Counted from the first letter of the whole stretch, positions 1 through 63,964 are shown. The stretch is DNA of 63,964 nucleotides, filler included, from an uncultured Methanoregulaceae archaeon (GCA_964530035.1; 3 parts of 3 records of this genome joined end to end with filler, not necessarily neighbours in it), one strand, 5' to 3'. The notes: generated by a model from the letters alone, not told the origin. A program made the numbers and translations.

Positions 1-289
1 TGTTATCCGGGTTTATTTTTCTCACTTTTTCTGACCTTGGCGAGGTTTTTACCCTCTTAAAAGGCCGTGAGACCGCCGCCGGGGCGCCCTTCGGGGGCGT
101 GGGGGTATGCCCCCACTGAAGATGTGATGCATATAGGATATCGGGAAACGAGAGGCTACGGTTATTTGGCACGGTCTGCATGCATTCAAAAACGCCTGAA
201 AAATTTCAGATCCCGTTTCTTCAATCACGCAGATTACCTGACAATAATGTCCGGTAAGGAAGAATTATTCGTTAAAATTGAGATTTTTT
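1..289. repeat. Partial copy of a hairpin-rich interspersed (MITE-like) repeat
   Basis: 63-280 aligns by eye with 29335-29571. Shared blocks are GGCCGTGAGACC, GGGCGCCCTTCGGGGGCG, GCCCCCACTGA, CAGATTACCTG and an identical 23-mer GGAAGAATTATTCGTTAAAATTG (258-280 = 29549-29571). Confidence 0.75.
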
Positions 290-385
290 GGCTTTGTTGA
301 AATCCTCCACATCTTCAATTTTATTCACCCCTTTATGAGAGGTTTCCTTCAGCGGCGATTCTGATCAGGGGGTTTCAACAAAGCC
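290..385. mobile_element. 96-bp miniature element with 16-bp terminal inverted repeats
   Basis: GGCTTTGTTGAAATCC (290-305) and GGGTTTCAACAAAGCC (370-385) are 15/16 inverted. The left part resembles 29045-29100. Confidence 0.6.
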
Positions 386-402
386 TAAAACCGTTTTATT
401 CG

Positions 403-1365
403 TCACGTTCCGGGTCTGAAGGTTTCGTTACGGTTCACAGCGGGCCTATACCCCGTTTCAGACCGTTCAATACAATGGACAAGACCGGTAACGCAGGTAT
501 TATAGGGTGTCGGGATCCCGTACTTCTTTCCGAGGTTAATTATCGGGCCGTTTATATGGTCTATCTCTGTCAGTTTTCCGGCCTGGATGTCCTGGAGCAT
601 GGAAACCGGGTGGTCGGCCATCGCCATGAGGATTTCGTCCCTGATATACTCACAGAACGCTGTTTCACCACTCCATGGCAGGGTGACGCCAATCTCCCGC
701 GTAACCGCGAATGTCTCGGCGGCGATGCCCCGCATGACGGCAAGGCTGTGGACCGGGTCAAGGCCACCGCACGGGACGCCGACAACCGTGCATAAGGAGC
801 TCACCGTGGCATTGATCAGGTTCTTCGCCCAGACGTCATCGCGGATCCGGGGTACCGTGACCGTCCTGATACCGGCCCGGTTCATCAGTACGGCAAGCCG
901 GGTGACGGCGTCATCAACTCCTGACGGGAACCTGCCGATTTTCATCGGCCCGGCTGAAGCGATCACCTGGACCGCGTCCTTCCCCTTCCTGATGAAGCCG
1001 GTCATGACCACGCCGCCGATGACCTTGCCCCCGAACTCCTCCAGGGTCTCCTCGTTCCCGACCCCGTTCTGGAGGCTGGCCACCTCGGCTGCCGATATGG
1101 CATCGGCGTTCTGTTTGCAGAGTTCCTGTGTTGATTGTGACTTGGAGGTAACGAGGACGAAATCAAACCGTTCGTGAGGCCCTGCCGCGGTGACACAGCG
1201 GAAACGGTAGCAACCCTCACCCCATGCGCCAGAAAGCCGAAGCCCTCCCTGATCGACAGCCCGGGCGGTATCCTCCCTGGTGACGGCGGTTACTGTGCAG
1301 ACTTCCGACAACCGTGCCGCAACGGCAAGACCTACCGCACCCGCCCCAAGGACAAGCACCCTCAT
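403..1365 (-). CDS. panE: 2-dehydropantoate 2-reductase (ketopantoate reductase family)
   Basis: MRVLVLGAGAVG Rossmann motif, SLQNGVGNEE, SMLQDIQAGKLTEIDHING. Start placed at the ATG after a GGTGA RBS. Confidence 0.85.
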   Translation of the reverse strand: MRVLVLGAGAVGLAVAARLSEVCTVTAVTREDTARAVDQGGLRLSGAWGEGCYRFRCVTAAGPHERFDFVLVTSKSQSTQELCKQNADAISAAEVASLQNGVGNEETLEEFGGKVIGGVVMTGFIRKGKDAVQVIASAGPMKIGRFPSGVDDAVTRLAVLMNRAGIRTVTVPRIRDDVWAKNLINATVSSLCTVVGVPCGGLDPVHSLAVMRGIAAETFAVTREIGVTLPWSGETAFCEYIRDEILMAMADHPVSMLQDIQAGKLTEIDHINGPIINLGKKYGIPTPYNTCVTGLVHCIERSETGYRPAVNRNETFRPGT

Positions 1366-1594
1366 GAAATCACCACAGGGCAACCATCTACACGTATTCA
1401 CTCCAGGCTAAAGAAGTTGTCCAACTTTTCCGGCATGAAGACCGGATAGGGAACCCTGCGGGATCGTCCCGGAGATTCACGCCGTCTGTGAAACAGTTTG
1501 GTCCGGCAACCTTTCAAATGGCCGGAAGAGGCATGGACATGCCCGCTTGCTGATCGGTGAAAAATCAAGGATAGTCAGGAAAGCCCTGCCTCAT

Positions 1595-2764
1595 TCACTC
1601 CTGAGTNNNNNNNNNNCGCCAGGCCGGGTACAGACCCGATATGACGCAGACCACCATGCCGACCGCCATACCTCCCGGGATGTAGATGATACTTTCCGGC
1701 CGGAAGAAATAGGCGGTACTTCCTATCATGGCGCTCACTACAGAGTACCCGATCACCAACGTCATGGCACCTCCCACGACCGCGCCGATGATCCCGAGGA
1801 TAAGGGCTTCGTACAGGAACATCCTGCGCACTTCCCCTTTTTCGGTACCGATGGAGAGGAGTATCCCGATCTCCTGGACCCGTTCGTTCACCGACATCAT
1901 CATGACATTGAAGATGCTGACGGCTGCAACGACAAGGGAAATCCCACCTATCGCAAGGATGAACGTCGTGATGGTACCAAGAGTCTGCGAAATGCTCTCA
2001 AGACGCGAGCTTGCGTCCATGATCCTGACAACATCCTTTTTCCTGTTGACCTTCTCGTCGATGGCGGTTTCAACGTCGCTGATCGTGTCCACGTCCCCGA
2101 CAATCACGTTCACCTGGTCGTAGAGGTCCTTATCGCCGAAGTGGTCGGTATACCATTCATCCGAAACGATGATCGCGTTGTCGGTGTTGATACCGTCCGC
2201 CGAGAAACCACGGGACTGGAGTATTCCTGATACCCGCACCGTCGGCCTGGAGTCGGTATCATGCTCGCCCACCTTGATCCGGCTCCCGATGTTCAGGTTG
2301 AAGTTGCTCGCGATCGTCGAACCGATGACGGCATCATTCGCGCCCCGGATGCCCGTGCCGTTCTCGACCGTCAGGAATTTTTCTATGTCGTCAGGGTCGA
2401 GGCCGTACATCGAACCCCTTCCGTCCTTCGACCCGATGGTGAACTCGGTGTTCGTCCTGTGGATGGGTATCACCGTGTTCGTCCCGGCGGCATTCTCGAT
2501 GTCATTCAGCTGGTCCTTCGTCACCCCCTGGGTGGTTGACGGACCACCGCCCGACGAAGTCGTCCGTACAACGTCGGACGTGATCATGATAGTGTTGACG
2601 TTTGATGACAGCTGTTCCTTCACCGAGAGCTGCATGTTCGTCCCGAGCATCCCCATGGACGAGATGGCGACGACGCCGATCACTATTCCTATTGACGCAA
2701 GCAACGAGCGCAGGAAGTTCAGCCTGACACTGCGGACCGAGAGCTCGAAGAAGATGTCCTTCAT
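1595..2764 (-). CDS. ABC transporter permease, MacB/FtsX family (3' end crosses an N gap)
   Basis: RSLLASIGIVIGV N-terminal TM, large extracytoplasmic loop, SVNERVQEIGILLSIG, GLYPAW. Confidence 0.9.
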   Translation of the reverse strand: MKDIFFELSVRSVRLNFLRSLLASIGIVIGVVAISSMGMLGTNMQLSVKEQLSSNVNTIMITSDVVRTTSSGGGPSTTQGVTKDQLNDIENAAGTNTVIPIHRTNTEFTIGSKDGRGSMYGLDPDDIEKFLTVENGTGIRGANDAVIGSTIASNFNLNIGSRIKVGEHDTDSRPTVRVSGILQSRGFSADGINTDNAIIVSDEWYTDHFGDKDLYDQVNVIVGDVDTISDVETAIDEKVNRKKDVVRIMDASSRLESISQTLGTITTFILAIGGISLVVAAVSIFNVMMMSVNERVQEIGILLSIGTEKGEVRRMFLYEALILGIIGAVVGGAMTLVIGYSVVSAMIGSTAYFFRPESIIYIPGGMAVGMVVCVISGLYPAWXXXXTQE

Positions 2765-3441
2765 GCTTCCTGGACCCTCCCGTCCTCGATGACCACGGTC
2801 CGTTTGGCATACTCGGCGATCTTCGGGTCGTGAGTGACCAGGATGACGGTTTTACCCTCACCGTGAAGCCCGCCAAGGATCTCCATGATCTGGAGACCGG
2901 TCTTCCGGTCAAGGTTGCCCGTCGGCTCGTCGCACAACAGGATCTTCGGGTCGTTCACCAGGGCACGTGCTATCGCGACACGCTGCTGCTGGCCCCCGGA
3001 GAGCTGAGACGGCCGGTGAGAGGCTAATTTCTCATCAAAGCCCATCGCCTGGAGCATTTCTTTCGCCCTCCCGGTCGTGTCGCGCTGCTTGTATTTCAGG
3101 ATGAGCGGGTACTCGACGTTTTCATACGCCGAGAGGAGGGGGATTAAAAAGAACTTCTGGAAGATGTACCCGATGACGTCCCGCCGCATGTGGGTCCTCT
3201 CAAGGGTGCTCATCGCCGCGACGTCCCTGCTGTCAATAAGAAGCCTGCCCGTTGTCGGTACATCCAGGATCCCGAGCTGGTTCATGAGGGTGGACTTCCC
3301 TGAGCCCGACGGTCCCATGATCGCCACGAAATCATTTTCCCTGATGTCAAGGGAGACATGGTCGAGTGCGGTGACGTCTCCACTCTCGAGGTGGTAGACC
3401 TTGGACACATCGTCCAGCCTGATGAGGGGGATCTCGCTCAT
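2761..3441 (-). CDS. ABC transporter ATP-binding protein, LolD/MacB family
   Basis: GPSGSGKST Walker [28 protein letters not shown]. Overlaps the permease start (ATGA). Confidence 0.93.
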
Positions 3442-3452
3442 GCCCCTGCCCC

Positions 3453-4751
3453 TCAGCTCTTCCTGAACCGGGCTTTCAGCCACTTCCGCTTCTTCCAGAG
3501 CACGATGCCGGCGATGATGATGATGCCGGCAGCGATGACGGGATAGAACGAACTTATCCCTGCTCCCCGTGTTCCGCCGAAGCCGAACATGCCCCCGCCG
3601 CCCGGTGGTCCTCCGGCTCCGCCCGGCCCCATGGACGACGACTGCCCGGTTGATGACCTTGAACTGCCGGAGTTCCCATTGCTATACCCGCCCGAGGCAC
3701 CGTTCGAGCCATCGCGGAGGTTGACCTTCTCGATGCTGGTGAAGGTATTGCCATCGCTGTCCTTCCACTGGACCTTCACCGGGACAGAGGAGAGGTCATT
3801 CGTGGTGAAGGTCAGCTTGAAGCTTGAAAAATCGTCGGCAGCGAGTGAGCCGATGGCGTACTCCTGGTAGGGCGTTACCCCCTTTGCCGGGGCTTCCACC
3901 GACAGGATCATTGCCTTGGCATCGGTTATCCCGGCATTGTTGATGTCCCCGGAGAGCAGGTAGGAGTTCCCCTGGTTCGTGAGCACCACGTTGTTGATGA
4001 CAGGGATGACCCCGGTCTTGTCCTCTTCAAGCGTGAGGGGCAGGGTCACCTCGGTGTTGTGGACATTGTTGCCGTTCTGGTAACTGACATGGAACACGAG
4101 GTCCGTGTCCCGGCTGGGTGTCACCTTGAAGGGAATGTCAATCGAAGTCCCTGCATTCAGGCTGCTGATGAATTTCTGCGATGGGTTCAGTTCTGTCCCA
4201 TCACCTGATACCGTGACCATGATGTTGGTCAGCGGCGCATTTCTCGGGTTGGCGAGGCTGAAATTGACCGTATCCTTTTTCGACATGGAAAAATTGTCAG
4301 GCCTGTCCGTTATCCCTGCCGTAAGGTTCCTGGAATCGACCTCGAGCTTGAAAGGGTAACTGATGCTCCCCGATTCCTTGGTTGACACGGTGAAGATGGG
4401 GAAGTAGGTCCCGTCAAGTGCGTCCATCTGTATCTGGAACGAGTATTTCATAACATTGCCCGGCCCGAGGCGTACCACGCTGTTGTACGAGGTCGGGTTC
4501 AGGACCTTTACATGCGTGTCAAGGATGTCCGGATGAGAGAGCGATACCGTCTGGTTGCCTGAGTTCGTCAGCTCGATATCGATGGTCCCGGTCTCGTATG
4601 GATAAAAAACCTCCGGGTCCAGGGTTACCGAGGACACATGCGCCTGGTAGATTGCGTCCGCAGCAGAGACCTGCCCCTGGGCTGCCAGGCATGTGGCCGG
4701 CATGGCCATGAGCAGGGTTGCTGCAAGGACCGCAAGAAAGAGTGATTTCAT
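3453..4751 (-). CDS. Secreted membrane-anchored COG1361/S-layer-like Ig-fold protein
   Basis: Signal peptide, beta-rich repeats, Gly/Ser linker, C-terminal TM plus basic tail. First gene of the ABC exporter operon. Confidence 0.75.
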   Translation of the reverse strand: MKSLFLAVLAATLLMAMPATCLAAQGQVSAADAIYQAHVSSVTLDPEVFYPYETGTIDIELTNSGNQTVSLSHPDILDTHVKVLNPTSYNSVVRLGPGNVMKYSFQIQMDALDGTYFPIFTVSTKESGSISYPFKLEVDSRNLTAGITDRPDNFSMSKKDTVNFSLANPRNAPLTNIMVTVSGDGTELNPSQKFISSLNAGTSIDIPFKVTPSRDTDLVFHVSYQNGNNVHNTEVTLPLTLEEDKTGVIPVINNVVLTNQGNSYLLSGDINNAGITDAKAMILSVEAPAKGVTPYQEYAIGSLAADDFSSFKLTFTTNDLSSVPVKVQWKDSDGNTFTSIEKVNLRDGSNGASGGYSNGNSGSSRSSTGQSSSMGPGGAGGPPGGGGMFGFGGTRGAGISSFYPVIAAGIIIIAGIVLWKKRKWLKARFRKS

Positions 4752-5008
4752 GGATCACCTGGATGTATGTTCATTGATGGTCTGACATTTTGTACCTTTT
4801 CCAAATGCATCCGCAAGGAACTGGTTTCCTGCAGGGAACCGGTGCAAATGTAAATTTTACTTTACTTTATGTTATATTTACCATACTATATCAAGCACAT
4901 CGGTCGTGTCATATCCCGGGATAAAGGCAAGACCGCTTTGCAATGAGATCAGGGGCTTCTCCCCGTGGACACGCGGACCGTTATCCGGATCAGCTGCAAT
5001 CAGGGGGG

Positions 5009-5884
5009 TCACCAGCAGGAAGGGCTGCCACGGGTGCGAAGAGGCCGCGAGGATGAGCCGGTTTGCAGGTAGTCAAGGTGCCGGAGGGTTGTCAGGGCCC
5101 GCCAGGTGTGTTCGAGCGTCGGCGGCCCACCCGATACTGAACAGGAAAAACCTCCGCTCTCATGGCGGCAGGCATGGACCACCGACCGGCACGTATCAAG
5201 CGCCTGGCTCCGGTACCCGACCAGGGCACACAGGACACTCCCGGAATGGACATCTTCCAGACTGGACCAGTCAGCCCCGGGCAGCGGGACAAGGCCGCAG
5301 TCCGGGTCCTCACACTCTGAAATAAAGGAAATGACATCATCCCGCGGCACGTGGCACCCAAACGACCGGAGAACGGAAACACAATGAAAGGTCTCGGTAA
5401 GGTTGGGTGTAACCGAGCCGAAACCGCCTCCTTCTTCCTGGAAGCCTGCCAGGAACCCCTCCACAGACCGTATCGTCTCCTCTGGTAAATGAACGGAAAA
5501 ACGCCTGCAAAGGTCGGAGACCAGGTAGAGGGACTCGAAACGGGACCCCGGTCCCGCTTCACCTTCTCCTTCGGGCGGGAGCTGCACCTGCTCATGAACC
5601 CACCGCGACGGCTCATGCACTGGTGGAAGGTTGAGGGCCCTGAGGGCGGATATGGCATACCACCCGCACAAAAGCGAGGGATAGGTCCCGTCCCCGGCCT
5701 GCAGTCCTGCCAGGTAACGGGTTGTCTCCTGGTCCACGAACCGTACTTCCAATAACTCAAGGCCTGCACAGGCCCAGAAGCTGTCGCTGCAGCGGGGTTT
5801 GTCCTGCTGGTACTGGCAGAACCCCCCGGACGGACAGCAGCGGTCAAGGATATATCGTGCAGTGTCTTCGTTTTCACGGATCAT
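5009..5884 (-). CDS. Prenyltransferase/squalene oxidase repeat protein
   Basis: Repeated (Q/C)xxxGGF motifs: CCPSGGF, QAGDGTY, QEEGGGFG, RHESGGF, followed by PTLEHTWRAL. Start uncertain. Confidence 0.7.
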   Translation of the reverse strand: MIRENEDTARYILDRCCPSGGFCQYQQDKPRCSDSFWACAGLELLEVRFVDQETTRYLAGLQAGDGTYPSLLCGWYAISALRALNLPPVHEPSRWVHEQVQLPPEGEGEAGPGSRFESLYLVSDLCRRFSVHLPEETIRSVEGFLAGFQEEGGGFGSVTPNLTETFHCVSVLRSFGCHVPRDDVISFISECEDPDCGLVPLPGADWSSLEDVHSGSVLCALVGYRSQALDTCRSVVHACRHESGGFSCSVSGGPPTLEHTWRALTTLRHLDYLQTGSSSRPLRTRGSPSCW

Positions 5885-6087
5885 GGACGGAAGCGGTTCC
5901 GTGAGGGATGAGTGGACAGGTCGGCCCAGCTCTCCACGGCATGCAATCATATTGGTCAGAAAGAGGTAAATAAACCGTTTGAGACTGGACAACCACGTCC
6001 CCGGTAATGCAGCTTCCTCTCCCGGCATCCCGCGATCATCCTTCGGTGCCAATACTGATGCAGGAGGACAATCAAGGATCAGGCACC

Positions 6088-7098
6088 GTGTCCTCAGCAT
6101 GGGAACGGACCTTCATCGTCAATGATGCCGGTTCCGTCACCGAAGCACTTGCACCCGCCATTATTTCCGCAAGCCGTGCCACCGATATCCCTGCCCTCTA
6201 CTCAGACTGGTTCGTCGGCCGCCTGAAGCGCGGACACCTAGCCTGGGTCAGCCCGTTCAACAGGAGTGTCCGTTATATTTCATTTGCAAGGACCCGGTCC
6301 ATCATTTTCTGGTCAAAGGACCCGGCACCTCTTCTGCCACACCTCCCGGCTTTCAGGGAACAGGGCATCGGAACGGCGGTCCAGTTTACCCTGAACGATT
6401 ATGAAGACGAGGGTTTCGAACAGCGGATACCCTCCCTTGACGCAAGGGTTGACACCTTCTCCAGAGTATCGTCTCTGCTGGGCCCTGAAAAGACCGTATG
6501 GCGGTTCGACCCTGTCCTAATCACCCCGGGGCTCGGCATTGACGAGGTCCTTGGACGTGTCCGGGAACTGGGCGACCAGGTGCACCCGTTCACCCGGCGG
6601 CTCGTTGTCTCCTTCATCGACATCGGCAGGTACTCGTGGCTTGCGCCCAGGCTGGCTAAAACAGGCATCAGGGAGCCGGATAGCCGGGAATGTACAGGGT
6701 TCATCAGCGGACTGTCAAGGCTGTGCCACGGGTGGGGGCTCCGGTTGTCCCTCTGTGCTGAGACCCTGCCCGGAACCCAGGTGCCGGTGGACGCCGGCGG
6801 GTGTATCGACAGGGAGCTCATCGAACATACCGTCCCGCAGGGTCCAGGAAAACAGGAACTGCTGAAATTCATGAAAAAGGACCCGGGACAGAGAAAGGAA
6901 TGCCATTGTATCATGAGCAGGGATATCGGCCGTTATAATACCTGCACGAACGGCTGTGTTTATTGTTATGCCACCCGGTCCACCTCCATGGCCTCACGGA
7001 TCAGGGAGCAGTACCTGAGGGACCCTGGTTCAGAAGTTCTGGGCGGGCTCCCCGCCGGGATATCCAGTTCAACCCCGGGACAGGCGAAGCGGCAGTAA
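6088..7098 (+). CDS. DUF1848 family protein (spore-photoproduct-lyase-related, C-terminal Cys cluster)
   Basis: IISASRATDIPALYSDWF, FWSKDP, WRFDP, CHCIMSRDIGRYNTCTNGCVYCYA. Start could be at 6058 or 6007. Confidence 0.85.
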   Translation: MSSAWERTFIVNDAGSVTEALAPAIISASRATDIPALYSDWFVGRLKRGHLAWVSPFNRSVRYISFARTRSIIFWSKDPAPLLPHLPAFREQGIGTAVQFTLNDYEDEGFEQRIPSLDARVDTFSRVSSLLGPEKTVWRFDPVLITPGLGIDEVLGRVRELGDQVHPFTRRLVVSFIDIGRYSWLAPRLAKTGIREPDSRECTGFISGLSRLCHGWGLRLSLCAETLPGTQVPVDAGGCIDRELIEHTVPQGPGKQELLKFMKKDPGQRKECHCIMSRDIGRYNTCTNGCVYCYATRSTSMASRIREQYLRDPGSEVLGGLPAGISSSTPGQAKRQ

Positions 7099-7884
7099 AA
7101 TCCCTTGAAAGGTCGTTTTCCTGGCTTGGCATCGCATAAAGCCCGCAATACAACACACAATACATGAGATCATGCAGCCAGGAGTCCAGGAGGTGTTGGA
7201 TCCAAGTATATAACTGAATCGGAAGGTCTGTTCTGCCGTGCACAATTGCAATCCGAAGCCGACTGGCAAATGCATAATAGTGCGCCATATGAATTTTAGT
7301 CATCCTTCCCACAGGGAAGGGTATGGGGGGTATTGTTCGACAAACAACGAGTCCCACCTTCTCCACGGGTGGGAACGTCCCGGTACATATCCCTGGCATT
7401 ACACGGAGGCCGGGTAAGCCGGGACAATCGCCTGGCCGGGAGGTCCCCGGGTGCACTACCTTGATATNNNNNNNNNNCGGGTACCGCCGGCGTCATAACA
7501 GGATGAGTACACACGATTACCCACGCCCACCGTTTAGCTCCCTGGTTATCACCAGGTGTACCTGAACCGGAGATCGTGATGAGACCGGTACCAGCCGGTC
7601 AATACGTGCGGAGCCAGTCCCGTAATGCGTGCAGACCGGGGAAACCCGGTAAAAAACCACTCACTCAAACCACTCACTCAAACCGGAATCCAGGGCCGTT
7701 TTCCGGATGGCCGTTTTCCTGTCTCCATAAGCGGAGGCAGGGACACCCTCTTTTGGGGAATTCCTCCGTGAAGAACCGCCATTATTCCTTGTCCTCCAGG
7801 CCTGTCCATTCCCCTGCGAGATAGTGCGCACCGGTCCCTCCGGGATAGCACTATCACCGGGGGCGTAGTACCATAGGGCATATC

Positions 7885-9798
7885 GTGTCAGCAGACCGCC
7901 AAGAATTGGTTATCGCACTGGTCCAGATGTCCATGTCCGGGGACCTCGGGAAAAACACACGGAACGCCGTGACCAGGGTACGGGAAGCCATAGGGAAGGG
8001 GGGGCGTATCATCTGCCTTCCCGAACTGTACCGGTCCCGGTACTTTCCGGCCCGGAAAGGCGCCGATGTGTCGGATATTGCAGAAACCATACCCGGAGAT
8101 TCGACCGGGGTCTTTTCAGCCTTAGCACGGGAATCCGGGGTGGTCATCATCGTCCCGTTGTTCGAACGTGCGATCGACAGACGGTACTACAACACGGCGG
8201 TTGTCATCGATGCCGACGGGAGCGTCCTCCCGCCGTACCGCAAGGTCCACATCCCGGAGGACCCTGGTTTCCATGAAAAAGGCTACTTTTACCCTGGAGA
8301 CCGGTACGTGGTCCACGACACTCGTTTCGGTCGCATCGCGGTCCTGATCTGCTATGACCAGTGGTTCCCCGAGGCTGCACGGGCGGTCGCCCTGGAAGGG
8401 GCGGAGGTCATATTCTATCCCACTGCGATAGGTCATCCTTCGGTCGGCATGCCAGAGGGTGAGGACTGGCATGAGTCCTGGGAACTGGTCCAGAGAGGCC
8501 ATGCAGTCGCGAACAGTGTCCATGTCGCTGCCGTGAACCGGTGCGGGAGGGAGGGGAGCACCTCCTTTTTCGGGGGGTCGTTTGTCTGTGATGCATTCGG
8601 GCGTGTCCTTGCACGGGCAGGGCCTGGTGAAGAGACGCTCATTGTCACCACCGACCTTGCCATGAACCGCGTCGTGGGGGACTCCTGGGGGTTTGTCCGC
8701 AACAGGAGACCGGACACCTACGGCAGCGTATGTTTCGTCCCCCGGGAAAAAATACCGGGAAAAGGGCATACTCCTGCAAACCTTGGCTTTCACATGCCCG
8801 CCGAGTGGGAACCAAAGGACTCGGTATGGATGGCCTGGCCCCATGACCCGCTGACCTTTCCCCGCCTCAGGGAGGTCGAGTCGTGTTATGTACGGTGGCT
8901 CAGGGAACTGACGACAGATATCAGGGTAGACCTCCTCGTTCTCGACACCGGGATGGAGGACCACGTCAGGGGACTGCTTGCCGGAGAAGGGGTTGACCCC
9001 GCAGGCATAACCTTCCACGCAACTCGCTACGCCGATGTATGGATAAGGGACTACGGGCCGACATTTGTCGTGAACCGGGCCCTCCGGGAATCTGCCATGG
9101 TCAGGTGGGAGTTCAATGCCTGGGGAAACAAGTACGACACCCTGCTCCATGACCGGGGTATCCCTGTCACTATGAACACCTGGCTCGGTCTCCCGGTCTT
9201 TGAACCCGGTATCGTCCTCGAAGGGGGCTCCTTCGATGTGAACGGACGTGGTTCGGTCCTGGTGACCCGGTCCTGTCTCCTCAATGAAAACAGGAACCCG
9301 TCCCTCCGCGAGGACGGGATTGAACAGTACCTCAGGGACTACCTCGGCGTATCAAATATCGTCTGGCTCAACGAGGGGATCGCCGGGGACGATACCGATG
9401 GTCATGTCGATGACGTGGCGAGGTTCACCGGGCCGTCAACTATTGCGTGTGCCATGACCGACGATCCCGAAGATGTAAACTACGAACGGCTTTTGGAGAA
9501 TTACATGATATTGTCCCGGGCCCGGGACCAGGACGGCCGTCCCTTCCGTGTTGTCCCCCTCCCGATGCCCGGACCTGCGGGCCGTGACAGCGAGCGGTAC
9601 CCGGCAAGTTACACGAACTTCTTCATCGCAAACAATGTCGTAACCGTTCCGGTCTTCAATGATGGATGCGACGGCGAAGCCCTGTCCATCCTGTCAGGGC
9701 TTTTTCCCGGGCGCCGTGTGACCGGGATCGATGCCAGGGCGATGATCGAAGGTATGGGAGCCTTTCACTGTGCCAGCCAGCAGCAGCCAAGGCCATGA
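7885..9798 (+). CDS. aguA: Fusion of N-carbamoylputrescine amidase (nitrilase family) and agmatine deiminase
   Basis: N-half has LPELY, YRKVHIP, ICYDQWFPE (Glu-Lys-Cys triad). C-half has MPAEWEP, WIRDYGP, LEGGS, DTDGHVD, GAFHCASQQ. Confidence 0.9.
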   Translation: MSADRQELVIALVQMSMSGDLGKNTRNAVTRVREAIGKGGRIICLPELYRSRYFPARKGADVSDIAETIPGDSTGVFSALARESGVVIIVPLFERAIDRRYYNTAVVIDADGSVLPPYRKVHIPEDPGFHEKGYFYPGDRYVVHDTRFGRIAVLICYDQWFPEAARAVALEGAEVIFYPTAIGHPSVGMPEGEDWHESWELVQRGHAVANSVHVAAVNRCGREGSTSFFGGSFVCDAFGRVLARAGPGEETLIVTTDLAMNRVVGDSWGFVRNRRPDTYGSVCFVPREKIPGKGHTPANLGFHMPAEWEPKDSVWMAWPHDPLTFPRLREVESCYVRWLRELTTDIRVDLLVLDTGMEDHVRGLLAGEGVDPAGITFHATRYADVWIRDYGPTFVVNRALRESAMVRWEFNAWGNKYDTLLHDRGIPVTMNTWLGLPVFEPGIVLEGGSFDVNGRGSVLVTRSCLLNENRNPSLREDGIEQYLRDYLGVSNIVWLNEGIAGDDTDGHVDDVARFTGPSTIACAMTDDPEDVNYERLLENYMILSRARDQDGRPFRVVPLPMPGPAGRDSERYPASYTNFFIANNVVTVPVFNDGCDGEALSILSGLFPGRRVTGIDARAMIEGMGAFHCASQQQPRP

Positions 9799-10216
9799 CC
9801 GGAGTCACGATGCACCGCCCGGAGAATGATCAGCCGGGTCCGGGGCATGTTTGCGAAATCCCTGTATTTCCCGGCAGCTCTTCAGGATCCCTGCGTATAT
9901 AAGACCGGACCTGGAGAAACAGGTAAGCAACAGCGAGACCCGTGTGCGGACCAGTGCCCGCACCGGTATGGATTGGTGTGACCCCGGGACTCGCTGTTGA
10001 GTATTACCGCTCAGCGGAAGATAACCGTTCTGTTTTGATCCTGGCGTGGTGCAATGTTCCCTGCGAGGCGTTTTCCGTGGACCCGAATGATATACCAGGA
10101 GCATCACCCTACAGGCCCCAGTCGTTCGACCCGCCGTGTCCCCTTACCCGGGTAGACCCGGGTGGCACAAGGGGCACGCACCGGATTTACCGGGGGTCAC
10201 GCTGAAGTTGCCGGGG

Positions 10217-13200
10217 TCATGGGGCATACCGGTAACATCCGTCAGGGACGACCATCTCGAACCTGGCACCTGACCCGGGGGTCCCGTTTTCCCTGATGAT
10301 AATACCGGTAAGGGCAAGAACCTCGCGCGCAAAGAAAAGGCCAAGCCCGGTGTTTTTTCCTACTCCCATTTCAAAGACCGTTTCCTTCAGGTCCGCGGAG
10401 ATCCCTGAACCATCGTCCTGGTACGTGATGACCATGCCGGACGGTTGTTTTTCAACGGATATCGAGATTTTGCTGACTGATGTCCCGTGCCGTATCGAGT
10501 TGTCAAGGAGGATTTCAAAGACCTTTACCAGCATGGGGTCGGCAAAGATCTCTGCGGTGCCACCGGACCACGTGCAGGAAATCCCGTCAGGCATCCGGAG
10601 GGAACTCACAATGTGACCCACGTCCTGCCACTGCGGCCTGTGCGTACCCAGGTCTTCGTAAACCCTGGTAAAATCGATCTGCGACCAGACCTCCCTGACC
10701 TTCTCCTCGATCCTGGTCAACAGCGGCGCGAGCGCCGGGTATTCCTTTTCCTGTTTTGCAAGGTCGAGGAAACCAAGCATGATCATGACGTTGTTCAGGA
10801 TATCGTGGCGGGTGACACCTGACAGCAGCTTGAGCTTCCTGTTGGTGGCAACAGCGCTTCCTCGACCTTCTTTCTGTCAGTGATGTCACGGCAGATGAAG
10901 ACCAGCCCGGCCGGACTGCCGTCAGGTGTCCGCAGCACGTCACCGTTCGCCTCCATGGTCACCGTGGTACCGTCCCTTTTGAGTACACGGTATTCAACCG
11001 GCCCGCAGGGTGCTTCGAACATCAGTTTAAAGTATTTCATCACCTTCTCGTAATCGACAGGTGCGATAAACCGGATAATAGGCATGCCCGCAAGGTCCTC
11101 CACCCGCTCGTACCCCCCGAATTCCAGGCCCTGCCTGTTGACGTACAGGATGTTCCCCTCGATATCAGTCTTGACGACAATATCAGGGACATTGGTGACA
11201 ATCTTCTGGAACAACTCTTCCTGTTCCCGGATAAGGGAAAGGGCACGTTTTCGCTCGGTGATATCATGGGCAATGCCACGCATCCCGATGAACTTCCCGT
11301 TTTTGTCGAATGAACGCGTAGACCTGATCTCGATGACCATCCGGCTGCCGTCACGGTGTCTTGCCGGGACCTCGACGGTGAATATGGAATCAAGGGACCT
11401 GCTCCCTGATATGATCTGTTCCTCAACAAACGACCGGTATTCTTCGGGTATGAGAGTGAAAACGGGTTTCCCGACCAGTTCAGCGGGGTTGTATCCCATG
11501 ATCTGCCTGATCTGGGGGCTGATGTAACGGAACCTCCCCTGCGGATCGACCTCCCAGATCATGTCCGGGGACGTCTCGACAAGGTTGCAGAACCAGGGTT
11601 CGCCCTCGTCCGGTTGCTCCTCCTTCCTGGCCTTGACGGGACTTTCCCTGACGATCCCGAGCAGGACAGGCTGGTCCTTCATAAAAATCCGGTCGACAAA
11701 AAAATCTCCCGTTTTTATCGCCCCGGACCTGGTCAGGACGCGTGCCGTGAAATAGGTGGACAGGGGCTCTCCCGCAATCCTCCTCCTGTATGCGTCCCTG
11801 AGCACTTCGCGGTCCTCAGGATGGATGAGGTCCCAGATATGCATCTGCATGAGTTCAGCATGGGAATAGCCGGAAAAATCGGATGCCTTCCGGTTTACAA
11901 ACAGGAAGCGGTCGTCCTGGTAAATGTAGACACTTTCATTGCTGTTTTCAACGATGAGACGGTAAAGATGCTCGGACTCCCTGACTGCCGTCTCTGCCCT
12001 CGCGAGGTCTCCGTACTGCTGGCGCAGCTCCTCTTCGGTTGCGGAAAGCTGTTCATAGGCTGCGAGAAGCTCGTCATGGACCCGTTTTTCCTCGGTGACA
12101 TTCCTGGCATACTCGATGACGCCGGTCATCTCACCCGTGGCAGAATCTATGAGAGGGTAGCTGAAGATGTCAAGCCAGCCTGTGGATCCTCCAGGGACCG
12201 GCCAGGGAATCGTCCCTTTTGCAGGCCTGCCGCTCCGGAGCGTTTCCAGTGACGGATAACCCGTCCCCTCAGCGTTGCCGTCTCCATAGACCTCGGATGA
12301 TGCCTTCCCGGCCAGCGGGAGAGCACCGGGATACCAGGCCTCCATCGTCCTGTTCGCCCGGATGATACGCAGGTTCCGGTCAAGGACCAGGATGCCGTCC
12401 TGGATGCTTGTAAAGATGTCCTCAAGAAACCGTTCCTTTTTTTCCAGCATTTCCTGGACGGACTTCCGTTCGGATATGTCGCTGATGAAAGCAAGGGCAG
12501 CAGGGCCGTCGGGGAGGTCGATGATGGCGCTCGTGATCTCTACGGGGATCACGGCACCATCAGACCGCATCCCTGTGACCTCGTAGCTCACACGGTGCTT
12601 TTTCCTCTCCATGAGATCAGTGGTGTACCGGGTCACCCGGTCCCTGTAGGCCGGGTCTATGAAGTCGAGAATGGGTTTTCCTTCAAGTTCCCCGGAATTT
12701 TCAACCCTTACGAGGTGCTGAAACGCGATATTGGAGTAAATAATGTGGTTTTTACGGGACAGGACCATGGGCAGCGGGGATGACTCGATTACCGCCCTGA
12801 ACCTTTTCTCGCTTTCCAGCAACTCCATCTCTTTTTTTCTCAGCTTCGAGATGTCACGTATTGACTCGATTGCACCTGTTTTTTCACCCTGGCGGTTATA
12901 GAGAGGTCCTGCCATGATCAGGGCATGGATATGGTTTCCCCGCGGAGCAGGCAGATCCGACGTGCCTGAAAGCGTACCGCCCTTCCTCGTGATGTTCATG
13001 TAATCCCTGGACAGCGTTTCGTCGCTGTCTGACAGGCGGTCAATAAGCAGCGGGCGCCTTGTTCCGTAAAAAGGCAGGGAGTACTCGTAGTCCCCCCTTC
13101 CCAGCATATCCCGTACCGGTATCCCGGTCATCTCCTCGATGGCACGGTTCCATGCAATGACACGACCGGTGTTGTCAATGGCAAATGTGGCATCCGGCAG

Positions 13201-13632
13201 AAAACTGATGATATCAGAGAGCCGCTGCTCTGAGTCGCGGAGAGCGTCCTGCACCCGCTGCCCGTCGACGGCTATCTTGATTTTATGCATCAGCTCAGCA
13301 AACTGGGCCTTTGGATCACCCCCCTTCTGGATGTAAAAATGGGCTCCGTGGTTGATCGCCTGGATGACCACCTCTTCCCGCCCCCTGCCGGTGAAGAGGA
13401 TGAAGGGGAGGTCCGCATCAAGGGAACGCAGCGTCTTTAAAAAAACAATGCCGTCCATCTCCGGCATCTGGTAATCTGATACAACCGCATCGAAGGACAT
13501 GAGATGTGGCAGTGACAACGCTTCATCAGCCGATGATGCCGTCTCCACCCGGAACTCCCCGGTCCGTTCCAGGAACCGGCGTGCCAGGTCAAGGAGTACC
13601 GGCTCATCATCGACATACAGCACGTGATACAT
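10217..13632 (-). pseudogene. REC-multi-PAS-histidine kinase hybrid sensor, split by a 1-bp frameshift at about 10850
   Basis: The ORF at 10795-13632 has a receiver (VLYVDDE, SDYQMP) and about 6 PAS/PAC domains. The H-box NRKLKLLSGVTRHDILN and the HATPase (LLDNSIRHG, DDGSGI, GLGL) continue in another frame to 10217. Confidence 0.8.
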
Positions 13633-13769
13633 CTCTTCCCTGTCCCTGTACTAACCAGATCATTCTTAATTATTTTAGGGTTCGGTAACCGGCTTATCCC
13701 GGAAGCGGCACCATCACAATGAGCGCAACGGTTCCGGAGCTGAACACTGCGTTTCTTTGGAAAAATGAG

Positions 13770-14150
13770 TTATTCCTTTTTCGCCCAGAGCCCGTGCCTG
13801 TTGCAGTAAGCCCGGGCTGTGACATCCGTGTCATACCCGCTGAAAAAAGCCGAGGGTGCCTCACCGGGTTTCAAACCCTTGATGCTGACCTGGTGGTCCT
13901 TCCTCACCTCGATCCACTCGATGAAATGGTCGTCTTCCATGGGATGGGGGATGCTGCCCAGTTTGACGATGATGCCGCCCTTGGCCGGGGTCACCACAGG
14001 GAGGTGTTTCTCCTTTCCTTCTTCAGAAGTCTTTTCAGCCAGGAGCTGCATGGGGTTCCCGCAGCACACCGGCATCCCGTTTCCCTTGTTGAAGACGCCG
14101 AGGATATTGCCGCAGGCAGCGCAGCGATAGAGTTCATAAAGCCGGGTCAT
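13770..14150 (-). CDS. dfx: Desulfoferrodoxin (2Fe superoxide reductase)
   Basis: CAACGN...VCCG desulforedoxin site, EKHLP, HPMEDDHFIEWI, YCNRHGLW. Confidence 0.93.
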   Translation of the reverse strand: MTRLYELYRCAACGNILGVFNKGNGMPVCCGNPMQLLAEKTSEEGKEKHLPVVTPAKGGIIVKLGSIPHPMEDDHFIEWIEVRKDHQVSIKGLKPGEAPSAFFSGYDTDVTARAYCNRHGLWAKKE

Positions 14151-14292
14151 GGTATTTCACCAGCACGCGATAGGTGCGTCTGTGAGAAGTCGGGTTATGA
14201 AATGATAAAGAGAGGGGGTGCAAGGGCCCCGGGAACCGGGAGTTCCTTCACCCCGTCCGTATTCCTACAAACAGACCCTTTTATCCCACCCC

Positions 14293-14691
14293 ATGACGAA
14301 TCCACCGTACATGAAGTGCTGGCGGGACCTTTCCCATGACTGCGCAGAGAATGACTGCCCTATGTGGATGGAAGAGTTTGACCTCGATGAACTGAGCGGC
14401 CACCAGGAAATGGGGATCGGTGACAGCAGGTGCGCCATGGTCTACCGGGAAAAAATCGGCGTCTTTATGGGTCTCGTGGAGATGATGAACTCCATTGACT
14501 CCGGGTATGACGACATGGACCCGGGGACGTGGATGGTCTACTCCGAACAGGAGAGGAGACCCGGGTCAGGCCCGGACCTTCAGAGGACCCATACGGATGC
14601 CGCGGGAGCAGGTCTCCCAGATACTTCCCCTTCGGGAGGAAGAAAGAAAACCTCAGAAACCAAAACCCGGCGGGCTGTAAAAAAGAAGTGA
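14293..14691 (+). CDS. Hypothetical protein with N-terminal Cys cluster
   Basis: KCWRDLSHDCAENDCPMW...RCA. Plausible ATG in an otherwise unoccupied intergenic space. Confidence 0.55.
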   Translation: MTNPPYMKCWRDLSHDCAENDCPMWMEEFDLDELSGHQEMGIGDSRCAMVYREKIGVFMGLVEMMNSIDSGYDDMDPGTWMVYSEQERRPGSGPDLQRTHTDAAGAGLPDTSPSGGRKKTSETKTRRAVKKK

Positions 14692-14819
14692 TTCGTGGAA
14701 AGTCACTTCTTTCTCCCTTTAAAAGGCCCTCCCAGGTCAGGCAGGGGAACTTTTCTTTGGAATGGAACTGTCACTCCCGGGATGTCCGGGACGAATTCCC
14801 CTCCCCCGGGCACCCGTGC

Positions 14820-15950
14820 TCACCGGTCCTTCCTGAACAACCGCATCCCCCAGGCAAGCGCAAGACCGAGAAAAAAACCGGCGGTCATCGAGACAAACGC
14901 CCCGACAATCCCGGTTATCGCAGTGACAGGTAAGCTCCGGGTCTTGATGCTGTGGAGCGCCATTTCGAGAGAGACGACAACGAGCATCGCCCCGAAGATC
15001 CCAGGAGGGAAGTACGACTGGACGGCACTCCCAAGGAGAATGCCAAAGAGGACCAGTATTATACCTCCAAAGACGCCTGCCATGCCGGTCCGCGCTCCGA
15101 ACCGGTACTGTGCGGCAAGGCCCCCGGCACCGTGACAGACGGGAAATCCCCCGAACGGCGATAGGACAAGGTTCATGACCCCTATCGAGCGCGAGAGTTT
15201 TTCTGTCCGGACAGGCTTTCCCAGGTCCGTGGCGAGCTGCCCGGTCGCGAGTACCGAGTTTGTAAGGGTAACGATAATTTGAGGTATCACGGCCAGGACG
15301 ATCACCCGGCTGAAGTCCTGGGCTGACGGCACCACGAGTCCCGGGACGGGCGGGAGGGCGAGGGCGGGCAGGCCAAGCATCGCGGCGGACGCCACCCCGG
15401 CAACCCCGAGGAGGACGAGGGCTGAAAGGTCAGGGATGTTCTTTCCCTTTTTCAGGAGCCAGAACAGGCCGATGACCCCGAGGCCCGCCAGGAACGGGAA
15501 GAGGTCGCCCCGTGCAAACCCCGCCGCGGATACGGCAAGGAGGAGCGCTATCGCCAGCTGGACCCCGCGGATCACCTCTTCAGGGATGTAGCGGCTGATA
15601 ACCGGCAAAAACCCCGAATAGGACAGGACGATAAAGACAAGTCCTATCAGCATGCCCGATGCGGCGATCTCAGGTCCGGAAAGGTTGCCTGCGATCGCTA
15701 TTACCGCGATCACCTTGAGCGGCTCCACTGCTATCGGAAACCGATAATATATTCCCGTTGCAATGGTGGCAATGCCTGCGAATATGAAGATCCAGGTCGC
15801 CGAAACATTGGAAACGATGGCCACGGCACACAGGAGGGGGATAATAGTACCATAGTCACCAAGAGAGCCGGAAAGTTCCCGGAATACCGGACCAACCCTG
15901 TTTCCGGTACGAACAGCGTGGGTGCCACCACCTCCGGGAAACCGTGTCAT
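14820..15950 (-). CDS. Molybdate/sulfate transporter, MOT1-like family
   Basis: ELSGSLGDYGTIIPL, AVEPLKVIA, GGFPVCHGAGGLAAQYRFGARTG and multiple TM helices. Confidence 0.85.
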   Translation of the reverse strand: MTRFPGGGGTHAVRTGNRVGPVFRELSGSLGDYGTIIPLLCAVAIVSNVSATWIFIFAGIATIATGIYYRFPIAVEPLKVIAVIAIAGNLSGPEIAASGMLIGLVFIVLSYSGFLPVISRYIPEEVIRGVQLAIALLLAVSAAGFARGDLFPFLAGLGVIGLFWLLKKGKNIPDLSALVLLGVAGVASAAMLGLPALALPPVPGLVVPSAQDFSRVIVLAVIPQIIVTLTNSVLATGQLATDLGKPVRTEKLSRSIGVMNLVLSPFGGFPVCHGAGGLAAQYRFGARTGMAGVFGGIILVLFGILLGSAVQSYFPPGIFGAMLVVVSLEMALHSIKTRSLPVTAITGIVGAFVSMTAGFFLGLALAWGMRLFRKDR

Positions 15951-16121
15951 TGCAGCAGGTTTGCATCGCCATGGTGATAATAACTCAGGAAAAGTCCTTA
16001 CATCAGTATCTTTCAGCATGCTGCGGGTAGGGGAAGGCAAAACCAGGGGAATGAAATTCCGCGGGATGCCGGTACAGAGAACCGTAATACCCTTATCCAG
16101 GCACGGTGACAATACTCCACC

Positions 16122-16643
16122 ATGATAGACAGAAAAGCCATTGCCATTGTACTGCTGCTTGTAATGGCGCTCGTCCTCGCCACGGCAGGATGTACCGGCC
16201 AGTCACCGAAAAGCCCGCAGACCGTCCAGCCCACCAGTCCGCCTACAACACCGCCAGCATTCCCGGCGATGACGACCACGACTAAGGTTCTGCCCACAGG
16301 ACCTGGTACGCCCGGTCCGACGCAGGCTCTCCCTGACATCTACAGCATGGAGTTCCAGGTCCAGGCCAATGGCAACACCGCGGACCCGCAGATCGGAGTG
16401 GCACTCATGGGGGGCAAGGGAATGGAGCTCAACTCGAGGGTTGACATCACCTTCCACAGGACCACCGGGCAGGTAGAGAATGCGACCATGCTCCCACCCT
16501 TCTCCATGGGCCAGAAGGCAGTCTTTGTCGCCTCCCCTGACAACTACAACAGGGTCGAGATCTGGGTCACCGCCCCGCAGGTAGGCAAGATCAAGACCTA
16601 CGACGATTATGTCCCGTTCTCGACCTATAACACCAACCCCTGA
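16122..16643 (+). CDS. Putative lipoprotein
   Basis: Signal peptide ending in LATAGC lipobox, Pro/Thr linker, T-tract after the stop. Confidence 0.75.
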   Translation: MIDRKAIAIVLLLVMALVLATAGCTGQSPKSPQTVQPTSPPTTPPAFPAMTTTTKVLPTGPGTPGPTQALPDIYSMEFQVQANGNTADPQIGVALMGGKGMELNSRVDITFHRTTGQVENATMLPPFSMGQKAVFVASPDNYNRVEIWVTAPQVGKIKTYDDYVPFSTYNTNP

Positions 16644-16849
16644 CTTTTTTTTAATTGTACGGGTCCTGAAAGGGGGCCCTCTTTTCAGCAGAACCTGGTG
16701 CATCCCCCGGTGACCTGGTAACAACCGGTCCTGGGCTGTTCACGGAGGAAAAAATGTTTCAGGTCGGTTCATTGGAAAAAATACAGGGAACCAGCCTTAT
16801 GAGGAGTATAACCGGGTCCTGCTCCCACTGGATTTCGGACGAACCGCTG

Positions 16850-18031
16850 TCATCCAAGGACGTAATCCGTTGCCCCACCGTCGATGTAAGTTTTGGTGCC
16901 CTGGACATCAAGGTTGAGGACGCCGTTCGTACCTCCCGGTGAGAGCCCGTTCACGGTTATCGGGGAGTTCGTCACCCCTGAGAAGACCTGGACCCCGTTG
17001 AACCGGAAATCGGTCGATGCCGAACGGGAAGGCACCCAGACGGAGAGCGTCGACCTGAGATCGGTGTACCCGTTGATGTACATCTCACTGATGCTCCCCC
17101 TCCCTATCAGAACCCCGTTGACCGACACGAGGACGTCATCGAAGGTGAACGTGCTTATCATGGCATCGGTCATGTATATTTTTCCGCTTCCCGATGTCCC
17201 GAGTGCCAGCTGGACGTCATCGCCCGAGGAGAGGGACAGGGTTGATGACTTTATCCTGATGTAGGAGTACTGTCCTGTCGTCCTGAACCTGATCATCCCG
17301 CCTTCGGCAAGGTACCCGGCCCTCTGGGTATTCAGGTATACCGGGTACGTCTTGGCCTTCGTCGGGTGGGAGGTGACCCTGGCAGTTGGTGTATGCACGA
17401 CAATAGGCGCCGTTGTTTCCACTTCCGTCGGGACAGCGGTTTCAGGGGGGGTTTCCACAACAGGCCCGGACGGTACCGCTTCAGTCACCGTGGGAAGAGC
17501 GGCGGTCGGGATGGGGATTTCCTGGAACTCCCAGCCATTCTCCCCGAGAGCGGCAACCGGCACATGGTGGGTCTCATCGGTCACCCTCAGGGAAAACGGT
17601 CCCGAAGGGATGGACCCGGCAGGTGCAACGGCTCCCGGGGTGTCCGTGTACCGGTAACTGTCAGGCGCCCTGAAGATGACCAGGGTGTCCCCGGTTGCAA
17701 AGACCGGGTCTTTCAACGATTCATCGGGCAATACCTCGTACATCCCGTCCCGTGTCTCGATGAACAGGGTGAGGTGGTACTGGGCGTACTGTGCCGTCGG
17801 TCCCGACAGGACGGCGGTGTCTCCGCCGCCATGGTGGAGCCTCATGACGTTTTTACCGTCAATCTGTGAAAAATCAGTTACCGGGACGAATCTGACCCCG
17901 GTATGGGAAACCGCGAACAGGCCGATAACCTGGGAGATGATGAGACCGGCACAGATAATGATCAGGATAACGATGAGCACCCCGGACAGTGACTCAGATA
18001 TCGCACGATCGCCGCCCCGTTCGCGAACCAT
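16850..18031 (-). CDS. Archaeal type IV pilin-like protein (class III signal peptide, DUF1628-like)
   Basis: MVRERGGDRA|ISESLSGVLIVILIII class III signal, HHGGGD motif, Pro/Thr linker, beta-rich C-terminal domain. Confidence 0.7.
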   Translation of the reverse strand: MVRERGGDRAISESLSGVLIVILIIICAGLIISQVIGLFAVSHTGVRFVPVTDFSQIDGKNVMRLHHGGGDTAVLSGPTAQYAQYHLTLFIETRDGMYEVLPDESLKDPVFATGDTLVIFRAPDSYRYTDTPGAVAPAGSIPSGPFSLRVTDETHHVPVAALGENGWEFQEIPIPTAALPTVTEAVPSGPVVETPPETAVPTEVETTAPIVVHTPTARVTSHPTKAKTYPVYLNTQRAGYLAEGGMIRFRTTGQYSYIRIKSSTLSLSSGDDVQLALGTSGSGKIYMTDAMISTFTFDDVLVSVNGVLIGRGSISEMYINGYTDLRSTLSVWVPSRSASTDFRFNGVQVFSGVTNSPITVNGLSPGGTNGVLNLDVQGTKTYIDGGATDYVLG

Positions 18032-18314
18032 CAGATGAGAATGTGAGGGACAGTATATAAGCATATCGTAAAGAAACGGCTATGCTCCTTCATTCAACAC
18101 ATCAGGGGCTTGCTGACGGAATTTCAGGAAACCTGCCACCCGCCCACTCCGGCGCCCGGACAGGGGTGGGTCATTCAATTCAGGTTCGCAGTTAAACCGG
18201 TGAAATACCTGGTAATTAAACCTGGTCCTGAAAGGAGGGATAGTCCGGTATGCCCTCTTCATAACCTATATATCCCGGAGCCCTGAAGTGCTGGTTAGAG
18301 GAGGAGTGAGCTCA

Positions 18315-20273
18315 ATGGCAGAGGAACCAAAACCGGTACTGATCCGGGAACGTCTTGACGTGTGTGAGCTTGACCGGGCCCGCATGTCGCTCTTGAACCC
18401 GCAGCTGATCCAGCAGAAGAAGGAGGACCGGACCATTGATGAAAACGCAAAACCGGTCCTGGAACATACGATGCGGGAAGGCATAGAAACCGTCTGGGAC
18501 CGGCACGAGATGCAGCAGCCCCCGTGCAAGTACTGTGCATCGGGTGTGTCATGCTCCCGCTGCGCCATGGGACCGTGCCGGATCATCCCGCCCAACAGGA
18601 TAAGAGGAGTGTGCGGGGCGGATGCCGACCTGATCGTGGCACGGAACCTCCTTGACATGATCGCAACCGGGGCCGCCGCCCATTCTGACCATGGGAGAGA
18701 CATTGTAGAGACCCTGTACCTCCTGGGCACGGGCCGGGCGGAGGACTACAGGATTAACGATGTCGACAAACTGAAACGGCTTGCAGAGGAGTTCGGGGTG
18801 TCTCCTGCCGGAAAGACTCCTGAAAAGCTGGCTGCCGAGGTCGGCCTCGCGATGCTCCAAGAGTTCGGGATAGTGAAAAACACCCTGCAGTTCCTGGAGC
18901 GTGCCCCGAAGGCGACCCGGGAGGTCTGGGAAAACCTCGGGATCACGCCACGGGGGATTGACCGGGAGATCGTCGATTCGATGCACCGGATCCAGATGGG
19001 TGTGGGGGCAGACTATGTCAACATGCTGATCCAGGGGTTGAGGACCGGGCTGTCCGATGGGTGGGGCGGTTCGATGATAGGCACCGAGATCTCAGACGTA
19101 CTCTTCGGGACACCGGCAATCAACGAGTCGAAGGTGAACCTGGGAGTTATCAAAGCAGACCAGGTCAATATCTCGCTCCATGGCCACAACCCGATGATCT
19201 CGGAGATGATCGTCAGGGCGGCAGCCGACCCGGAGATGCAGGCCCTTGCAAAAAAGAACGGGGCTGCAGGGATCAACCTCGTGGGCCTGTGCTGCACGGG
19301 AAACGAGCTCCTGATGAGAAAAGGTGTCCCGAACGCCGGGAACCACCTCAACCAGGAGCTCGCCATCGCTACCGGTGCTCTCGAGGCGATGGTCGTCGAT
19401 TACCAGTGCATCTTCCCGTCCCTCCCGAGGACTGCCAGCTGTTATCACACGCTCATCATCTCGACGAGCCCGAAGGCGACCATCCCCGGGTCATATTACT
19501 TCGAGTTCCGCCAGGAGACAGCCCTTGCCACAGCAAAGGCCATTGTCAGGATGGCGGTTGAAAACTTCAGGAACCGGAACAGGGACCGCGTGATGATCCC
19601 TGGCGAACCGGTGCGGGTCGTCACAGGATTTTCAAACGAAGCCATCAAATCTGCACTTGGGGGGTCCTTCAAGCCGTTGATCGACCTGATAGCCTCCGGG
19701 AAAATCAGGGGTGCCGCAGGCATTGTCGGCTGCAACAACCCCCAGGTCAGGCACGACTATGGACATGTCACCCTCACAAAGGAACTTATCAGGAGGAACA
19801 TCCTCTGCGTCGAGACGGGTTGTGCTGCCATTGCATCAGGAAAAGCCGGTCTGCTCCAGCCTGAGGCCGCATCCCTTGCCGGCGATGACCTCCGTGCAGT
19901 CTGTGAATCCCTGAAGATCCCCCCTGTCCTGCACATGGGCTCGTGTGTGGACAACTCGCGGATCCTCGTCCTTGCAGCGGAACTTGGAAACGCCCTCAAT
20001 GTCGGGATCCACCGGCTTCCGATAGCCGGGGCAGCTCCGGAGTGGTATTCCCAGAAGGCTGTGTCGATAGGGGCGTACTTCGTCGCTTCCGGTGTGTATA
20101 CCGTCCTTGGCGTGATGCCCAAGATCTCAGGGAGCCCTGCGGTCGTATCCCTCCTCACCGAGGGACTTAAGGGCGCGGTGAACGCCTCCTTTGCCGTAGA
20201 ACCCGACCCGGTGAAGGCAGCAGACCTGATTACGGACCACATCGAAAGGAAAAGAACTGACCTTGGGATTTAG
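18315..20273 (+). CDS. cooS: Anaerobic Ni-Fe carbon monoxide dehydrogenase catalytic subunit
   Basis: CKYCASGVSCSRCAMGPC (D/B clusters), HSDHGR, and C-cluster ligands GHNP, GLCCTGNE, DYQC, GCNNP, TGC, GSCVDNSR, plus SQKA. Confidence 0.95.
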   Translation: MAEEPKPVLIRERLDVCELDRARMSLLNPQLIQQKKEDRTIDENAKPVLEHTMREGIETVWDRHEMQQPPCKYCASGVSCSRCAMGPCRIIPPNRIRGVCGADADLIVARNLLDMIATGAAAHSDHGRDIVETLYLLGTGRAEDYRINDVDKLKRLAEEFGVSPAGKTPEKLAAEVGLAMLQEFGIVKNTLQFLERAPKATREVWENLGITPRGIDREIVDSMHRIQMGVGADYVNMLIQGLRTGLSDGWGGSMIGTEISDVLFGTPAINESKVNLGVIKADQVNISLHGHNPMISEMIVRAAADPEMQALAKKNGAAGINLVGLCCTGNELLMRKGVPNAGNHLNQELAIATGALEAMVVDYQCIFPSLPRTASCYHTLIISTSPKATIPGSYYFEFRQETALATAKAIVRMAVENFRNRNRDRVMIPGEPVRVVTGFSNEAIKSALGGSFKPLIDLIASGKIRGAAGIVGCNNPQVRHDYGHVTLTKELIRRNILCVETGCAAIASGKAGLLQPEAASLAGDDLRAVCESLKIPPVLHMGSCVDNSRILVLAAELGNALNVGIHRLPIAGAAPEWYSQKAVSIGAYFVASGVYTVLGVMPKISGSPAVVSLLTEGLKGAVNASFAVEPDPVKAADLITDHIERKRTDLGI

Positions 20274-20342
20274 GCGAAAAACCACGAAAAACCGTGTACA
20301 TGAAAGAAACGGACCTGTCACGACGACAGCAGCAACCATGAC

Positions 20343-21158
20343 GTGGATAGCCCCATGATGCGGGTCCTGGTCACCGGGAAGGGCGGTGTCGGGAAGACCA
20401 CCCTCACCGCCCTGCTGGCGAAGGTATGCGCCTCCCGGGGGTCCCTGGTCCTTGCCGTGGACGGAGACCCCCAGCAGAACCTGGCAGTCACACTCGGGAT
20501 CCCCCCGGCAGAAGCTGAAAAGATTGTCCCGCTCTCACGCCAGGCCAGGTATATCGAGGAGAAAACGGGAGCTGCCCCGGGAGGCGGGGGTGGGGGGATG
20601 CTCGTGCTGAACCCGGACGTGACCGGGGTGGCCAGGCAGTTCTCGGTGCCGGTGGGGGAACGCATCCGGCTCCTTGTCCTTGGCGGGGTCAGCGAGGCCG
20701 GAGGAGGGTGCCTGTGCCCTGAGTTCACCCTCCTGTCCTCCGTCATCAGGGGCCTGCCCGAATCATCCGACGACATGGTCATCCTCGATACCCAGGCCGG
20801 GCTCGAGCATTTTGGCAGGGCGGTCGCGACCGGATTTTCAACAGCCCTGGTCGTGGCCGACCCTTCGTACAACGCGCTCTCGGTCGCCGCCACATCTGCA
20901 AAACTCGCACGACAGCTGGGAATCCCGGACGTGGTCCTCGTCCTGAACCGGGTCCAGGGGGATGTGCATGAACAGAGGGTTGCAGGCCGTTTCAGGGACT
21001 CATCCTTGTTTTCAGCGATCCTGTCCCTCCCCGACGAACCGGCGATCAGAAAGACTGAACCGGCCGTCGACCTGGCGGTACTGCAGGGCTCAAAGGTGCT
21101 GGACCGACTCGACCGGCTGGTGACTTTGATAACCCGGACAGGCTCCGGGCCCAGGTGA
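20343..21158 (+). CDS. cooC: CO dehydrogenase nickel-insertion ATPase
   Basis: GKGGVGKTT, DGDPQQNL, GGGCLCP, DTQAGLEHFGR. Directly follows cooS. Confidence 0.9.
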   Translation: MDSPMMRVLVTGKGGVGKTTLTALLAKVCASRGSLVLAVDGDPQQNLAVTLGIPPAEAEKIVPLSRQARYIEEKTGAAPGGGGGGMLVLNPDVTGVARQFSVPVGERIRLLVLGGVSEAGGGCLCPEFTLLSSVIRGLPESSDDMVILDTQAGLEHFGRAVATGFSTALVVADPSYNALSVAATSAKLARQLGIPDVVLVLNRVQGDVHEQRVAGRFRDSSLFSAILSLPDEPAIRKTEPAVDLAVLQGSKVLDRLDRLVTLITRTGSGPR

Positions 21159-21246
21159 ACGGTAAGACCTGCCACCCGGCTCCTGATGTACCGGGGTTTT
21201 CTTTGAAAAACCCCTCGAAAACCCCCCGGCAGGATAATAAGCGGCA

Positions 21247-22314
21247 GTGCTGAAGAGTATAGTATTGGAGCCAACACTCGCCGGACTCACCAGGGCGGTC
21301 AGTGAGATCGACGCCCGCAAGAAAGCCATAATCCTGGGTTTTTCCATCCTCCTGGGGATTTTTCTCGAGGCATATATCCACCTCTACCTTGGGATCTCGA
21401 TCGTCTACACCCATTACTTCTACATCGTGATCATCCTGGCCGGCCTCTGGTACTACCAGCGGGCAATCATCGTGGCCCTTTTTTTCGGCGGCCTCCAGAT
21501 CGCCATCTCCTGGTATCTCCTGGGCGTGCCTGGGATCGACTCATTCCTCAGGGCGGTCATGTTCTGTATCGTGGCACTGGTCATCGGCACCCTGGCAGGC
21601 CTGATGCACGACGAACACCTCCAGATCAGGGAAATGAACACCCGGCTCATGCAGTCAAAGGACGCGTTCGAACTGGCGAACAGGAAGCTCAACCTCCTCT
21701 CGAGTATCACCAGGCATGACATACTCAACCAGATTACCGCCCTGTCAGCATACATAGACCTTTCCAGGGAAATGGTGACAGATCCTGAGGTCCTCCGCAT
21801 CATTGCCAAAAAGGAGGAAGTCCTGGACCGGATCAGGCGCCAGATCACGTTCACCAAGGAGTACCAGGACATCGGGGTCCACGCCCCGGAGTGGCAGGAC
21901 GTAGGGGTTCTTATCGACCGCGTAAGGGAGGTTGCTGAAAATGCATCAATACAGCTTGAAAACAATATCCACGACCTCGAGATCTATGCAGACCCTCTCC
22001 TCGAGAAGATCTTCTATAACCTCGTGGACAACGCCGTGCGGCATGGCGGCAAACTGACGGTGATCACCTTCTCCTATCACATCCGGGAAGATGGTCCGGT
22101 CATCACCTGCGAGGACGACGGCGATGGTATCCGCGCAGATGAAAAAGAACGTATCTTCGAGAAAGGGTTTGGAAAACACACCGGCTTCGGACTTTTCCTG
22201 ACCCGGGAGATCCTGGCCATTACGAAAATTGCCATCCGGGAGACAGGAACCCTGGGATCGGGCGCACGGTTCGAGATCACCGTCCCGAAAGGGTCCTACC
22301 GGGTAACCAGATGA
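21247..22314 (+). CDS. Membrane-bound sensor histidine kinase
   Basis: About 4 N-terminal TMs, LSSITRHDILNQ H-box, NLVDNAVRHG, DDGDGI, GFGL. Confidence 0.9.
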   Translation: MLKSIVLEPTLAGLTRAVSEIDARKKAIILGFSILLGIFLEAYIHLYLGISIVYTHYFYIVIILAGLWYYQRAIIVALFFGGLQIAISWYLLGVPGIDSFLRAVMFCIVALVIGTLAGLMHDEHLQIREMNTRLMQSKDAFELANRKLNLLSSITRHDILNQITALSAYIDLSREMVTDPEVLRIIAKKEEVLDRIRRQITFTKEYQDIGVHAPEWQDVGVLIDRVREVAENASIQLENNIHDLEIYADPLLEKIFYNLVDNAVRHGGKLTVITFSYHIREDGPVITCEDDGDGIRADEKERIFEKGFGKHTGFGLFLTREILAITKIAIRETGTLGSGARFEITVPKGSYRVTR

Positions 22315-22355
22315 GGATGTACCGGGCGATTCAAGCTCCCTCAAGGATGTGCCGG

Positions 22356-23192
22356 CTACCCGGTACTGGATAATGTACCTGGTGCAATGGCCCTTCCCTG
22401 CGGGCCCACAGTGATAACCGCATAGTACCGGGTGAACCGTCCGTCGCGTTCCTCCCGGAACAACCCCTGGTCGACGTACTGTCTGAGCCAGCGGGTCACC
22501 GACGGCCCGGATATGCCGAGGGCCCCGGCGATTTCCCCCCGCGTGATCCCGGGGTTCATGGAAACGATCCCGATCAGCCGGCGGCCCGTGTCATGCCACA
22601 TATGGCCAAGGAGGACCTGTTCCCTCGGGTCATACCGGCCATGGTTTTCATAAAGCCGCCGGTGACCTCCGATTTCCATGGCCACGACTTTCCGGAGCCT
22701 GACCAGGGAGTCGACATGGTACCGTACGGTAGGTGCTGGCATACCGGTACGATCTGCAAGTTTGTTAAGGTCTATTCCAGGGTGTTCCCTGATAAGGTCA
22801 TAGATATGGTGTCTTTTCTCATGTTTGAGAACGGTTTTTTCAGAAAGCCGGCGATACCCATGCAGCCTGTGCCTCCGTAACGCCAGGAAAAGGGGCGTAT
22901 CCACCGGGTCGCGGCGGAGTTCTTCCCGTGCGCAGCTCGTCGCTGATTCCCGCATACCATGGCGGAACGGACGCCCGTCAGGTGGGCCCCGGCCACGGGG
23001 GACCGCGTGTCCCTGCCCGTGGTACCCGCCTGCCGGACCCTGTTGCCCGAAGGACCGTGCGGGGGTTACCTGGTCCCTTACGGTTACCTGTGTCGTCTGC
23101 GGGTTTTCCGAAGTACCAAAAGCCAATCCTTCGGCCTGGACCCCGACAAGGAGCAGCATGACAAGGACCGCCAGGGCGGGAAAGCGATTCAT
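22356..23192 (-). CDS. Double winged-helix transcriptional regulator with N-terminal hydrophobic signal
   Basis: RHHIYDLIREHPGIDLNKLADRTGM..TVRYHV and NPGITRGEIAGALGISGPSVTRWL HTH motifs. Confidence 0.75.
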   Translation of the reverse strand: MNRFPALAVLVMLLLVGVQAEGLAFGTSENPQTTQVTVRDQVTPARSFGQQGPAGGYHGQGHAVPRGRGPPDGRPFRHGMRESATSCAREELRRDPVDTPLFLALRRHRLHGYRRLSEKTVLKHEKRHHIYDLIREHPGIDLNKLADRTGMPAPTVRYHVDSLVRLRKVVAMEIGGHRRLYENHGRYDPREQVLLGHMWHDTGRRLIGIVSMNPGITRGEIAGALGISGPSVTRWLRQYVDQGLFREERDGRFTRYYAVITVGPQGRAIAPGTLSSTG

Positions 23193-23380
23193 GGTTTCCG
23201 AGAGGTTTGAGGGAGAGGGATATAAGGGCGTCCGAAGGGGCAATTCACACGCGGTGACATGTAGCTGCCGCAGCCAGAAATGGTTATTATCACCAGGGCG
23301 ACCTCATGGACAGGCCCGGACAGGGACTGCTTGTCCCGGCAGCAATGCTGGTCCGGCACTGATAGAAAGGAGGATAAGAA

Positions 23381-23746
23381 ATGAAACGAGTGATCGCGCT
23401 TATCGCGATAGTCGCCCTCGTCCTGGTCCCCATGGCCGCCCTTGCGGCCGGTCCACAGGGCGGAGCGTACGGAAACGGAAACACCGGAAAACAGAACCAG
23501 GGCAGCCTGTGTCCTGGTGCAGGGCAGTGCCAGGGCATGAATGCCGGACCTGGCGGTGCAACGTCATGCGACGGCTCCCAGTACTGCCAGGGTAAGAACC
23601 GGCAGGGAACTGGTATAACCGGACAGGGGATAGGTGCTGGTGCCGCCGGAGAGAACAGCGCCCGCGGAGGGATGAAAAATACAGACCGCTTAAGGAACCA
23701 GACCAGGACCTGTGACGGTTCCTGTCTTGGGTGCAGATCCGCCTAA
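23381..23746 (+). CDS. Small secreted Gly/Cys-rich protein
   Basis: GGAGG RBS, signal peptide, two CDGS motifs, 7 Cys. Confidence 0.7.
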   Translation: MKRVIALIAIVALVLVPMAALAAGPQGGAYGNGNTGKQNQGSLCPGAGQCQGMNAGPGGATSCDGSQYCQGKNRQGTGITGQGIGAGAAGENSARGGMKNTDRLRNQTRTCDGSCLGCRSA

Positions 23747-23846
23747 TGCCGGCGTGAATGGGATCTGTGGTGTGATGGTCACACCCGCACCTATTTCAGC
23801 ATATATGGCGATAACCGAAATCAGAACATCCAGGAAGTGAAATTTG

Positions 23847-24404
23847 ATGAACCTGACCAGACCAACCCTGATTGCATGTGCCGTCCTGCTGGTGCTGGCG
23901 ACACCTTTTTCAGCCTTTGCCGCACCTGCGAACCCGTTAAACCCGAAGAACCAGGTGACAACCCTTACCGACGCCGAAAAGGCTGATATCCTCTTTATCC
24001 GTGAGGAAGAGAAGATGGCCCGTGACCTGTACACGGCAGCCTATAAAAAATGGAATATTCCAGTCTTCTGGAACATCGCAAGGTCGGAACAGACCCATAT
24101 GGACTCAGTGAAGACTCTTGTCACCCGTTACAACCTTGCCGATCCGGTTGTCAACCAGGCGGGGATATTCACCAACAAGGAGATCCAGCAGCTGTACAAC
24201 TCGTTCCTGGATGAGATAAGCATCTCTCCGAAGTCTGCGCTCGAAGCAGCGGTTGCCGTCGAGAGACAGGACATTGCAGACCTTTCTGATGCCCTGTCAC
24301 ATACAAAGGTACGCGACCTTACCCGGGTCTTCACGAACCTGAAGCAGGGCTCGGCCAACCATGAGCGTGCATTCAGCTCCGTCCTGAAACGGTACCAAGG
24401 GTGA
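23847..24404 (+). CDS. DUF2202 ferritin-like secreted protein
   Basis: IREEEKMARDLY, FWNIARSEQTH, VERQDIADL, NLKQGSANHERAF di-iron-type ligands, plus a signal peptide. Confidence 0.88.
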   Translation: MNLTRPTLIACAVLLVLATPFSAFAAPANPLNPKNQVTTLTDAEKADILFIREEEKMARDLYTAAYKKWNIPVFWNIARSEQTHMDSVKTLVTRYNLADPVVNQAGIFTNKEIQQLYNSFLDEISISPKSALEAAVAVERQDIADLSDALSHTKVRDLTRVFTNLKQGSANHERAFSSVLKRYQG

Positions 24405-24552
24405 TTCCGGCGACATCCACTCTGATGCCATTCCGGACAATCCACCCCGTTTACTCCTCAGGACCTGCACCAGTCGCCAGAACATCCTTATCATAGAACG
24501 ATACATTTTCAGTATCACCGGTTTTCCGGCTGAAAAGGAGGTCTGTACATCC

Positions 24553-24867
24553 ATGAAACGTGTCAAGGTCAATGCCATCATCGATCTCGCCGCCCTTGTG
24601 ACATTCATCATCTCGCTTGTCTCCGGGCTCGTCCTCTACCTTGTACTGCCGACAGGGGGACGGTGGTCTCCGACGAGTTTCGCAGGTCTCACGAGGGCTG
24701 CCTGGCTGAACATGCATAATCTCTGGAGCCTTCTATTTGCTGCCCTGCTCATCATCCACCTGCTGCTGCACCTGAAATTTTTCAAAAACATGCCCACCTG
24801 CTTCAGGCAAAAGGACTCCTGNNNNNNNNNNCCAAAGGGAGCCATACCATTAATTATGTTTTTATAA
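24553..24867 (+). CDS. DUF4405 small membrane protein (3' end crosses an N gap)
   Basis: Two TMs with WLNMHNLWS..LIIHLLLH His pattern. Confidence 0.75.
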   Translation: MKRVKVNAIIDLAALVTFIISLVSGLVLYLVLPTGGRWSPTSFAGLTRAAWLNMHNLWSLLFAALLIIHLLLHLKFFKNMPTCFRQKDSXXXXPKGAIPLIMFL

Positions 24868-24962
24868 GGCAGGTACCTGTTGAGAGGGTGCATGATTCCT
24901 GCTCATTCCTGTTCAACAGGCCCAGATTTAGAAAAAGGTATTACTCCCGCTCCAACCATCTG

Positions 24963-25829
24963 CTACCGTGGAGCGAGGTCAACCAGGGTATCCATTACCC
25001 GTTCCATTGCCTTTGCGGCCTCAGAACCATGGTCAGAGTAAAGGAACGGCCTCCCGGTGTCCCCGGAATCTGCAATCTTCGGGTTAAGCGGGATTGAACC
25101 CAGGAACGGGACCTTTTCATGCTCAGACAGCTTTTTTCCACCCCCAGAACCGAAAAGATCTATTTCTTTCCCACAATGCGGGCAGACCATCCCGGCCATG
25201 TTCTCGACGATGCCCAGCACCGGGATCCCGCTCTGCCTGACAAAGGAGAGCGCCTTTGCAGCATCAAGGGTCGCGACATCCTGGGGAGTGGTGACAATCA
25301 CGGCTCCGAGGATGTTCGGAGCGAGCTGGGCAATCGAGAGAGCTTCATCCCCTGTCCCTGGCGGCAGATCGACGATGAGCACGTCCAGCGCCCCCCAGTC
25401 AACCTCCTCGAGGAACTGGCGGATAGCTACCATCTTGACCGGACCCCTCCAGATAACAGGGCTTGATGTGTCCGGAAGGAGAAATGCCATGGAAATCGCC
25501 TTCAGGTTGCCGGTAATGGTCACAGGCTGCATTTTTTTCCCATCGGATGCAAGGACGGCTTCTTCGGCGCCAAGCATCTTTGCGATGTTGGGACCATGTA
25601 TGTCGAGGTCAAGGAGCCCCGTCGTATGCCCCCGTGACGAGAACGCATACGCAAGGTTCACCGCAATCGTACTCTTTCCAACTCCTCCTTTTCCAGAGAG
25701 GACGAGAATGACATGCCTGACATCAATATCCACCTTCTGAGGAGGAGGACTGCCTCCATGGCTCCCCGGAGAGTTACTGCCGCATCCTTCCTTGCCCTTT
25801 TCACCTGTTCCCCGACTATCACTGCTCAT
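24963..25829 (-). CDS. mrp: Mrp/NBP35 (ApbC) Fe-S cluster carrier ATPase
   Basis: SGKGGVGKST, DLDIHGP, VIWRGP, DLPPGTGD, VTTPQ, ENM..CPHC. Confidence 0.93.
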   Translation of the reverse strand: MSSDSRGTGEKGKEGCGSNSPGSHGGSPPPQKVDIDVRHVILVLSGKGGVGKSTIAVNLAYAFSSRGHTTGLLDLDIHGPNIAKMLGAEEAVLASDGKKMQPVTITGNLKAISMAFLLPDTSSPVIWRGPVKMVAIRQFLEEVDWGALDVLIVDLPPGTGDEALSIAQLAPNILGAVIVTTPQDVATLDAAKALSFVRQSGIPVLGIVENMAGMVCPHCGKEIDLFGSGGGKKLSEHEKVPFLGSIPLNPKIADSGDTGRPFLYSDHGSEAAKAMERVMDTLVDLAPR

Positions 25830-25870
25830 TATTTCCACCTTTAACCTGTCTTTCTCCCGGGTTACCCGGT

Positions 25871-26323
25871 TCACATGCAGCCATGGCGGCCTTGTGTCCC
25901 GTTTCCTGAACAACAGCACCCATCATGACCATACTGCCCCAGGTCCCGGGGGTTGGAACACTGGCAGTTTCCGTCCTCATGGCGGTCTCCCCCGGTACAC
26001 CCGACAAGGCCGGGACTCATCCTGCCGCTGGCAAACAGGTAGGCAACTTCATCAATACTCCCCGAGGCCCCCGGGACCACCGTGATCCCTGCTCCCTCGA
26101 TACGGGACGATGCGCCATGGCCTATCCCACCACAGATGACATGGGTAACTCCATGGGAACCAAGGATAGCAGGGAGGTCACCTTCATGCATGTTCTGCGT
26201 GTGGAGGGGTTCGGTGTTCACGATCTCCGTTCCCTGGACGGTATAGAGCGTCCAGTCACGGCATTGTCCAAAATGGGCTGATACACAGCCGTTATCTGTA
26301 GCAATTGCCAGTTTCATATTCAT
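25871..26323 (-). CDS. NifB/NifX-family (Nitro_FeMo-Co) protein with Cys/His-rich tail
   Basis: MKLAIATDNGCVSAHFGQC, VICGGIGHGA, C-terminal CTGGDRHE..CQC..HDGCCC. Confidence 0.85.
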   Translation of the reverse strand: MNMKLAIATDNGCVSAHFGQCRDWTLYTVQGTEIVNTEPLHTQNMHEGDLPAILGSHGVTHVICGGIGHGASSRIEGAGITVVPGASGSIDEVAYLFASGRMSPGLVGCTGGDRHEDGNCQCSNPRDLGQYGHDGCCCSGNGTQGRHGCM

Positions 26324-26387
26324 TCATTTTCCCCATGGTACGGGCCTGTACCGACTCGGGTCGCCGGTTTCAAGGCCTTTCGTGATT

Positions 26388-26406
26388 ATTACTCATATGG
26401 GCGAAA
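26388..26406 (-). promoter_or_regulatory. Putative operator TTTCGCCCATATGAGTAAT upstream of the NifX-Mrp operon
   Basis: 18/19 identical to 27041-27059, CATATG-centred, immediately downstream of a TATA-like TATTTATT on the minus strand. Confidence 0.6.
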
Positions 26407-26575
26407 ATAAATACTTCGCGATCAGGTCAACCGCAGGACCATGTATAACAAAAACGCGGGTATCAGATTATCTCATTCCGTTCGGATACCCGGGGATGGT
26501 GTACAATGACATCATCTGATGACCCGCCTCTCCAGAAAGGATAATGTACTGTGCCCATGAAACGGAATACCATCC

Positions 26576-27004
26576 ATGAGCGAGCCTCAGGAAAGACCAG
26601 ACAACGACCAAACCCGGTCATGGTGTCAGCGCCGGGGTCGGCCCAGGGCGCCGCGTTTCATTCCGGAAGGTATCACCTCCCGGTGTTATGCGCCCCAGTG
26701 CCGCTCATCCGAAAGTACTGAAAGTGTTGTGCTGCTCCCTGACGAACTTGAGATACTCAGACTCGTTGACCTCCTGGGCCTTGAGCAGGAGGAGGCGGCC
26801 GCCATGGTGGGGGTTTCCAGGAAAACCCTCTGGCGGGACCTCCATGCGGCCAGGAAAAAGATTACCGATGCCCTCCTCCATGGCAAGGCTATCCAGGTGG
26901 ACGGGTGTGTCCTCAGGAACGAGGGAAAATGCCCAAAAGAAGACCTCACCTGCCCGAAGGCAGGCGGCGGGCCCTGTCCGAAACACTGGTGCAACGAGAC
27001 CTGA
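26576..27004 (+). CDS. DUF134 (UPF0251) DNA-binding protein
   Basis: RGRPR, DELEILRLVDLLGLEQEEAAAMVGVSRKTLWRDLHAARKKITDALLHGKAI, Cys-rich tail. Confidence 0.9.
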   Translation: MSEPQERPDNDQTRSWCQRRGRPRAPRFIPEGITSRCYAPQCRSSESTESVVLLPDELEILRLVDLLGLEQEEAAAMVGVSRKTLWRDLHAARKKITDALLHGKAIQVDGCVLRNEGKCPKEDLTCPKAGGGPCPKHWCNET

Positions 27005-27040
27005 ACGGTACACCTGGCAGGGACCATTATTTTTAAATAA

Positions 27041-27059
27041 TTTCGCCCATATGTGTAAT
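27041..27059 (+). promoter_or_regulatory. Second operator copy TTTCGCCCATATGTGTAAT
   Basis: Directly after a TTTAAATA TATA box (about 27032-27039) and facing atwA. Confidence 0.55.
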
Positions 27060-27284
27060 TATGGGTGTGCAGTTCTGCACTTCCAGCAATGGCGCGATGC
27101 AATATGCGGGGGGGAATTTTCCCACAAACATGTTAATGCGTGATTATGGCTTCGCCTCTCAGAAACCGCCCCGTGTTCAACCTGTCAGTCCGGCATCGGC
27201 CGATGCACGTCCCCATGTACAGGTCATTTCCAGGGACCCGTGTCCGTCCCGGGGAATGACCGGTTCTTCAGTGTGAGGATTTCC

Positions 27285-28895
27285 ATGATACCGTCTCTCG
27301 TTACCGTCCGCGGTCTTACCGCCGAATTCAATGGCAGAAAAGTCCTTGACAACCTATCATTTGAGATCATGGAGGGTGAGATCCTCGGGGTCATCGGGAG
27401 GAGCGGGGCGGGGAAAACGGTTCTTATGCATCTTCTGAGAGGCATAGAAGACCCGCCGGCCAGCGGGCAGGTAATCTATCACATGGCGGCATGCAGCAAC
27501 TGCGGAAACATGGGTGTCCCGAGCCAGGCAGGCACCGCCTGCCCGGTCTGCGGGAGGACATGCCAACCAGTTGATATTGACCTCTGGAACCCTTCGATGA
27601 ACGGTGCGAAGGAAAAGATCCTCCGCAGGACAGCAATCATGTTCCAGCGGACTTTTGCGCTGTACGGGGATGACCGGGTCATTGAAAACGTCTTAAAAGC
27701 GCTGGATGATATTCACTACCCCCAGGAGAAAGCCATCCCCCGGGCTGCTGACCTGCTTGACCAGGTCAGGCTTTCCCACCGGATGATGCACATCGCCCGG
27801 AACCTCTCGGGCGGGGAGAAACAGCGGGTTGTGCTTGCCAGGCAGCTTGCAAAGGAACCCTCCCTCCTCTTCGCGGATGAGCCGACAGGGACCCTTGACC
27901 CGAAGACCGCCTCACTGGTCCATAAGATGCTTGTCAAGGCTGTAGAGTCTAACAGGATGGGGATGGTCATCACCTCCCACTTCTCCGAGGTCATAAGCGA
28001 TGTCGCAGACCGCGTGATGCTCCTGGAAGGTGGCCGGATCGCCACGATAGGGGCTCCGGATGAGGTCATCAGCAGGTTCCTGGCAGTTGGCCCTGACACG
28101 AACGATTTTGACCGGTGCGAGATAGGCCACCCGATTCTGATCTCCCGCAACATCTCCAAACGGTATGTGACGGTCGACAGGGGTATTGTCAAGGCGGTAC
28201 ACGATGCGAGTTTTGAAGTGAAGGAACGGGAGATATTCGGTATCATCGGTACCAGCGGGGCTGGAAAGACAACCCTTTCCCGCATCATCACCGGAATTAT
28301 CGAGCCCACGTCAGGAGAGATGAACATCAGGGTAGGAGATACCTGGGTTGACATGACGAAGCCCGGCATTGAGGAACGTGGCAGGGCGAAAGGCAGCATC
28401 GGTCTCCTCCACCAGGAATACGACCTCTTCCCCCACCGGACCGTCCTCGATAACCTGACCGATTCCATCGGGCTTGAACTCCCCAAGGAGCTTGCCCGGA
28501 GGAAAGCAGTCATCAGCCTTACGACGGCCGGTTTTGACAAGGACGTCATCACAGCGGTCCTGGACCGCTACCCGGGCCAGCTCTCCGAAGGAGAACGGCA
28601 CCGGGTGGCCCTTGCCCAGGTTCTCATCAGGGAGCCATCGATTGTCGTCCTCGACGAACCGACCGGAACAATGGACCCGATCACCAAGCGGGACGTGAAA
28701 CACTCGATCCTTCATGCACGCGAAGAGATGGACGAGACCTTCATCATCGTGTCCCACGACATCGGGTTTGTAAGGGACATCTGCGATCGTGTGGCCCTTA
28801 TGCGGGGTGGCAGGGTAATGAGGGTGGGGCCGCCTTCAGAAGTCCTCGAAGAGTTATCGGACTATGAACGGCTTTCCGCAGGCATAGCGGGATAA
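27285..28895 (+). CDS. atwA: Methyl-coenzyme M reductase system component A2 (tandem ABC ATPase)
   Basis: Two ABC domains (GRSGAGKT, GTSGAGKT), CSNC..CPVC zinc insert, IMFQRTFALY, LSHRMMHIAR, no TM partner. Confidence 0.92.
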   Translation: MIPSLVTVRGLTAEFNGRKVLDNLSFEIMEGEILGVIGRSGAGKTVLMHLLRGIEDPPASGQVIYHMAACSNCGNMGVPSQAGTACPVCGRTCQPVDIDLWNPSMNGAKEKILRRTAIMFQRTFALYGDDRVIENVLKALDDIHYPQEKAIPRAADLLDQVRLSHRMMHIARNLSGGEKQRVVLARQLAKEPSLLFADEPTGTLDPKTASLVHKMLVKAVESNRMGMVITSHFSEVISDVADRVMLLEGGRIATIGAPDEVISRFLAVGPDTNDFDRCEIGHPILISRNISKRYVTVDRGIVKAVHDASFEVKEREIFGIIGTSGAGKTTLSRIITGIIEPTSGEMNIRVGDTWVDMTKPGIEERGRAKGSIGLLHQEYDLFPHRTVLDNLTDSIGLELPKELARRKAVISLTTAGFDKDVITAVLDRYPGQLSEGERHRVALAQVLIREPSIVVLDEPTGTMDPITKRDVKHSILHAREEMDETFIIVSHDIGFVRDICDRVALMRGGRVMRVGPPSEVLEELSDYERLSAGIAG

Positions 28896-29044
28896 ACCAC
28901 CCGGAAAATACCTGGAGCCTGGAAAAAGGGTCACTATCCACCAGGGACTGCCATATCAGGCCGGTTCACCGGAAATGGACGGCTCCTGCCATTGGCGACG
29001 ACACCTTGCCGGAGCATCATTCTTCACCCTTTTCAGGAATTTGC

Positions 29045-29587
29045 GGCCTTTTTGAAACCCTTTTCATCCTCGATTTTATTCACCCCATTATAAGAGATCT
29101 CCCTTGCCTACAATTCCAATCATTGGATTTATAAGAGCCCATTTTTTTGTTTCCACCTCGAACATAGAGAGGATTCAAGAGATGATAACCGGGGGGCTGC
29201 TGCCCCCCAAACCCCCTGCATATGATAGCCATGGCAAGCCGTTGGTGATTATTTTTTCAGGGTTGTTTGGGGTATGTTTTTGTTGATTTTTGAGTCTTCA
29301 GCAAGATTTTTTTCGGTTCTCAATCAAATAGAAGGGCCGTGAGACCACCGCCAGGGCGCCCTTCGGGGGCGGCAGGGTATCTTTCCAGGAAGTGGGGGCG
29401 AAGCCCCCACTGATGACCTGATGTTTCTCATGTTTCGGGGGAGGTGATGTTACTGGTATCCGGTAAGGTCGGGAAACGTCCTGAAAGGTCAAAAAATACA
29501 GATCCATTTCTTCAATCAGGCAGATTACCTGGCAATTATGTCAGGCAGGGAAGAATTATTCGTTAAAATTGGGCTTTGTTGAAACCC
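29045..29587. mobile_element. About 540-bp non-coding MITE-like repeat
   Basis: Starts with GGCCTTTTTGAAACCC and ends at GGCTTTGTTGAAACCC. Internal GC hairpins. Homologous to 1-385. No transposase. Confidence 0.6.
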
Positions 29588-29623
29588 TAGTTAGTGATGA
29601 AAATTCTCTGTCCTTTCAGGAAT

Positions 29624-29723
29624 NNNNNNNNNNNNNNNNNNNNNNNNNNNNNNNNNNNNNNNNNNNNTTAATTAATTAANNNNNNNNNNNNNNNNNNNNN
29701 NNNNNNNNNNNNNNNNNNNNNNN
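29624..29723. other. Artificial contig linker (N44-TTAATTAATTAA-N44)
   Basis: Six-frame stop spacer flanked by Ns. Confidence 0.97.
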
Positions 29724-29852
29724 CTTCGGGTATCAACGAGGGATGTTGAGAAGATCATCAGGGAAGGAAAGCTGAAAGGCAAGCGGACGATGGAGGGTTG
29801 GAAGATTAACGAACGGGACCTCGTTGCGTACCAGAAGACCACCCGCAGGTGA
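29724..29852 (+). CDS. 3' fragment of an excisionase-like HTH (HTH_17/MerR-like) protein
   Basis: Manual translation LRVSTRDVEKIIREGKLKGKRTMEGWKINERDLVAYQKTTRR*. 5' end lost at the contig edge. Confidence 0.6.
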   Translation, partial: LRVSTRDVEKIIREGKLKGKRTMEGWKINERDLVAYQKTTRR

Positions 29853-30024
29853 TAGAGGGAGGGAGTGGGTGGTGACCCTTTTCCATCGTTTTCCTAGATA
29901 AAACCGGATTCCTTACAGCAGGATATAAGAAGACTCCGGAATGATACATATGTGACTTTTACGAAGGCGGGACCATACCCTGGCATACGGTATCCAGGTG
30001 GGAGGCCTTGTTAATCGTATCTGG

Positions 30025-30107
30025 GCGAGGGTAGCCAAGCGGCCAACGGCGGACGCCTCAAGAGCGTCTCCAGCAGTGGTTCGTCGGTTCGAATCCGGCC
30101 CCTCGCA
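30025..30107 (+). tRNA. tRNA-Leu (CAA)
   Basis: Acceptor stem GCGAGGG/CCCTCGC, D-arm TAGCCAAGCGG, anticodon arm GACGC-CTCAAGA-GCGTC, long variable arm, GGTTCGAATCC. No encoded CCA. Confidence 0.95.
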
Positions 30108-30334
30108 TCATTTTAATCGCATTATGCCTGTTTTCATGAGTACAAGGCCATTACTGGTCATGAAACGGCTGTTAACTGGTCCGTAATTCCGGTCAGTAAT
30201 GACCTCCGGCACCAGGATCCTGGAAAAAGAAAAAGGCTGATTCTCTGTTGAAAAATGGTTGCCGCCCCTCCCTGAAGGGTAAGTCATCCAAAAAGGCAGA
30301 CTATGCCAAAAGGATGACTCAATACAACAGCTGT

Positions 30335-30904
30335 TTAATCAGATTTTACCGGGGGCTGTCCCTGGGGTCCACTACCGTTGGGCATGGGGCCGTCCCTCGG
30401 CATACCGTCCTGTTTCACCGGAGGCTGGCCCTGAGGTGCGTTTCCCTCCGGTATGTTCCCTGTCCCGGCGGTATCATTCGGCTTTACAGGTGGCTGGGCC
30501 CTGGATGCATTGACATCGGGTTTTGCTGCGATCCCGGTGGGGGCCTTCTCTGTGGTGTTGCACTCCCCTCTGAAGAGCGCCCACTCGTCGCAGGTTGTTC
30601 CATTGGGGAAGATACATACACCATACTCGGAACCATCGGGGTTCTTCAGGATCTTCGAGGTCCCTCCGACCTTTTCACAGTTCACCGATGCCGGGTTTGC
30701 CATTCCGGTGCTGGCCTGTGATCCGTTTACGGCACCTGCCGTGGGAACGGTTGTCGGCACAGTCGTGGTTACCTTTGCCTGGGTCGTCACCGGTGTGGTG
30801 GCCGGGGTCGGTGTGGTCTGGGTACAACCCGAAATAATGGTACATGCAAGGAGGCAGCCGATACATACTGCCGCCAGCAGGGGAATCGATAACCGATTGT
30901 CCAT
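30335..30904 (-). CDS. DUF333 domain lipoprotein
   Basis: ISGC lipobox, Thr/Pro linker, GMANPASVNCEKVGG..GVCIFPNGTTCDEWALFRGEC. Confidence 0.88.
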   Translation of the reverse strand: MDNRLSIPLLAAVCIGCLLACTIISGCTQTTPTPATTPVTTQAKVTTTVPTTVPTAGAVNGSQASTGMANPASVNCEKVGGTSKILKNPDGSEYGVCIFPNGTTCDEWALFRGECNTTEKAPTGIAAKPDVNASRAQPPVKPNDTAGTGNIPEGNAPQGQPPVKQDGMPRDGPMPNGSGPQGQPPVKSD

Positions 30905-30979
30905 AGGAAGGAGTTTATGAATGACCCTATTTAAGGGATCAGGGCGTTCTCACGAAAATGAATGAGGATTCCGTTTTTT

Positions 30980-31558
30980 TCACGGCTTTTCCGGTGTGAT
31001 GGTGATGACCCGCGGAGCGGTTTTCATATGACTTATACCTGTTGCCACGGCAATGATGCCTGCCAGGATAATGAGGACCCCGAGGGCCTGCACCATCAGG
31101 ATTGATGTCAGCCCCTTGTACAGGACCATGAGTATCCCGGCAACCACCAGCAGGATCCCTGTAGCAATCGCCCCCACCATGGAGGGGCGGGAATTTCTGA
31201 AATGGAAACCGATGAACAATGCTATGATCCCGGCGACCACGACGATGACAGCAACGAGGACAACAATGACCGAAGCCAGGAAATCCGGGTCCAGGAACGA
31301 CATAAGTGAGAGCATGAGCGCTATCACACCGAGGGCGGCCGGAACGATCCATATCCCCCTGTAACGCGCTATGATTGCAGCGCCTGCGAGACCTGCAACC
31401 GCCATGACGAGCAGGAAGAACCCTATGGCAAGAAGAAGTATCCGGAGGGCGGTTGACGGGAACAGTATGACGGCACCCCCGATAACAACCGCACAGATCC
31501 CTGCGATTATGAACCATCCCCCTCCGATGCCGATGTTCCCTGTAGTGAACGTCACCAT
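30980..31558 (-). CDS. HdeD/DUF308 family membrane protein
   Basis: Six hydrophobic helices in a repeated pattern. Confidence 0.7.
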   Translation of the reverse strand: MVTFTTGNIGIGGGWFIIAGICAVVIGGAVILFPSTALRILLLAIGFFLLVMAVAGLAGAAIIARYRGIWIVPAALGVIALMLSLMSFLDPDFLASVIVVLVAVIVVVAGIIALFIGFHFRNSRPSMVGAIATGILLVVAGILMVLYKGLTSILMVQALGVLIILAGIIAVATGISHMKTAPRVITITPEKP

Positions 31559-31619
31559 GCAGTCACCGCTCCTCCCCTACCAGATGTGCGATGCCTTGAC
31601 ATGAACCCCGCTCATGGTC

Positions 31620-33050
31620 CTACCACGATATGAAAATGCTTTTCTGACGGCTCCATGCGTTGATTGCCTGGATGCCGTTTTCCCGGCCCATTCCACTCTC
31701 CTTTATCCCTCCAAACGGGACCTCCGGAGGGACAGTGAGGTGACGGTTCACCCAGACAATGCCAGCCTGGACCCGGGTCATGACCTGCTGTGCAATATGA
31801 AGGTCACGGGTCCATACCGAGGCCCCAAGACCGAAACGGGTGTTATTTGCCAGGCGTATCGCTTCGTCAAGGTCTGAGAAGGAAGCGACGGGGAGAACCG
31901 GTCCAAAGACCTCCTCCCTCATGAGAGGTGATTCCTGGGGGACCCCTGCAACGATTACCGGGGGGAAGAATGATCCGCCGGTGAAAGCCGGGCTGTCAGG
32001 GATGGATCCCTGGGCCACTATCCGGGGTTCCCCGGTGGCCAGGGCACGGTCAAGCTGCCCTTCCAATCTTTCACGCTGGCCTTTTGATACGAGAGGTCCC
32101 ATGTCGCACCCATCGGACAACCCATCCGTAACCTTCATCCTTACAACCGCTGCCGCCAGAGCGTTCGTGACCTGGTTGAAGACAGATTCATGGACGAAAA
32201 GCCTTTTAACCGCCGTGCATGTCTGGCCACAGTTATAGAACCTCCCCCTGACAGCCCCTGCTACCGCCTTTCCGATATCAGCGTCCTTCCAGATGATCAT
32301 AGGGTCGGATCCTCCGAGCTCGAGGGTGATCTCCTTCAGCTGCCCACCCGCAGCCTCACGGACTCTGTTTCCCGTGACCGTGTCACCGGTAAAGGATATT
32401 TTCTGGATTGAGGGGTCCCGCACCATGGCCTCCCCTACAACACCTCCTTCCCCGGTAACCACGTTGAGGACTCCGGGTGGGAGGCCAGCCGCTTCGAGCT
32501 CCCGGGCGAGGGTGAGGACCGTGAGCGGGGCGTCCGACGCTGGTTTGAGAACCAGTGTATTTCCCGCGAGGAGTGACGGGCCGCATTTCCACCCCATGAG
32601 GATGGCCGGGACGTTCCAGGGAATGATGGCACCACCGACCCCGATTGGTTCGCGGACCACTATGCAGTCCCCGGTGCTGCCAAGGTGGACGATGTCCCCT
32701 GAAGGAATGCCAGATATGCTTCCATAGAACTCGAGGGTGTTGCAGAAGCCCCTGATCTCGTCCACCGCCTCTGAAAGCGGCTTTCCCTGCTCTGCCACCA
32801 GGAGGCGGGCGATTTCCTGGTGGCGTCCCCTTACCCGGGCTGCTGCCGCAAGGAGGATTTTTCCGCGGTCGCGCATCGTGAGAGAGGACCATCCGGGAAG
32901 GGCTTCCCGGGCGGCGTGGACAGCTGCCCCGACATCCCCGGGCACGCCCCTGGGAACCGTATCGATAGCCACTCCCGTGGAAGGGTTTACGACAGTAATC
33001 CTTGTTCCGGATATACCCGGGGACTCAGCACCCGCAATACGCATTTCCAT
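31620..33050 (-). CDS. NAD(P)-dependent aldehyde dehydrogenase
   Basis: IIPWN, LKPAS, FTGD, LELGGSDP, NCGQTC, EEVFGPV, PFGGIKESGMGRE. Confidence 0.95.
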   Translation of the reverse strand: MEMRIAGAESPGISGTRITVVNPSTGVAIDTVPRGVPGDVGAAVHAAREALPGWSSLTMRDRGKILLAAAARVRGRHQEIARLLVAEQGKPLSEAVDEIRGFCNTLEFYGSISGIPSGDIVHLGSTGDCIVVREPIGVGGAIIPWNVPAILMGWKCGPSLLAGNTLVLKPASDAPLTVLTLARELEAAGLPPGVLNVVTGEGGVVGEAMVRDPSIQKISFTGDTVTGNRVREAAGGQLKEITLELGGSDPMIIWKDADIGKAVAGAVRGRFYNCGQTCTAVKRLFVHESVFNQVTNALAAAVVRMKVTDGLSDGCDMGPLVSKGQRERLEGQLDRALATGEPRIVAQGSIPDSPAFTGGSFFPPVIVAGVPQESPLMREEVFGPVLPVASFSDLDEAIRLANNTRFGLGASVWTRDLHIAQQVMTRVQAGIVWVNRHLTVPPEVPFGGIKESGMGRENGIQAINAWSRQKSIFISW

Positions 33051-33130
33051 GAGATAAGAGTACGGCGGTCAGTAATAAGAACCCATGAGGAATAGCGGGA
33101 GAAAAACGGAGGTGGCTGCCGGGGCCTGGC

Positions 33131-34141
33131 TTAACCCATGGCACCAGGAGAGTCCAGTTCTAAAGAAAAGATAAGCATGCCTGACGGCTTTCCTTCCGAG
33201 TTCTTCACCACCGATGCGGAGATCTCGGCGGGGAATGAGGACCCGTCCTTTCTTGCGAGCCTGATGACGGTTTTTCTGACAATTTCCCCCATGAACAACC
33301 GCCTTTCGATATCTACGACCTGCTGGTGTGATGATGGGTCAACAAGAGATTTCACCTCAAGTCCAATCATCTCTCCCGCCGAGATGTACTGGTGCATCCG
33401 CGTCGCCATGGGGTTAGCCATCGATACTATCCCGGATACGTCGGTGGTAATTATCCCCGTGGGCGCTGCCTCGATGAGTGACCTGTACCGCTGTTCACTT
33501 TCCCGGAGAGCGTCCAACGCCTTTTTTACATTGCTCACGTCCTCGAGGATCATGATGATACCCGGCTTCCCGCTCTGGGTGACCGTCGGGATAATCTTCA
33601 CCCGCATGCTCCTGATCTGCTGGTCCTGGACAAGCTCGATCTCGTGGGCCGCCGAGATCTGGAGAGGCCGGTACAGGATCGACGGAGCAGGTTTGATCCG
33701 TGCCTGCTGCTGCAGGAGGGATATGGCATTCTTCCCGACAAGTTCAGTTTCAGAGAGCTGGAACAACCTGCGGGCGTTTTCGTTCACCTGGAGGATGTTG
33801 TAATTCTCCTCCATTACGATGATTGCATCAGAGGAGAAGTTCAGGAGTTCGGAAACCGGAACCCTGTGGGAAAGGTAGAATAACTTGGCCTTTCCCACGG
33901 CACGTATCTCAACGCGCCCTGCAAGGGTCAGGAGGTCGGTATACTTGCCGATCGAGTTCCGGGACATCCCAAGCACACGTGACATCTCCGAAACGGTTAA
34001 ACCCCGGGGGTTGTGCTTGAGCAGGTCGCAGATACGGTTCTGGACATACTCATAACTCTCCATCCCGCTCCGCTGGGGTTCGCGGTGCAGTCCCTGGTCG
34101 GGGTTCCTGGTCTCGATATTATTTACGCTCTTTTTTGCCAT
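33131..34141 (-). CDS. Winged-HTH plus two PAS domain regulator
   Basis: LKHNPRGLTVSEMSRVLGMSRNSIGKY N-terminal HTH, two PAS domains, RKDGSSFPAEIS PAC. Confidence 0.85.
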   Translation of the reverse strand: MAKKSVNNIETRNPDQGLHREPQRSGMESYEYVQNRICDLLKHNPRGLTVSEMSRVLGMSRNSIGKYTDLLTLAGRVEIRAVGKAKLFYLSHRVPVSELLNFSSDAIIVMEENYNILQVNENARRLFQLSETELVGKNAISLLQQQARIKPAPSILYRPLQISAAHEIELVQDQQIRSMRVKIIPTVTQSGKPGIIMILEDVSNVKKALDALRESEQRYRSLIEAAPTGIITTDVSGIVSMANPMATRMHQYISAGEMIGLEVKSLVDPSSHQQVVDIERRLFMGEIVRKTVIRLARKDGSSFPAEISASVVKNSEGKPSGMLIFSLELDSPGAMG

Positions 34142-34469
34142 CTGAATGTGTCTTCCCCTGGATTATTGCTTCGGCTTCACGGGCGATGTCCATGATTGCA
34201 CCTTCGAGAGCGGTCCCGGCATCGTTGATCCGTTTCTCCAGGTGACGGTGACCTTCTTCCGTTCCGAAAAGGTCCCTAGCAAGGGTAAATACTCCGTTAA
34301 CGGCAGAGGCGACCTGGGCCTTTACCTCGTTCACCCGGATCTCCATTCTGTCACCGGAATCATTCCGGCCGGTCCCTGATCCTTCAGGGGCCGCGGATGC
34401 ATCATCATTTTCCCTGGCAGGCCCTGTTACCCACCGGCCGTCTTCAAAATGACCTGGATTGTCTGACAT
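34119..34469 (-). CDS. Hypothetical protein
   Basis: 116-aa ORF (GHFEDGRWV) overlapping the start of the downstream gene. Confidence 0.6.
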   Translation of the reverse strand: MSDNPGHFEDGRWVTGPARENDDASAAPEGSGTGRNDSGDRMEIRVNEVKAQVASAVNGVFTLARDLFGTEEGHRHLEKRINDAGTALEGAIMDIAREAEAIIQGKTHSDGKKERK

Positions 34470-34610
34470 TTTTCCCGGAAAGCCTGATTTTTTTAGTATT
34501 GACAGAACCGTGCCTGACAGGCAGGATAGAGATCAACCTGAAGTCTATTCGAGCGGCAAAGAGAAAAGTCTTTTTATACACAAAAAGGTCGAAGAACAGG
34601 CGGAAACCAA

Positions 34611-36533
34611 TTATCTCCGCCGTTTCATGAAGAATAGTCCGCTTACAAGGGAGACGGAAAGGACTGCAGCAAGAGGAAGGGGACCGGACTGTGTCGGCGT
34701 TGACGTGGGAGCAGCGCCGAGAGCCGCACTCACCTGGGTTGTCTGGCCGTCTGCGATCTGTACGTTCGAAACGTAGTCGTTGTATCCTGCAAGCGAGAGC
34801 TTGACGGTATGGCTGCCAGCAGGTATGCTGGAAAGAGTGACCGGGGTTATCCCCTTGTACTGGTTGTCCAGGTACACATCGGCACTCGTCGGGCTTGATG
34901 AAACGGAGAGCGTGCCTCCCTGCCCGGTCCCGGATGGCACGAGGGTGGCCGTGACCTGGGCGATGCCTCCGGCGGTCACCTGTACCGAGGTCGTATAATC
35001 GTTGTATCCGGCCTTGGCCAGACGGATGGTATAGGTTCCGGGCGCAAGGGCTACGATATCCAGGGCATCGTTCTGAGGCGTTGTGCCCTTGATGTCACCG
35101 TTCAGGTATACCGATGCGCCTGAAGGCGTTGAGGAAACCTGGATGTCCCCTGTTGTAGGCTGCGAGTTCTTCACGAGCTGTGCGTTCACGTACGTGATAC
35201 TGCCGGAGTTCACCGTGACCGTGCTCTGGTAGTTCTGGTAGCCTGCGAGGTACAGCGTAAGGGTATGGGCTCCCGGTGCCAGCTTTCCGACAACGACAGG
35301 GCTTTCTCCCTCATATATGCCATCGATCCTGACACCCGCGCCCTGGGGCGTCGAGGAGACCGATATCCCGCCATTTGAAGGGTTCTGGTTCAGGTTTGCA
35401 TACACATTCGCCTGGGAGCCCTGCGAGACCTGGACGGTTGCATAGTACGGCTGGTACCCGGCAAGGCTTACCTTTACCGTGTGGTACCCGGTCTGGACCG
35501 AGTAAAATGTACCGGGGGTAGTCAGGCTGTCAAGTCCATTATCAAGGCTTGCATAGGCTCCGCTTGGTGAAGATGAAACATAAATCGTCCCTGTCGGGTT
35601 GACAGGGTTCAGTGACGCAAACACGTTGATGGTCTGGTCGGGAGCCGGGTTCCCCTGGTACTTGGTCGTCCAGGTCACATACCCGGGCATGGAGATGCTG
35701 ATGCTGTGGCCAGGGGTCCCTGTCACAGGGACCGAAACCGTCACCGGCGTTGAACCCTTGCTCTGGCCGTCGAACGTCACCGAGGCTCCCCGCGGACTTG
35801 AGTCAATATAGTAGTACCCCTTGTCGCCCCCGGGGACGACCGTGGTAGGCGGCTGGGTTATCGGGATGAATACCAGGTCGGCATTCACGGTTATCGTCTG
35901 ACCGGGTGACGGGTTCTGGGGGATGTTCTTTTCCCAGGGATAATATCCGTCCTTGGTGACTCTGACGTAATGCTCAGGAGTTCCGAGTGCCGGGACTTCG
36001 ACGGTGACCGGGGACAGTCCCTGCTCCTGCCCGTCGAACTCCACATTGGCTCCTGATGGTGACGAAATGATGCGGAAATAAGCCTTTTCACCGCCGATGG
36101 GCGCGGAAGTGGGTGGTGTCGTGACCGGTATCAGCTGTGCATTGACATACCGGGTCTCGCCTGCTGCAGGGTTTCCCGACAATGTTGTCTGGTAGGTCAG
36201 GTACCCTTCCTTCGAAACCGACAGGGTGTGGCCCGGCGTCCCGGTGGAGGATACCTCCACGGTAACCGGGGTCACCCCCTGGTCCTGACCGTCGAAGACG
36301 ACACTGGCTCCGGAAGGCGATGACGATATGGAGTAATACCCCGATCCGCCACCGATTGCTCCTGACGGAGAGGTGACATCCGGCCCGATAAGACCCTCTG
36401 CAACATCTGAAGGCATCATGACAAGTGGTGCAAAGGAAACCACGCCAGCCCCGGTTTCTCCTGCTGCTGCCACCGGAACCGTCAGGCACATGGCTGCCAG
36501 CGCCAGAATAACGATTGGAACGAGTGCTTTCAT
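34611..36533 (-). CDS. PEGA-repeat cell-surface protein
   Basis: Signal peptide, about 7 repeats of SSSPSGAxV..G.TP....GxH...GY, C-terminal TPTQS-TM-KRRR sorting-type tail. Confidence 0.92.
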   Translation of the reverse strand: MKALVPIVILALAAMCLTVPVAAAGETGAGVVSFAPLVMMPSDVAEGLIGPDVTSPSGAIGGGSGYYSISSSPSGASVVFDGQDQGVTPVTVEVSSTGTPGHTLSVSKEGYLTYQTTLSGNPAAGETRYVNAQLIPVTTPPTSAPIGGEKAYFRIISSPSGANVEFDGQEQGLSPVTVEVPALGTPEHYVRVTKDGYYPWEKNIPQNPSPGQTITVNADLVFIPITQPPTTVVPGGDKGYYYIDSSPRGASVTFDGQSKGSTPVTVSVPVTGTPGHSISISMPGYVTWTTKYQGNPAPDQTINVFASLNPVNPTGTIYVSSSPSGAYASLDNGLDSLTTPGTFYSVQTGYHTVKVSLAGYQPYYATVQVSQGSQANVYANLNQNPSNGGISVSSTPQGAGVRIDGIYEGESPVVVGKLAPGAHTLTLYLAGYQNYQSTVTVNSGSITYVNAQLVKNSQPTTGDIQVSSTPSGASVYLNGDIKGTTPQNDALDIVALAPGTYTIRLAKAGYNDYTTSVQVTAGGIAQVTATLVPSGTGQGGTLSVSSSPTSADVYLDNQYKGITPVTLSSIPAGSHTVKLSLAGYNDYVSNVQIADGQTTQVSAALGAAPTSTPTQSGPLPLAAVLSVSLVSGLFFMKRRR

Positions 36534-36680
36534 GAAAATTCACCGCGAATGAAGAAACATCACCGTTATGGTTATTAAATTGATTCACTTCACTCCCGGC
36601 CTGTTCCACACTCCTGCCCTCCTGGCCGGTCCACCATGAAAACCTGTCATTTAATATCCTGTGGACGGAAACGTTCGGTC

Positions 36681-37679
36681 ATGCATGCGGTTCGGTTGCT
36701 ATGTGTTGCCCTGCTGGTCTCCCTGCTGGCGGGGGGGGTGTCGGCCCTCGAGTTCAGGTCGGGCAACACGGTGGTCGTGGATACTCCCGTGAATGACGAT
36801 CTTTTTGCAAGCGGCGGCCAGGTCTCGGTGGACGCACCTGTAAAGAGCGTGGTCGTCATAGGCGGCCTCGTTGACATAAACGGCCCTGTTTCCGGCGATG
36901 TGATCGCTGCCGGCGGCCAGGTCACCGTGAATGGGAACGTGGGCGGAAAGATCGTGGCCGCGGGTGGAAGGGTTACGGTAAACGGAAAGGCCGATAACCT
37001 GGTCGCTGCCGGCGGCCAGGTCGCCATCGGCAGGGGTGCCATGATATCGCGCGACGCTGCTGTTGTTGGCCGGCAGGTCGTCAACGAAGGAGACGTGGCC
37101 GGCACCCTCTATGCCGAAACCGACGGCCTGATCAATGCCGGGTCGGTGGGAACAGTCGTCATGCCTGAAAAGCCTTCGGATGAAAAAGGGCTCCCGGTCC
37201 TCCTGATCCTCGTAACCATAGGATTTGCCATACTGGGCTGCATCATCATCCGGCTCTTTCCCGGGCAGGGTAAGGTCGTTGCCGACCAGGTCCGTTCAGC
37301 ACCGCTCCTTAATTTCGCCTACGGGGTTGCCGGGGTCCTTGTTACCGCCGTGGTCACGCTCATCATCGCGGTGACCGTTATCGGGATTCCTGTCGCCCTC
37401 CTCATTGGCATGGGCCTCCTTACCGTCCTGGTCCTGGCCCCGGTCTTTGCCTCATGGGCATTCGGAGACTGGCTCGTAGCCCTGATGAAAAAGGAATGGT
37501 CCATGTACCTGTCGTTCCTCCTTGGTTTCGTCATCCTGCACCTGCTGTTTGCCATCCCGTTCCTCGTCGGCCTCCTGTTGCGGGTGATCGTGGTGGCCAT
37601 TGGTGCCGGGGCGATCTTCATGGTCATCTGGAGGTACTGGAAGGGCACTTCATCTCCCAATACGGTCCAGACCGGATAA
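36681..37679 (+). CDS. Membrane protein with bactofilin-like (polymer-forming) beta-helix repeats
   Basis: Signal peptide, repeated D(V/L)IAAGGQVTVNG units, about 6 C-terminal TMs. Confidence 0.75.
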   Translation: MHAVRLLCVALLVSLLAGGVSALEFRSGNTVVVDTPVNDDLFASGGQVSVDAPVKSVVVIGGLVDINGPVSGDVIAAGGQVTVNGNVGGKIVAAGGRVTVNGKADNLVAAGGQVAIGRGAMISRDAAVVGRQVVNEGDVAGTLYAETDGLINAGSVGTVVMPEKPSDEKGLPVLLILVTIGFAILGCIIIRLFPGQGKVVADQVRSAPLLNFAYGVAGVLVTAVVTLIIAVTVIGIPVALLIGMGLLTVLVLAPVFASWAFGDWLVALMKKEWSMYLSFLLGFVILHLLFAIPFLVGLLLRVIVVAIGAGAIFMVIWRYWKGTSSPNTVQTG

Positions 37680-37780
37680 TTCTCCCTCTTTTAATGTGCC
37701 GAAGGCGAGGTAATATCTTTTACATCAATAGACATCAATGTGGGACAATGTATATTATTGTACAATTCTAATAGGGTGGT

Positions 37781-39139
37781 ATGAAGACGAAGATCCTCCT
37801 CGACGAGGACGAGATGCCACGGAGCTGGTATAACATCCAGGCGGACCTGGTGACGCCGCTCGATCCCCCGCTTCACCCGGCCACGGGAAAGCCTGCAACA
37901 CCGGATGACCTGAAACCCATATTTCCCATGGAGCTTATCAGGCAGGAGATGAGCACACAGCGGTACATCGACATGCCGGGCGAGGTTGCCGACATTCTCC
38001 GGATTTACCGGCCGTCACCGCTCATCAGGGCCGAAAGGCTTGAGAAGGCCTTAAAGACGCCAGCCAGGATCTATTATAAGTGGGAGGGTGGTTCCCCTGC
38101 AGGCAGCCACAAGCCGAACACTGCAATAGCCCAGGCATATTACAACCGGCAGGAAGGCATCGAGCGTATAGCCACCGAAACCGGTGCAGGCCAGTGGGGA
38201 TCCGCCCTCGCCCTTGCGACGAAGTTCTTCGACATGGACGCGACGGTGTACATGGTCCGCTCGAGCTATGATCAGAAGCCCTACCGGCGTGTCATGATGG
38301 AGGTATGGGGGGCGGAGTGCATACCGAGCCCTTCAGACCGGACCGCATCCGGCCGGAAGATACAGGAGGACTATCCTGATACCCCCGGGAGCCTTGGAAT
38401 CGCGATCTCCGAGGCGGTTGAAGACGCAGCCACCCATGACAACACCAACTATTCCCTGGGGTCGGTACTCAACCACGTCTGTCTCCACCAGACGGTGATC
38501 GGCGAAGAGGCGCTCGCACAGTTTGCCTCGATTGATTCGTACCCCGACGTCGTCATCGGGTGCGTCGGAGGCGGGTCCAACTTCGCCGGGATCTCGTTTC
38601 CCTTTGCCGGGGAGAAAATCCGTGGGAAAAAGCCAGATACCCGGATAATCGCGGCTGAACCCGCAGCCTGCCCGACGCTCACGAAGGGGTTGTATACCTA
38701 CGACTTCGGGGACGTCGCCGGGCTGACCCCGATGCTCAAGATGTACACCCTCGGCCATACCTTCATACCCCCGTCTATCCATGCTGGAGGGCTCAGGTAC
38801 CACGGGGACTCACCCCTCGTTTCCCGCCTGGTCCATGACGGGACTGTCGAGGCTGTTGCATACCGGCAGAACGAGGTCTTCGAGGCTGCCAGGCTCTTTG
38901 CCGCCACCGAAGGGCAGATCGTCGCCCCGGAGGCGGCCCATGCCGTGAAGGCCGCGGTTGATGTCGCCCTTGAGTGCCGGAACACCGGCGAGGAGAAGAC
39001 CATCCTCTTCTGCAACTCGGGACACGGCAACCTCGATATGTATTCATATGACGAGTTCCTCCACGGGCGCCTCGTGGACTACGAGTATCCTGACGACCTT
39101 ATCCGGGAAGCCCTCACCCATCTCCCGAAGACGGGTTAA
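37781..39139 (+). CDS. trpB2: TrpB-like PLP enzyme (TrpB2)
   Basis: [38 protein letters not shown]. Confidence 0.95.
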
Positions 39140-39142
39140 GCC

Positions 39143-40240
39143 ATGGTCCTGATCGGGTTCGTCGTCAACCCGGTCGCCGGCCTCGGCGGAGCGGTCGGTC
39201 TCAAGGGGACGGATGGTTGTGCCAGTGAAGCCCTGGCACTTGGAGCAGAAAGGAAGGCTGGGGAGAGGGCATTGTCGGCTCTCACCCGGCTCCGGTCCGG
39301 GGAGGCACGGTTCCTGACCGCTGCCGGTGAAATGGGTGAGGACGTCCTTATAAGAGCAGGCAATCCCCGTTTCGAAGTGGTATACCGGCCGGGGTCGCCG
39401 ACCACCCCGGAGGACACCCGGGAGGCATGCCGGGTATTCCGGGACAGGGGTGCCGACATCATCCTGTTCTGTGGCGGCGACGGGACCGCAAGGGATATCT
39501 GTGGAACTATTGGTACAACGGTCCCTGCCATCGGGATACCCGCGGGGGTCAAGATGTATTCCGGGGTATTCGCAGTCGGACCTGCCGAAGCTGCCGGACT
39601 CGTGAACATTTTCTCTCCCTCGTCCTGCGTCGACGGGGAGGTCATGGATATCGACGAGGAAGAATACCGGAAGGGCAGGTTTTCCCTGTCATTGTATGGA
39701 AACCTCCGTGTCCCTGTTGCACCCGGCCTGGTTCAGCGCCCCAAGGGAGTCCGTGACGAGCCGGGAGAAGAAGGGTCCCGTGAAGAGATTGCCGGGTTCA
39801 TGGTGTCGCTCATGACACCCGGGGCCCTCTGGATACTTGGGCCCGGGTCGACTACCGCTGCCATCGCCCGTACCCTTGGTGTGGAAAAGACCCTGCTTGG
39901 AGTTGATGCCGTATCCGGTGGCAGGCTGGTTGGACAGGATCTCTCCGAGAAGGGGATCCTCGGACTCCTTCGTTCATACGAGCGTGTGAAGATCGTGGTA
40001 AGTCCCCTTGGTTCACAGGGCTTTGTCCTGGGGCGGGGAAACCAGCCGATCTCGTCTGAGGTTGTCCGCAGGGTGGGGCCTGAAAACCTCATTGTCGTCG
40101 CAACGCCCCAGAAATGTGCGAGGACTCCTGTCCTCTACCTGGATACCGGGGATGAGGGGCTCAATGCAATGTTCGAAGACCCCGTAAGGGTCATCTGCGG
40201 ATATGCCCTTGCCCAGAGGAAACACCTGACGAGGCTTTGA
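39143..40240 (+). CDS. ATP-NAD kinase family protein
   Basis: VNPVAGLGG..LKGTDG, GGDGTARD, GIPAGVKMYS, GRGNQ. Confidence 0.88.
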   Translation: MVLIGFVVNPVAGLGGAVGLKGTDGCASEALALGAERKAGERALSALTRLRSGEARFLTAAGEMGEDVLIRAGNPRFEVVYRPGSPTTPEDTREACRVFRDRGADIILFCGGDGTARDICGTIGTTVPAIGIPAGVKMYSGVFAVGPAEAAGLVNIFSPSSCVDGEVMDIDEEEYRKGRFSLSLYGNLRVPVAPGLVQRPKGVRDEPGEEGSREEIAGFMVSLMTPGALWILGPGSTTAAIARTLGVEKTLLGVDAVSGGRLVGQDLSEKGILGLLRSYERVKIVVSPLGSQGFVLGRGNQPISSEVVRRVGPENLIVVATPQKCARTPVLYLDTGDEGLNAMFEDPVRVICGYALAQRKHLTRL

Positions 40241-40351
40241 ACCTTCGGCTGACCGGGTTTAAAGGGTCCGGGCTTTTCGGGGTATTGATGTGGATGAAAA
40301 AAACCAGAATTGACCCTTGAAGCCTTTCAGGTCAAAAAGGGTGTGCCCGGT

Positions 40352-41584
40352 TCAGGACTGTGCCTGAACGGGGGGTTTCATGAAGAAAAAGGCAACCCCG
40401 AGTCCTATTGCGGCAAGCACGGCAACGTACGGGAAGACTCCGAGGTACGAGCCGGTTGCCGTCCTGATAAACCCGGCGAGCTGTGGCCCGGCTATCGCCC
40501 CGGCACCATATGCGAGGAAAACAACCCCGTAGCAGCGTGGATAATCACAGGTCCCGAAGAATGCCCCGGTTGTTGCCGGGGCGACGGCAAGCCATCCACC
40601 GAGACAGCCCCACAGGACAGCGAAGGCTATGATGTATACCCCTTCAAGGGGGACCAGCCACATGCCCAGGGATGCCGCCAGGATCAGGAGGAATGAGAGC
40701 ATGGCAACGGCCCGGGGAGGGAAACGGTCGGTCAGGTATCCGAACAACGGGCGGCCCCCGCCATTGAATATGGCAAAGAACCCTACGAGCAGGGTTGCAA
40801 GGCCTGCGCCTATCCCGACCACCTCGGTCCCGACCGGCTTGGCTATCGATATGGCCATGAGGCCGGCCAGGCACCCGATGAAATAGCAGGTCCACAAACC
40901 GTAGAAAGCAGGCTTCCTTAGCATCTGGGAACGTGTACACTCGGTCTGGACAACCGTGCCCCGGGAGGACCCTGGAGGCACGAACCCGGCCGGCACCCAG
41001 CCGGCCGGAGGGAAGGACAACGGCACTGCGAGGAGCAGGATAAGGACCACGAAGACGATCCCAAAGATGCGGAATGTTTCCATGACCCCGTAGCCACCGA
41101 TGAGGGCTCCTGCGATGTTCGCGGTCAGGAATGCTGAAAATCCGAACCCGAGCAGGGTACATCCCACTGCAAGTCCGCGGCGGTCCGGGAACCACCGTGC
41201 AGCAACGGCGACAGGGGCACCATAGGCGATGCCCACTCCGACTCCGCCGATGATGCCATATACAATGTACAGCATCTCGACGGAAGATGCGAACGATGCC
41301 AGTATCCAGCCGATACCGGTAAGGACACCCCCGATCATGGTGACCTTCCTGGGGCCCAGGGTTTCAAGGTACTTGCCGGTCAGGGGCATGGCTATCGCGA
41401 AGAACGCCAGGAATACTGAAAACGGCATCAGTACTTCGTTTGCACTCACCGCCCTCCCGAGTGCCTGGGTGAAATGAGTGGTGAGTGGCTGGACGAAGAC
41501 GCTCCAGGAGTAGATACTCCCGAGGCAGAGGTTTATGGCGAGTCCTGCAGCGACAAGGAGCCATCTGCCCTTTTCCGGGACCAT
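40352..41584 (-). CDS. MFS transporter, oxalate:formate antiporter (OFA) family
   Basis: LGSIYSWSVF, WFPDRRGLAVG, FNGGGRPLFG and 12 TMs. Confidence 0.9.
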   Translation of the reverse strand: MVPEKGRWLLVAAGLAINLCLGSIYSWSVFVQPLTTHFTQALGRAVSANEVLMPFSVFLAFFAIAMPLTGKYLETLGPRKVTMIGGVLTGIGWILASFASSVEMLYIVYGIIGGVGVGIAYGAPVAVAARWFPDRRGLAVGCTLLGFGFSAFLTANIAGALIGGYGVMETFRIFGIVFVVLILLLAVPLSFPPAGWVPAGFVPPGSSRGTVVQTECTRSQMLRKPAFYGLWTCYFIGCLAGLMAISIAKPVGTEVVGIGAGLATLLVGFFAIFNGGGRPLFGYLTDRFPPRAVAMLSFLLILAASLGMWLVPLEGVYIIAFAVLWGCLGGWLAVAPATTGAFFGTCDYPRCYGVVFLAYGAGAIAGPQLAGFIRTATGSYLGVFPYVAVLAAIGLGVAFFFMKPPVQAQS

Positions 41585-41651
41585 CCCGCACACGGTAATG
41601 GATCCCGGTGAAACAGGATAGTTTGAGTTCATAACACAGTAAGTATCCCTT

Positions 41652-43562
<1,911 letters not shown>

Positions 43563-43852
43563 CTAGCGTTTTCTCTGGTATTCCTGGGTTCATGTGAAAC
43601 TCTGCCGTACGTTCATACAGGACGTGTGCGACAGGACCCCCGCCTGCTCCTCCTGTCACGAGAGGATCTCCTGGTCCCCAGGCTGATCATCATCGTGCTG
43701 CCGGGTCCGGGGTATGACCTCGTCTCCGACGGGTTGCATTTGTTATGGGGTTGTCCACGCTCCTTAGACCGGTCCCCCGGGCAGGAGGAACCGTATGCAC
43801 CGGTCCTGGTGCCTTCCGACGGTCCTCCAGCTCTTCACGGGATATTATCATG

Positions 43853-43879
43853 ATTAATAATTACAATTATTAATAATTG
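43853..43879. promoter_or_regulatory. AT-rich overlapping palindromes between divergent acs and argC
   Basis: ATTAATAATT-AC-AATTATTAAT (43853-43874) and perfect CAATTATTAATAATTG (43864-43879). Confidence 0.5.
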
Positions 43880-43989
43880 CGCTGCGTGGACATGCGGGGT
43901 GCACCCCTCTGGCATCACCTGATGGAGCGTAAAACCGCCTGATTTGGAAAGCAAGAAAGGTTAAATGGTTTTGTGCCGGATATAGTGTC

Positions 43990-44976
43990 ATGAAAATCGC
44001 CATCATTGGCGCCTCCGGATATGCCGGCGGTGAACTGATCCGGCTCCTTCTTACCCATTCGAGGGCTGAGGTGGTGTGCGCCACGTCCCGGAAGCTTGCA
44101 GGCAAACCGGTGACCAGCGTCCACCCTCACCTTACCGGTTTCACGGATCTTGCCTTTTCAAACCCGGACCTTGATTCGATCGATGCAGATGTTGCCTTCC
44201 TCGCTGTTCCCCATACGGCTGGAATGGCACATGCACGACCGTTGCTTGACAAGGGGATCCGTGTCATCGACCTGTCGGCTGATTACCGGTTGAAAAAGGA
44301 GGTTTTCGAACGGGTGTACGATGTATCCCACAAGGATTATTTTGAAGCCCCGTACGGTATTCCTGAACTGCACCGGTCTGAAGTCAGGAACGCCCGGTTC
44401 GTCTCAAACCCGGGCTGCTTTCCAACCGGTGCGACCCTCGCGGCGGCCCCCCTGGCCACCCGTGCCCATACCATCATCTTCGACTCAAAGACCGGTGTTT
44501 CCGGAGCGGGAGACAACCCGTCAGCGACGACTCACTATCCCAACGTCGGGGACAACGTAGGACCATACAAGTGGACCTCGCACCGACACCTTCCCGAGAT
44601 GCAGCAGGAGGTCTCGCGTCTTGGCTCCGATGCAAAGGTCTACTTCACGCCTCACCTGGTCCCGGTGAACCGGGGCATCCTGACCACCGCCCATATCCTC
44701 CTCAAGGAACCCATGGGACAGGAGGACGCCGAACACCTGTACCGGGAGTTCTACCGGACCGAGTACTTCGTCCGTTACCAGAAGCCGGTCCTTGCTGCAG
44801 TGCGGGGGACGAACTTCTGTGACCTGCAGGTCGAGAGCGAGGGGTCAAGGGCTGTCGTGATCTCAGCTATCGACAACCTTGGAAAGGGTGCCGCCGGCCA
44901 GGCGATACAGAACATGAACATCATGTGCGGGCTCGAAGAGACCGATGGTCTCACGGGTGCGGCGGTTCTCCCCTGA
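43990..44976 (+). CDS. argC: N-acetyl-gamma-glutamyl-phosphate reductase
   Basis: [45 protein letters not shown]. Confidence 0.96.
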
Positions 44977-44984
44977 GGGTCTGT

Positions 44985-45455
44985 ATGAACGTTGAAGAGA
45001 TCATGACCCGGGAACCGTTTACAATATCCCCCCGTTCCACCGTCAGGGAGGCAGCTGCTACAATGAAGAAGAACCATGTCGGCGGCCTTCCCGTGGTCGA
45101 GGGTGACCAGGTCGTCGGCATTATCACCGATTCGGATGTCCTCGGTCTCCTGAAAACCGGCGACCTCTCGCACGACCTCTGGCTCCCGTCGCCTCTTGAG
45201 ATCATCGAGGTCCCGGTCCGCGAGTTCATCAACTGGGAGCACACAAAAAAAGCGCTCTCTGACATAGGGTCCACCCTTGTCGGAGAGGTCATGAGCCACC
45301 CTGTGGCCACGATCGCTCCCGGTGCGGAGATCGAGGAGGCTGCATCGGCGATGCTCTCGAAAAAGGTCAACAGGCTTCCTGTCGTCGAGAACGGCAGACT
45401 TATCGGCATCGTAACCCGGGCAGACATCGTCGAGGGCATCGCCCGGGGTGAATAG
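44985..45455 (+). CDS. CBS domain pair protein
   Basis: Two CBS motifs (GLPVV..VGIITDSD and RLPVV..IGIVTRAD). Confidence 0.9.
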   Translation: MNVEEIMTREPFTISPRSTVREAAATMKKNHVGGLPVVEGDQVVGIITDSDVLGLLKTGDLSHDLWLPSPLEIIEVPVREFINWEHTKKALSDIGSTLVGEVMSHPVATIAPGAEIEEAASAMLSKKVNRLPVVENGRLIGIVTRADIVEGIARGE

Positions 45456-45459
45456 GGAC

Positions 45460-46611
45460 ATGAAAAGCATCTGCGGTATCCGCGGTGTGACATGCCACGG
45501 GATGAAGGAAGGCAAGTTCGGGCTCGCCCTCATACGGGCATCAGGGACGGCGGCCGGAGTATTTACCGGGAACCTGGTGAAGGCCGCCCCGGTCACCCTC
45601 ATGGAGGAGCGGATCCGGAAGGGCCGCCTCGAGGCGGTCATGGTCAACAGCGGGTGTGCGAACGCCTATACCGGCGGGAAAGGGTACCAGGACGCCGTGA
45701 GCATGGCTGAAACAGGGGCCGGATGCCTTGGCGTGGACCCTTCAGGGGTGGGAATCGCCTCGACCGGCGTCATCGGGCGTTACCTTGACCTGCCCCTGAT
45801 AAAAGCCCAGTGCGAAACCCTGGCCCCCCTCCTTTCAGGAAGTGAGGAGTCAGAAACACTCACCGCCCGCGCCATCATGACCACGGACACCTTCGAAAAA
45901 CATGCCCTTGTGGAAGGTGAGGGATTTTCAGTCGGCGGAATATGCAAGGGATCGGGGATGATCGCCCCGAACATGGGGACGATGATAGCCTGCATCTACA
46001 CCGATGCGGAGGTCCGTCCAAAGAAACTCAGGGAGGCCTTAAAGGACGCCACCCGGAGGTCATTCAACCGTGTCGTCGTTGACGGTGACACCTCCACGAA
46101 CGATGTGGCGTTCCTTGTTGCAACAGGGGAAAACGGGAAGGCACCGGGGAAGGAATTCGCAGCGGCCCTCCAGGAGTGCTGCCGGAACCTTGCCGTCCAG
46201 ATCGCTACAGACGGCGAGGGTGCGACCAAGCTCCTCGAGGTAACGGTACGGGGCGCTCCTGACGAGGAGAACGCAGCCCATGTTGCACGCACCATTATTG
46301 GTTCACCCCTGGTCAAGACCGCGATCTACGGTGAGGACCCGAACTGGGGCCGGATTATCGCTGCTGCCGGACGTGCCGGGGTGGAGTTCGACCCCTCCCG
46401 CGTGTCGATGCTCATGGGGGGCGACAGGGCCGACATCCCGGTCTTTAAAAAAGGCGAGATCGTCGTCGACCTTGCCCGGGCGAAGGCGGCCATGTCCGGG
46501 AAAAAGGTCACGGTAGACCTGGACCTCTTCTCGGGAAAGGGGAAGGCCACGGCCTGGGGGTGTGACCTCACCGAGAAGTACGTCGAGATCAACGGGAGGT
46601 ACACGACGTGA
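45460..46611 (+). CDS. argJ: Ornithine acetyltransferase / N-acetylglutamate synthase
   Basis: [49 protein letters not shown]. Confidence 0.96.
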
Positions 46612-47483
46612 AGCGGGAGGACGTGCTCATGGAGGCACTTCCGTACATCCGGAAGTTCCATGGCAAGACGATGGTGATCAAGCTCGGCGGCCATGCCATG
46701 GTCGATCCAGAGATCCTCGAAAACGCCATTAAAAATGCCGTCCTCCTCCACCTCGTCGGCATCAGGGTCGTCCTCGTCCATGGCGGAGGTCCGGAAATCA
46801 CCGAGAAGATGAAGGCCCTCGGCAAGGAGCCCAGGTTTGTCGGGGGTCTCCGGATTACTGATGCAGATACCCTCGAGGTCGCACAGATGGTCCTCGTCGG
46901 AAAGATCAGCACAAATATCGTGGCGCTCATAGCAAAGGCAGGCGGTCAGGGTGTCGGGCTGTCAGGATCGGACGGCAACATGATCATCGCGAAGAGGATG
47001 GACCGGAAGAAGGTGACGATCGAAGGGAAGGAGGAAATGGTCGACCTCGGGCATGTCGGAGAGATCGAGGAGGTCAACCCGGCCCTGCTCCTGACCCTTC
47101 TGGACACGGGATACATGCCCGTGGTATCTCCGATTGCCATCGACCGCCAGGGCAACAGCCTTAATATCAACGCAGACACAGCCGCCGGGGACATCGCGAT
47201 CGCCCTTGCCGCAGAAAAGCTGATCAGTATGACCGACGTGGACGGCGTCATGAACAAGGACCGGTCGATGGTCTACCGCCGCCTGACCCTCCCGGAGATC
47301 GACGACCTGGTCTCATCGGGAGCCATCGGTGAAGGTATGATACCCAAGGTCCAGTCAGTCGAGAAGGCGGTTCTGTCAGGGGTCCCTTCGGCACACATTA
47401 TCAACGGCAACAGGGGCCACAACCTGCTTCTGGAACTGTTTACCGACGAAGGCGTCGGGACTATGATCCGTTCAGGCAGGTGA
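46608..47483 (+). CDS. argB: Acetylglutamate kinase
   Basis: VIKLGG, VHGGGP, GLRITD, NINAD, GMIPKV. Confidence 0.96.
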
Positions 47484-47537
47484 ACGGGACACACATCTTT
47501 ATCGCTGAACAGGGGCGACCGTACCGTGACCTTTTGC

Positions 47538-48674
47538 ATGACACAAAAATATATCGCAGCGGCCTTATTCCTCCTCCTGCTCATCCCCTGCGGGACCTTT
47601 GCTGCATCGCAGGCGGCGGGAATGGGAGAGAACAGGACCACGCCACTCACCGTAAACTTCTTCTGGGACCATAACTGCGAGGAATGNNNNNNNNNNGAAT
47701 GCCTGAAAACCCTCCCCTTCATGACGGACTACGCGGAACGGCACCCCGGGGTCAGGGTGGAGTTCTGGGACATCTCGAGCAACTGGTCCTACCGGCAGAT
47801 GTTCGAGGATTACAAGTCGTCGTTTAACACCCCGTATACCGGGGTGCCCTCTGTCTTCATCGACGACGTCCAGATTGAAGGGTCGGACAACATCGAAAAG
47901 TACATCGATACCGTGACCGATGCAATCCTCTCGAACACGACCGTCCCGGTGATTTCAGTCACCCCTGTCCCAACAGAAAAACCGGCTGTCATCAACCAGG
48001 CCCCGGCCATGAACCCCCTGCTCCTCCTTGTTGCAGCCCTTGGTGAGGGAGCAAACCCCTGCGGACTCCTTGTCCTTGCCCTCCTCCTCGTGTCGCTCAT
48101 GGCGTCCGGTTCACGGAGGACGGTCTTCCTCGTGGGGACCTCGTTCGTCGTGTCATTTTTCGTGGTGCGGCTCCTATCAGGTTTCGCCCTCTTTTCCGTC
48201 ATCCAGATGCCAGGAGTATCCAGGGCTTTTGCCATTGCCGCGGGTATCATAGCCCTTGTTTTCGGTATCATCCAGATCAAGGACGGCCTTGCCGGGCGAA
48301 AGGGCGTCCTTTCAATTCCCGAATCGAAAAAAGGTCTTTTCGCAGGCTATATCGCGAAAGCGAGTGTCCCGGCAGGAATAATCCTTGGAGTCCTGACAGG
48401 CATCTACGGGATGGCATGCACGGCCGGGATCTACATCGCCATCCTGGGGATGCTCGGGAACAGCGTTACCGCGGGAACTGGTCTGGTGTATCTTGTGGTC
48501 TACAACCTGATCGTCGTCATACCCCTGATCGCCATCGTGCTCCTGGTGTTCTTCGGGCTTTCCGCGGAAAAACTGAGTGGATGGCGAGAGGAGCAGAAGG
48601 GCTTTCTCCGCATCATTGTAGGCGTCATCATGGTCATCATGGGGATTTATCTCCTGGTAACCAGGCTGTTGTGA
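47538..48674 (+). CDS. Thioredoxin/glutaredoxin-like domain fused to CcdA/DsbD-type membrane domain
   Basis: Signal peptide. CEEC is obtained by collapsing the duplicated GAATG across the N gap. GVPSVFI, then TM domain with NPC and ACTAGIY. Confidence 0.8.
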   Translation: MTQKYIAAALFLLLLIPCGTFAASQAAGMGENRTTPLTVNFFWDHNCEEXXXXECLKTLPFMTDYAERHPGVRVEFWDISSNWSYRQMFEDYKSSFNTPYTGVPSVFIDDVQIEGSDNIEKYIDTVTDAILSNTTVPVISVTPVPTEKPAVINQAPAMNPLLLLVAALGEGANPCGLLVLALLLVSLMASGSRRTVFLVGTSFVVSFFVVRLLSGFALFSVIQMPGVSRAFAIAAGIIALVFGIIQIKDGLAGRKGVLSIPESKKGLFAGYIAKASVPAGIILGVLTGIYGMACTAGIYIAILGMLGNSVTAGTGLVYLVVYNLIVVIPLIAIVLLVFFGLSAEKLSGWREEQKGFLRIIVGVIMVIMGIYLLVTRLL

Positions 48675-48678
48675 TGTG

Positions 48679-48963
48679 TCAGGGGAGGTTTCCCTCCCCG
48701 AAACACTCATGTTGCCTCTCTTCTGACATCTCGATCAGGATTTTGAAGACCTCCTGCGCAAAGACCGGATTGATCTTCTGTTCAACGGCCTGGTCGAAGG
48801 CCCGGCTGAGGACTTCGCGGGTACGTGCGGCGTCGTGGACCGGGAGGCCTTCCCGCGCTTTTTCCCGGGCTATCTTTCCTGCTATCTGTTGTCGTTTTGC
48901 TATCAGGCCGATGATTTTCGAGTCGATGGTATCTATTTCTTTCCTGAGTTCGCCGAGGGTCAT
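48679..48963 (-). CDS. Chorismate mutase (AroQ type II)
   Basis: LGELRKEIDTIDSKIIGLIAKR..K..P.HDAAR...SEERQ. Confidence 0.9.
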   Translation of the reverse strand: MTLGELRKEIDTIDSKIIGLIAKRQQIAGKIAREKAREGLPVHDAARTREVLSRAFDQAVEQKINPVFAQEVFKILIEMSEERQHECFGEGNLP

Positions 48964-49107
48964 ACCAGTACTTCGGAGGCGTCACCAAAAATACATGGGG
49001 GATGAGTTGGCCCATGGGCTCTCCTCCGGTGAACGGCGTCAAGACGTGCTCCCTTCTTCAGGTGTCTGCGTGAGGTACAAATAGGCGCCAGACGGAACCC
49101 TTGTATC

Positions 49108-50361
49108 ATGGAGAGTAGTGAGGCCCGGGAACCTGAACTTCAGGGAATGCTCCGGAGCAGTCCCAGGACCCCTGGAATGGTGCGGGCCTTCTGCCGGGAT
49201 TACTTTTTCTCGCGGAAAAACGGCTTTGAACTACTGGATGCCCCGGACCCCTTTCTGGCATGGCTTATCAGCCTGCTCCATGGGAGCCCAGTCCCCGCAC
49301 CCGACTTTTCGGACGAAACCTGGAGTTCTCTTCTGGCACTGCTCGCGCCTCACGGGGTCCTGGCGTATCTGTCTCATCTGGTCTCACAGGCACCTCATGA
49401 CAGCCGCCCGCCGGGTTTCATTGTCGAAAAACTGAAACACAGCTATATCTGGAGCAGCTATCACACCGAACACGCCCTGAAACAGTCTGCGGAGGTCTGT
49501 GCCTCCTGCAGGGAGGAAGGGGTGAACGTTCTGGTCATGAAAAGCCCTGCCATCGGTCTTGCAGTATATCCCAACGCCGCATTACGGACCGGGGGCGACA
49601 TTGACGTCCTGGTCTCGCCTGACCAGTATGAAACCTGTAAAAAAGTCCTCCTTGAGCAGGGGTACGAGCTCCGGTACGATACCTTCAGGGTCATGCCGGA
49701 GTTCTACCATCATGCCTGCTATTTTCCCCCCGATGAACCATACAAGGTGATTGAACTCCACTGGCGCCCCGTATTTCTCCCGGGGCCGGGTGATAGTGTA
49801 TCTGCCAGGGACCTCCTGGCCAGGTCCGGTCCACTACCGACCCGGTACGGGGAAATCAGGGCTTTTGACCCGGTTGATGCCTTTTTCTACTGTGCAATCC
49901 ACATGAGCCTCTTTCATGAGCCGGTGCTGCGGCTCTCGTGGGTCTGTGACATCACCCGTTTTGCCGATGAAATAACCCGACGCGGGGTATGGCCTGATGT
50001 GCTCAGGCGCAGCACGGAATGGCAGGGGAGAAGCGCTGCCGAACGTGCCAGCGGGCTTGCAGGCCAGTGGACAGGACTGCAACTACCGGAGAAGTACGAC
50101 TTTTCATCCTGGCCCGTCCAGGGGGACAATGAAATCTTTGCACAAGAACACATGGAGAGGAGACGGGCAGGAAAGGAGTTTCTCCTCAACCAGATACTCG
50201 CGAGGACTCCAAAGATTCGAAACAAGGTGCGGGCTACGTACCACTGGATGTTCAGGCCTGACCTTATCCATGACGGCAACCCGGGACTGTCCAGGTGGAA
50301 ATACCCATCGGCGTATGCACGACAGTTTTATTCCAATTTTAGGCAGATACGATGGGAATGA
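49108..50361 (+). CDS. Nucleotidyltransferase family protein (NTP_transf_5-like)
   Basis: MKSPAIGLAVYP..LRTGGDIDVLV (DxD), IELHW, H..LRLSWVCD. Confidence 0.85.
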   Translation: MESSEAREPELQGMLRSSPRTPGMVRAFCRDYFFSRKNGFELLDAPDPFLAWLISLLHGSPVPAPDFSDETWSSLLALLAPHGVLAYLSHLVSQAPHDSRPPGFIVEKLKHSYIWSSYHTEHALKQSAEVCASCREEGVNVLVMKSPAIGLAVYPNAALRTGGDIDVLVSPDQYETCKKVLLEQGYELRYDTFRVMPEFYHHACYFPPDEPYKVIELHWRPVFLPGPGDSVSARDLLARSGPLPTRYGEIRAFDPVDAFFYCAIHMSLFHEPVLRLSWVCDITRFADEITRRGVWPDVLRRSTEWQGRSAAERASGLAGQWTGLQLPEKYDFSSWPVQGDNEIFAQEHMERRRAGKEFLLNQILARTPKIRNKVRATYHWMFRPDLIHDGNPGLSRWKYPSAYARQFYSNFRQIRWE

Positions 50362-50455
50362 CCGGTTCCGGTTATCATACAACCAATCATCCGGGTTCAT
50401 CCTCTCGATCGAAAAGAGCCGGGTAAGGATTAAATCGTATATGAAAAGGCAATTT

Positions 50456-50761
50456 TCAGGCCCTGACTACCATGTTCCTCTTTGCGAGTTCTTCAACGAT
50501 ACCAAGCACGTCTTTTTCGATTTGTCCAGAAGGGTCATCGAATTCTTCCCGGAGGTCGGATGCAACCTCACCCAACCTTTTTTTTCCGTCGAGTTTTGAC
50601 CAGATGGCCCTGCCCGTTTCATTCAACGTGTAAATCTCGTCCTCCATGTCACCGATGCCGGAGGTAATCGGGATGAGAATAAACTCGCCCATAATCTCCC
50701 GGGCTACGAGATCTTCAGAAGGAAGGAAACAGTCATCGGGGGTCGGTCCGTGGTATTCCAT
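50456..50761 (-). CDS. PqqD family RiPP recognition element (stand-alone RRE)
   Basis: VAREIMGEFILIP..IYTLNETGRAIWSKLDG..L.EEF...IEKDV..VEEL. Confidence 0.92.
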   Translation of the reverse strand: MEYHGPTPDDCFLPSEDLVAREIMGEFILIPITSGIGDMEDEIYTLNETGRAIWSKLDGKKRLGEVASDLREEFDDPSGQIEKDVLGIVEELAKRNMVVRA

Positions 50762-51036
50762 GACAACATTCCATGGGTGTTTTCAGGTCATGAGGGTTTC
50801 CCGTAATGGCGTTGCATGCGGTGACAGTTAGGGAATACCCCGGTTGAGCCCACCCGGGACACGAATCCCTGTTTTAGGGGCAGGTTTACGAAGGCTGCCC
50901 CTTCACTTGACCAGGCACTCTTAAAGGAATTTCAATTCTGTTTGTACGCTGGCTGTAAAAAGAAAAGATGAATGCTCTGTCTTAACTTCGTGCCACAACA
51001 TGGCTGGAACGGCGCGTCCCAAGAACTTTTTTTCTC

Positions 51037-51210
51037 TTATGATGTGGTTACCCCGGAGCAATCCGGACAATCCTGTCCGACGCCGCGGCATACATCCACA
51101 TCATTGCTCGGGCCGCTCATGGCACCCCCTTTGCAGACTGCCAACACCAGTTCCTCCCGCGTTCCTCTCACAAGAACCGTCAGCTCAGGTCTTGTCCATT
51201 CCCTTTTCAT
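51037..51210 (-). CDS. Putative RiPP precursor peptide (57 aa)
   Basis: GGTGA RBS just upstream of the ATG. Sequence MKREWTRPELTVLVRGTREELVLAVCKGGAMSGPSNDVDVCRGVGQDCPDCSGVTTS. Lies between a radical SAM gene and PqqD. Confidence 0.85.
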   Translation of the reverse strand: MKREWTRPELTVLVRGTREELVLAVCKGGAMSGPSNDVDVCRGVGQDCPDCSGVTTS

Positions 51211-51236
51211 GATCACCAAATACCAAAGAGCAATAT

Positions 51237-52448
51237 TTATACTTTTCTGGAGAGCCTGAATAACTTGGTCCTGTTTTCCCAGTCATTAACTTCATAGGCC
51301 ATCTCCCCATCCTTCAGCAGGCCAAGATCCAGGGCCCTGGCGTGGGCTACCCGGCAGAGGTAATCTACAGGGGTGTCAAGGGTCCCGTTTTCAGTATATG
51401 ACCTGGCAGGACATTGTCCGCAAAGGCTTTTAATGAAACACCGGGCGCACCGTCTGAGATACTCTGGGTTTTTTGCCTTTTTCATACGTATTTTTGGAAA
51501 GAAATCTGTGATTGCATCACGAAACGTTCCCTTGGCAAGGTCATAAACCATTTCGGGGTCCCTGAGCATAAGACATGGCTGTAACCTGCCGTATGCATCA
51601 ACACATGGACGGGACCCTGCTCCACAGGAAAAGAGATCGTCTCCGGGCGGGCTTAAGAATTTCCGGATGAATTGCTTCATCTCGGCAAGATACCGCTCCC
51701 TGTCGAGGGAAAGGGCCGCTATGACATCGCTTGGGGGAAGCCGGAGTTTCTCAATAACCCCGTTTTTCGCAGGAAAATCCCGGCGGCAGCGCAGGTCAAG
51801 CGTTACAACAAAGTTCGGAGGACTTGCCATCGATGGAATTTTTACAGCCCATTTTATGAGTTCAGCGGCTTCGCTGGCATTCTGGGGCAGGACAACTCCT
51901 TTTACCACGAACGGAACTTTCCTGTCTGCAAGGAGCTCCAGTCCCCTCATGAATTCGTTATACGAACCCTTGACAAGGGATACCGTCTCATACGACTCCC
52001 GGGTCATTCCATAGACCGTTATCTCGATATCTTCACGAGGTGGCACCCGTGCCAGGAGATCTGCAATGGCTGGTGTAATAAGCCTGGCATTGGTAAAAAT
52101 CGTCACTTTCAATCCCAGTTTCCGGGCGAAGAGGTAGAGTTCGGTAAAATCGTCCCGGAGAAGTGGTTCACCCCCCGTGAAACGTACCATGAGAGCTCCC
52201 AGTTCTGCTGCGTCCGCTAGGATGCTTTTCAGTTGCACAGTGGACGATTCCCTCCGGGCAGCTTCATCATCTTCCGCGAGGTTGATACAGCAGTGGATGC
52301 ACCTGTTGTTGCACCGCTCGGTCAATTCAATATCAAAACGCGTGAGCAAGGGTCGATTCCCTCTCCAGATACGATAACCCGTTCTGTCAACGACCCTTGC
52401 ATAATGAGGCGGACTCGTACCGGACATTTCTTCTCCGTTAAGAGTCAT
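51237..52448 (-). CDS. Radical SAM/SPASM peptide maturase
   Basis: CNNRCIHC, TGGEPLLR, SPASM CGAG..QPC..CARCFIKSLCGQC..YLC. Confidence 0.93.
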   Translation of the reverse strand: MTLNGEEMSGTSPPHYARVVDRTGYRIWRGNRPLLTRFDIELTERCNNRCIHCCINLAEDDEAARRESSTVQLKSILADAAELGALMVRFTGGEPLLRDDFTELYLFARKLGLKVTIFTNARLITPAIADLLARVPPREDIEITVYGMTRESYETVSLVKGSYNEFMRGLELLADRKVPFVVKGVVLPQNASEAAELIKWAVKIPSMASPPNFVVTLDLRCRRDFPAKNGVIEKLRLPPSDVIAALSLDRERYLAEMKQFIRKFLSPPGDDLFSCGAGSRPCVDAYGRLQPCLMLRDPEMVYDLAKGTFRDAITDFFPKIRMKKAKNPEYLRRCARCFIKSLCGQCPARSYTENGTLDTPVDYLCRVAHARALDLGLLKDGEMAYEVNDWENRTKLFRLSRKV

Positions 52449-54405
52449 TAAGACAGTCTTTGACTATTTCTATTTCCTTGACGATAGTGCCACTCCTGTC
52501 AAAATCAAGAATAAAAAATGGGATTTTTCTTACAGTCTCTTCTAAAAGCGCAGTCGTCGTCTCCCACCAGTCTGGAGTAGCCATGGGCCTGATGATACAC
52601 CCGAGGAGATGCTTGAATGCAACCCCGGTTTCTTCCACACGCGTGATGCGGTTTTCTGCTGACTGCCTTAACAAAAAGACTGCGGCCAGGGGGGCAGAAG
52701 ATGAAGATATAAGGGGGATTTCCCCATGACACCAGCTGCCATAGACCCTGAATTCCTGGCCTTCTTTTCTGATAATGTTCCTATCGTCGCAAAGGACAGT
52801 TGCACTGTCCTTGAGCATCCTCGTAATTGTTGATTTTCCTGCCCCAGAATGCCCTATGAAAAGCAGACCTTTTCCATCAAGGATCACGCCAGCCGAATGG
52901 ACCATGCACGCCTCCCGGGTTGCAAGGATGCGGGCAAGGAGGACCTGGTCCGTGGGCAGCATCGTCAGGGAATGAAGACCGTATTTCAGGTAGTCCTCAC
53001 TGCCTGCATGGTAGAACTCGCCAACCGAGTGATCGTCATTGAAAATGGCAACGGTAAGAGGCGAATTATCACCTGCCGACGGGGATGTTAATACATAAAT
53101 CCAGCCTGCGCCTCTCCTGAAAATAATCCAGGGAGATTTCCGGTACACCTCGGTACCAAGGTTCCCGGCATCCAGGTGAGGCAATTCGAAATGGTGCCTG
53201 ATCGTGATGATGTCGTTTCCAGGGCCTGATACCTGGAATGTTTTGAACTTTGGGTCAAACGTTTTATCCGTAAAGGGGAGGTCTGATTCAACCTGGAGCG
53301 TTATGTTGGCTACCTGGAAATAGCGGCGACGGGTATTTACCCATTCCCTCTTTAAAGCTGCGGCTTCTCTTGCAATCCTGCAGAGATAATCAACCCTGGA
53401 CCCGTAAGTGCCATTTTCAAGGTAACTGTATACCGCACACCACCGACAGACATCTCGCATTGAACAAAACTGGCATGTTTCTGCATACTCATGTCCCCCC
53501 CTGATTTTATCCGCGAGTGATGGGATGAAAGTCTCCCAGGCTTCTTTTATGGTCCCCGATCGGAGGTCGTACCGCATCGCCGGGTCCTTGATATAACTGC
53601 AGAAGGACATTGCCCCATAGGGGTCGATATGAAATGCTTTCCTTAATCCGATGCAAACTGCAAAAAGACGGTCATCCTTTTTTTGCGCCTCATCAAGCGC
53701 CCTGTAGCCATAACGTTCCTCGAATGAAAAGTCAGGTGTGTCCAGTTTGAGAACCCAATCAGGGTCAAGTCTCTGCGTTTGGATTTCGGCATTCCTTGCA
53801 GGCGAACCTGATGAAGACATGAATAACCACGGTGCACCGATCCGCCAGTGAGGGCTCAATGACTCTGCCAGTCTCACCATGTCGTCGTACTGGTGACAGT
53901 TGTCCTTCATTGCAACGATTTGGACTATGAACCCCGCCCCGGCCTCTTTTAGCATCGAAAACCCTTTCATCATCGCATCAAACGAACCAGGTCGCCGGGT
54001 GATATGGTCATGGACATTGGCCGTCGCTCCGTACATAGAGACCATTTTGGTCCCCTTTCTCTTCATGAGACGGGCAATTTCAGGGGTGATGAGTGTCCCA
54101 TTCGTATTGAGTGAGTAGGAAGCCGACCTGTCGGTGATATATTCAAACAACTCCGGGAAGTCCGGCCGGAGCATGGGTTCGCCTCCTGATATCTCCCACT
54201 TACGGCACCCCATTGCCCTTGCCTGGTCAACGATATCCTTGATTTCTTCCGTCGTAAGCTTCTTCGCCGGCTCGGTATCCCCTGAGGGCTCCTTGAGCCA
54301 GCAGTGGCGGCAGTTGTTGTTACAGCGGTAGGTAAGGTCTATTCTTCCCTTCAACGGTAATCGTGGAACAACGGGAACTTTTCGGTAATTGATATAACCT
54401 GGCAT
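52438..54405 (-). CDS. Radical SAM/SPASM maturase fused to a C-terminal HPr-kinase-like P-loop domain
   Basis: CNNNCRHC, SGGEPMLR, CQFCSMRDVCRWC..YLC, then VHSAGV..GHSGAGKST..CDDR. Start placed after a GGAGG RBS. Confidence 0.9.
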   Translation of the reverse strand: MPGYINYRKVPVVPRLPLKGRIDLTYRCNNNCRHCWLKEPSGDTEPAKKLTTEEIKDIVDQARAMGCRKWEISGGEPMLRPDFPELFEYITDRSASYSLNTNGTLITPEIARLMKRKGTKMVSMYGATANVHDHITRRPGSFDAMMKGFSMLKEAGAGFIVQIVAMKDNCHQYDDMVRLAESLSPHWRIGAPWLFMSSSGSPARNAEIQTQRLDPDWVLKLDTPDFSFEERYGYRALDEAQKKDDRLFAVCIGLRKAFHIDPYGAMSFCSYIKDPAMRYDLRSGTIKEAWETFIPSLADKIRGGHEYAETCQFCSMRDVCRWCAVYSYLENGTYGSRVDYLCRIAREAAALKREWVNTRRRYFQVANITLQVESDLPFTDKTFDPKFKTFQVSGPGNDIITIRHHFELPHLDAGNLGTEVYRKSPWIIFRRGAGWIYVLTSPSAGDNSPLTVAIFNDDHSVGEFYHAGSEDYLKYGLHSLTMLPTDQVLLARILATREACMVHSAGVILDGKGLLFIGHSGAGKSTITRMLKDSATVLCDDRNIIRKEGQEFRVYGSWCHGEIPLISSSSAPLAAVFLLRQSAENRITRVEETGVAFKHLLGCIIRPMATPDWWETTTALLEETVRKIPFFILDFDRSGTIVKEIEIVKDCLNDS

Positions 54406-54488
54406 TACGCCTCCGGGTGTGCAGGATCCATGAAACCCAATCATATCAGCAGGGGTTTCTTACCAGCCTTATCAGGAAATAGTGAGAA

Positions 54489-55643
54489 TTAAACGTTTCC
54501 ATCCTTCCGTGGTGAAGTGCGCAGCCTTTCCCCATGCCCGGCGGCAAGGGCCCGGGCATGTGCAACCTGGCAGAAGTATTCCACCTGGCAGTCGAGGAAC
54601 CCTGTTTCAAGATCAGCATGGGCAGGGCACCACATACACAGGTCTGTGATCGGGCAACCGTTACAGGTGTCCCGAAATCCTTTCCTCTCTGACTGCATGG
54701 AACGGACGCCGGGGATGAAGTTTTCTATTGCATCGGCAACAGTTCCCGACCCGAGGTCGTACACACATTCCTTATGGCAGAGCGACGGGCAAAGCCACAA
54801 TTTTCCGTCATAACTAACAAAAAAATTTCCCATTCCCGTGCCACATCGGAAAAGGCGGTTGCCGGATCTCTTGTCTGATCGCTGGAGACGAAGTTCATCA
54901 CACCGTTTTTCGAGTGCACGGAACCGTTCAGGGTCTGATTGCTCAAGTTCAACGATTTCGCCAGGGCTCAGCCGTTCCTGCCGGATCTCTTCGTTCCTCG
55001 CTGGGTCATGGTCGACCCTCAGGTGGAGTTGTGGGTCAAAACGATAGTAATCAGCAGTCCTTTCACGGCAAAATACCGCGATTTCTTTCATCTCGTGGAG
55101 GTTCGAACGGAGGGCCATTGCCTTGAGCCGTACTTTAATTCCTTTCCCAAGAAGGAGGTCCAGGCCGCGCATGAAGGCGTCGTACGACCCGGCCCTCCTG
55201 GTAACGGCCTCGTAGGTTTCCCGTGTCACGCCGTACACCGTGATTTCAAGGTCCCGTGGAGGATATTTTTTGAACAGGTCTGCATACCTCTCATTCACCA
55301 GGGTACCGTTGGTCAGCACGGAGACCAGGAGACCTTTCTTCTTAAGACCCAGGTAAATATCCTTGAAATCAGGTCTCAGCAACGGTTCACCCCCGGTAAG
55401 GACGCACCATATGGCACCTGCCTCAGCGGCCTGCCCGGCTATTTCTAGGATCCTGCTGGCGGGCAGTTCGTTCCTCATCGCCTCCACATCGTTCGCCGGG
55501 AGGTTGACAAAACAGTGGCGGCAGTTGTTGTTGCACCTTGGAGTAATCTCGATGGTGAAGGATATGACGGAACCCGCCCCTTTCATGTCACCCCAGAGGG
55601 GCAGGGCCGGAAGTTTCTCCTGGTGCGAATAGCTGTCTTTCAT
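54489..55643 (-). CDS. Radical SAM/SPASM peptide maturase
   Basis: CNNNCRHC, TGGEPLLR, CGTG..LC..CNGCPITDLCMWC..YFC. Confidence 0.93.
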   Translation of the reverse strand: MKDSYSHQEKLPALPLWGDMKGAGSVISFTIEITPRCNNNCRHCFVNLPANDVEAMRNELPASRILEIAGQAAEAGAIWCVLTGGEPLLRPDFKDIYLGLKKKGLLVSVLTNGTLVNERYADLFKKYPPRDLEITVYGVTRETYEAVTRRAGSYDAFMRGLDLLLGKGIKVRLKAMALRSNLHEMKEIAVFCRERTADYYRFDPQLHLRVDHDPARNEEIRQERLSPGEIVELEQSDPERFRALEKRCDELRLQRSDKRSGNRLFRCGTGMGNFFVSYDGKLWLCPSLCHKECVYDLGSGTVADAIENFIPGVRSMQSERKGFRDTCNGCPITDLCMWCPAHADLETGFLDCQVEYFCQVAHARALAAGHGERLRTSPRKDGNV

Positions 55644-56704
55644 TGCCGCGTCCCCTCCTTTTTACAGGATAAATGCATTGTAATCCTTCGTTTACCTGTT
55701 TCCTGGTACTCCCGCTCCAGAGTATCTTCAAGACCCGGGCAGGTGGTCATTTCAAAACCCAGCTTCCTGTAAAGCCGTATTGCTGGTTCATTTGTTTCGT
55801 CCACAAGGAGAGAAACCCCTTCGGTACCCTCACTCCATGCCCCGGCCAGTGCATGTTGTATGAGCAGTTCTCCGACACCCATGCCTCTGCACGGGAGTAT
55901 CACCATTAGACTGGATATCCAGGTACCTGCATACGGACCTGATGATGCCGGATAGGTTGCAAGGTCGATGGAACCAATCTCCTTCATGCACATTGCAGCC
56001 GTGAAACGGGTCAGCCTGAAAGGAACGGCGTTTGAGTCAGCCAGGGGAGTATTGCCGATGCCTGCAGGTAGTGTCGCCCTGCCTGGGTCTGCCTGGACGA
56101 CAACCAGGCCCCATTTACGCGTGACCGTTCTCATAGTCCGCCTGTAAGCCGCNNNNNNNNNNTGCGCGAGGAACGCTCCCTTTCCACAGACCATGGCCAG
56201 GGTGCGTACCGGCCTCAATATCGGCTTCAGGAGGGAATGCCTGCTAAGAAACGCGATTATCCGCCTACCTGAGCGGGTACCCATCCCGTGTCTTCCACGG
56301 CCACGCTCCACGCACGTGACAATGCCGAGTATCCTGTCTGCCGGGATAAGGCCGTCTGGTTTATCAGCATTATCTCCCCGGATGAGGAAGGAGTCACTGT
56401 TCACCGCGACTACCCTGTGGACCACGAGGCGTCCCGTCTCCGGGTGGTGGAATGCGACAACATCCCCAAGCGCCGGGTGACCTGGGGAAACAGGAGAAAC
56501 GGTTATGGTGTCGCCGTCAAGGATGGAAGGGTACATGCTATGGCCGGGAGCCCTGAAACGGAAGGGTTTCTTCTGGTCCACGACCGCCTTAAGCAGTTCA
56601 AGTCGTAATGCCGGAGAAAGAGACCCCTCCTCGCCTGTCCGGATATAGCGGCTCCCCTGGGACGATGGCAGCGGCTCTCCACCTGTTATCATTGATACCA
56701 CCAT
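55640..56704 (-). CDS. S24/S26 peptidase domain plus C-terminal GNAT acetyltransferase (N gap between the domains)
   Basis: GHSMYPSILDGD, GDVVAF, VVHRV, RGDN. Then RGMGVGELL and NEPAIRLYRKLGF. Confidence 0.8.
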   Translation of the reverse strand: MVVSMITGGEPLPSSQGSRYIRTGEEGSLSPALRLELLKAVVDQKKPFRFRAPGHSMYPSILDGDTITVSPVSPGHPALGDVVAFHHPETGRLVVHRVVAVNSDSFLIRGDNADKPDGLIPADRILGIVTCVERGRGRHGMGTRSGRRIIAFLSRHSLLKPILRPVRTLAMVCGKGAFLAXXXXAAYRRTMRTVTRKWGLVVVQADPGRATLPAGIGNTPLADSNAVPFRLTRFTAAMCMKEIGSIDLATYPASSGPYAGTWISSLMVILPCRGMGVGELLIQHALAGAWSEGTEGVSLLVDETNEPAIRLYRKLGFEMTTCPGLEDTLEREYQETGKRRITMHLSCKKEGTRQ

Positions 56705-56834
56705 TCCTGCCCGGATACACTATCAGCTTTTTGGGCTATACCGGGAATTGAAAAAATGGTGCACCACTCCGTCAGCACTCCGGGTATTCCCGCTCCCGGA
56801 CAAGCCTGCCTGGTTTGGAAAATAGACACTGTCA

Positions 56835-59237
56835 TCATGCCGCACTGACGGTTAAACCGTTCTGAATGTCCGACTCGGCAACCCTGAAAGAAATGCTCTG
56901 GTTCAGAAGGAGGTATGGACCTAAGGCCCGTACCCCCCCATTGGAGGCTTCAGTGGCATAGGGGACGATGAACTCGCCGTTCGAACTTTCCTGGGTATAG
57001 GTGAACCTCCGGCCGGCATTTGTCTCAAGGGGCACCTGGATCACACCTGAACCATTTATCCTGGCCCCCTTCACGAATTCAAAAATCTTGACCTGCCGGA
57101 TATCCCGTCCCGAAGATGCATATGCCGTTTCAGGGGACTCGTAGACCAGCCTGAAACGGGTGAGCGCCGGGACCACTGCGGTACTATTGACATAGTCCCG
57201 GCTGAAGAGGCCTGATTGTACACCCTGGGCCGGAGAGGTATTTCTCGACTCCATGAATGCGTCAACATCCTGGTATTGCATGGTCCTGATGAATATGACG
57301 GGTGGATTGACCGTTTCCGGCACTGTTGACTGGTATTCAACATAGTCCACCTCGCCGGGAACCTGCAATTCGCCGTCGAAGAGGTGGAGCCGTGATACCA
57401 TGGTCTGGTGGAATGCCGGGCTGAGAAATGGCACTGGTCTTTGAACCCCTTTTTCCTGCCCGACCCGGGCAGTCAAGAAGGTGATGTATGGTGATGTCAC
57501 GTTCACCGGGTCCTGGTAGGTCGCAACCGCCCAGAATTTTGAGGAAACAAGGTCAAAATCGGTGATTACATACCTCGAACCCTCCTTTTCAAGGACGTGG
57601 GTGGCGGTTTTCTCGTCCCGGGCAAGGAGAAATGCCGGAGCACCGTATTTCCCCCGTAAGCCCTCCTGGAACGGGTTCGTGTTCGGGATCCGGTGCGCCA
57701 GGAAGGTGATCATGTGCCCGTAGTCCCACCATGACATGATGCCGTATGCCCGGGAGGGATAGGAAAACCGGTCTTCAGAATACAACACATAATACCCGAC
57801 ACCCGTATCCGGTGTGTTTGACTGCAGCCAGTCCATGGCCCCTGACCACCCTGCAGGAGGGACGGGGGGCGAAAGGTGGAGGTCTGACCATATGGCAGTC
57901 CCTGTGAAGCATACACCGAGTAGAATCACGAGGATGAACCGGGACTCCTTCCCTGTGACAGGTTGGTGACGGTCCTTCCGAACCGGCTTTCCTTCATGCC
58001 TCCTCCGCCTCACACCATCGACTGGCCCGGATGCTGATAGCCTTTTTTCTCCCCCGGGTGCCTGTGCCCACCCGGGTCTTCCGGACGTGACAGCCCAACT
58101 TATCGGGAGGGCTGCGATGACGGCGAAAGGGGCCCCAAGGAGGTATTCATACCTGCCGTGCATGAGTGACATGACCAGGAGAAGAATCCCCCAGAGGAGG
58201 CAGAGGAGATCCGGCGGGTGCCGGTCTTTCCATACTCTCATGATGAGAACGATGAACCCGCCGAGGAGGAGGAACAGGCCGAACTGGTACGTGGAAAGGA
58301 GGTCGATGAAACCCATCGGACGCGCTTCAACGACGGTTACCGCAAAAACCTTCTGGCCGAACGCCTCCATGAGCCCGTTGACCGCCGTGTTGTAGAGTGA
58401 GGGAACGGCAAAGGCTGAAATGATGACTGCCCCTCCACCCAGCACGAGGAGAACAACCGGGTAGAGAATAAAGGGCTTTTTTTCAAGCACCCTGCTGAGG
58501 AGGCAGAGCCCACCTGTCCCGAGGATGATGAGCATGAAGGCAAGCGGGTGTCCCATCGAGTAAAAGGTGAGGAGAAAGGATTGCGGGACGCGGATGTAGC
58601 ATAGTGACCCCAGAAGGGCGCACCCGAAGACACAGGCATTGATCGCGACCAGGTACAGGAAATCGCGTCTGGCGTGGAAATCGAGGACTGACTGGACTAC
58701 GGTAAAAACTGCTGCCAGGAATGCGAATATGATGAATGTGGGCATCGTCAGGTACCCGGCGACATAGACGGAACCACAGATCAGCGAGAGGATAAGGACT
58801 TTCCGGGTGTCCTTGGGCTGATCTGGATTTTTATGTGAGTTTGATGCAGAACGGAGCGCTGACAGGTAACAGAGGACGAAAGCACAGCCGAACAGGGCTT
58901 CGGCCACGTGATGGTCAATCACCCCGAATGACGATGTTGCGAAAAAGTTCCCCGGCATCACGGCGATAAAAAGGGCAGCGGTCATCCCGCAGACCCAGTC
59001 ACCGAGGGATTTTCCGATGAGGTAGGTAAGCGGGACAAGGAGTGCTGCAAGGAGAGGTGGTACAAGGACTGCAGTTCCTATTATCTCCTGGCGGGTGACT
59101 GCACCTGATATGAGGCAGGAGAAGGTGACAATGGATGCAAAGACCGGGCCCCAGTTCACATAAGTCCCATAGGGGAAGAACGTCATCGGGTCATAGGTCG
59201 TGTAGGAAGGGAACCCTGGCAGCATGAATTCAACCTG
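56835..59237 (-). CDS. aglB: Archaeal oligosaccharyltransferase (STT3 family), 5' truncated at contig end
   Basis: YDPMTFFPYG, DHHVAE, TVVEA, SWWDYGH, NPFQEG, many TMs. Confidence 0.93.
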   Translation of the reverse strand, partial: QVEFMLPGFPSYTTYDPMTFFPYGTYVNWGPVFASIVTFSCLISGAVTRQEIIGTAVLVPPLLAALLVPLTYLIGKSLGDWVCGMTAALFIAVMPGNFFATSSFGVIDHHVAEALFGCAFVLCYLSALRSASNSHKNPDQPKDTRKVLILSLICGSVYVAGYLTMPTFIIFAFLAAVFTVVQSVLDFHARRDFLYLVAINACVFGCALLGSLCYIRVPQSFLLTFYSMGHPLAFMLIILGTGGLCLLSRVLEKKPFILYPVVLLVLGGGAVIISAFAVPSLYNTAVNGLMEAFGQKVFAVTVVEARPMGFIDLLSTYQFGLFLLLGGFIVLIMRVWKDRHPPDLLCLLWGILLLVMSLMHGRYEYLLGAPFAVIAALPISWAVTSGRPGWAQAPGGEKRLSASGPVDGVRRRRHEGKPVRKDRHQPVTGKESRFILVILLGVCFTGTAIWSDLHLSPPVPPAGWSGAMDWLQSNTPDTGVGYYVLYSEDRFSYPSRAYGIMSWWDYGHMITFLAHRIPNTNPFQEGLRGKYGAPAFLLARDEKTATHVLEKEGSRYVITDFDLVSSKFWAVATYQDPVNVTSPYITFLTARVGQEKGVQRPVPFLSPAFHQTMVSRLHLFDGELQVPGEVDYVEYQSTVPETVNPPVIFIRTMQYQDVDAFMESRNTSPAQGVQSGLFSRDYVNSTAVVPALTRFRLVYESPETAYASSGRDIRQVKIFEFVKGARINGSGVIQVPLETNAGRRFTYTQESSNGEFIVPYATEASNGGVRALGPYLLLNQSISFRVAESDIQNGLTVSAA

Positions 59238-59337
59238 NNNNNNNNNNNNNNNNNNNNNNNNNNNNNNNNNNNNNNNNNNNNTTAATTAATTAANNNNNNN
59301 NNNNNNNNNNNNNNNNNNNNNNNNNNNNNNNNNNNNN
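59238..59337. other. Artificial contig linker (N44-TTAATTAATTAA-N44)
   Basis: Same spacer as at 29624. Confidence 0.97.
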
Positions 59338-59439
59338 GTTCCCGGCTATCCCCCGGGGCCGGCGAAGCCCTGAAGCGCCCTGATCCCAACTTTTTTCACG
59401 TTCCACCCGGACACTGTCACGTAACGAGGTAATGGACAC

Positions 59440-59898
59440 ATGGATACCCTCACGGTAAAGCTCCCGGTATTTCATCTCCCTGCGAACTACACCTGTGACG
59501 GGGAGGATATCAGCCCCGCCATCCAGGTCGAAGGCGTCGGCCCCGGCGTGAAAGCAATGGTCGTCATGATGATCGACGCAACGGCAGCCGGAGGGGGATC
59601 GTTCACCCACTGGCTCTTCTGGAACGTGGAACCGGCCCGCATCATTCCGGAAAAAATCCCGGCTGACCCTGTCGTTAGCTTTCCGATCGCCGGCGTCCAG
59701 GGAAAAAATGACTTTGGGTCCATCGGGTACTCGGGGCCGTGCCCGCCGAAGGGTTCCGACCACCGGTACGACATCAAGGTCTATGGCCTGAGTTCGCAGA
59801 TCGACCTCCCCCCGGGCAGTGACAGGAAGGCGCTTGCCGCGGCGATGGCTGGAAAAGTGGTCTCCTTTGGCCAGGGAAACGTGATATACGGGAGATGA
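59440..59898 (+). CDS. YbhB/YbcL (PEBP) family protein
   Basis: YTCDGEDISP, FTHW, GKNDFGSIGYSGPCPP, HRY. Confidence 0.9.
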   Translation: MDTLTVKLPVFHLPANYTCDGEDISPAIQVEGVGPGVKAMVVMMIDATAAGGGSFTHWLFWNVEPARIIPEKIPADPVVSFPIAGVQGKNDFGSIGYSGPCPPKGSDHRYDIKVYGLSSQIDLPPGSDRKALAAAMAGKVVSFGQGNVIYGR

Positions 59899-59910
59899 CC
59901 CGCGTGGGGG

Positions 59911-60717
59911 TCAGGGCCTTACGGGGATATTCCGTTCGGCGAGGTACTCCTTGACGTCCCTGACCGTCAGCTCGCCATAGTGAAAGACGCTTGCGGCAAG
60001 GCATGCATCGGCCTTTCCGTACGCAAACCCCTCGTAGAAATGGTCGAGGGTGCCGACTCCCCCGCTAGCTATCACCGGGATCCCGACCTCCTCGGAGATC
60101 CGGGCCGTGATAGGGATGTCAAAGCCTTTCTTCGTCCCGTCGGTCTCCATGCTGGTCAGCAGGATCTCGCCGGCACCCCGCCGTTCCGCCTCCTTTGCCC
60201 AGGTGACCGCATCTATCCCGGTCGGTTTCGACCCGCCGTAGATGACGACCTCGTACCAGCAGTCCTCTTCGTCCCTGGCGGAGATCAAGGTCCCTTCAGG
60301 ATTTTTCTGGTAATTACGCTTCACGTCCATCGCTACGACGATGCACTGCGTCCCGAAGGACAATGCCCCCTGGTCTATCAGTGACGGGTCGAGGACTGCG
60401 CTGGTGTTCATGCTGACCTTGTCGGCACCGGCACGGAGGATCTGCCTGATGTCCTCGACCGAGCGGATGCCGCCGCCGACGGTCAGGGGGAGAAAGAGTT
60501 CGTCGGCCGCCCGTCCGATCACCTCGACGAGGATGTCGCGTTCCTCCTTTGATGCGGTGATGTCGAGAAAAACAACCTCGTCGGCACCCTGCTCGTTGTA
60601 CCGTTCCGCGAGTTCCACGGGGTCACCTGCGTCACGGAGGTTGAGAAAGTTCGTCCCCTTCACCACCCTGCCGTCCTTGATGTCCAGGCACGGGATGATC
60701 CGCCGTGTGAGTACCAT
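59911..60717 (-). CDS. hisF: Imidazole glycerol phosphate synthase cyclase subunit
   Basis: [40 protein letters not shown]. Confidence 0.96.
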
Positions 60718-60971
60718 GCTCACCATGTCGGCGGGATACCCCATGAGGGTTTCCCGCTGGCCGGGGCTGGAGCAGCCCTGCCCTTTCCACGCCATGCCCC
60801 CTCAAGTCTTATCCCTGTTCAGTGCACCATCTCATCAGGACGGAAAAAAGGGCTGAGCGTTATGGAAAAACGGGATCTGAACCGGGTTTTTATGGCCGTG
60901 ACCGGGATGCCGGTCCGACAGGTGGGTTATGCACGAGGAATGGTTCTGGCCGGGATGCCTGGAGCGGTACC

Positions 60972-61709
60972 ATGACCCTTGGAAAACGGTGTGCAGCCGA
61001 GTGCCTCGGCACCCTCATCCTGGTCTACATCGGGGCCGGCGCGGCGGCCATCACGCTCATGCTCGCCCAGGGCACGGACCCTGCGAGCTCCTTCTCCATC
61101 GGTATCGGGGCTCTCGGAGGTCTTGCCGACTGGCTTGCCATAGGAATGGCCTTTGCCATTGCCATCGCCGGGGGGATCTATGCGCTCGGCAGGGTCTCGG
61201 GGGCCCACCTGAACCCTGCGGTATCCATCGCCCTTCTGGCCACCCGCAGGTTCCCTGCCAGGGACACCCTTGCCTACATCATCGCCCAGTGTATCGGAGC
61301 CTCTCTCGGCAGCCTTCTCTTCGCCCTGTCTGCGGGGAGCAACGCCGTCCTGGTGGGGGGCCTCGGGGCGACCGCACCTTTCCCGGGGATCGGGATCGGC
61401 CAGGCAGTCCTCGCAGAGGCGATAGGGACTTTCATCCTGGTGCTGGTCATCATGGGAGTGGCCGTCGACAGGCAGGCACCTCCCGGATTTGCAGGGCTTA
61501 TCATCGGCCTGACCGTGGGCGGGATCATCACCACCACCGGGAATATCGCCGGGGCGTCACTGAACCCGGCCAGGACCTTCGGGCCGTACCTCATCGACTC
61601 AGTCCTCGGGGGGCCGCAGCTGTGGCAGTTTCTCCCCATCTACATCATCGGGCCGGTCGCAGGGGCGGTCGCGGCCGCGTTGCTGTATGACTGGATCGTT
61701 GCAGAATAA
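60972..61709 (+). CDS. aqpM: Aquaporin (MIP family)
   Basis: Two NPA boxes (SGAHLNPAVS, GASLNPARTFGP) and the GIGALGGLADWLAIG segment typical of AqpM. Confidence 0.92.
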   Translation: MTLGKRCAAECLGTLILVYIGAGAAAITLMLAQGTDPASSFSIGIGALGGLADWLAIGMAFAIAIAGGIYALGRVSGAHLNPAVSIALLATRRFPARDTLAYIIAQCIGASLGSLLFALSAGSNAVLVGGLGATAPFPGIGIGQAVLAEAIGTFILVLVIMGVAVDRQAPPGFAGLIIGLTVGGIITTTGNIAGASLNPARTFGPYLIDSVLGGPQLWQFLPIYIIGPVAGAVAAALLYDWIVAE

Positions 61710-61812
61710 TCCTTTTTTTCCGGTGTTTCTCGTTTGCCGGCGGGAACCAGGGTATCAGACCCGGAGCATGACTGATCAGAGTGCAGCCTCTTCCCGGTCC
61801 AGGCACCGGATA

Positions 61813-62370
61813 TCACCCGGAACCGAGTTTCTGCTGCCTGTCCCGCTGTCCCCCATCCAGGGCCAGGTGGGCGAGCAGCGAACCATCTGCGAGGATGTGG
61901 TACACCCGGACCCCTGAAGTCATGAGGGCCGGCGCGATAAGGACTGCCCGGTGACAGTCAGCCGGGTCCTTCTCCGCACACATGAGACAGCACCTCGTTC
62001 CCCGTCGTGCAGATAGGGCGATTGCTTCGATTCCCTCCCTGAATGAGGGTGAACTCCTGGTCTGGTCATAATCCGGAGTCGCGGGACGCCCGTGGGTTCC
62101 TGGTGCCCGGGGCCACCCCCCGAGCCTGTCGCCACACCAGCGGTAACTGAACCCTTCGGCAGAAAGCATGTTCTGAACGGTTTCCCTGTTGAACTGGCAG
62201 GCATACCTGCTGTAGGGGGAGGACCGTACGTCCAGGACCACGGCGACCTGGTGGATGGACAGCAACGCGACCAGGTGTCCTGGCTGGTGGTTCGAGTGTC
62301 CGACCGTGAAACAGACCGGAACATCCCCGGTCACGGACCCTTCCCGGCTGTCCCTCCCCATCCTGCTCAA
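61813..62370 (-). CDS. DUF488 family protein
   Basis: FTVGHSNH, DVRSSPYSR, LGG, LMCAE..CHR. Confidence 0.88.
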   Translation of the reverse strand: MSRMGRDSREGSVTGDVPVCFTVGHSNHQPGHLVALLSIHQVAVVLDVRSSPYSRYACQFNRETVQNMLSAEGFSYRWCGDRLGGWPRAPGTHGRPATPDYDQTRSSPSFREGIEAIALSARRGTRCCLMCAEKDPADCHRAVLIAPALMTSGVRVYHILADGSLLAHLALDGGQRDRQQKLGSG

Positions 62371-62459
62371 CCTTTTTTGCCTTTACCCGTCATAGATGTT
62401 AAGACTTGTCCGCACCGGCAGCAGGTAACCGGTTCCGGCGGATATGCAGGAGAGGACGG

Positions 62460-63689
62460 ATGACACATACCGGCGAGGCGAAGATTTCCTGGGCCAGGCA
62501 GTACATGCCGGTCCTCGGGGTTATACGCAGCGAATTTGAACGGGACAAACCTCTGAAGGGGCTGACCGTGGGGATGGCCCTGCATGTCGAGGCAAAGACC
62601 GCAAACCTCGTGACCACGCTTGTAGCCGGGGGTGCGACGGTCCATATCACCGGTTGCAACCCGCTTTCAACCCAGGATGACGTTTCAGAGGCGCTCGGCA
62701 GGGTCCCGGGTGTCAGCTGCTATGCACGGCGGGGCTGCAGGGTGGAAGAGTACTACGCGGCGATCGACCGCGTCCTCGATGCCCGCCCCGATATCACCAT
62801 CGATGACGGCATGGACTTGATCCACCGGCTCCACACCGGACGGCAGGACGTACTCCCCGGGGTTATCGGGGGGTGCGAGGAGACGACGACCGGCATCCAC
62901 CGGCTGCGGTCAATGGCGGCCGAGGGAAAGCTGAAGTTCCCGGTCATCGCGGTCAACGACACGCCGATGAAACGCCACTTTGACAATGTCCACGGGACAG
63001 GCGAGTCCGCCCTGACCGCGATCATGGCGACAACGAACGTCCTAATCGCCGGAAAGTGGGTTGTCGTGGCGGGTTACGGGTTCTGTGGCCGCGGGCTGGC
63101 CCGCAAGGCCCACGGGCTCGGGGCGAAGGTGGTCGTGACCGAGATCGACCCGCGGCGTGCCCTCGAAGCCCACATGGACGGCTTCATGGTCATGACCATG
63201 GCGGAGGCGGCACGCATCGGGGACATCTTCGTTACGACGACGGGTAATATCGGGATCATCACCGGCAGCCACTTCCCGCTCATGAAGGACGGGGCCATCC
63301 TGTGCAATGCCGGGCACTTCAACGTCGAGATCGACGCGACGTGGCTCGAAGCCCATGCAGAGTCGGTGGAAAAAAGAGACGGGATCGAGTCCTTCACGAT
63401 AGGTGGAAAGCACCTCCACCTCCTCGCCGAGGGCAGGCTCGTCAACCTGGCAGTGCCGAAGGGAATGGGTCACCCGGTCGAGGTCATGGACCTCTCCTTT
63501 GCCCTCCAGGCGTTGTCGGCGCGGTACATCGCCGAACATGGAAAAGGACTTGCCGGCGGCGTCTACGATGTCCCCCAGGAGATCGACGAGGCGGTCGCGC
63601 AAAAGAAACTGGACTCGCTCGGTATAGAAATCGAGCGTCTTACGAAGGAACAGTCTGTCTACCTGACGAGCTGGGACTGCGGGACCTGA
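62460..63689 (+). CDS. ahcY: S-adenosyl/S-inosyl-homocysteine hydrolase
   Basis: LHVEAKTA, CNPLSTQD, EETTTG, FDNVHGTG, GYGFCGRG, NAGHF, GHPVEVMDLSF. Confidence 0.95.
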   Translation: MTHTGEAKISWARQYMPVLGVIRSEFERDKPLKGLTVGMALHVEAKTANLVTTLVAGGATVHITGCNPLSTQDDVSEALGRVPGVSCYARRGCRVEEYYAAIDRVLDARPDITIDDGMDLIHRLHTGRQDVLPGVIGGCEETTTGIHRLRSMAAEGKLKFPVIAVNDTPMKRHFDNVHGTGESALTAIMATTNVLIAGKWVVVAGYGFCGRGLARKAHGLGAKVVVTEIDPRRALEAHMDGFMVMTMAEAARIGDIFVTTTGNIGIITGSHFPLMKDGAILCNAGHFNVEIDATWLEAHAESVEKRDGIESFTIGGKHLHLLAEGRLVNLAVPKGMGHPVEVMDLSFALQALSARYIAEHGKGLAGGVYDVPQEIDEAVAQKKLDSLGIEIERLTKEQSVYLTSWDCGT

Positions 63690-63964
63690 CACCTCCGGCA
63701 GCGTCCTCCCGTGCGGCCATGAAGAGGTACTGCTGCGCATACCCGGCATACGGCCCGAAGTAACTCCGCGCAAACTCTCCTATCCTGGCGTAGGCTGAAT
63801 GTGTCAGGGAGGTCCCTGTTGCAGGCGCCCCGGGGTACCTCTCCATTACTCTCCTCATCCAGACATCAACGGGGAAAGCCTCGTTTTTTCCAAACCCGAA
63901 GAGCAGGATGCAGTCTGCTGCCTTGGCCCCGACCCCGGGGTATTTCATGAGCAGTTCCCTGGCT
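63640..63964 (-). CDS. 8-oxoguanine DNA glycosylase / HhH-GPD family, 3' part
   Basis: PGVGAKAADCILLF, FPVDVW, FGPYAGYAQQYLF. Runs off the window end. Confidence 0.85.
   Translation of the reverse strand, partial: ARELLMKYPGVGAKAADCILLFGFGKNEAFPVDVWMRRVMERYPGAPATGTSLTHSAYARIGEFARSYFGPYAGYAQQYLFMAAREDAAGGVRSRSPSSSGRQTVPS

Follow-up and report, generated by a model that had tools for sequence, protein, structure and literature searches.

The SynChlorMet cassette (TIGR04248-04251) combines a PqqD protein, several radical SAM (rSAM)/SPASM paralogs, and the HprK-like protein ScmC. Linear polyphosphorylated peptides (LPPs) are encoded by lppA-K-B-S-D-N of Paenibacillus alginolyticus (PMC13381572, Nat Commun 2026). 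In that pathway, the leader protease LppS has catalytic S29/H68/D93 and needs F-3 in the leader, the kinase LppK has core Ser3 rather than the terminus as its site, and no activity was seen for LppN (PMC13381572). Lasso peptide kinases with an H-K-D-D motif are described as acting on the C-terminal Ser in the available part of one report (PMC9266682), and the hexose on the phospho-Ser of pseudomycoidin requires PsmN according to the accessible text of another (PMC6993621). Among rSAM maturases, the open Aux I site of the thioether former CteB goes with seven SPASM Cys in the accessible portion of PMC6231123, and methanogen CrpC, a TIGR04463 member, has a large repeat protein as its substrate (PMC13692751). 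The locus described here joins what its genes suggest is a tailoring kit of the LPP/pseudomycoidin kind to three rSAM/SPASM paralogs not reported with those pathways. A literature search returned no paper on this triple-rSAM gene set, in keeping with its initial annotation as uncharacterized.

Locus Layout and Distribution

The window, that is, the whole stretch of DNA analyzed (63,964 nucleotides from an uncultured Methanoregulaceae archaeon, genome G000), is made up of three contigs placed one after another. Contig C7 carries the cluster, which, with its neighbor, has the following layout:

49108..50361, plus strand: PF14907 (NTP_transf_5) nucleotidyltransferase-fold gene, converging on the minus-strand run
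50456..50761, minus strand: stand-alone PqqD/RRE (PF05402 match)
51037..51210, minus strand: 57-aa precursor peptide (translation and conserved family)
51237..52448, minus strand: rSAM3, radical SAM/SPASM; CxxxCxxC, seven SPASM Cys plus a partly conserved C282
52438..54444, minus strand: rSAM2 fused to an HprK-like kinase; exactly seven SPASM Cys; H516, K537, D553-D554
54489..55643, minus strand: rSAM1, radical SAM/SPASM; seven SPASM Cys plus a conserved C248
55640..56704, minus strand: signal-peptidase-like (S24/S26) domain fused to a GNAT acyltransferase (PF00717, PF10502, PF00583)
56835..59225, minus strand: AglB/STT3 oligosaccharyltransferase paralog, adjacent and co-oriented (TIGR04154), with its 5' end on contig C219

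The seven open reading frames originally called are all real genes at these coordinates. The ATGA stop/start overlap at 55640-55643 is present in the sequence. The overlap at 52438-52448 holds only if rSAM3 begins at its first ATG; it may not be real, since the database protein (P0002) has 396 rather than 403 aa. The peptidase-GNAT frame crosses a 10-N run at 56153-56162; contigs from three public runs, which may be the source of this DNA, span it and come out 3 letters shorter overall, preserving the reading frame. Domain assignments proposed for HMM searching are borne out, with Radical_SAM (PF04055, 75-89 bits in the three rSAMs against a cut-off of 29.5), PqqD (PF05402, 59.2 against 23.4), NTP_transf_5 (PF14907, 149.5 against 31.2), and peptidase (PF00717) all over their cut-offs, as are PF10502 and PF00583. 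A C-terminal McrA fragment at a contig edge in G000 (E 1.6e-40), under the whole-protein cut-off because it is truncated, agrees with the annotated methanogen host.

The cassette occurs patchily in 15 of 401 genomes of the host's order and in 22 of 151 genomes of one bacterial phylum. The designation of an archaeal RiPP cluster holds as to a radical-SAM RiPP system with a conserved precursor, but the cassette is not restricted to archaea.

A Precursor Family with a Conserved C-Terminal Ser

The 57-aa peptide has a leader (residues 1-25) with W5xxP8xL10, E19E20, and L23 and a predicted 32-aa core, C26-K27…G33-P34…C41…C48xxC51-x5-S57. Homologous trios are accompanied by a conserved peptide, as the annotation had anticipated: the family comprises 98 unique peptides at 60 loci and shares the leader pattern W/YxxPxL…L-x-x followed by a core opening with Cys-Lys (consensus WxxPxLxVLxRxxPEExVLxxCK). 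The last residue is Ser in 87 and Thr in 6 (93/98), compared with Ser/Thr in 14% of 1,663 long ORFs of G000, in a profile that was built from its own hits and may favor Ser-ending peptides. Fifteen of 18 further database members, at least two of which duplicate the main set, also end in Ser. Six residues follow the last Cys in 76/98, and Leu occupies position -3 in 67/69. Cores are hypervariable, with up to 11 copies per locus (L023) and a single copy in G000. NCBIfam searches gave no match at E<=1 for the 57-aa peptide and nothing better than E 0.0044 for 65 aligned members.

Comparison with Described Systems

Like SynChlorMet, the locus encodes PqqD, several rSAM/SPASM paralogs, and an HprK-like protein, and the same peptidase and PF14907 genes follow the SynChlorMet cassette in G098 and G474; that cassette adjoins the trio in G098 and G278. 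The four Scm models nevertheless score far below cut-off here (ScmD 28.9/100, ScmE 72.9/400, ScmF 99.3/400, ScmC 33.6/125), whereas in G098, where an Scm cassette lies beside the orthologous trio, all pass (ScmD 137, ScmE 594, ScmF 568, ScmC 260). In a quick tree of 66 of 162 rows, rSAM1, rSAM2, and rSAM3 form three separate clades (100% SH-aLRT each) containing bacteria and archaea; joined by the single-rSAM versions, these three group together (99%) to the exclusion of the ScmE and ScmF clades. We therefore rejected SynChlorMet membership; the annotated resemblance in gene content survives as that of a sister system sharing gene kinds.

The LPP pathway shares a discrete RRE, an archaeal-type, signal-peptidase-like Ser/His/Asp leader protease, an HprK-like kinase, an NTP transferase, a [Y/W]xxPx[L] leader, and a hydrophobic residue at -3, and, like the present cassette, it is often located beside a lasso cluster and glycan genes, with a W/Y leader split between neighboring pathways. 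Its MsbA-like exporter has a possible counterpart here, roughly 9 kb from the cluster. The triad S56/H96/D111 of our peptidase is likened to that of LppS by residue type, not by direct alignment, and the Leu at -3 resembles F-3. LppK is the closest characterized kinase in a peptidase-led pathway, although its site differs from a terminal Ser. LPP has no cyclizing enzyme, and radical SAM goes unmentioned in the main text (PMC13381572), in contrast to the three rSAM/SPASM genes here. The LPP leader YxxPxVLxHQxIxFETxxS and core Ser3 phosphosite do not fit our family, in which Ser stands at core position 3 in 11/98 and position 4 in 12/98. The triple-rSAM locus has a Cys-patterned core, a terminal Ser, a kinase-rSAM fusion, an optional GNAT domain, and an archaeal host.

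Paeninodin and pseudomycoidin (PadeK/ThcoK, PsmK, PsmN) share the H-K-D-D kinase, C-terminal Ser, DxD nucleotidyltransferase-fold enzyme, stand-alone RRE, and WxxP leader, as far as the available text of both sources goes (PMC9266682, PMC6993621). A lasso product was rejected for our precursor, whose operon has no macrolactam cyclase/B2 protease and whose core starts with Cys-Lys and lacks the ring-forming Asp/Glu pattern of lasso cores. Sacti- and ranthipeptide maturases (CteB, AlbA, SkfB, PapB, CrpC) share the seven-Cys SPASM rSAM, Cys-rich substrate, and RRE-bound leader, but here the RRE stands alone, three paralogs are dedicated to the peptide, CxxC replaces CxxxC, and a kinase/transferase/S26 kit is added. 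No named maturase family fits (StsB 85/625, AlbA 64/850, PapB 60/340, and SCIFF 20/425 for the C-terminal part of rSAM3).

rSAM2 Tracks the Fourth Cysteine of the Precursor

The three Cys of CxxxCxxC are invariant in 44, 31, and 51 orthologs of rSAM1, rSAM2, and rSAM3, respectively, and seven SPASM Cys are conserved in each, the SPASM motif reading CxxC instead of CxxxC. For TIGR04085 (SPASM, cut-off 27), rSAM3 passes at 35.6, and rSAM1 (22.9) and rSAM2 (21.6) fall below. An eighth Cys is conserved in rSAM1 (C248, 43/44 orthologs) and rSAM3 (C282, 33/51); by analogy with C-C formers and dehydrogenases, it could fill Aux I. With exactly seven, rSAM2 has the arrangement of CteB. A fold search placed anSME, SkfB, SuiB, ChlB, and CteB all at Z 19.6-22.3, a range too close to name the reaction. 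Relatives of rSAM3, paralogs included, made up 3201 of 8000 scored candidates at E<=1e-30.

The presence of the kinase-fused rSAM2 correlates with a fourth precursor Cys, a relationship new to this work. In a count that set aside 20 unclear and 2 mixed units, a precursor with at least four Cys was present in 23 of 24 units having rSAM2, in none of seven with rSAM1/3 and a stand-alone kinase, and in none of five single-rSAM units. The Fisher p of 3e-6 overstates this association, since kin are not independent and several units without rSAM2 come from one bacterial phylum. The exception, L110, has a 3-Cys peptide alone; 3 Cys occur in 4 of 54 peptides of rSAM2 units. Among seven genomes checked genome-wide, three without rSAM2 have only 3-Cys peptides, and two others carry both cassette types with the matching peptide beside each. 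At an additional rSAM2 locus, the predicted 4-Cys peptide was present. This pattern suggests one rSAM per internal Cys, with links that are probably thioethers.

Predicted Tailoring, Leader Removal, and a Proposed Pathway

By fold, the kinase domain resembles HPr kinase and PEPCK (Z 11-13), and its H, K, and D are conserved in 32/32 homologs; the locus has both the H-K-D-D kinase and the conserved C-terminal Ser of phosphorylated lasso systems. The PF14907 protein, of the same Pfam-type role as PsmN/LppN, has a Pol-beta NTase fold (best VIA Z 13.3 to MenT1, 11.2 to ANT(2'')) with K145 and D164-x-D166; K and DxD are present in 15/15 cassette homologs. These motifs agree with the lasso-type kinase and nucleotidyltransferase tailoring originally proposed. 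PF14907-type genes (E<=1e-30) occur in 8 of 15 rSAM3-positive genomes versus 24 of 386 others.

We also identified one methanogen genus in which these features are lost together. Its two genomes, G278 (98% complete) and G513 (96% complete), have a broken kinase Walker A (P-loop) and no PF14907 match over cut-off, and 6 of their 7 peptides have a non-Ser end with Cys-x5-end kept; one G513 peptide ends in Ser. The peptides are near-identical, and the two cases are not independent. In G669, the kinase motif is intact and the peptide ends in Ser, yet PF14907 is missing; split rSAM genes make this cluster look decayed.

The peptidase domain is soluble, archaeal-type, and signal-peptidase-like, with no hydrophobic stretch of transmembrane strength in the fusion protein. 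Its His and Asp are conserved in 32/32 homologs, with Ser in 27 and Cys in 5; the best match, TIGR02228, is below cut-off (43.4 against 51.85). The GNAT fusion recurs in L017, L051, L059, and L064. A predicted RRE-precursor complex gained weak support (0.44, best control 0.00). Solved complexes attain this mark in 116 of 157 cases and mismatches in 2 of 215, but at <=0.60 only 18 of the 157 do so, along with both mismatches. Model runs agreed on 89% of contacts (partner pLDDT >=48), and as a textbook pair the two may pass by likeness.

Taken together, we give somewhat better than even weight to a RiPP pathway whose exported product would be a peptide with thioether cross-links, a phosphorylated tail, and further decoration. 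By analogy with LPP and lasso biochemistry, the stand-alone RRE would bind the WxxPxL leader. Each rSAM/SPASM enzyme would then form a bond between one internal Cys and a carbon atom of a different residue, with a loss of 2 Da per enzyme and 6 Da in all, rSAM2 serving the extra C48 and rSAM1 and rSAM3 serving C41 and C51. α-Carbon (sactionine-type) links are favored because non-Cys core positions vary freely. The kinase would phosphorylate Ser57, possibly several times, as suggested by PadeK/PsmK and the co-loss above, and the PF14907 enzyme would cap the phosphate with an NMP or bring about glycosylation, as PsmN suggests. On the model of LppS, the RRE-guided S26-like protease would cut after L-x-x, between V25 and C26, freeing an N-terminal Cys26-Lys27; the optional GNAT domain might conceivably acylate the new N-terminus or Lys27. 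An MsbA-like ABC exporter beyond the AglB paralog would export the product.

Neighboring Island and Exporter

Past the cluster, a distinct AglB paralog is followed by a lasso cluster and an ABC exporter of the cassette type. The paralog (TIGR04154, 653 against 450) has intact WWDYG, DHH, and TVVE motifs and groups with the RiPP-adjacent AglBs of G035 and G474 (100% support), apart from seven other AglB rows. Its clade adjoins RRE/ABC/PF14907 genes in G000, G035, and G474 and lasso genes in G001, placing an AglB paralog beside RiPP tailoring genes in four genomes, which is new. Close (>=56%) orthologs of the PF14907 transferase occur in only 3 of 401 genomes, G000, G035, and G474. The paralog is physically linked to the cluster, and its role in the pathway is putative.

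As annotated, no exporter is visible inside the window; roughly 9 kb off, past the contig end, there is an ABC exporter 45% identical to those inside other cassette copies (L023, L028, L031, L051, L058; G098, G532, G492). The view that the cluster has none is probably wrong. This exporter, reached over a C219-C180 join inferred from G001 and G474 and not from overlap, belongs to the lasso part of the island, and the lasso peptide may be its sole cargo. The lasso cluster has its own RRE and YxxP leaders, and its peptide matches NF033521 (28.5 against 19), whereas the WxxP precursor of the triple-rSAM cluster matches no lasso model. This difference would be the kind of W/Y split shown to separate two RiPP pathways in Bacillota.

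Alternative Readings

It is unlikely, in our estimate, that the rSAMs make non-thioether changes (C-C/C-N links at Lys27 or the Gly-Pro turn, epimerization, or C-terminal oxidation), leaving the Cys free for disulfides, metal, or Fe-S. Lys directly follows the first Cys in 97/98 precursors, Gly at -8 and Pro at -7 of the second Cys recur in 50 and 35 of 95, and the CxxC/CxxxC spacing suits metal binding; the eighth Cys of rSAM1 and rSAM3 and the top HMM scores, those of the decarboxylases AhbD and MftC though far under cut-off, point the same way. Against this, one more enzyme (rSAM2) accompanies one more Cys, and Cys as the substrate is the simplest explanation. Family cores have no conserved aromatic residue, and terminal decarboxylation is ill-suited to a kinase needing a terminal Ser.

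For the thioether-linked, exported product that we prefer, two other fates were weighed. An intracellular product or cofactor, as first annotated from the missing exporter, would resemble PQQ or mycofactocin, trimmed to a small core. The operon of G000 has no transporter and one precursor copy, and several archaeal copies sit among metabolic genes. We consider this very improbable, given the exporter past the contig end, those inside many bacterial and archaeal cassette copies, and the patchy distribution; no recurrent dependent oxidoreductase was found among the scanned neighbors. Cofactor precursors are unlike hypervariable, multicopy cores. Rather doubtful, too, is a surface decoration in which the PF14907 enzyme would tie the phospho-Ser tail of the triply cross-linked peptide through a phosphodiester to a sugar or a glycan on a lipid carrier, the MsbA-like ABC protein would flip the conjugate, and Wzy/Wzc (bacteria) or the AglB paralog (here) would attach it to surface polymers, the kit being a general anchor for lasso, LPP, SynChlorMet, and rSAM scaffolds. 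If true, RiPPs would form a class of S-layer or capsule glycan substituents, explaining RiPP clusters in polysaccharide loci. Insertion of islands beside glycan loci is common and need not reflect a functional link, which counts against this fate, as do glycan genes near only 2 of 12 archaeal trio loci, the separate contigs of the trio and the AglB/PF14907 module in G035, the precursor's lack of an N-x-S/T sequon, and a Z of only 6.4 to the phosphodiester-forming NTase FKRP. In its favor, surface-glycan genes lie near 12 of 18 loci in one bacterial phylum and near 4 of 13 from metagenomes, compared with 0 of 10 heme-synthesis rSAM loci and 3 of 91 large G000 contigs, a control biased low because the markers were taken from the test loci. 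The AglB clade beside tailoring genes, the PsmN-dependent hexose in the available text of PMC6993621, and the occurrence of LPP and paeninodin clusters in capsule loci (PMC13381572) are also consistent with surface display.

A Conserved Precursor Family Accompanies the Radical SAM Trio

ORF listing and family scans recovered, within 49108..56704, all of the genes that the initial annotation had assigned to an archaeal RiPP cluster: peptidase-GNAT, three radical SAM/SPASM paralogs (rSAM1, an rSAM2-HprK-like kinase fusion, and rSAM3), a 57-aa peptide, PqqD/RRE, and a convergent PF14907 transferase. The cluster is on contig C7, one of the three contigs that are joined to make up the window. The peptide, proposed there as the substrate, is a genuine precursor from a conserved family of 98 unique peptides from 60 loci, collected by iterative profile searches that started from the leader. 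The sources were 72 metagenome loci, three genome loci (the yield of a single contig scan with one protein), and selected stretches of genomes from archaea and bacteria; one broken ORF without a junction was left out, and one fragment and one read-through were kept among the 98.

The family consensus is WxxPxLxVLxRxxPEExVLxxCK…GP…C…CxxC-x5-S. Of the 98 peptides, 87 end in Ser and 6 in Thr; Ser or Thr ends 14% of 1,663 long ORFs of the host genome (G000). Four Cys residues are present in 65 of the 98 cores and three in 26, the last Cys is followed by six residues to the end in 76, and the remaining core positions vary freely. A database search added 18 members, 15 with a terminal Ser. None of the NCBIfam precursor models fits the family, and no additional precursor copies were found in G000 (86% complete). 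The predicted RRE–precursor complex scored 0.44, compared to 0.00 for the best control, and offers weak support for binding of the precursor by the RRE. One metagenome locus (L023:7318-14953) holds eleven precursor copies with near-identical leaders and divergent cores, interspersed with enzyme genes.

A McrA fragment in G000 identifies the host as a methanogen, which the names of homologs would place in the Methanomicrobiales. Near-identical DNA occurs in public anaerobic digester and sludge runs, and 13 of 14 strong runs are possible sources of the window DNA. The G+C content of the cluster is 50-54% (50-56 kb), slightly below the 56% of the genome. A 10-N run lies inside the peptidase-GNAT ORF, but a scaffold artefact was ruled out by contigs of public runs X4, X6, and X13, which bridge the run with a net change of -3 letters, and by the same fusion at four other loci. 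A plasmid collection search gave no match at E<=1e-25. Promoter and terminator scans, with bacterial consensus sequences in an archaeal host, were at chance level (7 vs 6.9 and 12 vs 10.9, respectively). The contig-end stretches at window 1-390 and 29065-29581 have 76-98% matches on ~10 other contigs and are probably repeated or mobile elements that broke the assembly. Near the cluster, a 382-aa ORF (47526-48674) combines a thioredoxin-like CxxC region with several hydrophobic stretches and has no Pfam or NCBIfam match at E<=0.01; public contigs bridge the N run inside this ORF with a net change of -15 letters.

rSAM2 Tracks the Fourth Cysteine

We compared cassette type with precursor Cys content; each unit was a locus or a genome with its loci pooled, and the count leaves out 2 mixed and 20 unclear units. 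Precursors with at least four Cys occur in 23 of 24 units with rSAM2, in 0 of 7 units with rSAM1/rSAM3 and a stand-alone kinase without rSAM2, and in 0 of 5 single-rSAM units, a statistic that is inflated by kinship among units. Three genomes (G492, G797, and G830) contain no rSAM2 ortholog genome-wide and have only three-Cys peptides. In two others (G525 and G853), both cassette types are present on different contigs, each with the matching peptide alongside. The rSAM2 locus on G525:C288, unseen before the test, encodes a four-Cys peptide, as predicted. Locus L110 is a counterexample, with rSAM2 and a three-Cys peptide, and 4 of 54 peptides from rSAM2 units have three Cys.

The SPASM domain of rSAM2 contains exactly seven Cys, and rSAM1 and rSAM3 often have an eighth. 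The thioether-forming enzyme CteB is described as having seven SPASM Cys and an open Aux I site, and anSME and SuiB as having fully ligated clusters (PMC6231123). Because rSAM2 tracks the fourth Cys and has a seven-Cys SPASM domain like that of CteB, we infer that Cys is the radical SAM substrate, most simply for thioethers. Fold searches did not separate the candidate radical SAM reactions, and PDB sequence matches to these enzymes were generic. The system offers a known substrate and three enzymes, with one Cys predicted for each.

A Kinase and a Transferase Are Linked to the Terminal Serine

The kinase domain adopts an HPr kinase/PEPCK fold in fold searches (Z 11-13), and its His, Lys, and Asp are kept in 32 of 32 homologs. 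It shares the H-K-D-D motif found in lasso kinases whose phosphorylation target is a C-terminal Ser (PMC9266682). The Lys and DxD of the transferase are kept in 15 of 15 homologs; the nucleotidyltransferase PsmN, with its DxD, is reported to be required for hexose addition to the phospho-Ser of pseudomycoidin (PMC6993621). Neither window protein gave a significant PDB sequence match, and fold searches were not decisive on whether the transferase has a LicD/FKRP-like role.

A natural experiment links the kinase, the PF14907 transferase, and the terminal Ser. G278 (98% complete) has a broken Walker A motif, no PF14907 gene, and four peptides ending in E, R, D, and F. G513 (96% complete), which is of the same genus and counts with G278 as one lineage rather than two independent events, also has a broken Walker A motif, no PF14907 match over the cut-off, and peptides ending in A, D, and S. 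The Cys-x5-end spacing is kept in 7 of 7 peptides from these genomes and therefore serves the radical SAM arm. In such loss-of-function lineages, the cross-linking arm has already been separated from the phospho-tail arm by nature.

PF14907 matches over the cut-off were also not found in G669, which has split rSAM genes, or in G712, G476, and G492 (93%, 74%, and 75% complete); G023 contains only fragments. In two loci (L124:8319-10280 and L128:4871-6826), the kinase motif of the rSAM2-kinase fusion is unrecognisable and a separate intact kinase is present; these fusion domains are possible pseudokinases. The cluster provides a third setting for working out PF14907 function, besides pseudomycoidin, where it is required for hexose addition, and the linear polyphosphorylated peptides (LPP), where it is silent.

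Comparison with LPP Clusters

The peptidase domain is soluble, with S56/H96/D111. The LPP protease LppS (S29/H68/D93) requires F-3 and removes the leader only when its RRE is present (PMC13381572); in the present family, 67 of 69 precursors have Leu three residues before Cys-Lys. LPP clusters carry the same five-gene kit, of which the exporter would here be the one in the neighbouring lasso cluster, but their phosphorylation is at core Ser3 and the main text of that report describes no radical SAM enzyme; in its supplements, "Radical_SAM" occurs once, as a neighbour-domain matrix column, and "Methano" once, for an unrelated peptidase (PMC13381572). The new element is the coupling of an LPP/lasso-type tailoring kit to a dedicated rSAM trio. 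We found no description of the precursor or trio family in the open literature (subscription journals and bioRxiv supplements being outside the scope), and a 2026 report on a methanogen radical SAM enzyme concerns a different family (PMC13692751). The cluster defines an uncharacterised class of RiPP that is common among uncultured anaerobes and extends to methanogens.

Among related cassettes, Cys replaces the catalytic Ser in the peptidases of L019, L024, L028, L054, and L065; these enzymes also have an extended C-terminal region that matches no Pfam family at E<=1e-4. Several cassettes are bordered by methyltransferase genes (L019, L063, L124, L128, and L140).

Distribution and Phylogeny of the Trio

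In the host's order, 15 of 401 genomes carry an rSAM3 ortholog, as do 5 of 401 in its phylum and, at a lower threshold, 22 of 151 genomes of one bacterial phylum. The only sampled congener of the host (G001, 77% complete) gave no rSAM3 match. In a quick tree (66 of 162 rows), rSAM1, rSAM2, and rSAM3 each form their own clade with 100% support, and the trio paralogs group with single-rSAM cassette versions in a single clade that excludes ScmE, ScmF, and heme-synthesis-type enzymes. AhbC/D-type heme-synthesis genes from lower-ranked metagenome loci fell into separate clades, lacked a precursor, and served as controls.

The gene content had been noted to recall SynChlorMet-type cassettes, but membership was rejected by model cut-offs. 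A true SynChlorMet cassette, passing all four cut-offs, directly adjoins an orthologous trio in G098. With this cassette as the positive control, the window proteins miss those four cut-offs by wide margins; GeoRSP membership was likewise rejected by cut-offs.

A Lasso Peptide Cluster Lies beyond the Contig End

A paralog of the oligosaccharyltransferase AglB lies directly upstream of the cluster. The end of its contig (C7) overlaps the start of C219 over 148 nt at 82% identity, and public contigs carry the C219 letter at 19 of 19 listed differences. Since the public contigs match C219 across the overlap, C7 continues into C219. Over the last ~180 nt of C7 (window 59058-59237), 28 listed positions disagree with the contigs from three public runs, and this end of the assembly appears to derive from a different strain or AglB paralog.

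Feature directly beyond window 59237 (contigs of G000)
C219:492-2623, C180:1-4617, C209:2450-3088: lasso cluster (L098-L100)

C219 contains the AglB 5′ end and, divergent from it, a lasso RRE, B2 (100 bits vs a cut-off of 33), and cyclase. C180 contains the cyclase end, a YxxP lasso precursor (60 aa, core starting GGTGVYND), a PRTase-like/PqqD fusion, a second HprK-like kinase, and an ABC exporter gene running on into C209. We infer the C219-C180 join because the same genes are contiguous in G001 and G474. Cyclases this close occur in 3 of 151 family genomes. The exporter shares 45% identity with its counterparts inside cassettes L051 and L058. A second precursor-like ORF (L098:3891-3989) is possibly broken.

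The gene order in G474 is AglB paralog, lasso genes, ABC, Scm-like genes, peptidase, and transferase (56% to that of the window); in G035 it is transferase (56%), ABC, RRE, and AglB paralog, where a cyclase is absent and the trio is found on a different contig. Transferases this close occur only in G000, G035, and G474 among 401 genomes, and the AglB paralogs of these three genomes form one clade (100%) with intact catalytic motifs. SynChlorMet or SynChlorMet-like cassettes adjoin the trio or lasso cluster at L094:6279-12155 (G098), L105:2636-8163 (G474), and L096:4680-14112 (G278). These cassettes share the peptidase and PF14907 module, and in G278 NHLM-type ABC exporters come after the cassettes. 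The peptidase and PF14907 kit appears to be a nucleus for RiPP islands in methanogens, and the island of G000 gives an archaeal example of two neighbouring RiPP pathways, with W vs Y leaders.

Surface-Glycan Genes Flank Many Cassettes

Surface-glycan genes, identified by markers drawn from the test loci, flank 12 of 18 bacterial-phylum, 4 of 13 metagenome, and 2 of 12 archaeal loci, compared to 0 of 10 controls. This is suggestive of a link between cluster and glycan genes that is not obligatory. The AglB link, if functional, would tie RiPP biosynthesis to protein glycosylation. Bacterial cassettes often adjoin very large peptidase C25 (gingipain-like) proteins (L062, L066, L125, L127, and L137), and in one bacterial phylum the cassette lies beside YjbH, Wzc, and undecaprenyl-phosphate sugar transferase genes.
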